Of a DNA stretch of 64,000 nt, positions 1 through 64,000 are shown one piece after another. Position numbers and translations under genes: made by a program. Below the pieces are notes generated by a model. It had not been told where the DNA came from and made no database searches. It was given only the letters and a program-made list of their open reading frames with translations. The stretch is taken from positions 1,893,662 to 1,957,661 of the forward strand of contig OZ251471.1 in assembly GCA_965242635.1 (NCBI GenBank), in the 5' to 3' direction. Position 1 is the stretch's first letter; each line of letters opens with the position of its first letter. The stretch comes from Bdellovibrionales bacterium (GTDB lineage: Bacteria; Bdellovibrionota; Bdellovibrionia; Bdellovibrionales; UBA1609).

Positions 1-8
1 TCTCAGAC

Positions 9-1856
9 TTGAGAACCCCCTTAAAGGACGGGGACAGCCTTGATATGGTGTTCCTTCCCTCCGATTCGGCCTTGGAGGTGGTGCGTCATTCCTCCGCCCA
101 TGTCATGGCCCAGGCCGTGCAGGAACTTTGGCCGGAGGTTCAGGTCACCATCGGCCCTGTTATTGAAAATGGCTTTTACTATGATTTTGCCTCTCCAAAG
201 CCTTTTTTGCCGGAGGATTTGGAAAAAATAGAAGTCAGGATGAAAGAGATTATCCAACGTCGGTTGAAAGTGACAAGAGAGGTTTGGCCCAAAAAAAAGG
301 CTATAGCCTTTTTCAAAAAGATAAAAGAGCACTACAAGGTGGAGATTATAGAGGGCCTGGGTGAAGAGAAGGTGAGTGTCTACAGACAGGGGGAGTGGCT
401 GGATCTCTGCAAAGGCCCCCATGTGGAAAATCTCTCTCAGATTGGTGCTGTCCGGGTGTTGCGTCAGGCAGGGGCTTACTGGAGGGGGGATGAACAAAAA
501 CCACAGCTTCAACGTATCTATGGCACCGCCTTTCACACAGAAAAAGATCTGAAAAAACACCTTCATAACCTGAAAGAGGCTGAAAAAAGAGATCACCGGA
601 AATTGGGAAAGGAAATGAATTTGTTTTACTTTTCTGAACAGTCTCCGGGAATGCCTTTTTTCACCGGGGCCGGCACGGTTATTTATAATGAACTCCAGGA
701 TTTTTTGAGAAAAATGTATTTTCAGTATGGCTATGAGGAAGTGATAAGCCCTCAGGTTTTTCACACCGATCTGTTTGACAAATCAGGCCATACCGAACAC
801 TTTTTGGAAAACATGTATCCTGTGTGGCAAAAGTTCGTCCAAAAAGGGGAAAGTGGGTTTCGGTTTTCAGAGGGTAAGACATCTCAAGAAAGGGTCTCTC
901 TTTCTTTTCTCAAGCCCATGAACTGCCCGGGCCACTGTTTATTGTATTCTTTTCAAAAAAAATCCTATCGGGATCTCCCCTGTCGGGTGGCAGACTTTGG
1001 CCGGCTCCACCGCCGGGAAAAAAGGGGTGTCCTGCATGGGCTGAGCCGGGTCAGTGCGTTCTCTCAGGACGACGCCCATGTGTTTTGCACACCAGAGCAG
1101 ATGGAGGGGGAAATAAAAAATATTCTGGACATGTTTCATGATATTTATCATCACTTGGGCTTAAATGAGTATAAAATTTTTCTCTCCACCCGACCCAAAA
1201 ACTTTATGGGGGAGGGGGCTGTGTGGGATCAGGCGGAAAGGGCCCTGGCCACTGCCCTCAAGAGCCGGAACATGCCCTTTGAGGTCCAAAAAGGGGAGGG
1301 GGCTTTTTACGGTCCCAAGCTGGACATGATGTTTGTGGACGCCATGCAAAGGGCATGGCAGTTGGGCACCCTGCAATGCGATTTTAATATGCCCAAAGCT
1401 TTTGGCCTGAAATACACCGACCGGGACAACAGGGAAAAAACACCCGTGCTGTTGCACCGGGCCATTTTGGGCTCCATGGAGCGATTTATCGCTGTTTATT
1501 TGGAGCACCGGGCGGGGCATTTGCCCCTCTGGCTCACGCCTGTTCAGCTTCTCCTGCTCAATATTTCAAAAGATCAGGAGGATTATGTGAAAGAATCTGC
1601 CCTTAAGGCCAGATCTCTAAACCTTCGGGTGGAAAAGGACCTGAGGGCAGAAAAGCTGGGCTACAAGATTCGGGAGGCCCGGCTCCGCCGGATCCCGCTC
1701 ATGGCCGTGGCCGGGGACCGGGAAAAACAGGCCAAATCTTTGGCTTTTCGCTCAGGAGCGGGGAAAAACAGGGTTTTGCCTGTAAAAGAGGGCCTGGAAC
1801 AGATACAAAAAATGGTTCAGGCCCGTTCTTTGGATATATCTGCTTTTTTTGATTGA
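9..1856 (+). CDS. thrS: Threonine--tRNA ligase (5' end probably lies before the window)
   Basis: RHSSAHVMAQAV editing domain, DLCKGPH, KPMNCPGH, QDDAH, GAFYGPKLD and HRAILGSMERF motifs. Confidence 0.97.
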   Translation: MRTPLKDGDSLDMVFLPSDSALEVVRHSSAHVMAQAVQELWPEVQVTIGPVIENGFYYDFASPKPFLPEDLEKIEVRMKEIIQRRLKVTREVWPKKKAIAFFKKIKEHYKVEIIEGLGEEKVSVYRQGEWLDLCKGPHVENLSQIGAVRVLRQAGAYWRGDEQKPQLQRIYGTAFHTEKDLKKHLHNLKEAEKRDHRKLGKEMNLFYFSEQSPGMPFFTGAGTVIYNELQDFLRKMYFQYGYEEVISPQVFHTDLFDKSGHTEHFLENMYPVWQKFVQKGESGFRFSEGKTSQERVSLSFLKPMNCPGHCLLYSFQKKSYRDLPCRVADFGRLHRREKRGVLHGLSRVSAFSQDDAHVFCTPEQMEGEIKNILDMFHDIYHHLGLNEYKIFLSTRPKNFMGEGAVWDQAERALATALKSRNMPFEVQKGEGAFYGPKLDMMFVDAMQRAWQLGTLQCDFNMPKAFGLKYTDRDNREKTPVLLHRAILGSMERFIAVYLEHRAGHLPLWLTPVQLLLLNISKDQEDYVKESALKARSLNLRVEKDLRAEKLGYKIREARLRRIPLMAVAGDREKQAKSLAFRSGAGKNRVLPVKEGLEQIQKMVQARSLDISAFFD

Positions 1857-1947
1857 CAGGCTGAAACCCTGAAGTTAATATAAAAGCATGGATTTTAAAC
1901 AAGCATATCTGGATCGGTCTTAAAAACCAAAAAACAGGAGGTGTCTT

Positions 1948-2700
1948 ATTCGTAAGTTCAGAAAGAAATTCAAAGGATCATTTAAAAAAGAAGACAAATT
2001 GAGAGTAAACGAAAGAATCATCGCCGGGGAAGTGCGTCTGGTGGATGAGCATGGGGAGATGAAAGGGGTGTTGACGGGGCATGAGGCCTTGGCTATGGCA
2101 GAGGAAAAAGGCCTGGATTTGGTGGAAATAGCCCCCAAGGCCAAACCTCCCACATGCAAGATCATGGATTATGGAAAGTGGAAGTTCAAACTCAGCAAAA
2201 AAGAAAAGATCTCCAGGAAAAATCAGGTTAAAATCATTGTCAAGGAAGTGCAGTTGCGTCCCCGCACTGATGTCCACGATCTGGAAATCAAAATGAAAAA
2301 AGCCAGGGAATTTCTTCTGCATGGCTGTAAAGTCAAAATACATCTTCGCTATTCCGGCCGGGAGATGGCCCACAAGGAGTTGGGTCTCAAAATGCTGGAC
2401 CGGGTGAAAGAGGCTCTTATCCCTTATTCCGTTTTGGAGCAGGACAACCCTCAAATGGAAAAAAGATCGGCTTTTTTGTTCTTTGCACCGGAGCCGGTCA
2501 AGCTGAAAGAGTGGCAGAAAAAGAAAAAAGCGGGTCAGCTGAAAGGGGCCAGAACAGACAAAAACCCCTCCACAGAGAGGGCACAGAAAAAGCAGGAATC
2601 CCTGCCTTTGTCACAAAACAAGCCCTTGGCCTCTGCTCTTTCCTCAGCCACAACCTCTCTGGAATCAGAAGAACCTCAACCACAAAGGCGAAACGCTTGA
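1948..2700 (+). CDS. infC: Translation initiation factor IF-3 with ATT start and a ~55-aa C-terminal extension
   Basis: RVNERI, GLDLVEI, CKIMDYGK and GREMAH motifs. In-frame ATT at 1948 follows the SD AGGAGG at 1936-1941. Confidence 0.95.
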   Translation: MRKFRKKFKGSFKKEDKLRVNERIIAGEVRLVDEHGEMKGVLTGHEALAMAEEKGLDLVEIAPKAKPPTCKIMDYGKWKFKLSKKEKISRKNQVKIIVKEVQLRPRTDVHDLEIKMKKAREFLLHGCKVKIHLRYSGREMAHKELGLKMLDRVKEALIPYSVLEQDNPQMEKRSAFLFFAPEPVKLKEWQKKKKAGQLKGARTDKNPSTERAQKKQESLPLSQNKPLASALSSATTSLESEEPQPQRRNA

Positions 2701-2737
2701 GAATCAGGCACTTGCCTTTCATTAAAGGAGAATCCCG

Positions 2738-3040
2738 CTGAAAAAGTCTCTCATTTTTCTTTTACTGCTTTTTCTGGTTGCTTTTGTTTTTTTCCTGCCC
2801 CGTTGGCTGGTATCCACCTTGGGGGAGTCCCACTTTTTGTCCAGTTACCTTTATATTTACTGTCAGGGCCTTCCTTTTTTTGTGTTGGGGGTTTATGCAC
2901 TGATAAAATCAAAAGCTTTGAATCTGAAAAGAGCGGGAGAAAAAAAATGGCTTTTGTGTTTTGTTATGATTTTGGTATGGAATATGCTGGCCCACGGCCT
3001 TTGGATATGGACAGCCGTTCATTTCCCCTCCCTCGCCTGA
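2738..3040 (+). CDS. Small 3-TM membrane protein with probable CTG start, upstream of a sodium:solute symporter
   Basis: In-frame stop at 2723, AAGGAG SD, then CTG at 2738 reading MKKSLIFLLLLFLVAFVFFLP; three hydrophobic segments. Confidence 0.7.
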   Translation: MKKSLIFLLLLFLVAFVFFLPRWLVSTLGESHFLSSYLYIYCQGLPFFVLGVYALIKSKALNLKRAGEKKWLLCFVMILVWNMLAHGLWIWTAVHFPSLA

Positions 3041-3165
3041 AAGGAGCAGAACAGGCTCTGTCTTTGTTGGGAGTGGCCGTCTCCAAAGGCCAGACCCCGT
3101 GCCAGTTTGGTTTAAAATAATTCGGCTTGCCTTTTTGGGCCGTTCAGTTTAGCTTGCCTCTCATT

Positions 3166-5250
3166 ATGGAACTGGTTTTATCTTCAAAAACCCTTTTTGT
3201 GGTCTGCACTGTGATCGCGGGCTATTTTCTCTTCATTGCCACTATGGGGATTTATTTTTCCCGTTTCAGCTCCAATATTAACGACTTTTTCTTCAGCGGA
3301 CAGCGCTTCTCCTGGTGGTTGCCGGCGTTCAGCATGGTGGCCACGGGCATTGGCTCCTACAGCTACCTGAAATATTCAGAACAGGGCTTTAATACTGGTA
3401 TGAGCAGTACCATGGTTTATATGAATGAGTGGCTGGTTTTGCCTATTTTTGTGTTCGCATGGCTTCCTGTGCTCTATTATAATCGCATCAAATCCGTTCC
3501 CGAATATTTTGAAAAGCGGTTTAACCGCCCGGCCCGCTATGTGGCGGTCCTGTTGATTTTGGCCTATATTTTTTACTATATCGGTTACAATCTTTACACC
3601 ATAGGCCTCGCTCTTCATGGCCTCTTTAATATCTCTCCTCTTTACACGGTGCCGGTGGTGACTCTGTTTTTGGGCTTTTATGTCAGTTGTGGGGGGCAGA
3701 CGGCGGTCATTTTGACAGATCTCTTTCAGGGAATGATGCTTTATCTGGCGGGTTTTTTGGTGGTGGGTTTTGGGCTTTATGCCCTTGGGGGAATAGACGA
3801 GTTTTGGTCCTATCTGCCTTTAAGCCACAGGCTTCCTTTCTCCTCCCTCAATGCGGACCCCTATTTTAATGCTGTGGGGGTTTTTTGGGGGGACGCTTTG
3901 GTGGGGAGTGCGGCTTTTCTGTTCATGAACCAGGGGGTGCTGATGCGCTTTCTGGCCACCCGAAGTGTCCGGCAGGCCCGCATGACCGCCCTGTTTAATG
4001 TTCTGATCTGTCTTCCTCTTTCTGCTATTACGGTAGGCTCAGCGGGTTGGATCGCCAAAGCCATTATAAGCAAGCAGGAAAAAACGGGTTCGGCCCTGCC
4101 GGGCCATGAGGCCCTGAATGTGACAGACACTTATTATGTGTTTATCAATGTGGCTTTTGAGGTGATGAAACAACATGAATGGCTGTTGGGCCTTGTGATA
4201 GCCGCTTTGCTGGCGGCCCTTATGTCCACAGTGGACACCCTCATCAACGCCTCCTCCGCTATAGGGGTTTATGATATTTACAAGCCTCTTATTCGCCCCA
4301 AAGAGAGTGAAAAACATTACCTGAAGGTGGCACGTCTCACCTCTGTTCTGGTCATTGGGATAAGCCTTTTGTTGGTGGTCTGGTTTTTTCGCCAAAAGGG
4401 CACTTTAATGGCTATTCATTACAAGGGCATTATGACCATTATCCCCCCTGTGGTGACCACTCTGTTTTTGGCTCTTTTTTGGAAAAAATTTGATGCTTTT
4501 TCTGCCATACTGGCCATGTCTGTGGGGGGGCTTTTGACTGTCATGACAGGGATATTCCCTGAGCCGGTGCTTTACCTGAGAAAGTTTTTTCTGGGGGCCA
4601 CTGAAACAGAACCTATTTATTTCCGTGCGGTTTTTGGTGTTTTGTTGACCAGCTTTATTGCCATTCTCTCATGCCTTACCCGCCCCCACAAAGACGAAAA
4701 AAGGGGCCTTAAATTTATCCGTCAGGCCTTCTTTTGGGCCTTGGGGACAGCCGGCTTTTTTCTCATGGCCTGGCTTTGGCTTGGGCCTTTGAAAGACCTT
4801 AACTGGGGCATAAAAGCGGGGCTTTTGGTTTTATTGGGGCTTTTGGTTTGGTTGTTTCGCAAGCTTTACTTTTCCTCTCAAAAGTCTGCTCCGCCAAGGG
4901 AGGGCCTGACGGCCAACACCTTGGATCAGGCGGTGGCTTTTTTTAAAGGTGGAAAGCCCAACTGGGAGCCAGGCCTCAAGCTCAAGGGGCTTGAGCTTTT
5001 TATCCATTCCAGCCTGAAACGGGGGGAGGTGGCTCTCTCTCAGGAGGCGGGCCGGACCCTGAAGGCGGGCCTGGGGGACAGGATTTATGTGTCAGATGGA
5101 CGTTGGTGGCTGGGGGGGCTTCGCTCCGGGCATTTTGTATTGAAAGAGTGGCATAATCAGGATAATAACATGGTTTTTTTGTCAGAAGAAAGCAGACAGC
5201 GGGCCTATATGATTTTGGAGCGAAAAGTGTTTGTGGAAAAAATTCTTTAA
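3166..5250 (+). CDS. Sodium:solute symporter (SSS) family protein with a soluble C-terminal domain
   Basis: DFFFSGQR, PEYFEKRF, GGQTAVILTD and AALLAALMSTVD motifs; many TM helices. Confidence 0.92.
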   Translation: MELVLSSKTLFVVCTVIAGYFLFIATMGIYFSRFSSNINDFFFSGQRFSWWLPAFSMVATGIGSYSYLKYSEQGFNTGMSSTMVYMNEWLVLPIFVFAWLPVLYYNRIKSVPEYFEKRFNRPARYVAVLLILAYIFYYIGYNLYTIGLALHGLFNISPLYTVPVVTLFLGFYVSCGGQTAVILTDLFQGMMLYLAGFLVVGFGLYALGGIDEFWSYLPLSHRLPFSSLNADPYFNAVGVFWGDALVGSAAFLFMNQGVLMRFLATRSVRQARMTALFNVLICLPLSAITVGSAGWIAKAIISKQEKTGSALPGHEALNVTDTYYVFINVAFEVMKQHEWLLGLVIAALLAALMSTVDTLINASSAIGVYDIYKPLIRPKESEKHYLKVARLTSVLVIGISLLLVVWFFRQKGTLMAIHYKGIMTIIPPVVTTLFLALFWKKFDAFSAILAMSVGGLLTVMTGIFPEPVLYLRKFFLGATETEPIYFRAVFGVLLTSFIAILSCLTRPHKDEKRGLKFIRQAFFWALGTAGFFLMAWLWLGPLKDLNWGIKAGLLVLLGLLVWLFRKLYFSSQKSAPPREGLTANTLDQAVAFFKGGKPNWEPGLKLKGLELFIHSSLKRGEVALSQEAGRTLKAGLGDRIYVSDGRWWLGGLRSGHFVLKEWHNQDNNMVFLSEESRQRAYMILERKVFVEKIL

Positions 5251-5385
5251 ACCAAAATGGCACTTGGTATAATTCATCATTATTCAGGGAAAAAGAAAAT
5301 GCTGTGGGCGTCTTTCTCATATTTTTTTTTGGCTGTTGTGAAAATCAAAAAGTTGGGTCTTCCGGGCAGACATAAAAATTTATGT

Positions 5386-7848
5386 ATGATCGGTATGGCT
5401 TTATTTTTTTTGTTTGTTCCGGTTTTTGCCTCAGCCTTGACTGTGGATCGTGTGTTAATCAGGGGAAACAAAATTGTGGAGGAGGAGGCCATTCGTTCCA
5501 AAATCTCCCTGAAGGCCGGGCAAAAATTTCGTCTGCGATCCATCCGGCGGGATGTTCGTCATATTTTCGACACAGGCTGGTTTTATGAAGTGGAGGTGAG
5601 AAAAAGGCAGAAAAAAAACAAAGTCACTCTTGTCTATCAGGTGCGGGAAAAGCCCGTGGTGGGAAAGATTGTATACAAGGGCAACAAAAGCCTGAACAAA
5701 AAGGACATGGAGGAGATATTTCCTGTTTCTGTTCATGCTTTTTTGGACCATAAAAAGCTTAAAGCCGGTATAAAAAGCATTCGAAAAGAATATGAAAAAA
5801 AAGGTTATTATCTGGCAGAGATCTCCTACAAAATCGAGCCAACAGATCATGCACAGAAAGTGCACCTGATTATTCAAATCAGGGAAAATAAAAAAATAAA
5901 AGTAAAAAGAATTCACTTTATAGGGAATCATTCCATCAGTGCAAAGGAAATCAAGTCCTTTATGGGTACAAAGGAGGCTGGCCTGCTGAGTTTTATCTCC
6001 TCTGCCGGTTCTTACAATTCAGAACGCTTTCAGCAGGACTTGAACAACATTCGTTTTATTTACATGGACCGGGGTTATTGGAAAGTGTTTGTGGGGAAAC
6101 CAGAGGTTTTTGTGTCACCGGACAAAACAGACCTGAGCATTAATATTCCCATTCAGGAGGGGGATCAGTATAAAGCCGGGTCCCTTGATTTCACCGGCGA
6201 CCTGATATTTGACAGGGAACACTTGAGAAAGAACCTGGAAACAGAGGAGGGGGAGGTGTTTTCTTACGGCGAACTGCAAAGGGACATCAAAAGGCTTGAA
6301 ACCAAATACGGGGACAAGGGCTATGCCTTTGTGAATATTATACCCAAGTTTTTTAATTTGCCGGGGGATGACAGCAAGACCATTCATGTCATGTTTGAAA
6401 TACAAAAAGGAAAAAAAACCAGGTTACGGGAGATTCATATCAAAGGCAACCATTACACGAGGGACAAAGTGATAAGAAGGGAATTGAGAATTTTTGAAGG
6501 TCAGCTTTACAGTGAAACCGGCAAAAATCAATCCGTGGGCAATATTCAAAGGCTGGGTTTTTTTGATGAAGTGAAGATTATCCGCAAAACCATAAAAAAG
6601 AGGGACGATTTAATGGACATGGAAGTTTTGATAAAAGAAAGAGAGAACACCGGCACTTTGGAGTTGGGGGCAGGTTACGATCCTTATTATAAGTTTGTTT
6701 TGACAGGAAAAGTGCATAAACTGAATCTTTTTGGCAAGGGATACAAGGCTGGATTGGATTTCAGTATCAACAAGAACCGGCAATATGTGAATTTAAATTT
6801 TTCCGATCCTTATTTTTTGGATTCCCGTTGGTATTTTGGGTGGGATTTTTATCTGGATCAGTGGAAGGAAAATGAGTCCACTCAAATCCTCAAAGCCTGT
6901 GATGACTATGACGAAAGAAAGGCGGAGCATGACAAAAAATTCAGTGCAGGAGGTGGAACAGAGGAGGAAAGACAAAAAAGTGAAGGGAGTTTAAAGATCC
7001 TGAAGGAGGCCTGCTGGAAATCCTTTCCCACTCTGGGTTACAGGGGGTTTGGGGAACAAAAAATAAGTGGAGGCCTGACCTTTGGTTATTCTCTGACAGA
7101 TGATTTTAGAATTTTGTTTTATCATCGTCTGGAGCATGTGAGTTTGGAAAATGCTGTGGACGAAGACCTCTATCCGGAGGAATCGGCCAGTGGGTTTCGA
7201 AACCCTTTGGAGGCCATTTTGGAATACGATAAAAGAAATGACAGGGTGTTCCCCACTCAGGGCATGTATTCCCGCACCTCTCTGGCTTACGATGGTTTGT
7301 TTGGGAAGTTTGATTATTGGACACTTTTCGCCAATGCCCGCTTTTATCAAACCTTGTTTTGGAAATTGGTGTTTCGTGTGAATTTGCAATACAGTCAACA
7401 TCTCTATTACAATGACATCGAAGAGGTGCCTTTTGATCGTTTGTTTTTGTTGGGGGGGCTTAATTCTCTCAGGGGCTTCAGGTATTTTGCTGTAGGCCCC
7501 AGAAAAAGATCCAACTTTCTTTATCAGAAGGCTTTGAAGTATGGGCATCCCAATCCTTCGGCCATCTCTTCCCGTGTTTTTGGGGGAACAAAAGAGCTTT
7601 ACACCAATATGGAGCTTCAATTTCCGATCCTTCCCAAGGCCCGGCTCCTTGGGGTGGTGTTTGTGGACATAGGTTCTGCTTACAACGACTGGTCTGCCAT
7701 CGATTTGAGGGCCAACTGGGGTTTGGGCTTGAGAATCTTCAGCCCCTTGGGGCCAGTGAGGGTGGAGATGGGCTTTCCCTTCGATCCTCGCCCGGAGCAT
7801 GGAGAAAACACATCGGAGTTTCAATTCACAATGGGCCTCCCCTTTTAA
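5386..7848 (+). CDS. bamA: Outer membrane protein assembly factor BamA (start uncertain, 5257-5395)
   Basis: POTRA repeats, TRDKVIRREL, FLLGGLNSLRGF, SPLGPVR and a C-terminal Phe. Confidence 0.96.
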   Translation: MIGMALFFLFVPVFASALTVDRVLIRGNKIVEEEAIRSKISLKAGQKFRLRSIRRDVRHIFDTGWFYEVEVRKRQKKNKVTLVYQVREKPVVGKIVYKGNKSLNKKDMEEIFPVSVHAFLDHKKLKAGIKSIRKEYEKKGYYLAEISYKIEPTDHAQKVHLIIQIRENKKIKVKRIHFIGNHSISAKEIKSFMGTKEAGLLSFISSAGSYNSERFQQDLNNIRFIYMDRGYWKVFVGKPEVFVSPDKTDLSINIPIQEGDQYKAGSLDFTGDLIFDREHLRKNLETEEGEVFSYGELQRDIKRLETKYGDKGYAFVNIIPKFFNLPGDDSKTIHVMFEIQKGKKTRLREIHIKGNHYTRDKVIRRELRIFEGQLYSETGKNQSVGNIQRLGFFDEVKIIRKTIKKRDDLMDMEVLIKERENTGTLELGAGYDPYYKFVLTGKVHKLNLFGKGYKAGLDFSINKNRQYVNLNFSDPYFLDSRWYFGWDFYLDQWKENESTQILKACDDYDERKAEHDKKFSAGGGTEEERQKSEGSLKILKEACWKSFPTLGYRGFGEQKISGGLTFGYSLTDDFRILFYHRLEHVSLENAVDEDLYPEESASGFRNPLEAILEYDKRNDRVFPTQGMYSRTSLAYDGLFGKFDYWTLFANARFYQTLFWKLVFRVNLQYSQHLYYNDIEEVPFDRLFLLGGLNSLRGFRYFAVGPRKRSNFLYQKALKYGHPNPSAISSRVFGGTKELYTNMELQFPILPKARLLGVVFVDIGSAYNDWSAIDLRANWGLGLRIFSPLGPVRVEMGFPFDPRPEHGENTSEFQFTMGLPF

Positions 7849-7854
7849 CAAAAA

Positions 7855-7953
7855 TATATTTTGGATAAAAATCTTCAAAAACTTGACAGGCCATAAAAAA
7901 TCTGTGGTATAATGCCATTATAACCAAAACCCAGGAGGCAGGAAATGGCAGAC
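7855..7953 (+). promoter_or_regulatory. Promoter/RBS block, copy 1 (TTGACA-19 bp-TATAAT, GGAGG, ATGGCAGAC)
   Basis: Consensus hexamers at 7883 and 7908; near-identical copy at 8561-8668. Confidence 0.8.
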
Positions 7954-8283
7954 GCAGTCACACAAAAAGATTTAAGGGATCTGATTTCCACTTTGGATAA
8001 GAGAATAGAGAACCAAGTCAATTCAGGTTTGCTTAAGCACTTAAGCCTAAAATTGCAGTTATTATCAATCGTGGTGGCCGGGATTATAGCATCGATCGCA
8101 GTCCATGCGGTGGTCCTTACTTATGTAAATGACAAGGTTATTGCGTCCAGTATAAAAGAGGCGACCGCTCATATAACAGAGGACATAAAAGCTTTGAACA
8201 CGAAGCTTGACAAGTTATTAAGTCGGGAAGGCAAACCAAAGACCGCCGGCCATAGTGTAAAAAAAAGCCCTGATAAGGCTTAA
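7945..8283 (+). CDS. Small coiled-coil/single-TM hypothetical protein
   Basis: Own promoter and SD; coil-TM-coil layout; the tail GKPKTAG resembles GKAKTAG of ORF 38900-39289. Confidence 0.8.
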   Translation: MADAVTQKDLRDLISTLDKRIENQVNSGLLKHLSLKLQLLSIVVAGIIASIAVHAVVLTYVNDKVIASSIKEATAHITEDIKALNTKLDKLLSREGKPKTAGHSVKKSPDKA

Positions 8284-8560
8284 AAAAGTGGAGGCTTGAG
8301 GCCGGGCAATGGGCCACCCGCCCGGCCCATGAAAGGTGGCTTAAGCAGAATCCGGATAAGGCCCAAAAGCTCAAAGAGAGACTTCCTTTCACTCAGCCGA
8401 AATAAAGCAGTTGTAATCGATGGCAAGCTCGTTTGCCCTTAACCCGCCTTTCTCTCAAGGTTTTCCAGTGGCCTGCCGATAGAGGATATATGAAAAAGAG
8501 TTTGAAAAACTGGCACTTGAAAACTAAATGAGAAATTTTTTATAACAGTTTTGACTACAC

Positions 8561-8668
8561 AATATATTTTTGATAAAAATCTTCAAAAACTTGACAGGCC
8601 ATAAAAAAACCTGTGATATAATGCCATTATAACCAAAACAAAAACCCAGGAGGCAGGAAATGGCAGAC
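8561..8668 (+). promoter_or_regulatory. Promoter/RBS block, copy 2 (TTGACA-20 bp-TATAAT)
   Basis: Direct repeat of 7855-7953. Confidence 0.8.
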
Positions 8669-8812
8669 TCAAATGCAATCACACAGGCCGATTTTGACGG
8701 CTTTAAAATAGAGATTAAAAAAGAATTGTCTGATATAGCAGACAAGCTTGAAAGCAAGATTGATAAGCAAATGACCTCCTTTATGGGTTATTGTTTTGGT
8801 CAGGTTTTTTGA
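8660..8812 (+). pseudogene. 50-aa, probably truncated relative of the 7945 ORF (MADSNAITQADF...)
   Basis: Same leader and similar N-terminus; runs into the 3' end of the convergent 8781-9320 ORF before any TM segment. Confidence 0.55.
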
Positions 8813-9320
8813 GCTTATTAAACAAGTGCCAAGTTGCATGCTTATGGTTTTTAAATCCGTCACAAACGACGGTCCCGTCTTTTCTGTCCACAATCTGATA
8901 GCTCTTATCTTTTTCCAATTCCACGATCCGATAATAATAATCTGGAGTCACAAGCCAGGCAGGAATCGGCTCTGCCCTGTGGGGATTTTCCTTATTATAA
9001 TGCTCAAGCTTCTGTAGCAAAATCTTTTTAAAAAACTTTTTCTTTGGATCGTTTTGCACAATCAGGTTCATAAAGTTTTGATTTTTGGGTCTGTCCCAAA
9101 ATGGCGGTTTGACAGGCTTAAGAGCGACTGCTTTTATTTTCCCGTCCACAATCCTATAGGTTTTTTTTTGTGGAGCTTGTGGAGTGGCTGGCCGGGGCTT
9201 GGCTTCCGGTTGACGGGCCTTGTGATCCAGACCGGCAATCAATGCCCGCTCAGTGCGGGACTGCCTTTGATAGTTTGTCCTCATATTGCTTTTAATATCA
9301 ATTCCGCCGGGGCATGACAA
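8781..9320 (-). CDS. Basic hypothetical protein
   Basis: 179-aa ORF with protein-like composition; no recognised family. Confidence 0.55.
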   Translation of the reverse strand: MSCPGGIDIKSNMRTNYQRQSRTERALIAGLDHKARQPEAKPRPATPQAPQKKTYRIVDGKIKAVALKPVKPPFWDRPKNQNFMNLIVQNDPKKKFFKKILLQKLEHYNKENPHRAEPIPAWLVTPDYYYRIVELEKDKSYQIVDRKDGTVVCDGFKNHKHATWHLFNKLKKPDQNNNP

Positions 9321-9403
9321 TCAAAAACTTTGATCTGATGGGCCTTTTCTATGCACTGCGTTATGGAGGTGGTGCTCAAAAAACCGTATGGCTCATCCAA
9401 GGG

Positions 9404-10816
9404 TTAGAAGGGGAGGGGGGGAGGGGGGCTTTCCTCCAAAGGGGGACTTTTCTCCACAGCTATGGGGATATCGTTTTCAAACAGGCCAAAACGGGGATCC
9501 CATTTCAGATGGACTTTGCCAGTGGGGCCGTTTCTCTGTTTGTTTAAAATCACCTCCGCCTTGCCTTTTTTGTCTGTCTCCGGATTATAGTAATCCTCCC
9601 GGTAAAGCATCATAATCACATCCGCGTCCTGCTCAATGGAGCCGGATTCCCTTAAGTCAGAAAGAAGAGGCCGGCGATTGGTCCGCCCCTCCACTCCCCG
9701 GTTGAGCTGGGAGAGAGCCAGAACAGGAATGCCAAGCTCTTTGGCTATGGACTTCAGCAATCTCGAGATCTCCGACACCTCTCTCTCCCGGCTCTCCATT
9801 TTTTCCTTGAGGCCCATAAGTTGCAGATAATCCACGATCAGCAGATCCAGGCCCTTGCGGGACTTGAGCCTTCGGGCACGGGACCGGACCTCAAAAGGGG
9901 AGAGAAAGGAGGAATCATCCACAAAAAAGGAGAGTTCGCTCAGTTTGGCACCGGCCAAAACCAAATTGTCCCAACTCTCAGAGGCAATTTGCCCTGTTCT
10001 TAAGTGGGACAAAGGCACTTTTCCAATGAGGGACAAAAGACGCATTAAAATTTGTTCTCTGGCCATCTCCACCGAAAAAAAAGCCACTTTTTTATTGTTC
10101 ATAGCGGCAGAAAGGGCAATGTTCAGGCTGAAAGCGGTTTTTCCCATGGAGGGACGGGCCGCGATAATGCTCAGCTCCCCTGGCTGAAACCCGGAAGTCA
10201 GGTGATCCAGCTCTGTAAAAGAGGAGGACACCCCTGTAACACTGATCTTTTTATGGTAAAGCTCCTCCAGCCTCTCCAGCCCCTCTTTCACCATGTCTGT
10301 AACAGGCAAAAGCTGGTTTTTTGTCAGATTTTCTGTAAACTGAAAAAGCTCCCTTTCCAAAGAATCAATAAAGCCGTCCAGCTTGGAAAAATCATGGCTC
10401 ATGGCCCTTTGTCGAAAGTGGCCACACAGGTGAATAATCTTTCTTAAAATGGATTTTTCCCTTATCAGGCGGGCACACTCCTCCGCACTCACCGGGGAGG
10501 CACTTTCTTCCGCCAACTCGGCCAGATAAAGAGAGCCCCCCACCCCTTCCAGCTTTTTTTCTTTTTTAAGAGCCTCTGAAAGGCTTAGGATGTCTGTGGC
10601 CTGCCCGCTTTCTTTATAAATGCGGGCCAGGCAGGCAAAAATATCTTTGTGGGCCTGTTTGTGAAAATCCTCCGGTTCCAAAACCTCCATGACCTCATCG
10701 TAGGTCCTGATCTGCCCCATAAGCAGAGCACCCAGAATAAAGCGCTCCCCATCAGGGCTAAAAGGCAGGTTTTTGTCCAAATCAGCAAAAGCGGATGGTT
10801 TTTGGGAAACAGGCAT
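9404..10816 (-). CDS. dnaB: Replicative DNA helicase
   Basis: AARPSMGKT, VDYLQL, LSQLNR and LRESGSIEQDAD motifs. Confidence 0.97.
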   Translation of the reverse strand: MPVSQKPSAFADLDKNLPFSPDGERFILGALLMGQIRTYDEVMEVLEPEDFHKQAHKDIFACLARIYKESGQATDILSLSEALKKEKKLEGVGGSLYLAELAEESASPVSAEECARLIREKSILRKIIHLCGHFRQRAMSHDFSKLDGFIDSLERELFQFTENLTKNQLLPVTDMVKEGLERLEELYHKKISVTGVSSSFTELDHLTSGFQPGELSIIAARPSMGKTAFSLNIALSAAMNNKKVAFFSVEMAREQILMRLLSLIGKVPLSHLRTGQIASESWDNLVLAGAKLSELSFFVDDSSFLSPFEVRSRARRLKSRKGLDLLIVDYLQLMGLKEKMESREREVSEISRLLKSIAKELGIPVLALSQLNRGVEGRTNRRPLLSDLRESGSIEQDADVIMMLYREDYYNPETDKKGKAEVILNKQRNGPTGKVHLKWDPRFGLFENDIPIAVEKSPPLEESPPPPLPF

Positions 10817-11048
10817 AAAAAAAATGTCCTTATAATGAAAAGAAAAAATAAAGGGATCAGGACTATAATCCTGATTTTTCTGCCAAGTCAACCCAAACCC
10901 TCAGGGGGCTTGTTTTTGCCCCGGCAGATTTTGATTAAGGCTGATGGGGGCCTGCTGGCACAGACTCTGGTCCTCTTCCCCGCCCCGGAGGCCCCGGAGT
11001 CAAAAATTGGACTTTTGTTATAGCCGTTCTTTATTTACAATATCACAC

Positions 11049-13253
11049 ATGACAAAAGAAAATGCTCCCGGATACCGAAAAGATATTGTTGGCATGCTCT
11101 ATCTGGCTTTGGCTTTGTTTCTCAGCCTGGCCCTTGGGAGCTACTATCCTTTGGATCCTTCTTTTAACTCTCTTGGCTCCCTTCAGCCGGCACAAAACCT
11201 TTGTGGCTATTTAGGTTCTTTTTCCTCTGATCTGCTGTATCAACTGCTGGGCCTTGGTGCCTGGATATTTGTCCTGCTGGCCCTTTATCAGGCCATGAGC
11301 CTGTTTCAACAAAGGGACAAAAGGCCACTTTTGTTTATCATGGCTTTCAGCCTCTTTGTCTCAACAGCCCTTTTGGACCTGCACCTGCCGGGAAAAAGCT
11401 TTTTTGAAGGGCATATTTATCCGGGGGGGCTTTTGGGAAGATATGTGATTAAAGCCAGCTCCCTCTATTTGCAAAGGGCAGGAAGTTATTTGGTTTTTTG
11501 GTCCTTGGCTTTGATATTGTTTGTGTGTGTCACCCGTATTTCCCTTTCGGCCCTGATGGTTCAGGGCTTGAGAGCTTTAAAGGCAAAAACAATCCAGGCC
11601 TTGAAAGGGGCCGGAAAAGAGGCCCGGCCCAGAACTTTTTTGGAAAAAACACTGTTTTTCAAAAAAGACCCAACTCCGGCAGAGGCAGAACAACCCTTTT
11701 TGTCGCCCTCCCAAGAGGAAAAAGCCCATTTTTTTCCAGAAGAGGTCAGGGGGGAAATATCTGTCACCCCCTCGGCATGGTTACTTCCGGAGACAGATCT
11801 GTTAAACGCCCCGGCCTCTCCTTTTTTAAGGCTCAGTGCGCAGGAAAATGAAGAGGACGCCCGCCGGCTTTTGGCCAAAATGGAGCAGTTTTCCATATCG
11901 GGGGAGATAACACATATCCGGTCAGGGCCTGTCATCACCCTTTTTGAATTCAAGCCTGAAGATCATATCAAGGTGGCCCGTATTTCACAGATGGAAGACG
12001 ACCTGATGATTGCTCTCAAGAGCAAGTCCATAAGGATTATTGCCCCCATCCCCGGCAAAGATGTGGTGGGTATTGAAACCGCTCATAACCACCGGCAAAC
12101 GGTGTATTTGAAAAACCTGCTGGAAGAGCCGGGCTTTTGGCAAAAAGCACCAGATCTCCCTTTGGTGCTGGGCCGGAGAGTGGATGGTTCGTCGGCTATC
12201 CAGGATTTGGCCAGAATTCCGCATTTAATGGTGGCGGGATCCACCGGTTCCGGAAAATCTGTCTTTATTTTGTCTTTTCTCATCAGTCTTTTGTTTCGCC
12301 ACAGCCCTGAAAGTTTACGAATCCTTATGGTGGACCCCAAGCAGGTGGACTTGAGTGCCTTTGCCGGTCTTCCGCACCTCCTGGCCCCTCCCATCAGGGA
12401 ATCCAAAGAGGCCGTGCTGGCTCTTCAGTGGTGCTTGAGTGAGATGCAAAAAAGGTATCGCTCTCTTTCCCGCTTTCAGGCCCGCGATCTCAACAGTTTT
12501 AACGATAAGGCAAAAAAACTGGATCCGGAGGAGAGGAAAAAACATGAAGAGGAATCTTCTGCCTGTTCTGAAGAGGACAGTTATTACTTTGCTCCACAGC
12601 CTTATATTTTGATTGTGTTGGAGGAGTTTGGGGATCTGATGAGCTCACCGGAGAGAAGTCGTGTGGAGACTTTTGTGGTGAGGCTGGCACAGATGGCCAG
12701 GGCCTGTGGCATGCATTTGATTTTATCCATGCAAAGCCCCCGGAAAGATGTGGTGACGGGGCTTATCAAGACCAATATTCCCGGCCGTATCAGTTTTAAA
12801 GTGTCCAGCCGAATTGACTCCCGCATCATATTGGATGAAGGGGGGGCGGAGAGGCTTTTGGCTCAGGGGGATATGCTTTATCTGGGGCCGGGGCAGTCCC
12901 GCCCTGTCCGGCACCACGGGCCTTTTGTGAAAGAGGAGGAGGTGCTGGCGGTGGTGGATTTTTGGAAAGCACAGGGAAAAGAAGACGCCAGGCCTGATTT
13001 ACACTTTACTCCAGTTGTGGAAAAGCCGTCCCTTTTTGGCGGAGCACTTAAAGAGGATATGGGAGAGGATCACACATACGGGGAGATCTTTAATTATGTG
13101 TCGGAGTTAAAAGAGGTGAGTGCCTCTCATCTTCAGAGAAAATACGGCTTGGGTTATCCCAGAGCGGCCCGCTTTATCGATAAGCTGGAGGAGGAAGGGG
13201 TGATAGGCCCTGCCCGCGGAAGCCGACCCCGCGAAGTGCTGTCACATAAATAA
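11049..13253 (+). CDS. ftsK: DNA translocase FtsK
   Basis: N-terminal TM domain, AGSTGSGKS, DSRIILDEGGAE and a gamma domain (ASHLQRKYGLGYPRAA). Confidence 0.96.
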   Translation: MTKENAPGYRKDIVGMLYLALALFLSLALGSYYPLDPSFNSLGSLQPAQNLCGYLGSFSSDLLYQLLGLGAWIFVLLALYQAMSLFQQRDKRPLLFIMAFSLFVSTALLDLHLPGKSFFEGHIYPGGLLGRYVIKASSLYLQRAGSYLVFWSLALILFVCVTRISLSALMVQGLRALKAKTIQALKGAGKEARPRTFLEKTLFFKKDPTPAEAEQPFLSPSQEEKAHFFPEEVRGEISVTPSAWLLPETDLLNAPASPFLRLSAQENEEDARRLLAKMEQFSISGEITHIRSGPVITLFEFKPEDHIKVARISQMEDDLMIALKSKSIRIIAPIPGKDVVGIETAHNHRQTVYLKNLLEEPGFWQKAPDLPLVLGRRVDGSSAIQDLARIPHLMVAGSTGSGKSVFILSFLISLLFRHSPESLRILMVDPKQVDLSAFAGLPHLLAPPIRESKEAVLALQWCLSEMQKRYRSLSRFQARDLNSFNDKAKKLDPEERKKHEEESSACSEEDSYYFAPQPYILIVLEEFGDLMSSPERSRVETFVVRLAQMARACGMHLILSMQSPRKDVVTGLIKTNIPGRISFKVSSRIDSRIILDEGGAERLLAQGDMLYLGPGQSRPVRHHGPFVKEEEVLAVVDFWKAQGKEDARPDLHFTPVVEKPSLFGGALKEDMGEDHTYGEIFNYVSELKEVSASHLQRKYGLGYPRAARFIDKLEEEGVIGPARGSRPREVLSHK

Positions 13254-13297
13254 ACCAATTCATTCTTCAGTCTTTTTTCTCAACCAAGTCAAATCAC

Positions 13298-14245
13298 TCA
13301 TTGATACATTGTCAAACAAGCATGTTCAATGTCCTTCTTGATCTGCCGGCACAAAGCCTCAGCATGAGAAAACTTTTTTTCCGGACGAATATAAGAAACC
13401 AACTCCACCTCACACTCTTTTCTTCTCCAGGGTTTTTTCCAACCCATAATATGCACCTCTGTTTTCCACTGAGAGCCTTCAGAGGCAAAAGTGGGGTTAA
13501 AACCCATGTTCAAAACCGCCGGCCATTTTTTGTTCCCCTCCAGAACAAAAGCCTTATACACCCCCCGTGCCGGCTGAAGAACATTTTTGTCGCATTCCAT
13601 ATTGATGGTCGGAAAGCCCCATTTTTTTCCCCGTCCCTTTCCTTTCACCACCCGGCCCCTCAAAGAAAAATAACGGCCCAAGAGAGCCGGCACCTGATCC
13701 CACCGGCCCTTCAACACCAACTCTTTTATGGCCGTGGAAGAAACCACCCGGCCAGCCTTTTTTAAAGGAGCTATCACTTTCAGCTGAAAGGAATATTTTT
13801 TTTGCATGTCCCGCAGAAGGGCAATGGAACCTTGCCGGCCGGCACCAAAACGAAAGTCCGGCCCCACCACAACCCATTCCGGTTGAAAGGGGTCCAGAAT
13901 ATGTTTTCTTATAAATTCCTCAGGCAAAAGGCTGGCAAAAGACCGGGTGAAAGCTTTGACGACCAAATGATCCAAATCAAAAGCCCGCACAAGCTCCCGG
14001 CTTTTTTTTAAGGAGCAAAGCAGTTGATGATTTTTTTCCGGAAACAAAAATTGAGCCGGATGAGGATCAAAAGTATATAGAAATGCCGGTCCCCCTGCCC
14101 TTTGGGCATGGCGAAGGGTGGCATTGATGAGCTGTTTGTGCCCCAAATGCACCCCATCAAAGTTACCAATGGTAATAGCCCCCACCCGCACCGACTTTGC
14201 AACACGGGATCCGGCTCCACTCTCAGTCACAACAGAACCAAACAC
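13298..14245 (-). CDS. ribF: Bifunctional riboflavin kinase/FAD synthetase
   Basis: GNFDGVHLGH, SST, GFPTIN and IRPEKKF motifs. Confidence 0.95.
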   Translation of the reverse strand: MFGSVVTESGAGSRVAKSVRVGAITIGNFDGVHLGHKQLINATLRHAQRAGGPAFLYTFDPHPAQFLFPEKNHQLLCSLKKSRELVRAFDLDHLVVKAFTRSFASLLPEEFIRKHILDPFQPEWVVVGPDFRFGAGRQGSIALLRDMQKKYSFQLKVIAPLKKAGRVVSSTAIKELVLKGRWDQVPALLGRYFSLRGRVVKGKGRGKKWGFPTINMECDKNVLQPARGVYKAFVLEGNKKWPAVLNMGFNPTFASEGSQWKTEVHIMGWKKPWRRKECEVELVSYIRPEKKFSHAEALCRQIKKDIEHACLTMYQ

Positions 14246-14285
14246 ATTTCAGGAACCCATAACTGTCAAAAAAAATGACAAGGGC

Positions 14286-14732
14286 CTATTTCTTTTGTGT
14301 CGCTGGTGCAGGAACCGGAGTGGCTGAAACCGGCTTTTCTGCTGACGCAGGGGCTGGGACCGCCGCAGTGGGCTTGACTTTGCCTTTGCCAGCCTTGTCA
14401 GCTGAATCAGCGGGCTTGGCCCCTGTTTTGTCGTCCTTCTTGTCAGTTTCAGCGGGCTTGGCACCGGCTCCCTTGTCTGTGGCTTTTTTGTCCTCCCCGG
14501 CAGGGCTGGCTTTTTCCGCTTTGCCACTGTCCTTGGAGTCCTCAGCACAACAGGCTTTTTTGTCTTTGCCCTTGCATGCTTTTTCTTTCTCTTTGCCCTT
14601 CAGGCCCTTGCAGGAACGGCCCTCTTTGTGCTTATGGGCTTTATCCCCTTTGCCACAGGCACCACAGTCCGCCTGAGCCAAAGGCACAAACATCATGGCA
14701 GACAATATCAGTAAAAAAAGACTTTGTTTCAT
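14286..14732 (-). CDS. Secreted Lys/Ala/Asp-rich low-complexity protein with N-terminal Cys/His
   Basis: Signal peptide, GGAGG SD, CGAC/HKH/CC residues. Confidence 0.8.
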   Translation of the reverse strand: MKQSLFLLILSAMMFVPLAQADCGACGKGDKAHKHKEGRSCKGLKGKEKEKACKGKDKKACCAEDSKDSGKAEKASPAGEDKKATDKGAGAKPAETDKKDDKTGAKPADSADKAGKGKVKPTAAVPAPASAEKPVSATPVPAPATQKK

Positions 14733-14850
14733 GGGTTTTCCTCCTTATTGTTTTTGGATAATGGGTTTCTCAGGATCAAACAAGCCCGGACTCTACACTC
14801 AACAGACCCCTTTGGCAACCAAAAAAAAGACATTTTGTTTTAGGCCCCCT

Positions 14851-17019
14851 TTAATTTATTTCTGTGGCCCGTTGAGCCGTAAACTCCAGGACCCGTGGAG
14901 TCAAAAAGAGCAACAGCTCATTTTTTTGCTGATCTCTGGTGAATCGGGCAAAAAGCAGGTTCAGGATGGGTATATGCCTTAAAATGGGAAAACCCTCCTC
15001 CCCTTTCTGCTCATCATATTGGTAGATGCCACCAATAACCACTGTCTGGCCATTATTGACCAACACTTTGGTTTTGGCCGAACGGGTAAATTTGGGCCTG
15101 GCCCGTGTCACCGTCTCTCTGGCTCCAAAAAACTGCCTTGTTACATCTATATCCATAAAAATGGAACCGAGAGAAGTGATATTGGGGGTGACCTTAAAGC
15201 TCAAATCCGCGGTGTCCCTTTCCGCTGTGGTGCTTGTTTCCTGAGCTGTTGTGGTCGTCTTGGGGCTTATGGACTCAGAGCTTTGGTTGATGGTGGCTGT
15301 CTCCCCATTTAACACCAACACACGGGGTGCACTGATAACTCGTGCCTCCCCCTCCACTTCCGAAAGCCCCAGATCAATGTCCAGATCCCCAAAAGGGGCA
15401 AAAAACAGATTCAGGCTGGTGTTGGCTGTGCTACCCCCCGCACTGTCACTGGCAAATATATTCAAGCCCCCATCCACATTCAGGGCCAGATCGGTACCTT
15501 CAAACATGGAGAGGTCTGTCCCTTCGTAATCCCAGCTGACCCCCAGGTCCCGCACAAAATCTTCACGGGCCTCCACCACCTTGGCTTCAATCATAACCTG
15601 CGTGGGGGATCGGTCCAGATTTTTCACCATGGCTTCGATTCGTTTAATGGCTTTTTCCGTATCCACCACAATAAGGGAGTTGCTTTGTGTGTCCACCACC
15701 ACTTTCCCTCGTGTTTGCCCTCCCCTTCCCTGAGCACCGCCTTCCGTTTTGGACAAAAAAAGATCGGCATGCTTTTTTATGTCTCCGGCCTTTGCGTACT
15801 CTATGGGGATTACTTTGACTTTCATGTCTTCCAGCACCTTTTGTTTTTCCAGCATTTTCTGCATGGCCTCCTGATGTGTCCTTAAAGAGGCCAGTTTCAT
15901 GATGCGAATCACATTGCCTTCCCGCACATAACCCAGCTTTTTTGTTTTCATCACTGTGATCAGAGCCTGATCCCAAGGCACATTCCTGAGCTTGATGCTG
16001 ATATTGCCAGAGACCTCCTCATCCAATACCATGTTCAGGCCAGTGCCTTCAGAAATAAAATAAAGAGCGTCCCGGACATCCACCTGCTTAAAGTGGATGG
16101 AAATGGGCCGGCCCGTAAAACGGGGAGTTTTGAGAAAAAATTCCTCCAGCGATTTGGCTGGCAAGACCTCGCCTGCCATATCGCCCCCTACACCAGTGCC
16201 TTCCTCCAGATCCCCATCTGTTGTATCCGCTGGCCCGGCCAAAGTGCCGGGGCCTCCACCACCCATCGGGGATATGATCAGAGAACCCCCTTCCCCCACT
16301 TCCAAAGAAGGCATGGAGGCATTTTCCCTCATTTGCACCACAATCCGCACAGTGGAGCTGTCCTTTTGATCCGCTTGAATTAAGGCCATATCGGTATTAA
16401 AATCCTTCATGACAAAAGGCCTCTCCCTCAAACCCTCCGATAAAACAGCATTGTCAATTTCCACAATAAATTGATTGTTGGCTGTGTTCTCCCTTTGTTG
16501 ATGGGAAAGATGACCTGTGCCATCAATGTAGATTTTATTTTCTCCGGCAGAATAGCGGATATGGTTGACCACCACTGTTTCGCCTGTGGATACCGCCTCC
16601 GAATCTTCTTCTTCCTGCTGAACCACATCGTCCTCTGTGGCCTCTTCCGTTTCTGCAGTGCCCTCTTCAACCTGGCCTCCTTCGGCCACCTCTGTTCTCT
16701 CTGGGCCACCCTCTTCTTCCAGCAGATCTTCATCCTCTTCATCCAGCTCCACCACATCGTCCTCATCCGAATCCACCGGCTTCTCCGCCACCTGGTCTTC
16801 AGCCCCCTCCTCTGAAGGAAAACTCTCTTCAGCCATTTCTTTTTCAAAATCCTCTGAGTCGGCAAACTCACTTTCCAAGTCTTCTTCCTCAGTGCCATCC
16901 GAGATCACATCCCCCACCAACTCCTCCCCCGGAGGCTGGGCTTTGTCCCCCTCCAACCGGGTGGTTCGACAGGAAACAAGAGACAGAAAAACAAATAAAA
17001 TAACAAGACAGAATTTCAT
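14851..17019 (-). CDS. pilQ: Type IV pilus secretin PilQ (lipoprotein signal, acidic linker, AMIN-like domain)
   Basis: VPWDQAL, QVMIEAKVVE, NGQTVVIGG and ELLLFLTPR motifs. Confidence 0.95.
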   Translation of the reverse strand: MKFCLVILFVFLSLVSCRTTRLEGDKAQPPGEELVGDVISDGTEEEDLESEFADSEDFEKEMAEESFPSEEGAEDQVAEKPVDSDEDDVVELDEEDEDLLEEEGGPERTEVAEGGQVEEGTAETEEATEDDVVQQEEEDSEAVSTGETVVVNHIRYSAGENKIYIDGTGHLSHQQRENTANNQFIVEIDNAVLSEGLRERPFVMKDFNTDMALIQADQKDSSTVRIVVQMRENASMPSLEVGEGGSLIISPMGGGGPGTLAGPADTTDGDLEEGTGVGGDMAGEVLPAKSLEEFFLKTPRFTGRPISIHFKQVDVRDALYFISEGTGLNMVLDEEVSGNISIKLRNVPWDQALITVMKTKKLGYVREGNVIRIMKLASLRTHQEAMQKMLEKQKVLEDMKVKVIPIEYAKAGDIKKHADLFLSKTEGGAQGRGGQTRGKVVVDTQSNSLIVVDTEKAIKRIEAMVKNLDRSPTQVMIEAKVVEAREDFVRDLGVSWDYEGTDLSMFEGTDLALNVDGGLNIFASDSAGGSTANTSLNLFFAPFGDLDIDLGLSEVEGEARVISAPRVLVLNGETATINQSSESISPKTTTTAQETSTTAERDTADLSFKVTPNITSLGSIFMDIDVTRQFFGARETVTRARPKFTRSAKTKVLVNNGQTVVIGGIYQYDEQKGEEGFPILRHIPILNLLFARFTRDQQKNELLLFLTPRVLEFTAQRATEIN

Positions 17020-17201
17020 TATGGCGGGGAGCTTATCATAAAGCTCCCACCGAATGGTAGACTTATTTTTGTTTTTTTAAAAATTAGACACACTATGTTA
17101 TTTTTGTGTCAACAATAATGCCTGCTGTGATTTTGAAGGCTCGCCACCCAAGGGGAAAACAGGCCAAAGCCTCTGTCAAAAAAGAAAGTTGGTGGCTTGG
17201 A

Positions 17202-18845
17202 TCACTGGTGGGCTTTTTTGGCCATCTGTGTCACTTTTTGTTTTATCCCCTTAATGTCAGCCGGCCTGTAACCGGTCAGAGCTTGTTCTTGAGGGGACGA
17301 CAGTGTGTTGTTGTGGCTCGCACTGGCCGGTTTTCTTTTTTCCTTTGTCGTAGTGGGAGAAGCTTTCCTGCCAAGCTCTGATTTCTTTTTATTCGGAGTG
17401 CTTTTATAACGATCCAATCGCATAATAATGGGTTCGTAAGCCTTTTCCGTCCCGGAAGAGGAGCCTACCATAAAGCGAGGCTCCAGCACCACCACTTCGT
17501 CCCCACCCAAGCGGTAAATCACAGCCCCCTTGCTCCCAATACGATCATTTACCTGCAGATAATGCAATTCGTTATCCGGTGTGCGAAACATGGCTTTGGA
17601 TCGGCCCAAACCGCTGTTCCATTTCATGCCCACCAGTTTTATTTCATTCAGGTCATACCCGCTGGTGGCATGATTTAACACTTCCAGGCGCTCCACCTCT
17701 TCCCCTTTTGGGCGAAAGGGAATAAAAGGATCTCTTCTGTCAGAGGAATCATATTGATAGTCACTCAGCATTTTGTGAATCTCCAAAACTCTTTGGTTCA
17801 CATCTGTCAATTCGTTGGACACAGTCGCACTGGATCCCGGTTGTTTTCCCGGCTCTGTGACTGATTTCAAGGCTTTGTTGAGTTTGTTGCTGTTACCTGA
17901 CACGGCAGGAGGGGAGGGAACAGGCAGGTTGTCTGAGGCCAGCCCCCGATTCCCTTCCCCTGCTGGCACTCCCTCCGCCGGGGAGGGGGAGACTTGAGCC
18001 TCTTTATGGCCGGCTGTATTGGCAGGATCAGAATCCACCACATCAGCTTGGTTATTATTGGCTGTGGCTTTTTGGCCGGGCTGAGCAGAGTCAGGTGCCA
18101 CTACCGCTTTGTCCTGGTTGGCAGGGGCTTGGGTGTCGGCGGGCCGGGCAGGGCCTGTCTGGTTATTGTTGGCCGTGGCTTTTGGGCCGGGCAGGGCAGG
18201 GCCCACTTGGTTATTGTCGGCCGTGGCTTTTTGGCCGGGCTGAGCAGAGTCAGGTGCCACTACCGCTTTGTCCTGGTTGGCAGGGGCTTGGGTGTCGGCG
18301 GGCTGAGCAGGGCCTGTCTGGTTATTGTTGGCCGTGGCTTTTTGGCCGGGCTGAGCAGAGTCAGGTGCCACTACCACTTTGTCTTGGTTGGCCGTGGCTT
18401 TTTGGCCGGCGGGCTGGGCAGAGTCAGGTGCCACTACCACTTTGTCTTGGTTGGCCGTGGCTTTTTGGCCGGCGGGCTGGGCAGAGTCAGGTGCCACTAC
18501 CGTTTTGTTCTGGTTGGCAGGGGCTTGGGTGTCGGCGGGCTGGGCAGGGCCCGCTTGGTTATTGTTGTTGGCCGTGGCTTGGGGGCCGGGCTGAGCAGAG
18601 TCAGGTGCCAATGCCGTTTTGTTCTGGTTGGCAGGGGCTTGGGTGTCGGCGGGCTGGGTTTGCCTGGCTTTTTGTGGAGCTGTTTGGGTGGTTGAAGGCG
18701 AACCGGGTTGGCCCTGCTGAGGCCTGGCCTCTGATCGCTCCTCTGCCATCGCACCCTTTGGCAAAGCTGTCCAAAGCCACATGGAAAAAAACAGAGCTAT
18801 AAGGCCCACATTCAAGTAAAGAAAAGTGGGGAAAAATATTTTCAT
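17202..18845 (-). CDS. pilP: PilP-like protein with a long repeat-expanded N-terminal region
   Basis: YDSSDRRDPF motif followed by a PilP-type beta domain; lies between pilO and pilQ. Confidence 0.85.
   Translation of the reverse strand: MKIFFPTFLYLNVGLIALFFSMWLWTALPKGAMAEERSEARPQQGQPGSPSTTQTAPQKARQTQPADTQAPANQNKTALAPDSAQPGPQATANNNNQAGPAQPADTQAPANQNKTVVAPDSAQPAGQKATANQDKVVVAPDSAQPAGQKATANQDKVVVAPDSAQPGQKATANNNQTGPAQPADTQAPANQDKAVVAPDSAQPGQKATADNNQVGPALPGPKATANNNQTGPARPADTQAPANQDKAVVAPDSAQPGQKATANNNQADVVDSDPANTAGHKEAQVSPSPAEGVPAGEGNRGLASDNLPVPSPPAVSGNSNKLNKALKSVTEPGKQPGSSATVSNELTDVNQRVLEIHKMLSDYQYDSSDRRDPFIPFRPKGEEVERLEVLNHATSGYDLNEIKLVGMKWNSGLGRSKAMFRTPDNELHYLQVNDRIGSKGAVIYRLGGDEVVVLEPRFMVGSSSGTEKAYEPIIMRLDRYKSTPNKKKSELGRKASPTTTKEKRKPASASHNNTLSSPQEQALTGYRPADIKGIKQKVTQMAKKAHQ
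18048..18660. repeat. Mosaic tandem repeats in pilP (VVAPDSAQP, GQKATAN and PADTQAPANQ modules)
   Basis: Near-identical DNA modules such as gcagagtcaggtgccactacc recur about six times in varying order. Confidence 0.95.
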
Positions 18846-18848
18846 GGC

Positions 18849-19451
18849 TTAACCTCCTTTGTTTGATATTTCCTGATCCTGTGTGACTATGATAGGGGTA
18901 ATATATCTATAGCCGTAAATATCCATTCTCATTTTTACTTCGCGCCGGCCTTTTTGGGCCAGCTCCTCCATGGTAAAACTCTCCACAGTGATAATTTCTG
19001 TCAGGCTGGTGAGCTTGGAGAGGAAAATCAAAATTTGGGTAAAAAGCCCTCTCACCGTCACACTGACTTTTAATTTTTCATAAAATTCCTTTTTTTCCGA
19101 CACTCTGTGGTTGACAATGTTTTCCAGCTCCACTCCAGAGGATCGGGCTTTTTCGTTCAAGTGGTTTAAAATCATGGAGGAGCTGACCTTATCCGGTATA
19201 AATTTCAAAAACTTGTTAATCTCATCCCCCATCAGATTCATGGCTTTATCCATATCCTGCAGGCGATTTAGCTCCCCTTTCAGCTCCTCCACTTTTTGCT
19301 GAGCTGTCTGTTTTTGTGTTTCCAGGTCGTTAATTTCCGACTGAACACTCTCTCCTTTATCATATTTAAAAACATAATACAACCCCGCCACCCCTCCACT
19401 CAGGATAATGACAACACCTATGCTCAGCTGAGAAAAAAGTTTAAACCACAT
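18849..19451 (-). CDS. pilO: Type IV pilus protein PilO
   Basis: TM, coiled coil, KEFYEKL and IITVESF; operon position. Confidence 0.9.
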   Translation of the reverse strand: MWFKLFSQLSIGVVIILSGGVAGLYYVFKYDKGESVQSEINDLETQKQTAQQKVEELKGELNRLQDMDKAMNLMGDEINKFLKFIPDKVSSSMILNHLNEKARSSGVELENIVNHRVSEKKEFYEKLKVSVTVRGLFTQILIFLSKLTSLTEIITVESFTMEELAQKGRREVKMRMDIYGYRYITPIIVTQDQEISNKGG

Positions 19452-19452
19452 G

Positions 19453-20067
19453 TCAATTTAGTGTACTTGTTACAGTAAAGTTTCTTCTTTTGAGCCTTTT
19501 TGCGTTTCTGTCCTCCTCCACCCTGTCCAGATTCACAGAGGCAAAAGGGCTGTCCTCCTCCAATTCCTTCACAAAATTCTGAATTTGCCTGTTTGTAGTG
19601 CTACTGCCTGTAATTTCAAACTTCCGGTTGTTAAAAGCCACTTTTTTCAACCACACCTCTTCGGGTATGACATTCTGTATGTGATCCAGACCGTTAATGG
19701 CCGACAGACGGTTGTTGGCAATGTTCTGCATGATATTCAGTTTGTTGTTGAATTCCTTGGATCTTTCCTTCATGTGTCCAAAGGCATTCACCTGATTCTG
19801 TATTTCTTTTTGTTGTTCCTGTAATTCGCTCAGCTCCCCACTGACCAGGGCTTTGTCTGCCTGCAACTGTTCCAAGTTTTGTTTTTCAACATACTTCAAT
19901 ACCAAAACCCCCACAAAGCAAAAAGCCACCCGGAACAAAAAGCCCACCAAATCCCTGGGGTCTATTTTTATTTTTGAAAACAAGGAAGTTTTTTCCTCCA
20001 TAAAAATATCTTCATCCATGTTGTCCATCACTGTTTCCGCTTTGGTTTTTCTGAGATCCAATTTCAT
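19453..20067 (-). CDS. pilN: Type IV pilus protein PilN
   Basis: TM, coiled coil and IPEEVWL motif. Confidence 0.9.
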   Translation of the reverse strand: MKLDLRKTKAETVMDNMDEDIFMEEKTSLFSKIKIDPRDLVGFLFRVAFCFVGVLVLKYVEKQNLEQLQADKALVSGELSELQEQQKEIQNQVNAFGHMKERSKEFNNKLNIMQNIANNRLSAINGLDHIQNVIPEEVWLKKVAFNNRKFEITGSSTTNRQIQNFVKELEEDSPFASVNLDRVEEDRNAKRLKRRNFTVTSTLN

Positions 20068-20092
20068 TTTTTCCTCCTTGTTTGTTGTTTAT

Positions 20093-21160
20093 TCATTCAT
20101 AACCGTTTAAACAGGTGCCCAGGGCCACCGGAATAAAGTGTTTTATATGCTCCAGCGAATCCTGCAAAACATCACTTGAAGGCAAATGGGGAAAAGGGCT
20201 CAACAGATGAGCGGGAATGTCAAACCGTCCTGATACAGCAGAAATCAGGCTGGGTATTTTGGCCCCTCCGCCTGTAATATAGGCACTGCACAGCTTTTCT
20301 GCCGGAAACTGGTTTTTGAAATACTCATACCCCATAAAAACCTCATCACAAAAGTAGCGATCACTTTCCTCCATGATTTTACGCATCTCCGGCGGTGTTT
20401 CTGTTCCGGAGCACCAGGAAAACTTTAAAGCTTCCCCGGACTGATATTCCATGTTCATGGACCTCATGATGTTTTGTGTGTAAAACTCACTGCCCACATT
20501 TATATAACGGTAGAAAATCAACTGCCCCTGGTGAAGAACCATAAATCCTGTGCCCGCTTTCCCTATATCCAGCAACAAAACACTCTCCGATTTTTGATTC
20601 AGATCCGGTTCTGTATGGAGCAGGGCGGAGGACAGGGCCAAGGCCCCCATGTCCACGCAGGCACACTTGTAACCGGCCGACTCAATCATATCATTGATTT
20701 TTTCCACCATGGCTTTTTTGGCGGCAAATATCAAAATATTCATTTTGTTTTCATCCGCCGGTGCCAATTTGTCCATTGGTGCGTAATCATAATTGATTTC
20801 ATTCAGGTTAAAAGGCAGATTTTGCCTGACCTCCTCCCTCATCAAATCATCCAGCAGGTCTTTTTCGGATCGTAAAACCTCCAGCTTTTTGACAATAACA
20901 GAGCGTCCGCTCATGGCCACATACAGTTCAGAAACAGCTGGCCGGGCTGTTGTGTTTTGCGATATAAAATCAGGCAAAGCCTCTTTTAAAGGATCCGGGT
21001 CCGTCAGATCACCCTGCTCAATAGCCTTGTCCACCACAGGCAAAAAAGCAAAGTTGTCCAAAAAAGGCTTGCTTTTTTTAAACGAAAACACGGCCAACTT
21101 GAGGGTATGGCTTCCCACATCCAAAACCGCCATTTTTTTTGGCTTGAATAACCAGCGCAT
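20093..21160 (-). CDS. pilM: Type IV pilus protein PilM
   Basis: LDVGSHTLK, LLDIG and ITGGGA actin-fold motifs. Confidence 0.93.
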   Translation of the reverse strand: MRWLFKPKKMAVLDVGSHTLKLAVFSFKKSKPFLDNFAFLPVVDKAIEQGDLTDPDPLKEALPDFISQNTTARPAVSELYVAMSGRSVIVKKLEVLRSEKDLLDDLMREEVRQNLPFNLNEINYDYAPMDKLAPADENKMNILIFAAKKAMVEKINDMIESAGYKCACVDMGALALSSALLHTEPDLNQKSESVLLLDIGKAGTGFMVLHQGQLIFYRYINVGSEFYTQNIMRSMNMEYQSGEALKFSWCSGTETPPEMRKIMEESDRYFCDEVFMGYEYFKNQFPAEKLCSAYITGGGAKIPSLISAVSGRFDIPAHLLSPFPHLPSSDVLQDSLEHIKHFIPVALGTCLNGYE

Positions 21161-21259
21161 GCTCTTCTCCTCTGAGAAAACGGGCCATTTTGTGCTCACC
21201 ACCGACCCCCTGTGTAAAAATTACACCATAAGTCCAGAAAAAAGTCAAATTTTTTTGAT

Positions 21260-22267
21260 TTAAGGGTAAAAAAACCAGGAAAGGTAAAGGCGGGCCAGAT
21301 TCTGCCCCCAAAAAATATAGACCAGAGCCGAAAAAGCCAGATAAGGCCCAAAAGGGATGCTTTGTTTGAGATAGCTTGCCGAGCGAAACATCATGAGAAC
21401 CCCTGCCAGCAGGCCGGTCAGGCAGGCCAGCAGAATCACAAAGGGCACGGCCTTCCAGGTCAGAATAGCACCAATCCAGGCCAAAAGCTTGATATCCCCG
21501 CCCCCCAGGCCCTCTTCTTTTTTCAGGGAGTAATAAAAATAGGCGATAAGCCATAAAAAGCCTCCGCCCATGAACATGCCGGCCAAAGCTGGCAAAAACT
21601 CCCTTCCTGCCTCTGGATTGAGCAAAGCCCCTGCCAGCCCTATTCCTATACCGGACAGGGTCAGAGAGTCCGGCAAAATCATGTGCTCCCAGTCCACGGC
21701 ACTGGCTGTCACCACAGCAAAAGTAAACAGCAGGTATTCCAGCAGGAGATATTTCCAGCCCACATAATGAATCAGCAGGGCAAACAAAGCCCCCATCAAA
21801 AGCTCCAAAATGAAAGGGCGAAGGGCCCCCTTTTGCTTTCTGGCGTGGCTGTTAAAGGGGTAAGAACATGGCAGGTGGCCCCATTTGTTCTGACAATCCG
21901 CAAAAAAAGCCCAAAGACCATTTTTAAGCAGTGCGTTAGTGGGAGGACTCAGGGGAGCAGAACCGGCGGGGAGGGTAGTGGCCCTTTCAGCTGAGGCTAC
22001 GGAGTCCCCTATGGAGGAGGCGGGTGTATTGTATGTTGATTTGCCTTCAGCAGAGAATGCGAAGGCTTTTGTATCAGGGTTTTTGGCAGATTCTGTATCA
22101 GTGGGGTAGGCTGAAGCATCAGGGTTGTCGGATTCTGCGTCAGGGTTGTCGGCTGGCATGGTGACGGAAAACAGCTCTGTCAGTAGGGCTGACACCCTGC
22201 CCATTAAAAGCCCCAGGGCAAAAAACATGACAAGCAAAAAACCTTTATTGGAAATCAGCTCAACCAC
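21260..22267 (-). CDS. pilD: Prepilin peptidase with a degenerate N-terminal Zn domain
   Basis: A24 motifs DWEHMILPD, LGGGDIKLLA and IPFGPYLA. Confidence 0.9.
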   Translation of the reverse strand: MVELISNKGFLLVMFFALGLLMGRVSALLTELFSVTMPADNPDAESDNPDASAYPTDTESAKNPDTKAFAFSAEGKSTYNTPASSIGDSVASAERATTLPAGSAPLSPPTNALLKNGLWAFFADCQNKWGHLPCSYPFNSHARKQKGALRPFILELLMGALFALLIHYVGWKYLLLEYLLFTFAVVTASAVDWEHMILPDSLTLSGIGIGLAGALLNPEAGREFLPALAGMFMGGGFLWLIAYFYYSLKKEEGLGGGDIKLLAWIGAILTWKAVPFVILLACLTGLLAGVLMMFRSASYLKQSIPFGPYLAFSALVYIFWGQNLARLYLSWFFYP

Positions 22268-22343
22268 AACTCATCCTTTCCATAAATTAATCCGGCCAAA
22301 AAAGAAACTCCCTTACTATCATAAATCTTCGGTACAATTCAAT

Positions 22344-23054
22344 TTAGGGTTTTGATTGACTTTTTAATTTTTCAAAGTGTTTATATGCTATGATATTAAA
22401 CTTTCCAAAAGTAAGTATTTCATGTCTTGGGATAATGGTCTCCATACTATCTAAAGCTAATGGATCAAACTCATACGGATAATAAGTTGTCCATTCCACT
22501 CGCTGTTTTTCTTTTTCTCTATACCCACTTTGAAGTGGTATTATAGAGATTGTTTGAGATTCATACCTTGACTTTGGATTTTCCGGGTATTTCCATAAGA
22601 TACCAATATAAGCCTTACCATTTTTAAGCGTTAATATGATGGCTTTATTTTCCCATTCCACACATTTTCTATAAAAATTATCATATACTGGTGGAAATAT
22701 GATTCTGGCAAATAGTCCAATTTGCACCAATAACAAAAGGATAAAAGAAAAAACTATAGAAATCAGTAATGTTTGTATTTGTTTTATTGTATCTTGGTTT
22801 ACATCAGATGCTAATGTACTGGACCATGTAAATAAAACTTTAGTCCAATTATGGGTTTTAAGGGATTCAAATATTTTCTGAGATACTAACTCAGCAGGAA
22901 GCCAGGTAAGAGTAGCTATAATAGTGAGTGCAAAAATCAATGGCCATCCTGATAAATTAATAGCTACTTCATATTTAACTGGTCTTTTCCTATTATATAG
23001 GTGAATAAAAATCACTCCAGGAATAACCCAGAGAATACAATATAAATCCAACAT
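22344..23054 (-). CDS. Low-GC membrane protein, DUF6338-like
   Basis: IPG in TM1, three TMs, and an ITLKNGKAYIG...IPLQSGYR Sm-like domain. Confidence 0.7.
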   Translation of the reverse strand: MLDLYCILWVIPGVIFIHLYNRKRPVKYEVAINLSGWPLIFALTIIATLTWLPAELVSQKIFESLKTHNWTKVLFTWSSTLASDVNQDTIKQIQTLLISIVFSFILLLLVQIGLFARIIFPPVYDNFYRKCVEWENKAIILTLKNGKAYIGILWKYPENPKSRYESQTISIIPLQSGYREKEKQRVEWTTYYPYEFDPLALDSMETIIPRHEILTFGKFNIIAYKHFEKLKSQSKP

Positions 23055-23291
23055 TTAACTGTTTGGTTCTCCTCTTATATGATTAAAGGCCTCTCTTACT
23101 GTTTTTACTTCACGTTGCACATTTTCGTCCTTTCGCAATTCTTCTGCTGTGGGCCAAGGTTCAGCGACTGTTCCTTTTGTTCGAAACAACCACCAACTAA
23201 TATAACCAGTTCTTTGTTGGTTTTCTTTTTGAGGTTTCCTTATAGTTTTCTTTTTATCCTGATTGTTTGCTGTTTTATTATAATCAGACAT
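23055..23291 (-). CDS. Small hypothetical protein abutting the DUF6338-like gene
   Basis: AGGAGG SD; its stop is immediately adjacent to the next start codon. Confidence 0.7.
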   Translation of the reverse strand: MSDYNKTANNQDKKKTIRKPQKENQQRTGYISWWLFRTKGTVAEPWPTAEELRKDENVQREVKTVREAFNHIRGEPNS

Positions 23292-23363
23292 AATCCACCT
23301 CCTTTGTTAATGATAATTAGACCTTGATGTGTTTTTTCATTATTATCCTGCACTTTTTCAAAA

Positions 23364-23681
23364 TCAGCTCTTTTTTTGGCTGTTTTTTAACTTCTGAATT
23401 TCCTCTTCAGACAAGCCTGTCACTGCAGAGATTAAAGAAAAATCCAGCTGTTTTTTCAGCATGTTTAAGGCCACAGCCTGCTTTTCTTTTTCCATGCCCT
23501 TTTCCATGCCCTGTCGCACGCCTTCTTTCCGGCCTTCATCGTAAACTTCGTCTTTAAGTTGAGCTTTGAGCTCGTCTTTGAGGGATCGCTGATCCCGCTC
23601 ATAGCGGTCAATCGACCACTCCCTCAACCTTGTCAAACGACTTGCAGGAACCCCATCAAACAAACCCACCGCTTTTGCCAT
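23364..23681 (-). CDS. Internal RpnS-like small protein (MAKAVG..., 105 aa)
   Basis: GGGGAGG-AT-ATG internal start (KGEDM) with an intact frame to the stop. Confidence 0.55.
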   Translation of the reverse strand: MAKAVGLFDGVPASRLTRLREWSIDRYERDQRSLKDELKAQLKDEVYDEGRKEGVRQGMEKGMEKEKQAVALNMLKKQLDFSLISAVTGLSEEEIQKLKNSQKKS

Positions 23682-23730
23682 ATCCTCCCCCTTTGTGGAC
23701 AGTAACCTTGCCTGTTCACGGCTCATTCGC

Positions 23731-23787
23731 CCTGCCCGCGAGTCGCGGGGGACAAAGTCGACGCGACTCTCACCTCTGATCGTGACT
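23731..23787 (-). repeat. Repeat D (hairpin-bearing coding repeat) within Rpn
   Basis: gtcacga...gtcgactttgtcccccgcgactcgcggg; related copies in tig, uppS and at 63109. Confidence 0.85.
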
Positions 23788-24076
23788 CTCAGCCTGAACC
23801 AAGAACCCTGATTTCCTAAATAGCACCATTGATTCCGCAAGTCAACCAATTCCTTTATGGACTTTTTCTGAAAACGGCTCAAATCCACAAACACCATCCG
23901 TAGATGGTCATTCAGCACAAAATGGGGATGTTCATCCGACCGAATGGCAAAAGAAGTCACAAAATCCCTCTCTTCTCCCTCGAACATCGGAAAAGTGGTG
24001 AATATCAGGGAATAAGTGGGGTGGAGCCGGCTATAGTCCTCCCCAGCCTTAAATCCTTTGGAGTGGAGCTGGGCAC

Positions 24077-24143
24077 TTTTTGGGGGGTTTTGGGACCAAA
24101 AAATTCGGAAATCCGAATTTTTACCGAATTTTTTGGCCGGTTT
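24077..24143 (-). repeat. Repeat B, palindromic box AAAAATTCGGAWWTCCGAATTTTT
   Basis: Other copies at 29159, 59733 and 62218. Confidence 0.9.
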
Positions 24144-24241
24144 GATGGTTTCTGACTTTATTTTTAATTTCTGGTGGACACAAGCTGATAGGCATGGTAT
24201 AGTGAGAAAAAAAAACAACATTAACCTTTAGGAGGTGGATT

Positions 24242-24595
24242 ATGAAAGTTCTTATAATTTTTCTTAGTCTGGTGTTTATGGGCTGTGTGACAGCCAACAC
24301 CAGAGACTTGTCCGCTATCAATCCCAAAGCAGAATCACTAAAAAGTGAACCTGTTTCAAACACCCCTTTTAAGTTGGCGGATGATGATGCCTGCACAACA
24401 TCTTGTTTGGAAGACGGCCATTCCCCCAGTGACTGTTCCGATGCTTGTTCTGATGACGCTTGGCGACGGCGACGGTCTTCTGGTGTGGAAAATAAAAAGC
24501 CTCTTATGTTGGCTGATGATTATGAAGATTGCATGGGAAAATGCACACAGCAAGCAAGCTCAAAAGCATGTCACAGTGTTTGCGAGAGAGAGTGA
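24242..24595 (+). CDS. Small lipoprotein with two CX3C-X8/9-CX3C modules
   Basis: Lipobox FMGC, AGGAGG SD, eight module Cys. Confidence 0.85.
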   Translation: MKVLIIFLSLVFMGCVTANTRDLSAINPKAESLKSEPVSNTPFKLADDDACTTSCLEDGHSPSDCSDACSDDAWRRRRSSGVENKKPLMLADDYEDCMGKCTQQASSKACHSVCERE

Positions 24596-24628
24596 GAAAA
24601 AAAAACATTAACCTTTTGGAGATGCATT

Positions 24629-24880
24629 ATGAAAGTTCTTATAATTTTTCTTAGTCTGGTGTTTATGGGCTGTGTGACCAGTGGGGTTAATAAAGACCGT
24701 GCTATAGCAAATGTATGTCATTTTAAAAATTATATAGACTTCATAAGCAAAGAAGGTGTCCATAATTGCTATTTGTCTAAGGCGGATTTGAGAAGGGCAG
24801 ATTTGCAAAATGCGGATTTGCGAAGTGCATATTTGTCTAAGGCGGATTTGCGAAGGGCGGGAGTATTTATCATAGTGTAA
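24629..24880 (+). CDS. Short pentapeptide-repeat lipoprotein (shortened paralogue of 61126-61680)
   Basis: First 17 aa identical to the previous ORF; KEGVHNC and ADLRR repeats. Confidence 0.8.
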   Translation: MKVLIIFLSLVFMGCVTSGVNKDRAIANVCHFKNYIDFISKEGVHNCYLSKADLRRADLQNADLRSAYLSKADLRRAGVFIIV

Positions 24881-25042
24881 TTTTTACACTATTTGTCACC
24901 TTGTGCCCCCAACCTCTGAGCTGGCTTTTTCTTCCTGGGCAGTTTTGACATGGGGAAAAAATCAGGTTTTTTGACTTTCTGCTCCATTGTGGAGCATAAA
25001 AGCTTGACTTTCAGGCATGGATCGGGAAAAGCAAAGGGCATA

Positions 25043-27250
25043 ATGAAAGCACTTCTTTTCCTCATGGCAGGCTTTTTTTTGAGCTGTCCCGTGCAGGCAC
25101 ATTTCACTCATGGTGTTGTGTCCCATATCATGTTGTCTTACCTGTATGACCAGGCTCTTGTCCCCGAGCTGGACAAACTGCAATCCCATTACGAAAAGCA
25201 TATTCAGGAATTTAGCATTGAGGAAACACAAAGAATAAATACTTGGCTGACCGAAGAACAGGCCAAACTGAACACCCCTCCCCCCGCACTGGAGGAGATC
25301 AGGCAAAGCCTCAACCAGGGAATCCAGGCCTATAACAGCCTGTTTGAGCAGTGGGAGGATAACAAAAGGCTTAAACGGCAACTCAGGGAAAGCCTGCAGG
25401 CGGAAACAAAAACCGCTCTTGAGGAAAACGAAAGGCAAATAAAAGAAATAATGGCCTGGATTAACACTCTGGTGGCAACAGTAAACCAGAGGGCCGAACA
25501 GCTGACCGCTCTTGAGGCCACAGAAAAAAAATCCCGCCTTTTTTATCTTAATCAGGACTATATGTCTGAAGAACCCTTAAAAACCCAAAAAGCCGAAATG
25601 GAGCAGTGGAAAAATCGCCAGGATCAAAAGCTCAACACAGAAATCAGGATCTATAACCAGGCGGTGACTGACTTTGAAACAACCCAAACAACGAACAATA
25701 TCTTCATAACAGAACAAAAACAAGAGATAGCCCGGCAGGAACAGGCCCTGGAACAACAGGAGTCGGAGATCAATGAACAAGTGGCAGAATACAACAGGGT
25801 CCGGGAGGAGGAATGCCAAACCAAAGAATGTATTGAAAAGCTCACAGAAGAAAAAACACTGATCGCACAAAAAAGAGAGAAGTATGCAGGGGAGCTTGTT
25901 TCTTTTAACACTTTTGTATCGACTTTTAATCAATATATAAGGGACTACAAAAAGACACAAAATGAAGGTGCCACCCTCCTCCGTCAACAAAGGCAGGGGC
26001 TGGAACAGCTTAAAGAGGATATATTTGGAGAGTGGGATCAAAAACAACAACAATGGGAGGCAACACGGCAGGAACATCAGGCCACCGCCCGCACCACATG
26101 GGAAAAGGACAAGCAAGAGCTGAGCCAGTTTCAATCCCAGCTGACAGCGGATTATGGAGAGGATTTTCGTCTGTTTACTGATCAATTTGCTCTCTGGTCC
26201 AAAACACTTCAGGCCGAACAACAAAAAACACCGCAAAACTCCTCTGGCCAGGCCATGCAGGAGGCTTTATGTGCCTACAGCCAGCAAAACCCTTCTGCCC
26301 TCTCAGCCCAAAACCTTTGTGAAAACATAACCCGGCGGTCCACTTTACAGAAAGAGTTTGGAGTATTGGAAACCGATGGAGTGCCAACAGAAACACGAAA
26401 AGCCTTAAACAAAATCACAGAGGAAACAGCAAAGCTTGTAAAACAAATGGAGCAACAGTTTAATCAAAATGAAGAGAAAACAGCGGACTTAAATCGGATG
26501 GTGGCACAGTATAATAATGGAAGGCCTCTCAGACAACAACGATATGAGAATTTGAAAAAGGAGATGGCCCAAAAAAAGGACACAGCACTGGCTTTTATTT
26601 CCATAGCCTACAAGCTGAGGGCCAGCCTGCTAAACAAAGAATACGATCTTTTACATGTGGGAACTTCAACCGCCTCTTCGCCAGAGGAGCAGGAAAGCCT
26701 CAACACCTTCAGAACCTCCTGGGCCGATTTTATGTCCGTTATGTCCGGGCCACTTACAAATGTCCGGGGTTTTCCGGAAGGCTGGACAGAGCCTTTCCAT
26801 TTGGTTCGTGTAATATTGGCTCAGGCCCAAAAAAGCCTCTGGCCCACAGATCAATACGCTTTTGGAACAAAAACCACCAACCTGCCGGTCCATTTTGAAA
26901 GTGAAGGGGGCCAGAGGATGGAGGAGGAGGAAAAAAGAGAGCTGATTCTCACCTGGATGCAAACCCCTTTTATATCTGCTTTTTTAAAGGCTTTTTCAGA
27001 AAAAATGGCATGGGTTTTGGCAGAAAACACAGGTTCTGTCTCTCAGGGCCAAAGTGCCAACCCTTCTTTTGAGGAGTCTGTTGCACTCGAAAGTTCCGTC
27101 TTTGTCGGTTTCCTGTTTTTGGAAAGCATGTATCATAGAGGGGTTTTTCAAAAAGGGGAGGGCAGTCAACCGGCCCACTTTGTTTTTAATGATTTGGTTT
27201 TGTGGTTTCAGCCGGACGGAAAACTGGAAAGACCAAGAGGAATATATTAA
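25043..27250 (+). CDS. Large secreted coiled-coil protein
   Basis: Signal peptide MKALLFLMAGFFLSCPVQA; Q/E/K-rich helices. Confidence 0.85.
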   Translation: MKALLFLMAGFFLSCPVQAHFTHGVVSHIMLSYLYDQALVPELDKLQSHYEKHIQEFSIEETQRINTWLTEEQAKLNTPPPALEEIRQSLNQGIQAYNSLFEQWEDNKRLKRQLRESLQAETKTALEENERQIKEIMAWINTLVATVNQRAEQLTALEATEKKSRLFYLNQDYMSEEPLKTQKAEMEQWKNRQDQKLNTEIRIYNQAVTDFETTQTTNNIFITEQKQEIARQEQALEQQESEINEQVAEYNRVREEECQTKECIEKLTEEKTLIAQKREKYAGELVSFNTFVSTFNQYIRDYKKTQNEGATLLRQQRQGLEQLKEDIFGEWDQKQQQWEATRQEHQATARTTWEKDKQELSQFQSQLTADYGEDFRLFTDQFALWSKTLQAEQQKTPQNSSGQAMQEALCAYSQQNPSALSAQNLCENITRRSTLQKEFGVLETDGVPTETRKALNKITEETAKLVKQMEQQFNQNEEKTADLNRMVAQYNNGRPLRQQRYENLKKEMAQKKDTALAFISIAYKLRASLLNKEYDLLHVGTSTASSPEEQESLNTFRTSWADFMSVMSGPLTNVRGFPEGWTEPFHLVRVILAQAQKSLWPTDQYAFGTKTTNLPVHFESEGGQRMEEEEKRELILTWMQTPFISAFLKAFSEKMAWVLAENTGSVSQGQSANPSFEESVALESSVFVGFLFLESMYHRGVFQKGEGSQPAHFVFNDLVLWFQPDGKLERPRGIY

Positions 27251-27257
27251 ACCAAGT

Positions 27258-28205
27258 ATGAATCCTGCTTTTTTTTCTTTATTGTTGAATATTACACGCT
27301 CTTCTGCACTGGCCTGTTATGAACATATTGGCCGGGGAGAGGCCAAATCGGCCGACCAGTCTGCCGTGGACGCCATGCGGCAGGCCTTTCAAAGTATGCC
27401 CATAAAAGGCCGGGTGGTTATTGGAGAGGGTGAGCGGGACCAGGCCCCCATGCTTTATATTGGGGAAAAAGTGGGCATGTGGAAAGAGGCCCATCCGGCA
27501 TGCGATATTGCCGTGGATCCGCTGGAAGGCACCAATCTCTGTGCCAGAGGGGAGGGGGGGGCCATTTCTGTTTTGTCTCTTTCTGAAAAGGGGGGTCTGC
27601 TTTCCGCCCCCGATATTTATATGGAAAAAATAGCCTGTGGCCCCAAAGCCAAAGAGTGTATTGATCTGAAACAGAGTGCGGAAAAAAATATCAAGGCCGT
27701 GGCCCAAGCTTTGAATAAAAAAATCTCTGAAATAAAAGTGGTCATTTTGAATCGTGCCCGCCACAAAAATCTTATCCAGTCTGTTTATGGGGCCGGTGCC
27801 TGTGTTCTTCTCATTGAGGATGGGGATCTTTCTGCCTCCATCCTCACCGCAATGGGAAAGGTGGATCTTATGATGGGCACAGGGGGGGCACCGGAAGGGG
27901 TGCTGTCTGCCTCGGCTCTCAAGTGCCTGGGCGGGGGCTTTCAGGGGAGACTGGTGTTTCAAAATGAAGAGGAAAAAACGAGGGCAAAAAAAATGGGTTT
28001 GAGTCAAATGGACAAAGTTTACGACAGGGACGAAATAGCCAAAGGCCCTCAGTTGTTTTGTGCCACAGGTGTCACAGATGGGGTGATGTTAAAAGGGGTC
28101 ACGAAAACAGAGCAGTCCATTCAGACAGAAAGCCTTTACATCGATTCCTCTGATCGATCCTGTTCCCGTGTGCAAAGCACCACTTTTATGGAGAAACCAC
28201 GCTGA
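27258..28205 (+). CDS. glpX: Fructose-1,6-bisphosphatase class II
   Basis: VVIGEGERDQAPML, DPLEGT, GGAPEGV and ATGVTDG motifs. Confidence 0.96.
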   Translation: MNPAFFSLLLNITRSSALACYEHIGRGEAKSADQSAVDAMRQAFQSMPIKGRVVIGEGERDQAPMLYIGEKVGMWKEAHPACDIAVDPLEGTNLCARGEGGAISVLSLSEKGGLLSAPDIYMEKIACGPKAKECIDLKQSAEKNIKAVAQALNKKISEIKVVILNRARHKNLIQSVYGAGACVLLIEDGDLSASILTAMGKVDLMMGTGGAPEGVLSASALKCLGGGFQGRLVFQNEEEKTRAKKMGLSQMDKVYDRDEIAKGPQLFCATGVTDGVMLKGVTKTEQSIQTESLYIDSSDRSCSRVQSTTFMEKPR

Positions 28206-28206
28206 G

Positions 28207-29010
28207 TCAGGTTTTTTTAAAAAGGGCGTCTGCGGTTTTTAGGTTTTCTTTGTTCAGACCACAGGCAGAAAGCTCCTCCTGAGAAAAAGACTCTGCCATT
28301 TTCAGGGCGGAACCCAGCATTTGTTTGTCTTTTTTTTGTAAAAGGGAGGGCCTTTTTAAAGCTGTCACCAATACCGACAGCAAATAACGAAACTCCCGTA
28401 TTTTTTTGTGGTGCCCGGAAAATACCAGCTCAGGAATTTTGTATCCCTCAATCTCCCTTGGTCGGGTCCATTGAGGGGCTTCCAGCAGGTCACGATTTTC
28501 AAAGCTCTCCTCTTTCATGGAAAGCTCATTCCCCAGGACCCCTTTGACAAAGCGTGCCAAAGAATCCAATATAATCAGTGTGGCTGGCTCTCCTCCTGTC
28601 AACACATAGTCCCCCACGGATATTTCCTCTGTCACATATTCACTGACAAATCTTTGATCCACCCCCGCGTAACGGCCACTTATAAGAGTCCATTCCCCTG
28701 CCTGCTCCGCCCATTCTCTTGCTTTTTTATAGTTCCACTTTTGGCCCTGTGGGCTTAAATACACTATTTTTTTTCGTGCCCTCGCCGGCAAAGATTCCAC
28801 AGCCTCCTTTAAAGGCTGGTATAACATGACCATGCCATCCCCTCCGCCAAAGGGGCTGTCATCCACTGTTTTGTGAATATCCTTTGCAAAATCCCTTGGA
28901 TTGACAAAACGGACCTGCAAAAGCTGGCGGGCCACAGCCCGCCCCAAAACCCCGGTTTTTAAAGGGGAGGCAAAAAACTCCGGAAATAAAGTGACAATAT
29001 TAAAGGTCAT
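28207..29010 (-). CDS. trmD: tRNA (guanine37-N1)-methyltransferase
   Basis: VDDSPFGGGDGM, SPQG, SVGDYVLTGGE and SGHH motifs. Confidence 0.96.
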   Translation of the reverse strand: MTFNIVTLFPEFFASPLKTGVLGRAVARQLLQVRFVNPRDFAKDIHKTVDDSPFGGGDGMVMLYQPLKEAVESLPARARKKIVYLSPQGQKWNYKKAREWAEQAGEWTLISGRYAGVDQRFVSEYVTEEISVGDYVLTGGEPATLIILDSLARFVKGVLGNELSMKEESFENRDLLEAPQWTRPREIEGYKIPELVFSGHHKKIREFRYLLSVLVTALKRPSLLQKKDKQMLGSALKMAESFSQEELSACGLNKENLKTADALFKKT

Positions 29011-29065
29011 GGCTATCCCCTTTATAGCCTGTTTTATTGGGTCTGTAAAATTTGTATGGAGCTGA

Positions 29066-29150
29066 TAAACCAAACTGGCACGAGGAGGCAGGCATCTTTT
29101 GAAAAAGGTGTTGCTTTTGGGTTGTTTTTCTCTTGGTTTATTATGCAGTA
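29066..29150 (+). repeat. Degenerate copy of MITE-like repeat A
   Basis: taaaccaaactgg...ttttgaaaaaggtgttgcttttggg. Confidence 0.7.
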
Positions 29151-29158
29151 TGTCATAC

Positions 29159-29230
29159 AAAAAAATTCGGATTTCCGAATTTTTTTCAGTCAAATTCGGA
29201 AATCCGAATTTAAAACCCCCTTTTTCGGCC
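29159..29230. promoter_or_regulatory. Two tandem TTCGG..CCGAA palindromes (repeat B type) upstream of the sigma54 activator gene
   Basis: aaaaattcggatttccgaattttt and aaattcggaaatccgaattt. Confidence 0.7.
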
Positions 29231-29322
29231 TCCATTCCCTTTTTATGTTTTGCATTAAAATAAGCAGAGTGTTTGACTTTTCAAACATTCCATTTGATTT
29301 TACATTAACAAAGGAGGTCAAC

Positions 29323-30642
29323 ATGTTGACACAAAAATTAAACATCAGGGGTCGGGGGCAAAGTTACGGCTTTTTGCGTTGGTCTGAGGGGGCACAGGTC
29401 AAGCAAAGAGAGATTGATTCTTTTATCAGTCTGGGCCGTGACAAAGACAACATGATCGTGTTGGAGGATGATTTTGCCTCCCGCCGGCACTGTCGGATCC
29501 AGAGGCAGGAGGACAGGGGTTTTGTTTTGCAGGACATGAACAGCCGGAATGGCACTTTTCTGAACGGCAATCGTGTTTACAAGGCTCTTTTGAAAAACAA
29601 TGATCGTATCCAGTTGGGGAAAAGAAGTTTCACCTTTTCTTTTGAGAGGTTTGACACCCACTGTAATATTCATACAGAGAGCAAAAACCTTGAATGGAGT
29701 CGTCAGCTCAAAAGTTTGCCGGATATGGCCAAAAGCAATATGCCGGTTTTGATCACCGGCCCTTCCGGCACAGGAAAGGAGATGCTGGCCAAGCTCATCC
29801 ATCGTCATTCCCACCGGAGTGAGGGGCCTATGGTGTCCATCAACTGCAGTGCTCTCTCCGAATCTCTGATTGAAAGTGAATTTTTTGGCCATGTCAAGGG
29901 GAGCTATACGGGTGCACTCAGCTCCCGGCAGGGGGCTTTTATGTCGGCCAAGGGGGGTTCTCTCTTTTTGGACGAAATTGGTGATCTGCCTTTAAACCTT
30001 CAGCCCAAGCTCCTGCGTGCTCTGGAGTATCAGGAGATAAAGCCTGTGGGTTCTGACAAAGTGACCAAAACGGATGTTCGCATTATAGCGGCCACGCATC
30101 AGGATTTAAAAGTCAAGGTGGCCCAAAAGGCTTTTCGGGCTGACTTGTATTTTCGTCTCTATGTGCTCAACCTTTCTCCTCCTTATTTAAAAGCCAGAAT
30201 GGAGGACTTCAGGGATCTGCTGGACTTTTTTTCCTGTGAATACAATATCTCCTTTTCTTCCAGGGCGATCAGGGCTTTGAGACGACATCCCTGGCCGGGC
30301 AATATCAGGGAATTAAAAAACACCGTGGCCCGGGCCAAGGCCCTTTTTTCCGGCACTGTAGTGCAGGAGGACCAGATCCAAAAATTGCTCTACCCGGCTT
30401 CGTCTTTGACAACAAATTCGTCTTTTACGACAAACAAACCCAGGAGCAGTAAGGAAATAACTTTTAAAGAGGCAAAAAACCTGCCTATGATAAAAAAAAT
30501 GGAAAAGGATCTGATCGTTAAAACTTTGGTGTTGTGCCGGGGCAACCAAAAAAACACAGCGGAGGAGTTGGGTATGGCCCCCAGCTCTTTGTCAGAGAGA
30601 ATGAGAAAGTATAAGCTTAAACCCACAGACTATAAAAAATAA
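29323..30642 (+). CDS. FHA-domain sigma54-dependent transcriptional activator
   Basis: FHA (GR, SRRH, SRNGT), GPSGTGKE, GSYTGA, FLDEIG, WPGNIREL and a C-terminal HTH; AGGAGG SD. Confidence 0.95.
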   Translation: MLTQKLNIRGRGQSYGFLRWSEGAQVKQREIDSFISLGRDKDNMIVLEDDFASRRHCRIQRQEDRGFVLQDMNSRNGTFLNGNRVYKALLKNNDRIQLGKRSFTFSFERFDTHCNIHTESKNLEWSRQLKSLPDMAKSNMPVLITGPSGTGKEMLAKLIHRHSHRSEGPMVSINCSALSESLIESEFFGHVKGSYTGALSSRQGAFMSAKGGSLFLDEIGDLPLNLQPKLLRALEYQEIKPVGSDKVTKTDVRIIAATHQDLKVKVAQKAFRADLYFRLYVLNLSPPYLKARMEDFRDLLDFFSCEYNISFSSRAIRALRRHPWPGNIRELKNTVARAKALFSGTVVQEDQIQKLLYPASSLTTNSSFTTNKPRSSKEITFKEAKNLPMIKKMEKDLIVKTLVLCRGNQKNTAEELGMAPSSLSERMRKYKLKPTDYKK

Positions 30643-30671
30643 ACCACACATTCTCATCAATGAAGAGGCGA

Positions 30672-30735
30672 TTTTTTTAACACAGTGCATATAATTTGAG
30701 AACCTGTTTTTTACAAACGGGCCTCCGGCTCTTGA
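30672..30735 (+). repeat. Left inverted repeat flanking the type III RM operon
   Basis: tttttttaacacagtgcatataatttga...ggcctccggctcttga aligns to the reverse complement of 35149-35210. Confidence 0.85.
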
Positions 30736-30813
30736 CTGTCATGGGAGCTTGTGAGATTGTGAGCAAAAATGAAACCAAACTGGTCGATCTAAACTTCATG
30801 GGAGGTAATAAAA

Positions 30814-32514
30814 ATGCCGGCTTTAAATTTTAAAGGAAAGCACTCTGTTTATTCTTATCATTTGGGAGTCCCCTTTTGCCCAATGAAAATGGACGGGAAA
30901 AAGTCACTTCCCAAACAATCAAAGCCCTCTTTGGACGATAATTTGATTGTTCATGGGGATAACCTTCTGGCTTTAAAAGCCCTTTTGCCAAGATATGCCG
31001 GAAAGATAAAATGTGTCTATATTGACCCGCCTTACAACACAGGAAATGAAAATTGGAAATACAATGACAATGTAAACAGCCCCATGATAACAGAATGGCT
31101 GGGCAAAGTGGTTGGTGTGGATGATTTGGAGAAGCACGACAAATGGCTTTGCATGATGTGGCCCAGGTTGCAGTTGCTTAAGGAACTGCTTGCTGAAGAC
31201 GGAGTGATTTTTATCAGCATTGATGACAATGAAGTGGCCAATTTAAAACATGTCATGGACGAGATTTTTGGCGAAGAGAATTATATTGCTCAAATCACAG
31301 CTCAGACCAATCCCCGTGGTCGCTCATTGCGACAGGATATAGCTCGAACTCATGAATATATCCTGGTTTTTGCCAAAAACATGGAAAGGGTCCGGCTCAA
31401 AGAGATTCCAAAAAAGCAGGAAACTTTGTCTGAATACAAGAAAAAAGACAGTAAGGGCACTTATCGGCTTATGAGATTGATGAACGGAGCTGTCCAATTT
31501 TTTAATCGTAAGACACGGCCCAACCTGTTTTTTCCAATTTATGTCAATCCCAGGACCGGGCAAGCGTCTTTATCCCGCTCAAAAGAATACTGTATGGAGA
31601 TCTTTCCCATATCATCTTCTGGTGAAGAAGGTTGCTGGACTTGGAGCAGGAATAAAATAAAAGAAAATCCATCCATGCTTTTTGGAGAGAAAAAAAGAAC
31701 GGGCGTATGGCGTGTCTACAGAAAAGATTATCTTCCGGAAAACGGCCATGCCACCACAAAAGAGAGATCTATCTGGCTTGATAAAAGCATAAATCATGAA
31801 GTGGGGAAAGAGATATTATCAACTTTGTTTCAAAAAAATGTTTTTGACTATCCAAAATCACCGGAGCTGATAAAAAAATGTATTCAGCTTATCTCAGATA
31901 AAGAGACTGTCATTTTGGATTCTTTTGCCGGCTCGGGGACAACAGCCCATGCTGTTCTTGATTTGAATAAAGAGGATGGAGGTCATCGCAAATTTATTCT
32001 TGTGGAATGTGAAAATTATGCCGACAAAATCACAGCAGAGCGGGTTCGCCGGGTGATTAAAGGGGCCCCCAAAGCCAAAAAGGAAATTTTGAAAAACGGC
32101 ATGGACGGTTCTTTCACTTACCTGACTCTTGGGAAAGCAATGAGTGAAGAAAATCTGATAAAAGGCAAATCTCTCCCCGACTATCAAACTCTTTCCAGCT
32201 ATGTCTATTATATAGCCACAGGAAAAACTTTAAGAAAGGCACTTGAAAATGAAGACTTTTATATTGGAAAATCAGACAAAGACACTGCTTTTTTTGTTAT
32301 TTACAAACCCGATATTCATTTTTTAAGAAGCAAAAAATCTGCTCTGAATTTGGACAGAAAAGAAAAGATCCAAAAAGTCATGAGCCAAAAAAACTGCGAA
32401 AAAGCGGTGGTTTTTGCCTCTGCACATTATTTTGATTCAACAAGTGAGTTGGCAGAAGAAGGCATTATATTTTGTCAACTGCCTTTTGCCATTTACAGGG
32501 TGGCGGGGGTTTAA
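30814..32514 (+). CDS. mod: Type III RM DNA methyltransferase
   Basis: HGDNL, YIDPPYN, FDYPK and DSFAGSGTT motifs. Confidence 0.94.
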   Translation: MPALNFKGKHSVYSYHLGVPFCPMKMDGKKSLPKQSKPSLDDNLIVHGDNLLALKALLPRYAGKIKCVYIDPPYNTGNENWKYNDNVNSPMITEWLGKVVGVDDLEKHDKWLCMMWPRLQLLKELLAEDGVIFISIDDNEVANLKHVMDEIFGEENYIAQITAQTNPRGRSLRQDIARTHEYILVFAKNMERVRLKEIPKKQETLSEYKKKDSKGTYRLMRLMNGAVQFFNRKTRPNLFFPIYVNPRTGQASLSRSKEYCMEIFPISSSGEEGCWTWSRNKIKENPSMLFGEKKRTGVWRVYRKDYLPENGHATTKERSIWLDKSINHEVGKEILSTLFQKNVFDYPKSPELIKKCIQLISDKETVILDSFAGSGTTAHAVLDLNKEDGGHRKFILVECENYADKITAERVRRVIKGAPKAKKEILKNGMDGSFTYLTLGKAMSEENLIKGKSLPDYQTLSSYVYYIATGKTLRKALENEDFYIGKSDKDTAFFVIYKPDIHFLRSKKSALNLDRKEKIQKVMSQKNCEKAVVFASAHYFDSTSELAEEGIIFCQLPFAIYRVAGV

Positions 32515-35111
32515 TGGAACTCAAAGAATTTCAGGAGCTTTGTCTGATCAGGCTGAGTGATTATCTTGGTCTGTTAAAAGAACAATATTTGGACGAAAAA
32601 CTCGAAGTGGAATTTTATAAAAGCCGGGGCAAGGACAGAGAGATCGAAAAATATTGCCAAAAAACCTGGGATGAACTCCATAAAGAGGGCAAACTTCCCC
32701 AGTCCAAAAATCAAAAAGGGCAAATTCAGGTTCCTCCCCACTGCAATAAAACAGATGGCCTTGGTCACCCCATCCCCAATATATGTTTAAAAGTCCCCAC
32801 AGGAGGAGGGAAAACCCTGATAGCTGTTTCCTCCATTGAAAAAATAAACTTTGATTATTTTAAAAAAAACACAGGGCTGGTTTTGTGGATTGTCCCCACA
32901 AAAGCCATATACAGACAAACACTTATAAACTTTCAGGACAAATCACATCCCTATCGGCGAGTGTTGGAAAGAGCCTCCGCGGGAAAAGTCAAAATTATTG
33001 AAAAAACCTCTGCTTTTTCATTTCAAGACCTTGATGAACATCTTTGTGTTATGCTGTTGATGTTACCCTCAGCCAACAGAGAGACAAAAGAATCCTTAAA
33101 AATGTTTAAAGATTCAGGACGGTTTATTTCTTTTTTTCCGTCTCCTGAGAACAGCCAGGCCAATGAAAACCTCTTGTCTCAAATCAGTAATTTGGATAAA
33201 TACAGTGGCAAAAAATCTATAGGAGGTGGGAAGTCTCTTTTTGTCAAACACAGCCTGGGCAATGCCATAAGGATAGCCCGTCCGATTGTGGTCATGGATG
33301 AGGGGCACAGGGCCTATTCTGAATTGGCCAGGAAGACCATTGCCAATCTCAATCCAAAATTTATTCTGGAACTTTCTGCCACCCCCAACACAAAAGAACA
33401 CTTGAGCAATATCCTTGTCAGTGTATCGGGCATAAAATTAAAAGAAGAGGAAATGATAAAGCTCCCCATCAATGTCACCAATACCAAAAAAGGGGATTGG
33501 AAAAAAACTTTATGCCAGGCTTGTGAGAAACTGAAAGAATTGGAAAGAGACAGCAAAACATATCAAAGAAAAAGCAAAAAATATATCCGCCCCATTATGC
33601 TGATTCAAGTGGAGCGGACAGGAACAGATCAGGAAAATGATCCACGGTTTATTCATGCCAAAGATGTCCGGGCTTATTTGATCGAGCAGGGGATTCCTGA
33701 ATCCGCCATAAAAATCAAAGTGGCGGAAAAAGATGAATTAAAAGATGAAAGCCTTTTAAGCGACACCTCACAAGTGCAATTTATCATTACAAAACAAGCC
33801 CTTCAGGAGGGTTGGGACTGCCCATTTGCCTACATATTGACCATTTTATCCAAAACCAAATCCAGGCTGGCCCTGACCCAGCTGATTGGCCGAATTTTAA
33901 GGCAACCAAACGCCCAAAGAACTTCAATAAACTCTTTAAACGAAAGTTATGTTTTTTGTTACAATAAAACTGTTGAAGAAGTTGTCTCCCATATCAGAAA
34001 AGGACTGCAAAAAGAGGGCATGGACGATCTGATTGATTATGTCCAGACAGAAGAAAGCCATCTTAAAACAGTAACAGCAAAAAGAAGTCCAAAATTCAAA
34101 AGAACAAAAATTTTTCTTCCAAGAGTGTTATGCAAAACGAAAACAGGATCATGGAGAAACATGATTTATTCTCATGATATTTTGCAGGAACTGGATTTTT
34201 CAAAAATATCTTATTCAAAAAAAAACAAATGGACTCCTGAAAACATAGACTCCCTTAAAGTCAATGCCATAAAAGTGGATATAGAGGATAAAGCAGGTTC
34301 ATTGCAGGTGCCTTATACAAGTCAAAACAAGCAGGAACACATTATGAGTATGGATTACTCATTTATAATAAAAAGGCTTTGCCATTTCATACCCAACCCC
34401 TGGGAGGCCGGAAGGATTTTTGATGAAACTGTTGCCTCCTTAAAAGCCAAAAAAATATCAGATAAAAAAATTTATTTAAACAGGGCTTACCTTTTGGAAT
34501 CCATGGAGGAGGATATACGAAACCAGACAGAACAGCTGGCAGAAAAAGTTTTTACAGAGAAATTAAAAAACAGCTCCCTTTGTTTTAAAATCTTTAAATA
34601 CCAAATCGATATAAATTGGAAAATGGACCCCAAATTGGATTTTATTGTTTCCACCGGGGACAAATTTTTAAGAAAAGAGGATGACAGGGATTTTCAGCTG
34701 TCTCTTTTTGACACCACTTATCAATCCCATTACAATAAATTGGAAAAGCAGGTGGCCTGGTACCTGGATGAGCAATCAGCAGTCAAGTGGTGGCACAGAA
34801 TGGTTGCAAAACAGGACTATCATCTCCAAGGCTGGCAAAAAAGAAAAGTTTATCCGGATTTTTTGGCTTTTATCAGTCCTGACAATAAAATAAAAAAGCT
34901 TTCTGTTTTGGAAACCAAAGGTGAACATTTGAAAGGAAATGAAGACACAGAATACAAAAAAAAGCTCTTTGAAGTTTTGGAAAAACATGCCACAAATGAG
35001 TCGGTGAGTGTGGGCGATATGGAAGTCATTTCAGAACAGGAACAAAAAATGGTTTTTAAAATTCTTATGGAAAAAACATGGAAAGAGGATTTGAGCGGGT
35101 TAATGAAGTAA
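32514..35111 (+). CDS. res: Type III RM restriction subunit (SF2 helicase plus PD-(D/E)XK)
   Basis: PTGGGKT, DEGH, SATP, EGWDCP, QLIGR and YPDFL...ETKG motifs; TAATG overlap with mod. Confidence 0.92.
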   Translation: MELKEFQELCLIRLSDYLGLLKEQYLDEKLEVEFYKSRGKDREIEKYCQKTWDELHKEGKLPQSKNQKGQIQVPPHCNKTDGLGHPIPNICLKVPTGGGKTLIAVSSIEKINFDYFKKNTGLVLWIVPTKAIYRQTLINFQDKSHPYRRVLERASAGKVKIIEKTSAFSFQDLDEHLCVMLLMLPSANRETKESLKMFKDSGRFISFFPSPENSQANENLLSQISNLDKYSGKKSIGGGKSLFVKHSLGNAIRIARPIVVMDEGHRAYSELARKTIANLNPKFILELSATPNTKEHLSNILVSVSGIKLKEEEMIKLPINVTNTKKGDWKKTLCQACEKLKELERDSKTYQRKSKKYIRPIMLIQVERTGTDQENDPRFIHAKDVRAYLIEQGIPESAIKIKVAEKDELKDESLLSDTSQVQFIITKQALQEGWDCPFAYILTILSKTKSRLALTQLIGRILRQPNAQRTSINSLNESYVFCYNKTVEEVVSHIRKGLQKEGMDDLIDYVQTEESHLKTVTAKRSPKFKRTKIFLPRVLCKTKTGSWRNMIYSHDILQELDFSKISYSKKNKWTPENIDSLKVNAIKVDIEDKAGSLQVPYTSQNKQEHIMSMDYSFIIKRLCHFIPNPWEAGRIFDETVASLKAKKISDKKIYLNRAYLLESMEEDIRNQTEQLAEKVFTEKLKNSSLCFKIFKYQIDINWKMDPKLDFIVSTGDKFLRKEDDRDFQLSLFDTTYQSHYNKLEKQVAWYLDEQSAVKWWHRMVAKQDYHLQGWQKRKVYPDFLAFISPDNKIKKLSVLETKGEHLKGNEDTEYKKKLFEVLEKHATNESVSVGDMEVISEQEQKMVFKILMEKTWKEDLSGLMK

Positions 35112-35148
35112 AAGAGTTTTGTTTCTTTTATAGACAGAGGACTTTTCT

Positions 35149-35210
35149 TCAAGGGCTGGAGGCCTTTTTGTGAAAAATGAGTTCAAATTATATGCACTGC
35201 GTTAAAAAAA
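35149..35210 (-). repeat. Right inverted repeat flanking the type III RM operon
   Basis: Reverse complement of 30672-30735 with a few mismatches and a 2-bp gap. Confidence 0.85.
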
Positions 35211-35348
35211 GTCCAAGGGATAAAAGAATTGGAACTTTTAAACTTGCCTGTTATAAGGATATGTGTTTGACTTTTGTTATTTAATTAGTCGGTGCTGAAA
35301 AAGGAATTATTCCTGTTAATCTCTGTCCAGCAGGCAAAGGATTTTGAT

Positions 35349-36479
35349 ATGAAGGCAAAAAAAGGTCTGGAAGGTGTTATTGCGGACGAGAGTGCCATCT
35401 CCAAGGTCATACCGGAGAAAAGTGCACTTATTTACAGGGGCTATCCTGTGGATGAGCTGGCCCGCCGCTCTTCCTTTTTGGCTGTGGTGTCTCTGTTGTG
35501 GGAGGGGGAACTGCCCTCTCAAAAGGAGCTGGATTCTTTTAAAGAGCAGGAAAAACAGGCCAGAAAAACCGACCCGCGTGTTTTAAGTGCCATAGAGGCC
35601 TCTGCCAATGGCCACCCCATGGATGTTCTCAGAACAGCGGTTTCCCTGAGTGGGGCTTTGGAAAGTTCCCCCTGGGACGACAATGAGGACATTTTAAGAA
35701 AAAAGGCCCTGAACCTGCTGGCCAATATCCCTCTCTGGATCTCTGCACACAGCCGTTTCAGGAAAAAGCTCCCCCTTGTGGAACATAGCCGGGAAAGGGA
35801 TTTTGTGGAAAACTTTTTCCACCTTTATTTTGGGGAAATACCGCAAAAAGAGGTTCTGTCCGCTTTTGAATCCTCCCTGATTTTATATGCAGAGCATGGC
35901 TTTAACGCCTCCACCTATACGGCCCGTGTCATCAGCTCCACCACTTCTGATATTTATTCTGCCGTGGCGGGGGCTGTTGGTTCCCTGAAAGGCCCCCTGC
36001 ATGGAGGGGCCAACGAACAGGTCATGTATGTTTTGAAGGAAATAGATGAGCCGGAAAAAGCCAAAGAGTGGCTGTTAAAAGCCCTGAAGGAAAAAAGAAA
36101 GATCATGGGCTTTGGCCACAGGGTTTATAAAAAAGGGGATTCCCGTGTGCCACAGATGCTGGCCTGTGCCCAGGCCATGGCGAAAGTGAAAAACAACACC
36201 AAGTGGATGGCCATTTATGATATTTTGCAAAAAACCATGCTGGAGGAAAAAAATATTCATCCCAACCTGGATTTTCCGGCCGGGCCGGCCTATTACATGA
36301 TGGGTTTTGATATTGATGTTTTTACTCCCCTGTTTGTGATGAGCCGTATTTCCGGCTGGGTGGCCCATATCATGGAGCAAAAGAAAAACAACCGCATTAT
36401 ACGGCCTTTGTGTGAATACACAGGCCCTGTCGAAAAAACCGTCCCCCCCTCCGGCATCCTGAAAAAGGAGGAGTTATGA
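35349..36479 (+). CDS. prpC: 2-methylcitrate synthase/citrate synthase
   Basis: KKGLEGV, EHGFNAST, GPLHGGANE, GFGHRVY and PNLDFP motifs. Confidence 0.88.
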   Translation: MKAKKGLEGVIADESAISKVIPEKSALIYRGYPVDELARRSSFLAVVSLLWEGELPSQKELDSFKEQEKQARKTDPRVLSAIEASANGHPMDVLRTAVSLSGALESSPWDDNEDILRKKALNLLANIPLWISAHSRFRKKLPLVEHSRERDFVENFFHLYFGEIPQKEVLSAFESSLILYAEHGFNASTYTARVISSTTSDIYSAVAGAVGSLKGPLHGGANEQVMYVLKEIDEPEKAKEWLLKALKEKRKIMGFGHRVYKKGDSRVPQMLACAQAMAKVKNNTKWMAIYDILQKTMLEEKNIHPNLDFPAGPAYYMMGFDIDVFTPLFVMSRISGWVAHIMEQKKNNRIIRPLCEYTGPVEKTVPPSGILKKEEL

Positions 36480-38850
36480 GATTTGTTTTAAACCAAACTG
36501 GTTTTGAAAAGGGTGCCACTTTTGGGCTGTTTTCCTCCTACAAGGCAAATGTGAAACATGCATTTTCAAACAAGATCAGTATAAGAGCAATTGTTTTGCC
36601 GGTTTTGGTTTTGGGGGTTATTGGATTAAGCCACGGGGCCAGCCCTGAAAGCCCAACAGGAAAAAGAGGTAAAAAAGCCCCTGTTTTGAGAAAACCTGCA
36701 GAATCCCCTGCTGTGTCAGGGATTATACTGGCCTTTCATCAATGGCCTGATGAAAAGGAAAAAGCTCTCATCCTCAAAAAAACAGCTGAAAAAGGCTTGA
36801 AAAAAACAAAAACTATCTCTCTTTCCAAACTGTGGGTTTTTGAATGGGACAAGCCAAAAACAGTCCTGATGGCAGAACTGATTTGTTTGAATTTCCCCAA
36901 AACACCCTCTCTTAAATACTGTGAACCGGACCACCCCCTGTTCCCACAAGACGCCTCTGTTATACCCTCGCTTATTCATCAAAATAAAAATTCCTGTGAC
37001 TTGGCCAAAGACCATGATATTTATTGGGCACAAGATATGATCGGTGCCGATCTTATAAGAGAGGAACTTAAAAAAAAAATCCAAAAAACAAGATTTTTAT
37101 TGCTATATTTGACACTCCAGTGGCAACCAATGACGGCAAAACCACCCATGATATAGCTGTTAAAAATCTTGTTGCCGGCAAGGGAAAACAAGCCGTTTTG
37201 CCCGAAAGAGGGCGGCAAGGGCAGGCTTTGCGTGTTTTTCATATAAAGAGTAGTTCCACAGTCGCCGATCATATTGACAGGTTTGAAACACAGGCACGAC
37301 TGGCTTGCAGAAAAACCGGATTTAGTGGTCCAAAATATGAAGAATGCCTAAGAAAAGCGTATCCTCATTATATTAATTTTTCCATGGGGCCTGACACTGA
37401 TCTTGAAGATATCAGTTGGTCAGCTTATCAACAAAATTATAATGAAGAGGAAAAAAAAGAGCTTTCTGCAGAAATAAAATTTCAATTGGGAAAAAAACCG
37501 GAAGAATCTTTAACTGATGAAGAAATCAAAAGCTTTTTTCAACAATTGAGAGAACAAGTCAAAGATCACTATAATAAAACAACTTCCCATGCTTTTAAAA
37601 AAGTCAGCCCTTATGCCACCATAATTCAAGCCGCAGGAAACTCTGCCAGCCATGACAATACATCTGTTTTCTCCCAAGTTGTCAGACATTCAAAAGAATC
37701 TTCTGTCATTATAGTGGGAAATCTTTCTCCCAATGGCACCAAAAACAAGTACTCTCAGGAACACCCTGAGGTGCATATTATGGCACCGGCGGGTAACAGC
37801 ATTCACACTGTGGATGCTTTTGGAAATATTGTTTCATTTGGTGGCACCAGTGCGGCCGCTCCTCTTGTGACAGGCTCTTTGTCTGCTTTTGACTGGATGT
37901 CAGGCTACCATCCCACAGCCAAAGAGGCCAAAATTTTGTTGGAAAAAACAGCTGTCCCGCACATGTATTCCAACGACAGCCCCCGCACAAACGGGGCCGG
38001 CATGGTGAACGCCTATAAACTGGGTATGGTGGGGAAGGAGCTGAACAAAATATGCAAAAAAGACAGAGCCTGTTATAAAAGAATGATCAAAATGGACACC
38101 ACTTACGACACTTTGTTTCCGCCGGATCAAGGTCTGAACAAAGCTTTGGAAAGTGGTTTTCCGGAATGCAGTCAAACGGTGTGTGCGGATCCTGATTTCT
38201 CAGCTTATCCAGCTGAATGTTCAGATAAAAAAGAGATTTTTAAAAGGTTGAGAAAGCAGGCTTTTTTGCAAACAAAAGACAAGGAGCTTTGGAGGTGGGT
38301 GTCCTGTATTTATGCCGGCTATGGCTTCGGAGAGTCCTCTGAAGGGGCGATAAAAACATACATATCCCTTGCTGAGCCTGACACAGGGCATGATTCTGCC
38401 TCTTCCTGCCGGACAGATGCGGACTGTGTGTTGATTCCAGAGTGCCCGGGCTCTCTTTCAGCCACAGGAGCCAGCCAGTTGAAGTTTCAGCCGGCGAATC
38501 AAATTATGTCTGAAAGGTATTATAATGTTGAGTATTACAATAAATGCGGAAAAAAGCCCAAGTGCCGTGACAAGAAGTGCCGGTGTGGCCAGGAGGAACG
38601 GGTGAAAGGAGAGGAAAAAACAGATCCAAAAACCGGCCAAAAAACAATCCATTACACTGACTATCAAGCCAAATGTATTGGTGTTGAATGTAAAATGAAA
38701 ACAGACACAATAACAGAAACAGAGCCAGTCAAAAATGCCAAAAAACCGGCTGTCCCTTCCAGTGGGCCACGGCAACCAAGTGGGCCGGCCAGTGGACCGG
38801 CAACGGGACTGACCAAACAAGACAGCTCAGGCCCCGGAGCCACACGATAA
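36476..38850 (+). pseudogene. S8 subtilisin-like protease split by a frameshift at an A10 tract (37070-37079)
   Basis: The shifted frame reads KIFIAIFDT (Asp), THDIAV (His), AAGN and GGTSAAAP (Ser); signal peptide and prodomain are in the upstream ORF; Cys-rich C-terminus. Confidence 0.85.
36489..36583 (+). mobile_element. MITE-like repeat A (95 bp, TA-flanked) in frame in the protease signal peptide
   Basis: Imperfect TIRs TAAACCAAACTGGTTTTGAAAA / TATACTGATCTTGTTTGAAAA; full copy at 48579-48673. Confidence 0.8.
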
Positions 38851-38899
38851 AACAAACCCGGTAAGGGGAGAGTCTTAAAATAAGGTCTTAGTTGTTGTC

Positions 38900-39289
38900 T
38901 TAATGGCTGGCGGTTTTGCGATGGGCCACTTTGGCTTGGCCTGCTGTCTTGGTTTCTTGGCTGGCGGTTTTGTGCTGGGCCACTTTGGTTTTGCCCGTTT
39001 TTTTGGCTTGGCCTGCTGTCTTGGCTTTGCCCTTGTGATGGGTGTTTTGAGCTATCAAAATCTGACTCAGCATGGACTCCATGCGATCCATACGTGTTTC
39101 CATACGCGTTTCCATGCGGTCCATACGCGTTTCTATGCGGTCTATGCGCGTTTCTATGCGGTCCATACGCGTTTCCAGAGGGCTGATTTTGGCGGTTAAC
39201 ATCCAACCAAAGCCCGCAAATATAAAGCCGGTGTAAAAAACCAAAAAAGTGGCTGTGGCCAAGGTTTCTTTTGTGTTCATATTTTGCAC
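38900..39289 (-). CDS. TM plus heptad-repeat (ETRMDRI) small protein with a basic tail
   Basis: One TM, 21-bp tandem repeats and a duplicated KTAGQAK/HKTAS tail. Confidence 0.8.
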   Translation of the reverse strand: MQNMNTKETLATATFLVFYTGFIFAGFGWMLTAKISPLETRMDRIETRIDRIETRMDRMETRMETRMDRMESMLSQILIAQNTHHKGKAKTAGQAKKTGKTKVAQHKTASQETKTAGQAKVAHRKTASH

Positions 39290-39320
39290 TTTATCACACT
39301 CCCCGGCTCAAAATCAAGCT

Positions 39321-39410
39321 TTTTTTGTCAAAAATACCCTTTCATGCCCGATTTTTTGTCAAAAATACCCCTTCGTGCCCGCGATTTTTTGTCAAAAATA
39401 CCTCTCCATG
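39321..39410. repeat. Three tandem 31-33-bp repeats (ttttttgtcaaaaatacc...)
   Basis: Seen directly; each unit contains TTGACA on the minus strand. Confidence 0.85.
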
Positions 39411-39413
39411 CTC

Positions 39414-39788
39414 TCAGGGCAGGGACAGATCCCCACAGGTGTAAGACACCCCCTCTTTTAAAAAAGGGACAGGGGCCTGGATTTTATGAACAGAGACCTT
39501 TAACAGGGCTTTTTGGGGCAGACACTTCCTCAGGTTTTTCCACACCAAGCCCCCCAGCCCTTCAATCAGGCAAAAACCTTTGGGCTTATTGACGGATTTC
39601 CTGATGATTTCACAAAGCCTGAAATAACAGACAGAGTCTTCCATTTTGTCTGTCTGTTCCTCTTTTGGAGGGTCCGGAAAACCCACTGTAATATGAAAAG
39701 CCACTTTCTGTGGTTTTTCTCTTTCTGCTTTATCCTGCCCCAGGTGCACAGGCAACACAAGAGACTTTATTTCCAAAACAGAATGCAT
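39414..39788 (-). CDS. folB: Dihydroneopterin aldolase
   Basis: HLG...EREKPQ, DSVCY, LIE and VHK motifs. Confidence 0.8.
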   Translation of the reverse strand: MHSVLEIKSLVLPVHLGQDKAEREKPQKVAFHITVGFPDPPKEEQTDKMEDSVCYFRLCEIIRKSVNKPKGFCLIEGLGGLVWKNLRKCLPQKALLKVSVHKIQAPVPFLKEGVSYTCGDLSLP

Positions 39789-39969
39789 GGTTCTTAACTC
39801 CCAAAAAAAAAACAAATGTGGAGGTTCCCAATCCTCTGACTTCGGTATTATGCGGTGCATAAAAGCCATAATTTCACAGAAGCTCAATGGGGTCAAGCAC
39901 AAAACAGTTTGACAATGGAGCTTAAAAAGCTTGTCATAACAGGGGGGGCGAAAACAAACCAACAAAATC

Positions 39970-41817
39970 ATGAGCCAATTCAACCAGATACGCAATTTTT
40001 CCATTATTGCCCATATTGATCATGGGAAATCCACTTTGGCAGACGCCTTTCTGGAGTTTACCAAAGCGGTGGACGAGAGGCAGAGAAAGGCACAATTTCT
40101 GGATCAAATGGATTTGGAGCGGGAAAGGGGCATCACCATCAAGGCACAAACGGTGCGTCTTTCCTATAAAGCCGGGGATGACAAACTTTATCAGCTTAAT
40201 CTCATCGATACACCAGGCCATGTGGATTTTTCTTATGAGGTGTCCCGTTCTCTTTCTGCCTGTGAAGGGGCTTTGTTGGTGGTGGACGCCTCTCAGGGGG
40301 TGGAGGCACAGACAATGGCACATGCCTCTTTGGCCCTCACCCGCGATCTAAAACTCATCCCTGTCTTAAACAAAATGGATCTTTCTTCCGCCCGTCCGGA
40401 AGAAGTGGCCCAGGAGCTGGAAAGCCTTTTAGGTGTCCGGAAAGAAGATATTATTTATGTCAGTGCACAAAAGAGAACCGGCATTCAGGATATTTTGGAA
40501 AGAGTGGTCCGGGACATCCCCCCTCCCTTTGTCCCTCAGAGGGCGAGTTCTGCCATCGAGGCAGGTGCCACCCGCGGTGAAAAGCCAGCTTCCTTAAGGG
40601 CACTGGTGTTTGATTCCTGGTTTGATTCTTATCAGGGGGTGGTGGCCCTTTGCCGGGTAATGGAGGGGGAGATAAAAGTGGGGGATGAGGTGTTTTTTAT
40701 GCAGGGAGAGGCCAAAAGCCAGGTGTTGAAAGTGGGGGTTTTTAACCCCTTTCCCTTACAGGTGCAAAAGCTGAGAGCCGGAGAGGTGGGTTTTGTGATT
40801 ACCGGTATCAAGGGCATAAAGGATATTATTGTGGGGGACACCCTGACCCATGCAGAAAAACCAGCTCTTAAGCCTTTGGCCGGTTTCAAGAGACTGAAAC
40901 CCATGGTGTTTTCCTCTTTGTTTCCTGCGGAGGCTCAGGATTTTCCCCAGCTGAGAAAAGCTTTGGAAAAACTGGCCCTTAACGACTCCTCCCTTGTGTT
41001 TGAGGCTGAAAACTCCCCCGCCCTGGGCTTTGGTTTTCGCACAGGCTTTTTGGGCCTTTTGCACTTGGAGATCATTCAGGAAAGGCTGGAGAGGGAATTT
41101 GACCTGAATTTGATTGTCACAGCTCCTTCTGTCATTTACAAGGTATGGACCAAAGATGGAAAGGAGCACAGGCTGGATAACCCTTCCGCCCTGCCAGACC
41201 CTTCCAAAATAGAACGTATTGAAGAGCCTTTTGTGCGGGTGAGTATTCACACTTTAAATGAGTATGTGGGCGGGGTGTTAAAACTTTGTGAAGATAAAAG
41301 AGGTCAGCAAATTCGCATGGAATACAGCACTAACAACCGTGTGATCATAGAGTATCGTCTGCCCATGAGCGAGATTGTGATGGACTTTCATGATCGTCTG
41401 AAGTCTGTTTCGCGGGGTTATGGCTCGATGGAATATGACTGGACAGGCTTCTCTCCTTCGCCTTTGGTCAAGGTGGATATTTTGTTGAATGGGGAAAAAG
41501 TGGACGCGTTATCGATAATATTGCATCGTTCAAAGGCCCAAAGCAAAGGGCGTGCTTTGGTGCGGAAACTGAAGGAGCTTATTCCCCGTCAGCAGTATCA
41601 GGTGGCCATTCAGTCGGCCATTGGGTCCAAAATTATTGCCAGAGAGACTTTAAGTCCTGTAAGAAAGGATGTGACCGCCAAGTGTTATGGCGGGGATGTG
41701 ACCCGGAAAAGAAAACTGCTGGAGAAACAAAAAAGGGGCAAAAAAAGAATGAAAGCCATTGGAAGGGTGGATGTGCCCCAGTCTGCTTTTATGGCGGTGT
41801 TGAAGGCAGATGATTAA
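39970..41817 (+). CDS. lepA: Elongation factor 4
   Basis: AHIDHGKST, ERERGITIK, DTPGH and KCYGGDVTRK motifs. Confidence 0.98.
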   Translation: MSQFNQIRNFSIIAHIDHGKSTLADAFLEFTKAVDERQRKAQFLDQMDLERERGITIKAQTVRLSYKAGDDKLYQLNLIDTPGHVDFSYEVSRSLSACEGALLVVDASQGVEAQTMAHASLALTRDLKLIPVLNKMDLSSARPEEVAQELESLLGVRKEDIIYVSAQKRTGIQDILERVVRDIPPPFVPQRASSAIEAGATRGEKPASLRALVFDSWFDSYQGVVALCRVMEGEIKVGDEVFFMQGEAKSQVLKVGVFNPFPLQVQKLRAGEVGFVITGIKGIKDIIVGDTLTHAEKPALKPLAGFKRLKPMVFSSLFPAEAQDFPQLRKALEKLALNDSSLVFEAENSPALGFGFRTGFLGLLHLEIIQERLEREFDLNLIVTAPSVIYKVWTKDGKEHRLDNPSALPDPSKIERIEEPFVRVSIHTLNEYVGGVLKLCEDKRGQQIRMEYSTNNRVIIEYRLPMSEIVMDFHDRLKSVSRGYGSMEYDWTGFSPSPLVKVDILLNGEKVDALSIILHRSKAQSKGRALVRKLKELIPRQQYQVAIQSAIGSKIIARETLSPVRKDVTAKCYGGDVTRKRKLLEKQKRGKKRMKAIGRVDVPQSAFMAVLKADD

Positions 41818-42874
41818 AAAAGCATTGAATTTTCTTTATCCTTTTCTCACCATAGCCTGGCTGATATTGCTGGCACTTGTGCTGAGATGGAGTGTGCTGG
41901 AGGTTTATATTATGCCTTTTCATGGCATGATGCCCACCCTTTTGCCCAATGATCATGTTATTTCGAACAAATTGGCTTATGGGCTGAGGGTCCCGTTTTC
42001 CTCTCACTATTTGTCGCAATGGTCCCTCCCCAGGAGAGGGGAGGTGATTGTGTTTCGTTCCCCCTTTGATCGTCGCTCTCTTTCCATTCGAAGGGTGGTG
42101 GGGGTGCCGGGGGACAGGATTTTTTTTGAAAATGGCTCTCTTTATGTGAATGAGCAAAAAATAGCCAAACAGGTCCCTGACAGGAGAAAAAAAGACTGGT
42201 CATGGCTTAAGGACGAGGATTTTTCCGATGAGGGGCTGACGGAGGACAAAAGCCATTACAGACATTGGGAGGAGAGTTTGTCCCATTACAGCTACAGCAT
42301 TTTATTGAAGAGAAAAAAACAGGATTATCTGATTTTTGGTCCTTATTCTGTGCCCAAGGGATATTATTTTGTGATGGGGGACCACAGGGATCGTGCTCAG
42401 GACAGCCGCACCTGGCCGGCCCGGCTGAAAAAGGCCCAGGGAGTGGTGACTTTTTCCCGCTCCAAGGCGGGCAAGCCTTTGATTGTGGCCAAAGGCACAC
42501 TTTTACGAACAGGGGACACGCGTCTTCCGGAATATTTTGAAACCACAGGAGAGCTTTTGTTAAAGGGGCTTTCTGTGGATGTGCCTGTTCAGGCCAAAAA
42601 AGCGGGCCGGGCGGGTAATGTCCTGCCGGGCCAAATTCGTGTCATTGAGGGCCGGCTCTCCAAAAGCTTAAGTGTCCATAATGCAAAAGCTCTCACAGGG
42701 GGTGAGGATAAAAATTTGGTGCAGGAAAAGGATATTTTGGGCCGGCTGAGTCGTATTTGGTTCAGTTGTAAAAAAACCATAAATTCTGTTCCCTTTCTTT
42801 GCGATCCAAGATATATGAGATGGGACAGGACATTTTTTCCCGTCCACCACCGCCAGACTGGATCAGATTTATAA
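41810..42874 (+). CDS. Signal peptidase I homologue, predicted inactive, with an inserted baseplate-J-like domain
   Basis: S26 boxes are present but read PFHGM (Ser>Gly), IRRVVG (Lys>Arg) and GDHR; ~96-aa insertion after DSRTWP. Confidence 0.85.
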   Translation: MIKKALNFLYPFLTIAWLILLALVLRWSVLEVYIMPFHGMMPTLLPNDHVISNKLAYGLRVPFSSHYLSQWSLPRRGEVIVFRSPFDRRSLSIRRVVGVPGDRIFFENGSLYVNEQKIAKQVPDRRKKDWSWLKDEDFSDEGLTEDKSHYRHWEESLSHYSYSILLKRKKQDYLIFGPYSVPKGYYFVMGDHRDRAQDSRTWPARLKKAQGVVTFSRSKAGKPLIVAKGTLLRTGDTRLPEYFETTGELLLKGLSVDVPVQAKKAGRAGNVLPGQIRVIEGRLSKSLSVHNAKALTGGEDKNLVQEKDILGRLSRIWFSCKKTINSVPFLCDPRYMRWDRTFFPVHHRQTGSDL

Positions 42875-42898
42875 CATGAGACAAGAAGGAGAAAGACA

Positions 42899-43660
42899 AT
42901 GAATTTGAAAAAATGGTTTTTTGGGTTTTTTGACAAAAGCCTTGTTATTATTGCCTCGGCTATTTTGGTTTTTCGCTGGGCCTTTTTTGAGCCTTATGTG
43001 ATTCCCTCCGGCAGTATGATCCCCTCTTTGTTGGTGTATGATCATATTATCGTGAGCAAATGGGCTTATGGCCTGAGAGTGCCTTTTTCCAAAAAATGGC
43101 TGTGGCGTTGGGCCGAGCCGGAACGGGGGGAGGTGATTGTGTTTCGTCCTGTTCAGGAACAAAGAGGCATGAAGTTTATGGTCAAAAGGATTGTGGGCCT
43201 GCCGGGGGACACCATTTACATGGACGACAACAAACAGCTGTGGGTTAACGGAAAAAAAATGACCAGAATCCTGCTTTCCAATCAAGAAGGGGAGGGAACA
43301 GAGGAGCCACAGTTTTACCCCATCACAGAAAGAGATCTGGGTGCACCTTTTGAGGACTTTCGGTTTTATGTGGAAAAGCCTGAGAACACCCCTCCCTATC
43401 GTGTCATTTTGAGTGAGGAGATGTCTTTTTCTCTGCCTGCCAGCAAGGAATTTACTGTCCCGGAAGACTCTGTATTTGTGCTGGGGGATAACAGGGACAA
43501 ATCCCAGGACTCCCGGTTTTGGGGGCCTTTGCCTGTGAGCCATATCATGGGCCGGGCCAGCCTTGTCTGGCTCTCCTGTGAGGCCACTTTTTTCAATCTG
43601 CCACTGCTCTGCCATCCGGATAAAATGAGATTCTTCCGTTTAATGAAGACCATAAAATAG
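42899..43660 (+). CDS. lepB: Signal peptidase I
   Basis: PSGSMIPSL, VKRIVG and GDNRDKSQDSRFWG all intact. Confidence 0.96.
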   Translation: MNLKKWFFGFFDKSLVIIASAILVFRWAFFEPYVIPSGSMIPSLLVYDHIIVSKWAYGLRVPFSKKWLWRWAEPERGEVIVFRPVQEQRGMKFMVKRIVGLPGDTIYMDDNKQLWVNGKKMTRILLSNQEGEGTEEPQFYPITERDLGAPFEDFRFYVEKPENTPPYRVILSEEMSFSLPASKEFTVPEDSVFVLGDNRDKSQDSRFWGPLPVSHIMGRASLVWLSCEATFFNLPLLCHPDKMRFFRLMKTIK

Positions 43661-43760
43661 GTGGTTTGTGAGAATTGTCTTCAATGGCAAAAGCCTGTTG
43701 ACAGGTGAGTCAAGGCCCTGTTAAAGTGGGCCAAGCCCATAAAAAAAATGAGGACAAAAT

Positions 43761-44735
43761 ATGGAAAAAGACCAGGCCAAAAGCCAGAAAAACAAAATAT
43801 TTTTGGGGATCGATGATCTCAGCACGGAAAATATTGATTTTATTTTACGTGTTTCCTCAATATTCAAGCAGGAATCCTATAAAACAGGTCGTCTCATCCA
43901 TTGCATTGATCCGGAGGAGACAAAAGGCTTGGTGGTGCAGTTGCTGTTTGCCGAGCCCAGCACCCGCACCCGTGCCAGTTTTGAGGTGGCTTGTGGGAAA
44001 TTGGGCATAGCCACCACCTCCCTCTGGAACCTGCATTTTTCCAGCATGGCCAAAGGGGAAACTCTGGAGGACACCCTGCAATGCCTCATGGCCCTCAAAC
44101 CCAATATGATCGTTTTGCGGTGTGGGGAATTTAAAGGGGCAGAGGCTTTTTTAAGAGCCAGCCCTGTGCCTGTCATTAACGCGGGCCTTGGTGCCACGGA
44201 GCACCCCACACAGGCTTTAGTGGATGCCTGGACCATTAAAGAGAGACGAGGCAAAATAGAAGGGGAGAAAGTGCTGATCGTGGGGGATATTTTGCATTCC
44301 CGCGTGGCCAATTCCAACTTAAAACTGCTCACCCGCCTGGGTGCTCAGCTGGGGGTGTGTGCACCAGAGGAGTTAAGCCCCAAAGACACAAAGGAGTGGA
44401 AGGATGTGGCCCGTTTTGATTCCTTGAAAACAGGCATCAAGTGGGCGGATGTGCTTATGTGCCTGAGGGTGCAAAGGGAGAGGCACTCTCTCAGAAATAT
44501 TGGTTTTTCCATGGCCGAATACAGGGACAAATACCGTATTGGCCAGGATGAGATGGACTTGTTTCGATCGGACGGTATTTTACTGCACCCCGGCCCTGCT
44601 GTTCGTGGTGTGGAGATATCCAACCACGCCTTAAGCGATTCCCGTTGTCAGATTGTGGCTCAGGTGGAGCATGGTTCTTATGTGCGCTCAGCCATTATCA
44701 GCCTCATGCTGAACCTGAAGGTGAACACCCCATGA
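43761..44735 (+). CDS. pyrB: Aspartate carbamoyltransferase catalytic subunit
   Basis: FAEPSTRT, EHPTQ, GDILHSRVA and HPGP motifs. Confidence 0.96.
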   Translation: MEKDQAKSQKNKIFLGIDDLSTENIDFILRVSSIFKQESYKTGRLIHCIDPEETKGLVVQLLFAEPSTRTRASFEVACGKLGIATTSLWNLHFSSMAKGETLEDTLQCLMALKPNMIVLRCGEFKGAEAFLRASPVPVINAGLGATEHPTQALVDAWTIKERRGKIEGEKVLIVGDILHSRVANSNLKLLTRLGAQLGVCAPEELSPKDTKEWKDVARFDSLKTGIKWADVLMCLRVQRERHSLRNIGFSMAEYRDKYRIGQDEMDLFRSDGILLHPGPAVRGVEISNHALSDSRCQIVAQVEHGSYVRSAIISLMLNLKVNTP

Positions 44736-45874
44736 AAAGCCCTGCCTCTTTGCCAAAACAAACCGGGCTGACCCTTCCGCCCGCCCCCGGTTTTTTGGTG
44801 TTGGAGACGGGGGAAGTATTCGGGGGTTGTTTTTTGGGCGGGACGGAACGGGCCGGGGAGCTGGTTTTTAACACCTCCCACAGCGGCTATGAGGAAATAG
44901 CCACAGATCCTTCTTATTTTCAGCAGATTTTGGTGATGACAGCCCCCATGCAGGGGAACTATGGGGACAGTGATGAGGTGTGGGAATCCTCCCGCATTTA
45001 CATCCAGGCCCTGATTTGCATGGAGATGCAAAAAGGTGTCAGGGACGCCCGCTGGAAAGACAAACTCATCTCTCATGGTGTGCCCGTTTTATCTGAGGTG
45101 GACACCCGTGCCCTGACTTTGTGTTTGAGGAAAAAAGGGACTTTGTGGGGGGCTTTGATCCGGGAGTCCGACTGGCGAAAAGCACAGGAAAGGGCCTCTC
45201 ATTTTATTGTGTCGGCCCGTAAAATGGAAAAAGACTGGCCCTTTATGGTGACAGACAAAAAAATCAGGGAAATAAAAGGGAGCAAAGCCAAAGGTCCAAA
45301 AGTGGTGGTTATGGATTTTGGGTGCAAACAGAATATTGTCAGGGAGTTGAAAAAAAGAACCAGCAGTATTGTTATAGTGCCTCCCCGGACTTCTGTGGAG
45401 GATATTTTAAGGTGGAAGCCGGATGGGCTTTTGCTCTCCAATGGGCCAGGGGATCCGGCCGAGGTTAAAGTGGCGGTGGACACAGTCCGAAGTCTTTTGG
45501 GCCGGTTTTTTATTTTCGGCATTTGTATGGGGCATCAGATTTTGGCTTTGGCTTTGGGGGCCAAAACTTACAAGCTGAAATTTGGGCACAGGGGGAGCAA
45601 CCACCCGGTGAGAGACAGGCTGATGAAAAAAGTTTATGTCACCAGCCAAAATCATGGTTATGCCGTGGAAAAAGAAAGCCTGCCCCCTCATGTGGAGATA
45701 AGTCACACCAACTTAAATGATGGCACAGTGGAGGGTTTTTTTTCCAAAAAAGACCAATGCCTTGGGATTCAGTTTCACCCGGAAAGCCATCCTGGCCCAA
45801 GAGAGGCTGTGGCCTTGTTTGATTTTTTTATCAAAGCCATTAAAAAGCCTGCCGGCAAAAAAAGAAAATCATGA
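44732..45874 (+). CDS. carA: Carbamoyl-phosphate synthase small subunit
   Basis: GELVFNT, TDPSY, SNGPGDP, GICMGHQ and QFHPE motifs. Confidence 0.97.
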   Translation: MKSPASLPKQTGLTLPPAPGFLVLETGEVFGGCFLGGTERAGELVFNTSHSGYEEIATDPSYFQQILVMTAPMQGNYGDSDEVWESSRIYIQALICMEMQKGVRDARWKDKLISHGVPVLSEVDTRALTLCLRKKGTLWGALIRESDWRKAQERASHFIVSARKMEKDWPFMVTDKKIREIKGSKAKGPKVVVMDFGCKQNIVRELKKRTSSIVIVPPRTSVEDILRWKPDGLLLSNGPGDPAEVKVAVDTVRSLLGRFFIFGICMGHQILALALGAKTYKLKFGHRGSNHPVRDRLMKKVYVTSQNHGYAVEKESLPPHVEISHTNLNDGTVEGFFSKKDQCLGIQFHPESHPGPREAVALFDFFIKAIKKPAGKKRKS

Positions 45875-45935
45875 GTCGCGAACCGACCGGCAAATAGTCG
45901 CAAACCGACCGGCAAAAGTCGCAAACCGACCGGCC
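45874..45935. repeat. Repeat C, three tandem ~21-bp units between convergent genes
   Basis: agtcgcaaaccgaccggcaaa x3. Confidence 0.9.
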
Positions 45936-45940
45936 ATTTT

Positions 45941-46276
45941 TTATTTGGAAGGAGCTGGATTTTCCTTAACTGAGACTCCTTCAAACAAAGCTCCTTTTTC
46001 CACATACAGCTGAGGTGCACTCAACTGGCCATAAAATTCCGATCCTTTTAAAAGCTCTATTTTTTGAGAGGCCTTGAGTTCCCCTTTCATAAGGCCTTTC
46101 AGTATGAGAGATCCCAACTCAGCACGGGCCTCCACATGGGCCCCAGGCTCCACAATCAAAACACCGGGGCTGACAATCTCCCCCTTGAACCGGCCACAAA
46201 GCCGGGCTGTCCCCTCAAAGCTGAGTCGCCCTTCAAAAAAAGCCCCGCGGGTTAAAATAACATTTGTGTTTTCCAT
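45941..46276 (-). CDS. Bactofilin (polymer-forming cytoskeletal protein)
   Basis: FEGRLSFEG...GRFKGEI...VEKGALFEG. Confidence 0.9.
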   Translation of the reverse strand: MENTNVILTRGAFFEGRLSFEGTARLCGRFKGEIVSPGVLIVEPGAHVEARAELGSLILKGLMKGELKASQKIELLKGSEFYGQLSAPQLYVEKGALFEGVSVKENPAPSK

Positions 46277-46283
46277 GAGAGAT

Positions 46284-47189
46284 CTATTGGGAATCCAGTA
46301 AAAGCGACATTAACATATTCAACTCCCTGTCAGAAAAAAACCTGAGCCTCAGCTCTCCCCCTTTTTTTCGAAAATGAATTTGTGCCTTCACCCCCCGTCG
46401 ATCCTTTAAAAGCTTTAAGGCTGTTTTATGTTGTTTTTTGGGCTGTTTGGCCGGGGACTTTTCTTTCTTTGAGGATAAAAGGGCGGTGGCTTTTCGGACC
46501 CCGGTCCGGTGTTTGGCAAAATGCCTGGCCCATTTACTTTGTGTGTGCGGATCTTTTTCCTGTAAAAGCACTTTGGCCACGGCAAAAGAGATCTGTCCCT
46601 TTAAAACCAGTTCCTGTGCCGTCCGGCTCAATTTTAAGAGCCTCAGGCTGTTGGTGAGAGTGGTCCGGGGAAGGCTCAGGTGCTCAGCCAGTTTCTCCTG
46701 ACTGATGTTTTGTTCTTCCAGCAGAGCCTTGTAGGCTGTGGCCAGCTCTATCGGGTTTAAGTCCTCTCTTTGCAGGTTTTCCACCAGGGACAGAAAAGGG
46801 TTAATTTGCTCCTGTTTGAGAATCCAGACGGGGATTTCGTGGAGGCCCGCCAGCCCGGCCGCCCGCCACCTTCTCTCCCCAGCCACAATCTCATGGTTTG
46901 AGCCTTTTTTCCGGACCACCACGGGCTGAATGAGACCGTTTTTCCGGATGGAGTTGGCCAGCTCCCTCAAAAGAGCTTTGTCAAAAACCCGGCGGGGTTG
47001 ACGGGGGTTGGGCTTTATTTTTTCTATGCCCAAAAGGGTTTTGTGCTTGATTTCAGAGGCGGGAAACAGATTTTCCAGGCCCCGTCCCAAAGCCTGCCGG
47101 CGAAAAGCCGGGTTGGGAGCTTTGCCTCTCTGGCCCCGTTCTCTAATCACAAGCCCTTTACGGGCTGAAAACAAATCTTTGGAAGACAT
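46284..47189 (-). CDS. parB: Chromosome partitioning protein ParB
   Basis: ALGRGL, NPRQPR, GERRWRA and ENLQRED motifs. Confidence 0.96.
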   Translation of the reverse strand: MSSKDLFSARKGLVIRERGQRGKAPNPAFRRQALGRGLENLFPASEIKHKTLLGIEKIKPNPRQPRRVFDKALLRELANSIRKNGLIQPVVVRKKGSNHEIVAGERRWRAAGLAGLHEIPVWILKQEQINPFLSLVENLQREDLNPIELATAYKALLEEQNISQEKLAEHLSLPRTTLTNSLRLLKLSRTAQELVLKGQISFAVAKVLLQEKDPHTQSKWARHFAKHRTGVRKATALLSSKKEKSPAKQPKKQHKTALKLLKDRRGVKAQIHFRKKGGELRLRFFSDRELNMLMSLLLDSQ

Positions 47190-47209
47190 AAAAAAAACCT
47201 TTCTTTGGT

Positions 47210-48022
47210 TTAAGTCGGCAGGCCTGGGCCCTCCACAGGTAAAGATGGAGAATGTTTTTGTGCCTGCTGGGGCCGACCAGCAGACAGCTCACGAGCCAGT
47301 TGCTCATACGCCATGGCCCCCAAACAGTGCCGGTCATACTGAAAAATGCTTTTTCCAAAACCCGGTGCTTCACTCAGACGCACATTGCGGGGGATAAGTG
47401 TTTCAAACACCTGCTCTCCAAAATGACGACGCACCTCTTTTTCCACCTGATAGCTTAAGGAGTTACGGGCATCAAACAGGGTCAACAAAATACCATGCAA
47501 TTTCAGGGAGGGGTTCCACCGCTCCTTGACCTCACGGGCCGTCTCCAAAAGGCGACTCAAGCCCTCCAGGGCATAATACTCACACTGCAAAGGCACAATA
47601 AAAGTGTCCGAGGCACTGAGGGCATTTAAGGTCAAAAGGCCAAGGGAGGGAGGGGTGTCAATCAAAATCAAATGGTAGTCTTTTTTTATTTCCTTTAAGA
47701 TTTTTTTTAAGAAAAAAACCCTGTTCTCCTGCCCGGCCAGCTCCATTTCCGCCCCCGCCAAATCCATGGAAGAGGGGGCCACTTCCAAAAAAGCTTCTGC
47801 CGTGGAGCACAGCACCTCCTTTAGGGGGTTTTTCCCCATCAGGGCCTCATATACACCCACCGGGGCAGAAACACCCAGGCCACTGGTGGCACTCCCCTGA
47901 GGATCCAGATCCACCAGCAAAGTCCTTTGCCCTTTCAGGGAAAAGGCCGAGGAAAGGTTAAGGGCTGTGGTGGTTTTGCCCACCCCTCCTTTTTGATTGG
48001 CTATGCTGATGATTTGTCCCAT
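47210..48022 (-). CDS. parA: ParA/Soj ATPase
   Basis: NQKGGVGKTT, DPQG, QCEYYALEG and IPRNVRLSEAP motifs. Confidence 0.96.
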   Translation of the reverse strand: MGQIISIANQKGGVGKTTTALNLSSAFSLKGQRTLLVDLDPQGSATSGLGVSAPVGVYEALMGKNPLKEVLCSTAEAFLEVAPSSMDLAGAEMELAGQENRVFFLKKILKEIKKDYHLILIDTPPSLGLLTLNALSASDTFIVPLQCEYYALEGLSRLLETAREVKERWNPSLKLHGILLTLFDARNSLSYQVEKEVRRHFGEQVFETLIPRNVRLSEAPGFGKSIFQYDRHCLGAMAYEQLARELSAGRPQQAQKHSPSLPVEGPGLPT

Positions 48023-48032
48023 AACATTCCCT

Positions 48033-48452
48033 CTAAAAAATCAAAAAATTGGAAAGGACCAATAAGGCCAACACAATATACAAAACACCGGACACCCTTA
48101 GATACCATTTTAAGAAGGAGGATTTCCAGCGATAGATCGGCCTTATTTTCAAAAAAAGCCGGGGCCAAAACAAAAGCAAAAGGCTTTTGCATAAAGTGAT
48201 CCAGCCTGTAAGTGTCACAATAACAGAGGGGCTTAAAGTCCAGTCATTATGAGTTAATACCAAAAACAGGGCCAGGGGGAGGCACACAAAACCACTTAAA
48301 AGGCACACCAAAAGAAAGTTGGGTGGGCTGAGCTGGGCCAATAAATTCATCAGAGCCAGATACAGGCGGGTCTGCAGAAGGAAGGAAAGCCCGATGGCAA
48401 AAAACAGGCAAAACACCACCTGCTCAGACAAAAAAAACAGATTTTCCTGCAT
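48033..48452 (-). CDS. 4-TM membrane protein
   Basis: Hydrophobic ORF with THNDW...IVTLTGW; AGGTG SD. Confidence 0.75.
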   Translation of the reverse strand: MQENLFFLSEQVVFCLFFAIGLSFLLQTRLYLALMNLLAQLSPPNFLLVCLLSGFVCLPLALFLVLTHNDWTLSPSVIVTLTGWITLCKSLLLLFWPRLFLKIRPIYRWKSSFLKWYLRVSGVLYIVLALLVLSNFLIF

Positions 48453-48578
48453 AAAAACCACCTTTCCTGATTTCCTTGACCAGTTTTTTCACAAACCACT
48501 CATATAATAGTTTTACAATCAGGGCAATGTTTTTTTTATTTCAGGCAGAATAATGACACAAAGCAAAAAATCTTGCTT

Positions 48579-48673
48579 TATACTGGTCTGGTTTGAAAAT
48601 GCATGTTTCACATTTGTCTTGTGGGAGGAAAACAGCCCAAAAGTAGCACCTTTTTCAAAACCAGTTTGGTTTA
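48579..48673 (-). mobile_element. MITE-like repeat A, full copy; its end overlaps the ribH stop codon
   Basis: 95 bp, highly similar to 36489-36583. Confidence 0.8.
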
Positions 48674-49156
48674 TTTTTGGGTGGTGTCTGCTTTGATTTC
48701 TTTGTAGAGAGAGAGCATGGTAAGGGCTGTCCGGACAGCCTCCCGACCCATGTTGCCTTTGCCAGCTGGTTCGTGACTTTTGCCGGTTGGTTGGCGACCT
48801 TCGGCACGGGTTAGGGCCTGCTCTTTGTTGTCGGTCATCAGAATTCCAAAAACCACCGGGCGGTTCATTTCCATTTGCACCTGCATGAGGCCTTGTTCCA
48901 CCAGCCGGCAACAGGCCTCATAGTGGGAGGTCTCTCCACGGATAAGGGCCCCCAGGGCCACCACAGCCGAAAAACCTTCCTGAAAGAGCCATTTGGCTGT
49001 CAGGGGAATCTCCACTGCTCCCGGCACCTCCACTAACTTAAAATTTTGGACACCCGCTTTTTTCAGTTCCTTCAGTGCCCCTGCCTTTAAAGCTTGAGCC
49101 AGCTCCGGGTAAAACACAGAAAGGACTATGGCTATTTCAGGTTTTTTTGTTTTCAC
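48671..49156 (-). CDS. ribH: 6,7-dimethyl-8-ribityllumazine synthase
   Basis: VPGAVEIP, IRGETSH and PVVFGIL motifs; contains in-frame repeat C units. Confidence 0.95.
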   Translation of the reverse strand: MKTKKPEIAIVLSVFYPELAQALKAGALKELKKAGVQNFKLVEVPGAVEIPLTAKWLFQEGFSAVVALGALIRGETSHYEACCRLVEQGLMQVQMEMNRPVVFGILMTDNKEQALTRAEGRQPTGKSHEPAGKGNMGREAVRTALTMLSLYKEIKADTTQK

Positions 49157-49719
49157 TGGCGGGTATAAGTGGCTTGGTAAACAGTTTGTGTGCGCCCTTC
49201 CTTGGGATTATCTATATCATTGGTTCTGGTGAACAACAGCTTTTTTCCATTAAGCTCAAAAGCATAAGATCCTGGGATCACATATCTCACATTTCCATCC
49301 GTGTCTTTTCTGATCCATTTCAGTTCAATAAAGATGGAATCTCCTTTGCCTGTCAGTTTGCGACCTTTAAAATAAGTGACAGATTCGGTGAGCAGGGTGT
49401 AGGGGGCCTGATCCGGCACTTTGTCATAAACCTGTGTGCGTTTTTGCCAGAGGGAACCGTGTTCGGCCAAACCGTAAGTTATTGGGGCACTGTGGGCGGG
49501 AAGTTTAATCTTTATATAAGTGGGGTGGATGACAATACTTTCCGGGTAGGGGAGTCGATCTGAAGAATTGGGGTCCGGGTCTTTTGTTATTTTTGAGAGC
49601 TTCCATGGACCCATTAAAGGGTTTTCGGCAAAGCCCTGTTCGCAGGAACCGCCGGTGGCGTGGGTTGTTGTTGTCAGCCCTGCCAACAGAAGAAACATAA
49701 AGAGATTTTTGATGCCCAT
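49153..49719 (-). CDS. Secreted hypothetical protein (beta-rich)
   Basis: Signal peptide ending THA; AGGAGG SD. Confidence 0.8.
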   Translation of the reverse strand: MGIKNLFMFLLLAGLTTTTHATGGSCEQGFAENPLMGPWKLSKITKDPDPNSSDRLPYPESIVIHPTYIKIKLPAHSAPITYGLAEHGSLWQKRTQVYDKVPDQAPYTLLTESVTYFKGRKLTGKGDSIFIELKWIRKDTDGNVRYVIPGSYAFELNGKKLLFTRTNDIDNPKEGRTQTVYQATYTRQ

Positions 49720-49730
49720 CCCGGTCCCTC

Positions 49731-49793
49731 CTTTGCCAGTCGGTTGGCGACCTTTGCCAGTCGGTTGGCGACCTTTGCCAGTCGGTTGGCGAC
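49731..49793. repeat. Repeat C, three exact 21-bp units
   Basis: ctttgccagtcggttggcgac x3. Confidence 0.95.
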
Positions 49794-50122
49794 TATTGTT
49801 ATATCATTTTGAACATGGAATCAACAAAAAAGTGGGATATTTCTCCATGCCTTCAGACCTTATGTGTAATATTTTCACACTTTTGTCCAATTTTTATGTG
49901 CTGGCCCCGGTTTTGGACACTGATCCACCCCTTTTTGAGGGTCATGGCTTTTTTTAAGCTTTTTTTTGACAATCCAGCCAAGCTTTGCTACAAACAATAA
50001 GAAAACATGAAATCCATGCCCCCGCCTGTGAGCGGGAGTTATACTGAATCTTGTTTGAAAATGCATGTTTCACATATACAGGCAAAAGCCCTGCATTGGA
50101 TAAATTTGAAGGTTTTTGAGAT

Positions 50123-50866
50123 ATGAAAAAATGTTTGTTGATTTTTTTGCTTCACGCCCATGCCTTTGGGGCTTTTGGAGACTGCTCTTCTGCTTTTGCC
50201 GGTCGGTTGGCGACTTTTGCCCAGTCGAAGTGGAATCCTGTGAACTGGTTTAAGGACCCTGTTATATCATGCGATTACAGCAAAGCGGATTTTGAGCAAA
50301 ATCCCCAAAGCCAAAAAATAGTGTTCAGGAGTCAAAGTCAGGAATTGATTGTAATAGATGAAGGCCATGTTTTTAAAAAATCCAAAACCACTAACTTTGA
50401 ATGGCGTTATATAGAAGACACATCCTCGGTTCAGGCTATTTTGTTATATAAAAACAGTCTCATAGCTTTAAGAACTGATGGAGATATTTTTATTCTGTCA
50501 GAAGAAGAGGAAAAAACATACGGATGGTTGAAGATAGGAAATTCAGCCAGTAAAATACTTTCCACTGATCAGGATCTTTTCGCTTTGGTTAAGAATCGAC
50601 TGTGGATATACAAGGGAGCACCGGAAGAGGACACAATAACTTTTTCCATGGTACCTGTGTACATCGGATCTATAAACGATACACCCACCACAACTTTAAT
50701 AATGGTCCCCCAGTCCGGGGGGCGGAAAGTGGCTTTTGAAAAAAGCCCTGTCAAAGACCTTGCTGATATTTCACTGGACTTGGAGAATCAGGATCTGAAA
50801 TTGACTTTTAAAAATGGCACCACAGCCCTTTACTATAGAGACCTTCAAGGGGAGGGGAAAGGGTAG
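50123..50866 (+). CDS. Secreted hypothetical protein (beta-rich, possibly propeller-like)
   Basis: Signal peptide; WxxI repeats; a repeat C unit in frame at 50193-50226. Confidence 0.8.
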   Translation: MKKCLLIFLLHAHAFGAFGDCSSAFAGRLATFAQSKWNPVNWFKDPVISCDYSKADFEQNPQSQKIVFRSQSQELIVIDEGHVFKKSKTTNFEWRYIEDTSSVQAILLYKNSLIALRTDGDIFILSEEEEKTYGWLKIGNSASKILSTDQDLFALVKNRLWIYKGAPEEDTITFSMVPVYIGSINDTPTTTLIMVPQSGGRKVAFEKSPVKDLADISLDLENQDLKLTFKNGTTALYYRDLQGEGKG

Positions 50867-52686
50867 CGCCAGCCCCGGTCAAAAGAGTGGCTTTTGATTT
50901 TTAAAACAGGAGGGGATTGCTTTCTTTTGAACTGGTTTTTTATCAGCCTTTGAAATATTTGTTTTTCAAAAGCCGTCCTGGGATCTTGTGTCTGCTCTAT
51001 CAGCTTTTTTAAAATGGGGTCCAGTGTTTTGTAAGGAGGCAGGTCGTCTTCATCCTTTTGGTTTTTGGTCAGCTCTGCAGAAGGGGGCCGGCGAATAATA
51101 ACAGAGGGCACTTCAAACCACCGGGCCAGAGCATAAACTTCTGTTTTAAAAAGATCCCCTATGGGCAAAAGCCCTCCTGTGAGATCTCCGTATAAAGTGC
51201 CGTAACCCAAGGCCAGCTCACTCTTGTTGGCTGTTCCCAACAACAGGCTTTTGGGGTTTTGATTGGCATAAGCCATAAGAAACATACTTCTCAAGCGGGC
51301 CTGAATATTTTGTTTGGTGATGTCGGCCAGAGGCCTTTTTTTATTTGGCTGGCCGGGGGCTTTTTGAGATGGCTCGCTGGTGAGATCCGGCTGGCTTTTT
51401 TTGTCAAAAGCGGGCATCGGCCCCCCTGCAAGGGAGCTTGAGGACATACAGCGTTCCGTGAAGGTGTAAAGCTCTTCAATACTTTGGACGACCAAAGGGC
51501 AGTTGAGTTTTTGTGCCATTTTGTTCACCCCTGTTTTGGACAGGGAAGAGGTCCAGGGGCCGGGCAAAAAAAACAACCGGACTTTTTTCGCACTTAGGGC
51601 CTCACAGGCGAGGCAGGCTGTGACCGCCGAATCCAGCCCTCCACTCAAACCCAAGTGGCCCCCCTCAAAGCCATTTTTTTTTGCAAACTCCCTTAAGCCA
51701 AAAATAAGAGCTTGAGCTGTTTTTGTTGATGTGGACAAAGCTTTGGAAAGCTTTTTTGGCTTTGTGGTTTTGTGCATAAAGCTTTTCCGTGGTTCTGCCT
51801 GCCTCACAGTTTCTGCTTGCCCTGATGGTTCTGCCCTCGGGGTGGGCAAAATTTGCCCTGATGGTTCTGCCTGCCTTGTGAGTTCTGCCATCGGCTGTTT
51901 CAAACCTTTTGGAGCAGAGGCCTCCCGCCGGGGCAAATCAAACACATGCAGGTTTTCCTCAAAGAATGGACTCTGGTGGATAAGCTGTCCCTCGCTGTTC
52001 AGGATAAAGCTTCCTCCATCAAAAATCAGCTCCTCCTGCCCTCCCACCATGTTCACATACATAAGGGGGCACCCATGTTGCTTTGTCCATTTTTGAGCTG
52101 TTTTCAGCCGTTTTTCGAATTTGGCAAGATCAAAAGGGGAGGCATTGAGACTGAGGATTAAGTCCGGTTTTTGTTTCATGGGAACAAGTATATCCAGGTT
52201 TTGCCACAGCTCTTCGCAGATTAAAATTTGACAACACCACCCATGAAAGACAAAAATATTTTCCTTCACATTTCCTTTGCTAAAATATCTTTTTTCATCA
52301 AACACATCATAGTCAGCCAAGTATTCTTTTGAAAACATTTTGGCAGGCTTGTTTTTTTGCAGTAAAAAAACAGAATTAAAAGGAAAAAGATCTGATTCTG
52401 CAACACTTTTTGATCCAGGGGTTCTGCCCGGTCCCATGCCTCCCATTAGAACCGTCATACCTTCCGGAATATGTTTATGAATATTTTTCAGAGCTTTTTT
52501 TGTATCTTGCAAAAAAAAAGGACGGCTGAGAAAATCCAGAGGAGGGTAGCCGTTCAGAGCCATTTCCGGAAAAATCAAAAGCCTGACCTTTTGCCGGCCA
52601 GCCTTTTTGATGTACTCTTTTATTTTTTGTTCGTTGAAGGGGATATTTCCCGTCCAGGAATTGATTTGTGCCAAAGCGATTTTCAT
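50845..52686 (-). CDS. nadE: Glutamine-dependent NAD+ synthetase
   Basis: Nitrilase triad (FPE, K, ICE), SGGLDS, NIQARLR and GYGTLYGD motifs. Confidence 0.96.
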   Translation of the reverse strand: MKIALAQINSWTGNIPFNEQKIKEYIKKAGRQKVRLLIFPEMALNGYPPLDFLSRPFFLQDTKKALKNIHKHIPEGMTVLMGGMGPGRTPGSKSVAESDLFPFNSVFLLQKNKPAKMFSKEYLADYDVFDEKRYFSKGNVKENIFVFHGWCCQILICEELWQNLDILVPMKQKPDLILSLNASPFDLAKFEKRLKTAQKWTKQHGCPLMYVNMVGGQEELIFDGGSFILNSEGQLIHQSPFFEENLHVFDLPRREASAPKGLKQPMAELTRQAEPSGQILPTPRAEPSGQAETVRQAEPRKSFMHKTTKPKKLSKALSTSTKTAQALIFGLREFAKKNGFEGGHLGLSGGLDSAVTACLACEALSAKKVRLFFLPGPWTSSLSKTGVNKMAQKLNCPLVVQSIEELYTFTERCMSSSSLAGGPMPAFDKKSQPDLTSEPSQKAPGQPNKKRPLADITKQNIQARLRSMFLMAYANQNPKSLLLGTANKSELALGYGTLYGDLTGGLLPIGDLFKTEVYALARWFEVPSVIIRRPPSAELTKNQKDEDDLPPYKTLDPILKKLIEQTQDPRTAFEKQIFQRLIKNQFKRKQSPPVLKIKSHSFDRGWRYPFPSP

Positions 52687-53900
52687 TTTTTAATCTCTGG
52701 GAGAGCTTTTTTTATCAGATGATTTATTGTTTTTGCCTTTAGCAGGGACCTTTTCAGATTTTGATAAATGTCCTCATCCTTGATTTGGTTTATGTTGTTT
52801 TGTTTCATGTAGAGCTGGATTTCACGGGGAGACACAGTAAAGTCAAGCTTTTTGATCAGGTCAGTCAGAAGATAATGAGAATGCACGGCAAAACGTGCCT
52901 CTTTTTCAAAAACAAGGTGCTCTTTCTGAATGGCCTTTTTTATATCCTCTTCTTTTATGCCATTTTGCTTCATAATTTCGATCACTTCGGATTTCAATAA
53001 CTGTTTTTGTTTGTCCACTATTTTTTCCGGCAAAAGGGGCAGAGGGTATTTTTTGGTCAACTGTGTTAATATCTCATCCTCCATTTTCTCCTGCTGTTTT
53101 TGTCTCTTTTTATTCTCATGGGCCAAGCGGATAAACATTTTCATATCCTTCAGGCTTTTGTAGCCACAGATTTTTGCAAAATTGTCATCTATGGTTTTGT
53201 CTGCTTCAGTTTTGTCTGTTTCAGTTTTGTCTGTTTCAGTTTTGTCTGTTTCAGTTTTGTCCACATTGGCCAGGTTCACAGTGACTTTTTTCACATTGGC
53301 TATGTGTTGCCATCTTTTCATGCTCTCCTCTATTTCTTTTTCCTCCACTTTTATGGGAGGGGGGGGGGAAAGAGAGGGTGTGAAGTTTTTGTCCACATCC
53401 ACTTCGGGCTGGATTTCCACTGTAAAATAAAAGGTCCAGGCTTTGTTTTCCTCTATGGGGGATTTAAATTGCATTTCAGGCTGAAAAGCAGGGCTGAGGC
53501 CAGTGGTCTTTATGGCCTTGGGGTAAAACTCCTGTATAAGATCCAACAGGCTTTCCTGTTTCACTTTCTCCTGATAATGCTGGCGGATATACGACATGGG
53601 GGCTTTGCCTTTTCTGTATCCATGGATATGGGCTTGTTTTTGCATTTTTTTGTAATTTTTATCAAAAGCTTTTCTCACTTCTTCAAGAGAGACATGAATA
53701 TCCACTTGTCTCTCAAGGTCTTTGAAATTTTTTACCTCATAATTCACCCCCGTGTCGGGGGGGACAAAATCGCCACGGCTGTCCTCTTCGTTCGTGACTT
53801 TAGGTTTTTGATTGTGACCCTCTGCTGTTGTCTTCATTTCTCCTGTGTCGGGGGGGACAAAGTCGCCACGGCTGTCGTCTCCGTTTAATGTTATCTTCAT
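52683..53900 (-). CDS. tig: Trigger factor lacking the FKBP domain, with N-terminal repeat D copies
   Basis: GYRKGKAP ribosome-binding motif, DDNFAK and a helical C-domain. Confidence 0.88.
   Translation of the reverse strand: MKITLNGDDSRGDFVPPDTGEMKTTAEGHNQKPKVTNEEDSRGDFVPPDTGVNYEVKNFKDLERQVDIHVSLEEVRKAFDKNYKKMQKQAHIHGYRKGKAPMSYIRQHYQEKVKQESLLDLIQEFYPKAIKTTGLSPAFQPEMQFKSPIEENKAWTFYFTVEIQPEVDVDKNFTPSLSPPPPIKVEEKEIEESMKRWQHIANVKKVTVNLANVDKTETDKTETDKTETDKTEADKTIDDNFAKICGYKSLKDMKMFIRLAHENKKRQKQQEKMEDEILTQLTKKYPLPLLPEKIVDKQKQLLKSEVIEIMKQNGIKEEDIKKAIQKEHLVFEKEARFAVHSHYLLTDLIKKLDFTVSPREIQLYMKQNNINQIKDEDIYQNLKRSLLKAKTINHLIKKALPEIKK
53746..53885 (-). repeat. Two copies of repeat D at the 5' end of tig
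   Basis: Encode NGDDSRGDFVPPDTG and VTNEEDSRGDFVPPDTG. Confidence 0.92.
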
Positions 53901-55168
53901 TTTATATCTCCAGTCCCGGTCAGGGAAAAAAAAGGAACAATTTGGCCCAAAGGAACAGATTGTTGGCTTTCTTTGTCCAAATTTTTAACAGACAGATTTT
54001 TGGTTTTGATCTCTTCCGGTCCAAAAATAATGGCATGCCGGGCCTTTATCTGAACAGCTCTCTTCATTTTTTTGCTTAAACTGCCGGTGGAGCGGGGATG
54101 AAACACTGTTAAGCCGGCCTGTCGCAGATCCCAGGCCAGCTTCAAAGCCAGTTTTTCCGCCTCCTCGCCCAAAGGCACAAGAGCAATGGGTCTTGTGATA
54201 TCATCTTTGTGTTGAATTAAAAATCGAATTCTCTCCACGCCTGCCCCCCAACCCACACCGTGGACTCTGTCCCCTCCATCGGCCATTATTTCTATCAGGC
54301 GATCGTAACGTCCCCCAGCCAGCACTGTGTTTTGAGCCCCTGTTTTTTTGGGGCTGGCCTTAAATTCAAACACGGAGTGGTTGTAATAGTCCAGGCCTCG
54401 CACCAATAAAGGGTTAATGGTGTAGGGAATACCCAATCTGTTCAGACCTTCTTTTGTTTGGGCAAAAAAATCCCTGGAGCGGGGATTGAGAAAATCCTGT
54501 ATGGAGGGGGCAGAAGGCAAAAGCTCCTGATCCTGTTCCTCTTTGGAGTCCAAAATCCTCAAAGGGTTGGTTTTTAAGCGCCGGCGGCTGTCGGGGCTGA
54601 GCTTGTTTTTGAGGGGCTTCAGGTAGTCCACCAATGCCTTTCGATGCTTTTCACGGCTTTCCACATCCCCAATGCTGTTGATCTCCAGTGTCAGCTCTTT
54701 TTCTATCTTCAGGTGTTTGAAAAACAGGCAGGCCAGGGAAATACATTCCACATCCCCTCTGTGAGTGGGTTCCCCCAAAAGCTCCACACCCACAGTGTGA
54801 AACTGCCTTAAACGGCCTTTTTGTGGTCTCTCATAGCGGAACATGGGGCCCTGATAAAAAAATCTCAAAGGGAGCTGTTGATGAAGTTTTTCTGTAATAA
54901 AATGGCGGGCCACGCCGGCGGTCCCCTCCGGGCGGAGAGTCAGGCTTTCCCCACTTCGGTCAGGGAAAGTAAACATCTCCTTGTTCACAATATCAGACTC
55001 CTCCCCAAGAGTTCGGCTGAATATTTGTGTGGATTCCAAAATGGGAGTGGCCATTTCCTGAAAACAAAACTGGCGGGCTGTTTTTCTGGCCATATCCACA
55101 ATAAAGTTATGCCCGGCCATAGAAGAGGCTTTTAAATCCTCTGTGCCACGCGGTTTTTTTATAGACAT
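53897..55168 (-). CDS. hisS: Histidine--tRNA ligase
   Basis: PRGTED, LRPEGTA, FRYERPQKGR, RGLDYY and GGRYD motifs. Confidence 0.97.
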   Translation of the reverse strand: MSIKKPRGTEDLKASSMAGHNFIVDMARKTARQFCFQEMATPILESTQIFSRTLGEESDIVNKEMFTFPDRSGESLTLRPEGTAGVARHFITEKLHQQLPLRFFYQGPMFRYERPQKGRLRQFHTVGVELLGEPTHRGDVECISLACLFFKHLKIEKELTLEINSIGDVESREKHRKALVDYLKPLKNKLSPDSRRRLKTNPLRILDSKEEQDQELLPSAPSIQDFLNPRSRDFFAQTKEGLNRLGIPYTINPLLVRGLDYYNHSVFEFKASPKKTGAQNTVLAGGRYDRLIEIMADGGDRVHGVGWGAGVERIRFLIQHKDDITRPIALVPLGEEAEKLALKLAWDLRQAGLTVFHPRSTGSLSKKMKRAVQIKARHAIIFGPEEIKTKNLSVKNLDKESQQSVPLGQIVPFFSLTGTGDIK

Positions 55169-55189
55169 ACAAGACTCTGTGTTTTTGTT

Positions 55190-55445
55190 CTTATACTGAT
55201 CTTTGCTCTTTTGTAAACCTTCTTGGATATTTTAACATTCCTGCCTGCTTACTGTTCAGAAGGTAGTTTCTTTTTTGGGTGCCAGCAGGAACAAGTTTTC
55301 ATGTGCCAATTTTCCTTATAGCAGGAAAAAGACCCAAAAACAGTAGCACCCCTTTCAAAAGGCAAACCCCGTTTGGTTTAAAAAAGTGGTCACATGTTAA
55401 ACCAAAAAAACCACTTGTCAAGCTGTTATACTGATCTTGTTTAAA
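55190..55445. repeat. Fragments of repeat A in the hisS-uppS spacer
   Basis: tatactgatctt twice, plus agtagcacccctttcaaaa...gtttggttta. Confidence 0.65.
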
Positions 55446-55449
55446 AAAA

Positions 55450-56304
55450 TCAGGCAGGGCTGTTTTTTTCCAGCCCCCTGTTGTTTTTGAAGGGCAGAGC
55501 ACCAAACCGGCGGGGTGTTTGTTCATAATGCTCCAGGGCCCGGGTCAGCTCCTTTTCGTCAAAGTCCGGCCACAGTGTCTGGCTGATGTAAATTTCTGAA
55601 TAAGCCGAACCCCACAGGTAAAAATTGGAAAGCCGGCTCACCCCCCCTGTTCGTATAATCATGTCCGGTGGAGGAAACAAAGAGGAAGGGAGGTGAGTGG
55701 CAAAATTTTCCTCGTTTATGTCTTCTGGTTTTATATCCCCTGTTTTAATTTTTTGGGCCAAAGACCTCACTGCCTGAACAATCTCACTTCTGCCTCCATA
55801 ATTTACGGCCACAATCAAATTCAGGCCCTGATGATTTTGTGTGTCCTCCATCATTTTTTGAAAGAGTTTGCTTGTCGGATTGTTGAGTTTTGCCAGATCC
55901 CCCAAAACATGCAGACGCACCTGATATTTTTGAAAATCCTTTTTATAGTGGGTGAGGGCCCGGCCCATAAGTTTCATGATAAGAGATACCTCTTTTGCAG
56001 GTCTTTTCCAGTTTTCTGTGCTGAAAGCAAACACAGTCAGATAAGGGATACCGAGGTCAGAGCAATTTTTAATCATTCGGTAGAGGGCCCGGACACCCTG
56101 AAAATGACCAAAAAAGCGGGGCTGTCCTTTTTGAGTGGCCCAACGCCCATTGCCATCCATAATGACAGCCAAATGCCTCACCGCCGAGTCGGCGGAGACA
56201 AAGTCGACGCGGCTGTCGTCTCCGTTCGTGACCCCCGTGTCGGGGGGGGCAAAGTTTTTTTTAGACTTTTTTAAGTTCACTGATTTTTTTGTTTGAGAGA
56301 GCAT
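55450..56304 (-). CDS. uppS: Undecaprenyl diphosphate synthase (start uncertain)
   Basis: IMDGNGRW, AFSTENWKR, NYGGR, IRTGG and RLSNF motifs. Confidence 0.96.
   Translation of the reverse strand: MLSQTKKSVNLKKSKKNFAPPDTGVTNGDDSRVDFVSADSAVRHLAVIMDGNGRWATQKGQPRFFGHFQGVRALYRMIKNCSDLGIPYLTVFAFSTENWKRPAKEVSLIMKLMGRALTHYKKDFQKYQVRLHVLGDLAKLNNPTSKLFQKMMEDTQNHQGLNLIVAVNYGGRSEIVQAVRSLAQKIKTGDIKPEDINEENFATHLPSSLFPPPDMIIRTGGVSRLSNFYLWGSAYSEIYISQTLWPDFDEKELTRALEHYEQTPRRFGALPFKNNRGLEKNSPA
56181..56254 (-). repeat. About 1.5 tandem copies of repeat D (51-bp period) at the 5' end of uppS
   Basis: Encodes FAPPDTGVTNGDDSRVDFVSADSA. Confidence 0.9.
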
Positions 56305-56821
56305 TGATCTTGTCTATAAATTGATCTGTTGTGTCCTGAATGTCCTGTTCTGTGTCTTTTTCCAAATCTTCGCTGATTTGTTTTTCCTTGAGTGCTTTTC
56401 TGACTTTTTCGTTCATCATTTTTCGAATTTGCCGGAATTCCACACGTGCCTTTTCCATATCTTTTTTAAAGGCCCGGATAATCTCCTCTCTTCTCTCTTC
56501 TGTCAGTTCCGGCACCCGAAGGCGAATGACTTTTTTGTCCCTTTGGGGGGTCATGTTCAAATCACTTTTGATGATGGCGGATTCAATGTCTTTTATGGTG
56601 TTTTGATCATAAGGGGATATTACGAGAGAGCGACTGTCCGGACAGGTGATGCCAGCTATATGTTTCAGCTCCTGTTCACTGCCATAAGAGGACACCCTAA
56701 TCCCTTCCAGCAAAGAGCTGTGGGCAGAACCTGTGCGGATTTTCTGCACTTTGTCCTGAATATGCTGAAAAGCAGTCTGCATTCTCTCTTTTGTTTCTTT
56801 TTTTATTGGTTCTGTGTCCAT
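56261..56821 (-). CDS. frr: Ribosome recycling factor
   Basis: IRTGSA, ISPYD and PELTEERR motifs. Confidence 0.96.
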   Translation of the reverse strand: MDTEPIKKETKERMQTAFQHIQDKVQKIRTGSAHSSLLEGIRVSSYGSEQELKHIAGITCPDSRSLVISPYDQNTIKDIESAIIKSDLNMTPQRDKKVIRLRVPELTEERREEIIRAFKKDMEKARVEFRQIRKMMNEKVRKALKEKQISEDLEKDTEQDIQDTTDQFIDKINALSNKKISELKKV

Positions 56822-56851
56822 TTTTACTCCTTTTGGTCTTTTATTTGGATT

Positions 56852-57559
56852 TTATCCGCTGTGGATAAAAGTGCCCAGTTTCTCCCCCTTGAGGAGTTTT
56901 AAAATATTGCCTTTTTCCCTTAAATTAAAAATAATAAGAGGCATTTTGTTGTCCATGCAAAGGGAAATGGCCGTGGAATCCATAACCTTGATATTCTGAT
57001 TTAACACATCAATGTATTTTAATTTTGTGTATTTTTTGGCCTTGCTGTTTTTTTCCGGATCCATATCATAAACCCCATCCACTTTGGTGGCTTTCAGCAG
57101 GATTTCGGCATTCATTTCCATGGCCCTGAGGGCGGAGGCCGTGTCGGTTGTAAAGTAAGGGTTGCCTGTGCCGGCAGAAAAAATAACAATACGGTTTTTT
57201 TGTAAGTGACGCAAAGCTTTCCGGCGGATATAAGGCTCAGCCACCTGGGAAATGGGAAAAGCGGTTTGCACCCGTGTTTCCACCCCTTTTTGTTCCAGGG
57301 CGTTTTGCAGGGCCAGGGCGTTGATACAGGTGGCCAGCATGCCCATATAATCTGAACTGGCCCGATCCATCCCTTTGGATTCTTCAGACATGCCACGAAA
57401 TATATTGCCCCCGCCCACCACCAAAGCGATTTGCGTGCCCCCTTTTCGTGCCTCGGCCAGCTCCTCTGCCACACGGGACACAGTGGGGGGATGGATGCCA
57501 AAACTTTTGTCTCCGCATAAAATCTCTCCACTGATTTTGATCAAAATTCTTTTATACAT
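56852..57559 (-). CDS. pyrH: UMP kinase
   Basis: [13 protein letters not shown] and [10 protein letters not shown] motifs. Confidence 0.97.
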
Positions 57560-57689
57560 GCTGTATTTGTGATCCTGTAGTTATAAACTCATCCATAAAA
57601 ACAAGGCAGACTCCCGCTTTCGCGGAACACTCTGTGTCCTTCACTTTGTATCCTTCGCTTTGAGCATGCTCAAAGCAGACAGCTCATGT

Positions 57690-58292
57690 TTATTTTTCCC
57701 CCATTTCAAATCGCACAAACCGCCGAATCACTATGTTTTCCCCCAATTTGGCCATCATTTCTTTCAGACTTTTTTCCACTGTTTTTGGAGAATCGCTTTG
57801 CATGGTGGGCAAAAACATTTGTTCCGTAAGGCAGACTTCAGAGCACCATTTTTTTATCCGGCCTTCGGCTATTTTGTCTGCTATGGCCTCTTTTTTTCCC
57901 TCCCTCAGGGCCTGTTCCCTGAATATGGCTCTTTCTTTTTCCAAAGTGGCCTCCGGGATGTCTTTTTTTTGAATAAAAAGAGGGTTCATGGCAGTGATAT
58001 GGAGGCATAATTGGTGGGTGAAAGTTTTGAAGTCCTCCCCACGGGCCGCAAAATCGGTTTCCACACTCACCTCCACCAAGACACCAATACGCCCTTCACC
58101 ATGTGTGTAAGTGGCCACCCGGCCCTGTTTGGCCTCTCTCGTTGTCTTTTTTTCTGCACGGGCCAGGCCTCTTTTTTTAAGCCATTCCAAGGCCTGATCC
58201 CAATTTTGCCGGGATTCTTCAAGAGCGTTTTGGCAGTCCAGGATACCAGCACCAGTCTGTGCTCTTAATTTTTTAATGGTTTCAAGACTCAT
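57690..58292 (-). CDS. tsf: Elongation factor Ts (short form)
   Basis: LRAQTGAG, ETDFAAR and GENIVIRRFVR motifs. Confidence 0.96.
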   Translation of the reverse strand: MSLETIKKLRAQTGAGILDCQNALEESRQNWDQALEWLKKRGLARAEKKTTREAKQGRVATYTHGEGRIGVLVEVSVETDFAARGEDFKTFTHQLCLHITAMNPLFIQKKDIPEATLEKERAIFREQALREGKKEAIADKIAEGRIKKWCSEVCLTEQMFLPTMQSDSPKTVEKSLKEMMAKLGENIVIRRFVRFEMGEK

Positions 58293-59454
58293 CGGGGACT
58301 TTCCTTTTTATCAGGGTTTTATTTTTGCCCTGAAGAACCTGATTCTTTTCTTTTGTGGCACCTGGTGTTTTGCTTTTTGTTTCTTTTGTGCTGTGGTCAG
58401 GGCTTTGGTTCCCGTTTTTTTTGTTTGTGGCGACGGAGTCGGCTTTTTTTGCATTCATATTGGATTCAGAAGAGCTTGTATCTTCTCCTGTGGATTGTTC
58501 CTGTTCTGAATCGGCAGGGCCTTTTTCCAGCTCCATGGAGATCTCCACATCATCTGCTGTGCCCACTGCCACCAACTTTCTCTCTCTGGCCTGGACCACG
58601 ACCACAGTGGGGATTTCCTGTGTTTTTTCTGAAGGTTTGACTTCAGCTTTTGGAGGTTTTCTCTCCGGTTGTTTGTCGGGCTTCGAGATTCTTTTTTGCC
58701 TTAAATTGTCCTTGTGTATTTGACTGCCTTTGATACAGGCTGAGCAGACCATATTGATAAACATGGAGATGGAGCGGATGGCGTCATCGTTTCCGGGAAT
58801 GGGCCAGTGGATTTTTTCCGGGTCGCAGTTGGTGTCCACTAAAGCCACCACGGGCACATGGAGTTTCAAAGCTTCTGCCACAGCTATATGCTCCCTGTTT
58901 ATATCCACTACAAAGAGGGCGGCAGGGACTTGTTTCATGTCCCGGATGCCTTCCAGATAGTCCTTGAGCCGGATATATTCCTTTTCCATACGTGCTCTCT
59001 CTTTTTTGGAATAGGATTCCATGTCCCCTCTTTCTTTCATCTGCTCCATTTTCTTCATGCGATCGATGCTGACTTTAATGGTTTCAAAATTGGTCAGGGT
59101 GCCCCCCAGCCATCTTTTACTGACATAAAATTGCCCGGCCCGGATGGCGGACTCACGAATAAGAGGCATGGCCTGTTTTTTGGTGCCCACAAACAGGAAT
59201 CGCCCGCCTTGGGCGGTCACACTTTCCACAAAATCCAAAGCTTTTTTGGTCATGCTGAGGGTCTTTTGCAGGTTTATGATATGGATACCCCCTCTGGCCG
59301 TATATACATAAGGCTTCATTTTGGGGTTCCATTTTTGGATTTGGTGGCCAAAATGCACCCCCGCGTCCAGCATGCTTTTGATATTCAGTTGTGTTTCCAT
59401 GTGTTTTTGTGTTTCCATGTGTTTTTGTGTTTCCATGTGTTTTTGTGTTTCCAC
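58282..59454 (-). CDS. rpsB: 30S ribosomal protein S2 with a repeated start region and a long C-terminal tail
   Basis: AGVHFGH, WNPKM, RWLGGTLTN, DTNCDP and PGNDDA motifs. Confidence 0.96.
   Translation of the reverse strand: METQKHMETQKHMETQKHMETQLNIKSMLDAGVHFGHQIQKWNPKMKPYVYTARGGIHIINLQKTLSMTKKALDFVESVTAQGGRFLFVGTKKQAMPLIRESAIRAGQFYVSKRWLGGTLTNFETIKVSIDRMKKMEQMKERGDMESYSKKERARMEKEYIRLKDYLEGIRDMKQVPAALFVVDINREHIAVAEALKLHVPVVALVDTNCDPEKIHWPIPGNDDAIRSISMFINMVCSACIKGSQIHKDNLRQKRISKPDKQPERKPPKAEVKPSEKTQEIPTVVVVQARERKLVAVGTADDVEISMELEKGPADSEQEQSTGEDTSSSESNMNAKKADSVATNKKNGNQSPDHSTKETKSKTPGATKEKNQVLQGKNKTLIKRKVPDES
59389..59454 (-). repeat. 18-bp tandem repeat spanning the rpsB start codon (METQKH)
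   Basis: rtggaaacacaaaaacac x3 plus a partial copy. Confidence 0.95.
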
Positions 59455-59732
59455 GGGTTTTTCCCTCAAGGCTCAAATTTCATTATTTCCAGCAAAAAGC
59501 CCATTATGTCAAAAAAAAAAGAGCCTGCCAACAAAAAAAAAGGTTCTTCCCGGAAATTTATGGGTAAAAAAGAGCAATTAATGATTTTTCCTATAGTGGT
59601 TGCAATGTGAATGAAAAGGGCAATCTGGGCATTGTGGATTGCCTGCTTTGCCTGCCTTGCCCCCCTCAACCACACCACCACCATCACCAAAAGCCACAAA
59701 GTGGCTCGCAATTGGTCACACGGCGAACTGGC

Positions 59733-59840
59733 AAACCGGCCAAAAAATTCGGTAAAAATTCGGTTTTCCGAATTTTTTTGTCTCAAAACCCCCCAAAAAG
59801 CCTGTTTTGAGCCGATCCCATTTTGCACCTCCTTTTTTAA
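59733..59840 (+). repeat. Repeat B, interrupted by IS200 and resuming at 60412-60470
   Basis: Colinear with 62218-62385. Confidence 0.9.
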
Positions 59841-60411
59841 TCTTCACGGGTTTAATTCCCCGTGGCTTGCCACGCTCCTAATAAGGCGTTAGCCTTACCG
59901 TATGGGGAAGTATATTTATAAAAGTCACAATGTGTCATTTTTGCTTTATCACTTAGTATGTCCGATAAAGTATAGAAAGCTTGTGTTGACTGATAAAGTT
60001 TCAGGGGAGTTAAAGTTGATATGTAAAGAGATTAGTCAGCGTTATGAGATGGAGTTTATAGAAATAGGTTTGGATGGGGATCATGTGCATTTTTTGATTC
60101 AGTCTGTGCCGACGTATAGTCCTACACGGATTTGTCGGATAGTGAAGAGTTTAACAGCTCGTGAGTTATTTAGGAGGTGTCCGGAGGTGAAGAAGTTTTT
60201 GTGGGGGGGTGAGTTTTGGACGAGGGGATATTTTATAAGTACGGTGGGTCATCATGGTGATGAGAAGAAGATCAGTGATTATGTGAAGAATCAAGGGAAT
60301 AAGTCAGGTTATAAGAAGATTCACAGTCAACAATTGCGATTGTTTTGAGGATACAGATACTGGCGATAGCCAGAAGTGATACCCCGTGGCTTGCCACGGG
60401 GAGGCTTCATT
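59841..60411 (+). mobile_element. IS200-family element (tnpA only)
   Basis: Subterminal hairpins ccccgtggcttgccacg(ggg) at both ends; boundaries defined by the empty site near 62326; no TSD. Confidence 0.92.
59902..60348 (+). CDS. tnpA: IS200/IS605 Y1 transposase
   Basis: YHLVCPIKYR, DHVH (HUH), FWTRGY and YVKNQ motifs. Confidence 0.96.
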   Translation: MGKYIYKSHNVSFLLYHLVCPIKYRKLVLTDKVSGELKLICKEISQRYEMEFIEIGLDGDHVHFLIQSVPTYSPTRICRIVKSLTARELFRRCPEVKKFLWGGEFWTRGYFISTVGHHGDEKKISDYVKNQGNKSGYKKIHSQQLRLF

Positions 60412-60452
60412 TGAAATATCGTGCTGGTCCTTTTGTGCACTGTGCCATCACT

Positions 60453-60470
60453 TTGGCCCGGATTTTGCAT
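60453..60470 (+). promoter_or_regulatory. sigma54 (-24/-12) promoter candidate
   Basis: TTGGCCCGGATTTTGCAT, GG-N10-GC spacing. Confidence 0.65.
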
Positions 60471-60822
60471 TTGGGGGAAATTTTACCAAAAATACCTTTG
60501 TCCATTCGGAAAGATATGCCAAGCTATGGCTTGAGGGTGATAGACACCCATGATTCGAAGGTGGATTTGGCCATTCAGGACCGGGAGTTTAAGAGTCGGG
60601 GTTTTTTGAATGCCCTGAAGAGGTCCTGGTCTTTGAGGGCGGATGAGGGGGTATTGAACGAGGCTCTTTCTTTATTTGACAACTGGCCTGGTGACAGAGC
60701 TGATTTGTTGTTAAATGTGGGGAATTACCTTTGGTCCGTGGTGCCGGGGATGACCAAGGAGCTATGGAACAAAGTGGAAAGAACGGCAGTTAGTCATGGT
60801 ATATTTACAATAAGGAGGGTAT
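60471..60822 (+). pseudogene. 3' remnant of a second Rpn-type (YhgA-like) gene
   Basis: Helical coding remnant leading into a typical Rpn C-terminus; N-terminus absent. Confidence 0.6.
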
Positions 60823-60999
60823 ATGGATATCAGAGAACACATAAGAGAGGAAGCCATGCAAGAGGGCATGCAGAAGGGCATGCAACAGGAGCGACAACAA
60901 GTTGTGTCAAATATGCTGAACAGTGGTTTGGACACTTCCCTTATCTGCAAAGTGACAGGCCTTTCTGAAGAGGAAATCCAAAAGCTGAAAAACGGCTAA
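60823..60999 (+). CDS. 58-aa RpnS-like small protein (MDIREHIREEAMQEG...VTGLSEEEIQKLKNG)
   Basis: Strong TAAGGAGG SD; intact ORF, below the ORF-track cutoff. Confidence 0.7.
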   Translation: MDIREHIREEAMQEGMQKGMQQERQQVVSNMLNSGLDTSLICKVTGLSEEEIQKLKNG

Positions 61000-61125
61000 G
61001 GCTTTAACTGGCTGGCAAATAGTCACGAATCAACAGTCAACCCGTGTCCAGTTTTTTTTAGGCAGAAAACATGAGAGGACCAGCATGCGGTCGGGAAATT
61101 CATCGATTCAAAACATCCCGTAAAG

Positions 61126-61680
61126 CTATTCCACCACAACAAAGCCCCACAAGCCTTTTGCCTTTAAATAAATAGCTTGTTCTTGTATGACTTTTGCTCC
61201 TTTCAAATACACTCCTTTCAAATTCGCCTTATACAAAACTGCCCTTCGCAAATTCGCCCCTTGCAAATTCGCCCCTCGCAAATCCGCCTCTTGCAAATCC
61301 GCCCTTCGCAAGTCCACATCTTTCAAATTTGCCTCTCGTAAATCCGCCTTATACAAAACCGCCCTTCGCAAGTCCGCATCTTTCAAATCTGCCTCTCGTA
61401 AATCCGCCTTATACAAAACCGCCCTTCGCAAGTCCGCATCTTGCAAATCTGCCTCTCGTAAATCCGCCTTATACAAAACCGCCCTTCGCAAATTCACCCT
61501 TCGCAAATTCACCCTTCGCAAATCTGCCCCTTGTAAATTGCAATTATGGACACCTTCTTTATTTATGAAGTCTCTATAATTCTCAATATTACAGTCTTCA
61601 TTTGCCACAGCACGGGCTTTAACCCCACTGGCCACAAAGGACACAACCACAAAACTTAAGAGCAAAATAAGAGCTTTCAT
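61126..61680 (-). CDS. Secreted pentapeptide-repeat protein
   Basis: Signal peptide; A(D/N)Lxx repeats encoded by 45-bp tandem DNA repeats. Confidence 0.92.
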   Translation of the reverse strand: MKALILLLSFVVVSFVASGVKARAVANEDCNIENYRDFINKEGVHNCNLQGADLRRVNLRRVNLRRAVLYKADLREADLQDADLRRAVLYKADLREADLKDADLRRAVLYKADLREANLKDVDLRRADLQEADLRGANLQGANLRRAVLYKANLKGVYLKGAKVIQEQAIYLKAKGLWGFVVVE

Positions 61681-61824
61681 AATACACCTCCAAAATGGTT
61701 TTTATCTTCTCTCACTATATCATATCGGCTGGCCACCTGGAAACCTTAAATTCCAAAAGGTTATTTACATGCATTCCTGCAACTCTTTACCCAAAAAGTT
61801 TTTTGCAGGGTTAATTTTATTAAA

Positions 61825-62121
61825 TTAGTGGCAATGCACACGACCTTTATAATCACCGTGACATCCATACTCATCCACACCACCATCATGAGCAACCTTA
61901 ATGAGACTTTCGATTTTAGAGAGCTTAAGACAGCTAACAGAGCAGAATAACAAAATCCCGCCGTCTTTTTGACAGTCAGACAAACAACCTTCAAACTGAT
62001 CGTTTGCTGAAACGATCGCTTTTTCCGGGCTGGGATTGACACCGGATACATCTCTGGAATTAGTGTTGGCTGTCACACAGCCCACAAACACCAGACTAAG
62101 AAAAATTATAAAAGCTTTCAT
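61825..62121 (-). CDS. Small lipoprotein with a CX3C-X9-CX3C module and a YHYH-like module
   Basis: Lipobox FVGC; leader nearly identical to the 24242 ORF; HDGGVDEYGCH...HCH. Confidence 0.85.
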   Translation of the reverse strand: MKAFIIFLSLVFVGCVTANTNSRDVSGVNPSPEKAIVSANDQFEGCLSDCQKDGGILLFCSVSCLKLSKIESLIKVAHDGGVDEYGCHGDYKGRVHCH

Positions 62122-62217
62122 AATACACCTCCTTTAAAGGTTAATGTTGTTTTTCCTCACTATATCATGCCTATCGGCTGGTGTCCACCAGAAATTAAAA
62201 ATAAAGTCAGAAACCAT

Positions 62218-62385
62218 CAAACCGGCCAAAAAATTCGGTAAAAATTCGGATTTCCGAATTTTTTGGCCCCAAAACCCCCCAAAAAGCCTGTTTTGAGCTG
62301 ATCCCATTTTGCACCTCCTTTTTTAATGAAATATCGTGCTGGCCCTTTTATGCACTGTGCCATCACTTTGGCCCGGATTTTGCAT
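62218..62385 (+). promoter_or_regulatory. Intact repeat B: palindromic box plus sigma54 promoter candidate (62368-62385)
   Basis: Palindrome about 120 bp upstream of TGGCCCGGATTTTGCA. Confidence 0.7.
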
Positions 62386-62470
62386 GGGGATAAGCAAAGG
62401 CAGGGTTTTCCTGCCAAAAAAATTAACAGAGGCAGGACTTTCCTGCCAAAAACATATAAAGGAGCTTGTT

Positions 62471-63590
62471 ATGACACAACAACCGGAAAAGCGTCACTTT
62501 TTGGATTTAACCAAAGACGGACCTTTTAAATTCTTCTTCTCCCGCAGTAAACCCTCCCTGCTCTCTTTGCTCAGAACCTTCCTGCCCCTGCCAGAAAAAA
62601 AAGAAGTCCAAAATGTGGAAATCGTCTCAGATAAAAAAGAAACAAGCCTCCCTCAACCACAAAGCCTGACCTACCAGGACAGTGCTCTTTACCCCTACTC
62701 CATAGAAGGAAAACAAAGCCTCCTGGACTTGAATGTTCAGCTCAACACAGGTGAAAAAGTGGATGTCGAAATGCAGGCCACAAATCAGGCCAATTTTTCA
62801 GCAAGATCGGTATTTTACTGGGCCAGGCTCCATGCCACAGGATTAAACAGAGGTGAGGACTATGACCGGCTTCACCCCACTTATTCCCTGATATTTACGA
62901 CTTTTCCTCTGCTGAGGGGAGAGAACCTGGACCTGGTTAGTCCTTTTTCCATCCGGTTGGATAAACCGCCCCATGTGGCCCTGAATCGTCAGCTACAGAT
63001 GGTGTTTGTGGATTTAAGCCGTTTTCAGAAAAAGTCCATAGAGGAATTGGTTGACTTGCGGGATCAATGGTGTTATTTAGGAAATCAAGGTTCTTGGTTC
63101 AGGCTGAGAGTCACGATCAGAGGTGAAAGTCGCGTCGACTTTGTCCCCCGCAACAAGGCAGAGCTGACTCGCGGGCAGGGCGAATGAGCCGTGAACAGGC
63201 AAGGTTACTGTCCACAAAGGGGGAGGATATGGCAAAAGCGGTGGGTTTGTTTGACAATGCGTCTGCTCGTGATTTGGATGGACAGTAACCATTTATTTGA
63301 GGCGAATGGAGTCGTTTGACGGAGGAGCGGGAGCACTGGGATCGTATATCCATGCAGGCAGAAGCCCGCTTTATGAAAAAAGCTCTGAAAGAAGGCAGAG
63401 CTGAAGGCATGCAACAAGGCCGGGCTGAAGGCATGCAGACTCTTGACGATGGCTTAAGTATACAAATAAAACTGTCTGATATACAAAAAAAGAAAGAACA
63501 GCCAGTGGGTTGGACACTTCCCTTATCTGCAAAGTGACAGGCTTGCCTGAAGAAGAAATCAACAAGCTGAAAAATGGTGCTTGCTAATCC
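62471..63590 (+). pseudogene. Rpn-family PD-(D/E)XK nuclease/putative transposase disrupted by several short insertions
   Basis: DGPFKFFF, LDL...DVEMQ, RSVFYWAR; frameshift at 63152; in-frame stop near 63286; C-terminal VTGLPEEEINKLKNG in another frame. Confidence 0.9.
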
Positions 63591-63772
63591 ACTTTTTTAA
63601 CGTGGTCCATTGGACCGCTGTTTTCAGCTCTGTTCGGACAAGGCGGGTGATGAGGTCGAGGCTTGAGCCTTTGTTGAAAAGACCCAATTTGACACTTAGT
63701 ATTAAAAAAGGGTCAAAAAAGCCTGAATGGAGGGCTTTTTGGGGGGTTTTGGCCTTATTTTTAAATTTTTAT

Positions 63773-63816
63773 AGTCACTTGACTACAAAATAATTTTGTG
63801 GTATATTGACTACATT
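63773..63816 (+). promoter_or_regulatory. sigma70 promoter TTGACT-17-TATATT overlapped by TAGTCA/TGACTA inverted repeats
   Basis: Hexamers at 63779 and 63802, extended -10 TG; ttgactaca occurs twice. Confidence 0.6.
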
Positions 63817-64000
63817 ATGAGAAATCTCCAATGTTTGAAATGCCATAAAAGCATACAAAACAAGCCTGTTTACGGGCTTCATGCCCGCTGTTTTGTGGAT
63901 TGGTTTCAACTGTCTGAATACAGCCCATTCAGTCACCTGGATCCTAAAAAATCGGCCAGCACTGACAGCTCAGCCGACAACTTAATCAAATCCAAAGACA
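63817..64000 (+). CDS. 5' part of a probable HipA-like protein (runs off the window)
   Basis: MRNLQCLKC...YGLHARCFVDWF resembles the CxxC..HxxC N-terminus of some HipA kinases; kinase domain not visible. Confidence 0.5.
   Translation, partial: MRNLQCLKCHKSIQNKPVYGLHARCFVDWFQLSEYSPFSHLDPKKSASTDSSADNLIKSKD

Follow-up and report, generated by a model that had tools for sequence, protein, structure and literature searches.

A putative portable sigma-54 promoter cassette facing Rpn-family nuclease genes in a small genome related to Bdellovibrionales

The promoter block and its neighbours

The host is a small uncultivated bacterium of the predatory type, a Bdellovibrionales relative with a genome of 2.0 Mb. 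The window, by which we mean the whole stretch of 64,000 nucleotides that was analysed, holds several Rpn-family genes or remnants, each faced by a copy of one and the same upstream block (Table 1). The intact copy (62218-62385) is one of 18 full copies aligned genome-wide. Sigma-54 promoters have the form GG-N10-GC and need activators bound about 80-150 bp upstream. At 62369 the motif is canonical, fitting the context TGGCAC-N5-TTGCW, and its GG-N10-GC spacing is correct, a start of transcription being predicted 12 nt past the C, at 62395; furthermore, the Rpn block carries an inverted repeat about 124 nt ahead of the sigma-54 motif, a distance within the range for an enhancer (UAS). The motif TGGCCCGGATTTTGCA occurs at 60454 and 62369 of the window, and the palindrome, with one mismatch at most, at five places (24104, 29166, 29195, 59759 and 62245), against 0.07 expected. 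Hairpins of the GGCAGG-N5-CCTGCC type with an N5 loop are confined to the region downstream of the 16-mer, the first one always 30 nt from its start. All the sequence features put forward in the original prediction, the sigma-54 motif included, were present, and the block does face Rpn sequence at each of its three copies in the window (62471-63187; after 60470; 23364-24074). These copies are real, but what had been described as a feature with three occurrences is in fact a genome-wide family.

Table 1. Location of the features discussed, in positions of the window
Feature	Position	Strand	Details
Rpn (PDDEXK_2) remnant faced by truncated block	23364..24074	-	
Truncated inverted block copy	24076..24144	-	palindrome 24104-24117; promoter half deleted
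Second cassette beside truncated block	24242..24880	+	lipoprotein-like 24242-24595, pentapeptide 24629-24880
Two palindromes	29166-29179, 29195-29208		spacing 29 nt; FHA-activator start codon 115-157 nt downstream
FHA + Sigma54_activat + HTH_8 activator gene	29323..30642	+	439 aa; contact motif GSYTGA
Left half of second block copy	59732..59841	+	95% identity; palindrome variant TTCGGTTTTCCGAA at 59759
Insertion splitting second block copy	59842..60411	+	570 nt
IS200-like Y1 transposase gene in that insertion	59902-60348		PF01797, E 1.5e-34
Right half of split copy	60412..60470	+	97%; sigma-54 motif 60454-60469
Transposase_31-type Rpn C-terminal remnant	60471..60999	+	genome 1954132-1954657, query residues 139-325, 50%
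Secreted pentapeptide-repeat protein gene	61126..61680	-	PF00805, E 4e-41
Divergent small lipoprotein-like gene	61825..62121	-	no Pfam match
Sigma-70-like promoter of the lipoprotein-like gene	62159-62187		
Intact block (putative promoter)	62218..62385	+	half-site, palindrome, A/T-tract middle, TTGCA element, sigma-54 motif
Extra half-site AAATTCGG	62231-62238		inside intact block
Palindrome TTCGGATTTCCGAA	62245..62258		centre ~143 nt upstream of predicted start 62395
Sigma-54-type -24/-12 element TGGCCCGGATTTTGCA	62369..62384	+	GG 62370-71, GC 62382-83
Two 5'-leader hairpins GGCAGG-N5-CCTGCC	62399-62415, 62431-62447	+	
Rpn-family gene (PDDEXK_2 PF12784 / TIGR01784)	62471..63187	+	truncated at 238 aa

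Many of the faced genes are damaged. The gene behind the intact block is broken by an insertion of about 97 nt (63079-63175), with out-of-frame fragments extending to about 63590. At the truncated copy a deletion has removed, besides the promoter half, about 117 codons from the start of the Rpn gene, and this very junction recurs at genome position 934369. The Rpn family as a whole counts 57 loci in 2 Mb, with many paralogues and remnants. Its members match PF04754, PF12784 or TIGR01784 above the curated cut-off, those of the Transposase_31 type passing the Pfam cut-off while falling just under that of TIGR01784, and their C-terminal tails are variable, with short repeats such as EGMQQGRAEGMQ.

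On its other side the block was said to be accompanied by divergent lipoprotein and pentapeptide genes. This holds at both copies concerned, which are inverted with respect to one another (24076-24217 corresponds to 62145-62286 at 96% identity, and 24230-24300 to 62063-62133 at 94%). Yet the secreted cassettes are a separate family, with more than 25 loci and a sigma-70-like promoter of their own. Nine junctions between cassette and block share a single junction point and are therefore copies of one event; on the evidence of these junctions, the cassettes are linked to the block by duplication. The HipA-like kinase candidate at 63817 has fared in a similarly mixed way: the ORF itself has no Pfam match, but the next two carry HipA_C (2.6e-9) and Couple_hipA (the HipA N-terminal domain) with HTH_3, respectively, which makes it a split locus or else a system of three parts. 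Any link from HipA to the FHA activator is speculative. Three Hanks-type kinases are encoded elsewhere in the genome, and a Hanks-type kinase gene lies 38 nt after one of the Rpn genes that the cassette is predicted to drive.

A block copied before unrelated genes

A whole-genome scan for the palindrome TTCGGAWWTCCGAA returned 27 exact matches and 34 with at most one mismatch, grouped in 31 loci. In accord with the association originally proposed, 25 of these loci face an Rpn-family gene or remnant, and 19 have the canonical motif about 124 nt downstream, one of them split by the IS200 insertion; the start-to-start distance is 123-127 nt at 17 loci and 115/135 nt at one. Exact copies of TGGCMCGGATTTTGCA number 19 in the genome; 15 face Rpn sequence, 11 of these being intact ORFs. 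The remaining 12 palindrome loci of this genome have no -24/-12 motif, so that the palindrome is not constantly accompanied by a sigma-54 promoter. Conversely, 13 of the 27 near-full-length Rpn genes have neither element, and a sigma-70-like TTGACAAATGGATAC cassette serves five of them.

The portability of the module could be assessed on 55 pairs drawn from 11 genes. Identity of the 169-nt block is 0.87 between genes of the same subfamily, 0.86 between subfamilies and 0.85 between different Pfam families, while that of the coding DNA goes from 0.92 to 0.59 and 0.52 in the same three classes, and that of the proteins down to 0.20. Because the block stays about 85% identical in front of proteins sharing as little as 20%, it is, as judged from these alignments, a portable promoter cassette, which bears out the original proposal. 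Near-identical DNA upstream of very distant genes is what is expected of a mobile or reused promoter, and this one has been copied before about 20 genes.

In every copy the left edge of the repeat coincides exactly with a hairpin, following at least three different left flanks, and in several copies the block breaks off, at a point that varies, and continues directly into internal Rpn sequence. These facts would fit a structural role, in which the palindrome and a long alternative hairpin (GGCCAAAAAATTCGG...CCGAATTTTTTGGCC), folding at -23 kcal/mol (z = -4.6), serve as an insulator or as a hot spot for recombination or insertion, with no transcription factor involved. The cassette would then have spread via the hairpin, perhaps through the Rpn nucleases themselves, Rpn proteins having been reported to promote RecA-independent recombination (PMC5350276). 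We hold this to be quite improbable. The palindrome is conserved before the single-copy comM and activator genes in most of the genus while the adjacent spacers have diverged; it is not a repeat in G001 and G007, where the only exact copy of the genome sits upstream of the activator gene; and the block shows neither a second terminal repeat nor a target duplication. The latter two absences, together with a right side that runs into the gene, also led us to reject a MITE or an IS end. The long hairpin is not an intrinsic terminator either, as no T-run follows it.

Is the -24/-12 element a promoter at all? Since the whole block is 85-95% identical, conservation of the 16-mer within it proves little, and remnants abound among the faced genes; the match might have been kept simply as part of a young repeat, the Rpn genes being silent or otherwise read. 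Several observations made outside the block make this very improbable. Two genes, dprA and one of 242 aa, have the identical 16-mer 12-15 nt ahead of them; the surroundings show no homology to the block, and neither motif has a palindrome within 220 nt. When dprA was read in 13 other genomes, 12 of the orthologues proved to retain a -24/-12 motif (that of G005 is interrupted). In the sister species G004, an Rpn-family gene follows 17 of the 21 exact copies of TGGCACGGATTTTGCA; both Pfam families are represented, and the upstream contexts are of at least three unrelated kinds. Motifs in two species thus provide independent support for the predicted control of Rpn genes by sigma-54. The genome encodes one rpoN (Sigma54_DBD) and five strong Sigma54_activat genes, and we infer that the motif fires.

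The FHA activator and the reading of the palindrome

FHA domains bind phosphothreonine. The activator gene of the window has the architecture of an FHA-type enhancer-binding protein (PF00498, 3.8e-21; PF00158, 2.4e-63; PF02954, 1e-9). Its contact motif reads GSYTGA where GAFTGA is expected, as it does in all 14 orthologues aligned; HrpS, which is active, reads GAYTGA (PMC3105312), and by analogy GSYTGA would be compatible with sigma-54 activity. The two palindromes announced upstream of this gene are indeed there, at 29166 and 29195, and the arrangement is conserved genus-wide: an orthologue exists in 15 of 15 genomes of the genus, preceded by the palindrome in 11 (no palindrome was found within 1 kb of the gene in G004, G003, G008 and G010), and the palindrome stands upstream of comM in 12. 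The activator gene is also the only regulator gene adjoining a palindrome in this genome.

From this distribution the palindrome is, we consider, a genus-wide cis element. Its variant is species-specific yet uniform across targets: the centre of exact sites measures 2 nt in all 27 here and 1 nt in all 15 of the sister species G009, and G004 has GTGTCGG at comM and Rpn genes alike. In G004 the recognition helix of the activator reads LYDK, as against LSER, LCER or LSEK in those genomes read whose sites are of the ATTCGGA type. This co-variation follows phylogeny, and any co-evolving factor would fit; that the FHA activator binds the palindrome is an inference from these combined clues.

Outside the Rpn block of this genome, palindrome and sigma-54 motif never occur together. 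Four further palindrome promoters, termed class 2 and all non-Rpn (secretin, Flp-like pilin, comM and the activator gene itself), have TT or CC in place of the -24 GG. The most serious competing explanation is one that we rate as less probable than our own but well worth considering. The cassette would be sigma-54-driven, but the palindrome would be the operator of another factor, or of the FHA protein in a role unconnected with sigma-54. This factor would control a second promoter located 49 nt past the palindrome (the conserved TTGCA element, followed by TATATA in sister species), and a different activator, such as that of dprA and secretin, would act on the sigma-54 promoter. All three class-2 promoters with a single palindrome share the palindrome-N49-TTGCA spacing of the Rpn block; before the activator gene, the AAAAC-to-TTGCA spacing is kept at 38-39 nt in six species although the intervening sequence has diverged. 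In 10 genomes comM starts 13-16 nt past the TTGCA element, and a TATATT-like hexamer stands between the two. G009 and G004 read TTGCATATATA(T)AAA at that element, and in G009, where 17 of 18 palindrome modules face Rpn genes or remnants, none of the 18 has a -24/-12 motif within 400 nt. Finally, dprA and secretin are predicted to be sigma-54-driven across the genus without the palindrome. Against this, the hexamer after TTGCA is poor here (CCTCCT) and a scan of the plus strand of the block for sigma-70-like sites was negative; no regulator gene other than that of the FHA activator adjoins a palindrome; and the distance of about 120 nt from palindrome to promoter, with A/T tracts between, is a typical enhancer geometry, kept both in the present genome (G000) and in G004.

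The latter species is instructive on both counts. Its palindrome GTGTCGGATACCGACAC lies about 118 nt upstream of the promoter, in the same architecture as in G000, and 12 of its 15 palindrome sites precede Rpn genes; four of these 12 have an intact -24/-12 element, the -12 GC being lost in the other eight, and the palindrome is absent from most of the sigma-54/Rpn promoters of G004. Copies of a repeat do not count as independent cases, and the middle part of the G004 module is itself homologous, so that the coupling between palindrome and promoter has effectively a single evolutionary origin.

All in all, the explanation that we favour, while granting it slightly less than an even chance, is that of a portable sigma-54 promoter cassette for Rpn genes, with the palindrome as enhancer and the FHA activator as its likeliest binder. 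The cassette would place Rpn nuclease genes, of the toxin-antitoxin or antiphage type, under sigma-54. The sigma-54 RNA polymerase would bind TGGCCCGGATTTTGCA and start near 62395, producing a transcript whose leader opens with one to three GGCAGG-N5-CCTGCC hairpins; the enhancer would be the palindrome some 143 nt upstream, followed by the stretch of A-tracts and T-tracts. The activator of 29323-30642 would have further binding sites in the palindrome pair preceding its own gene and in the palindromes before comM, the secretin gene and the Flp-like pilin gene. The cassette may be gated by phosphothreonine signalling. The data further suggest that, in this poorly known predatory lineage, dprA and the secretin gene are tied to sigma-54, and comM via the palindrome. 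A broader scenario, which we consider unlikely, is a sigma-54 'foreign-DNA' programme in which the FHA-gated activator, set by Ser/Thr phosphorylation, would simultaneously fire a dozen or more Rpn nucleases along with comM, dprA, secretin and Flp-like pilin, through a single co-evolving palindrome and a promoter cassette hopping between genes; the kinase encoded by the Hanks-type gene following an Rpn gene would feed back on the FHA domain and so complete the circuit.

Relation to known systems

The block resembles the UAS promoters of the NtrC/glnAp2 and PilR/pilA type, with GG-N10-GC, an inverted repeat about 120 nt upstream of -24 and A/T tracts between, as well as an activator that has a Fis-type HTH and whose own gene is likewise preceded by such sites. 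It differs from them in that one cassette stands before about 20 genes, that the palindrome, a putative binding site, is also found at promoters without the -24 GG, and that the sensor domain is FHA rather than a receiver. FHA-domain enhancer-binding proteins were reportedly described in Myxococcus xanthus by Jelsbak and colleagues in 2005. The present activator shares their combination of FHA, AAA+ and HTH, an architecture that implies control by Ser/Thr kinases; by contrast with the Myxococcus set, there is here one orthologue in each of 15 small-genome Bdellovibrionales genomes, with GSYTGA instead of GAFTGA, which seems to target nuclease, comM and pilus genes, not developmental ones. In Pasteurellaceae and Enterobacteriaceae, a shared palindrome, the CRP-S site, marks the competence regulon. 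Here too a shared palindrome or promoter type precedes comM, dprA and pilus/secretin genes, but the motif is another one, sigma-54 is involved, nuclease toxin genes are included, and competence of this lineage is putative.

The Rpn genes themselves, with their Pfam/TIGR01784 matches, variable C-terminal tails and many paralogues, are akin to the Rpn (YhgA-like) toxin-antitoxin and antiphage nucleases (PMC10400941, PMC5350276). The paper that defines Rpn as a toxin-antitoxin defence states that the reasons for differential Rpn expression are unknown (PMC10400941), and the parts of it consulted contain nothing on control of the kind suggested here by the sigma-54 motif and enhancer, in a genome with 57 loci; nor did a literature search turn up any paper that deals with 'recombination-promoting nuclease' together with 'sigma-54'. 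In two species, many genes of a very large Rpn family now prove to be preceded by a sigma-54 motif, accompanied by candidates for the enhancer and for an activator sensing a phospho-signal; the way in which Rpn toxin nucleases are switched on thereby becomes testable via reporters and binding assays. The last parallel is with the putative mobile promoters, in which a highly similar promoter is found upstream of mutually dissimilar genes (PMC3575422). The cassette shares this property and departs from the promoters described there in associating a sigma-54 promoter, a presumed enhancer and a structured leader with a single functional class of genes, which would make it an exceptionally clear example in nature of an entire regulatory unit moved among unrelated genes.

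The block in the window and across the genome

The host genome is a single contig of 1,998,056 bp (44.7% G+C). In the window the palindrome TTCGGAWWTCCGAA occurs five times with at most one mismatch, against 0.07 expected, and the sigma-54 16-mer TGGCCCGGATTTTGCA twice. Both are parts of a promoter cassette (the block) made of the palindrome, an A/T-tract middle, a TTGCA element and the 16-mer with its -24/-12 elements; one of its copies is split by 570 nt of inserted DNA carrying an IS200-type Y1 transposase gene. The intact block faces a gene of the Rpn nuclease family (PF12784 and TIGR01784 matches), which is shortened by an insertion of about 97 nt that intact paralogues do not have, while the Rpn sequences faced by the other two copies are remnants. 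Two palindromes also lie 115-157 nt upstream of the start of the FHA activator gene, which encodes FHA, Sigma54_activat and HTH_8 domains; the nearest named relatives of its product come from metagenome-assembled 'Bdellovibrionales bacterium' genomes (70% and 49% identity). Every feature described in the original prediction, namely the block, the 16-mer, three copies facing Rpn sequence and the palindromes before the activator gene, is present, and the observation is confirmed as described. The block corresponds to no RNA family on record: searched against Rfam at gathering thresholds, the whole window gave no match.

Coordinates of the features discussed (W, window; G, whole contig)
Feature	Position	Remark
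Intact block	W 62218-62385	
Second block copy, split	W 59732-59841 + 60412-60470	repeat of 62218-62385
Inverted block copy	W 24076-24217	without promoter half
Rpn gene	W 62471-63187	
Insert of ~97 nt in this Rpn gene	W 63079-63175	
Overlapping stop and start (ATGA)	W 63184-63187	
Pieces related to the insert core	W 23737-23780, 53749-53792, 53842-53885, 56183-56226	
FHA activator gene	W 29323-30642	
DNA methylase and helicase-nuclease genes	W 30814-35111	
TGGCACGGGGCAGGCA motif, example	W ~29076-29094	
Periodic array of pentapeptide-repeat gene	W 61140-61588	
Sigma-70-like promoter of secreted cassette	W 62159-62187	TGGACA-17-TATAGT
Split HipA-like locus (L161)	W 63817 to ~1.5 kb past window end	three ORFs: 114 aa, no match; 193 aa, HipA_C; 209 aa, HipA N-terminal domain + HTH_3
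Leader repeats	G 57200-57380, 560830-560970	units of ~22-23 nt
Second Rpn promoter cassette	G 220054, 504354, 579236, 856852, 1523447	
Cassette-driven Rpn gene	G 402286-403413	
Hanks-type Ser/Thr kinase gene	G 403451 onward	PF00069; same strand as preceding Rpn gene

The genome-wide scan proposed with the original prediction bears out the association. The palindrome has 27 exact copies, or 34 if one mismatch is allowed, at 31 loci, all belonging to one repeat family. At 18 loci the 16-mer follows 115-135 nt downstream (mostly 123-127 nt); the IS-split copy brings these to 19 of the 31, all facing an Rpn-family gene or remnant. At six more loci a truncated block copy runs directly into the interior or the C-terminal part of an Rpn sequence, so that in total 25 of the 31 loci face Rpn sequence. 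The exact 16-mer TGGCMCGGATTTTGCA occurs 19 times genome-wide. Of these copies, 15 face Rpn sequence, which is an intact ORF in 11 cases, a broken gene in one and a remnant in three. Among the remaining four, one precedes dprA, one a 242-aa gene whose family is unknown, one a ClpB-like gene (there within a fragment of truncated block), and one has no ORF behind it.

Rpn-like loci number 57, an unusually large expansion for a 2.0-Mb genome, with both PF12784 (PDDEXK_2) and PF04754 (Transposase_31) types. Among the 27 that are near full length, the 16-mer lies before 13 and a degenerate AGGAAC version before one; the other 13 lack both elements, and five of these last have in common another, sigma-70-like cassette, TTGACAAATGGATAC. 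The second shared promoter cassette, GTTGACAAATGGATACAAACA...CCAAGGAGG, stands at five loci before another set of Transposase_31-type Rpn genes, and the palindrome and the sigma-54 motif are both absent there. The insert that splits the Rpn gene of the window is structured, with core GTCGCGTCGACTTTGTCCCCCGC, and is present in seven Rpn loci genome-wide; after it, the first ORF ends at a TGA overlapping a new ATG.

How far the block travels with its genes can be read from 11 intact genes (55 pairs; block length 169 nt). Within a subfamily, identity is 0.87 for the block, 0.92 for coding DNA and 0.89 for protein; between subfamilies of the same Pfam family the values are 0.86, 0.59 and 0.42, and between Pfam families (PF12784 versus PF04754) 0.85, 0.52 and 0.20. 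Because it stays 85% identical before essentially unalignable genes, the block has moved, or has been homogenised, independently of the genes behind it. It is followed by a leader with one to three GGCAGG-N5-CCTGCC hairpins, the first always 30 nt from the start of the 16-mer; no hairpin with that loop type occurs anywhere but downstream of the 16-mer. Between promoter and Rpn start codon, the leaders also hold variable short tandem repeats, with units GGCCACATAGTGGCTCGCAATGG in this genome and (ACAA)n and (CAGA)n in the sister species G009 (loci L132-L144), and differ in length among copies, which could modulate expression. The palindrome was considered as an intrinsic terminator and rejected: its long hairpin has no T-run behind it, and the scan lists nothing but the hairpins of the leader on the opposite strand.

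Probable sigma-54 control of the Rpn genes

Conservation of the 16-mer within the block proves little in a repeat this young, and evidence from elsewhere carries more weight. The genome encodes one rpoN and five true activators. At dprA the identical 16-mer stands 15 nt before the start codon, and at the 242-aa gene 12 nt; neither place shows block homology around it; a -24/-12 motif is at the same place in 12 of the 13 dprA orthologues read in other genomes of the genus, and ten other genomes have one at their secretin gene orthologues. In the sister species G004, of 21 exact copies of TGGCACGGATTTTGCA, 17 stand before Rpn-family genes (10 Transposase_31 and 7 PDDEXK_2), with upstream contexts of at least three unrelated kinds. 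On these combined grounds, we infer that Rpn genes are probably under sigma-54 control in two species. Regulation is left open by the paper that defined Rpn proteins as toxin-antitoxin defence systems (PMC10400941), and a literature search for a link between Rpn and sigma-54 found no paper.

In most genomes of the genus, the canonical motifs of dprA and secretin orthologues lie just 12-20 nt before start codons, implying leaderless or nearly leaderless sigma-54 transcripts. The secretin promoter of this genome has apparently lost, to the palindrome module, the -24 half that orthologues keep. A motif present about 45 times genome-wide, TGGCACGGGGCAGGCA(GAACCTGCC), mimics the GG-N10-GC spacing but is part of another dispersed repeat.

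The palindrome and its candidate binder

Comparison across 15 genomes shows the palindrome to be a cis element conserved in the genus, more than a repeat. Orthologues of the FHA activator are found in all 15; upstream of the gene, eight genomes have a pair of sites with a spacing of 29-31 nt and three have a single site; no palindrome was read within 1 kb of the gene in G004, G003, G008 and G010. Palindromes or repeated half-sites lie upstream of comM in 12 of 15, and in G001 and G007 the sole exact palindrome of the genome is the site before the activator gene. The variant is species-specific yet uniform across targets: the centre is 2 nt in 27 of 27 exact sites here versus 1 nt in 15 of 15 in G009, and the form of G004 (GTGTCGGATACCGACAC) is GTGTCGGATACCGA at 14 exact sites and one with a mismatch, preceding comM and 12 Rpn genes. 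The comM palindrome of G008, GGACAC-N5-GTGTCC, was discarded as a regulon marker, being unique in that genome and therefore devoid of regulon information.

The recognition helix of the activator reads LSER, LCER or LSEK with ATTCGGA-type sites in the genomes read, and LYDK in G004, and its gene is the sole regulator gene adjoining a palindrome in this genome. Taken with the upstream sites and the species-uniform variants, this makes the FHA activator the best candidate binder, and a plausible one; the co-variation of palindrome and activator follows phylogeny and would fit any co-evolving factor. In all 14 orthologues aligned, the sigma-54 contact motif is GSYTGA, not GAFTGA; a tyrosine variant of GAFTGA is reported to be active in HrpS (PMC3105312). 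Upstream of the activator gene and facing away from it, a sigma-54 motif (TGGCACGGATTTTGCAT in G004, TGGAATCGATTTTGCAT in G009) precedes an ORF with no Pfam match in G004, its G009 counterpart being read in DNA only; this ORF may be a conserved direct target of the activator. Directly after the activator gene come an N6_N4_Mtase DNA methylase gene and a ResIII helicase-nuclease gene, which look like a type III restriction-modification pair.

The full model, with the palindrome as enhancer, the FHA activator as its binder and a sigma-54 promoter downstream, is the likeliest reading, at slightly less than even odds; that the palindrome serves another promoter or factor is somewhat less likely. 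Palindrome and sigma-54 motif come together only inside the Rpn cassette, a coupling of effectively one origin, since the G004 cassette is homologous in its middle part. Four 'class 2' palindrome promoters of this genome (palindrome ... CCTCCATT-N13-TTGCA), before the secretin gene, a Flp-like pilin gene (a weak Pfam match, below cut-off), comM and the FHA activator gene, have no GG at -24. Of the 18 palindrome modules in G009, 17 point at an Rpn gene or remnant (four confirmed by Pfam, the remainder judged from N-terminal sequence) and none of the 18 has a -24/-12 motif within 400 nt, and in G004 the -12 GC is lost in 8 of 12 palindrome-linked Rpn promoters. In the Rpn block and in the three single-palindrome class 2 promoters, a conserved TTGCA follows the palindrome at a distance of exactly 49 nt; in G009 and G004, TATATA comes after it. 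This element may be part of a second promoter. As the -12 of a second sigma-54 promoter it finds no GG 10 nt upstream in the four class 2 promoters or the Rpn block of this genome; at comM in other species, the -12 spacing fits only in G004 and G013, and TC replaces GC in G014, G011 and G002. It is this evidence against an enhancer role that sets the grades of the full model and of its rival.

Neighbouring genes and standing of the model

The original prediction drew two neighbours into the module. Adjacency of the secreted cassettes (divergent lipoprotein-like and pentapeptide-repeat genes) is real, and is no evidence of co-regulation: they form a separate family of more than 25 loci, with their own sigma-70-like promoter, the palindrome lying about 100 nt upstream of its expected start. 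Cassette and block are joined at an identical junction in nine loci, which hence descend from one event, and the link to block regulation is weak. The pentapeptide-repeat gene of the window contains a 15-nt periodic DNA array of 19 register-shifted copies. As to the HipA-like kinase, the ORF at 63817 has no Pfam match, and the two ORFs after it divide the HipA domains between them; this link is weak as well. A better lead to a phospho-signal is one of the three Hanks-type kinases of the genome, because its gene begins 38 nt downstream of an Rpn gene driven by the cassette.

The interpretation thus has support in part: the portable cassette and sigma-54 control of Rpn genes have good support. 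A sigma-54 enhancer-promoter unit and a reused promoter are both of known kinds; here a variant of them is applied to the Rpn gene family.
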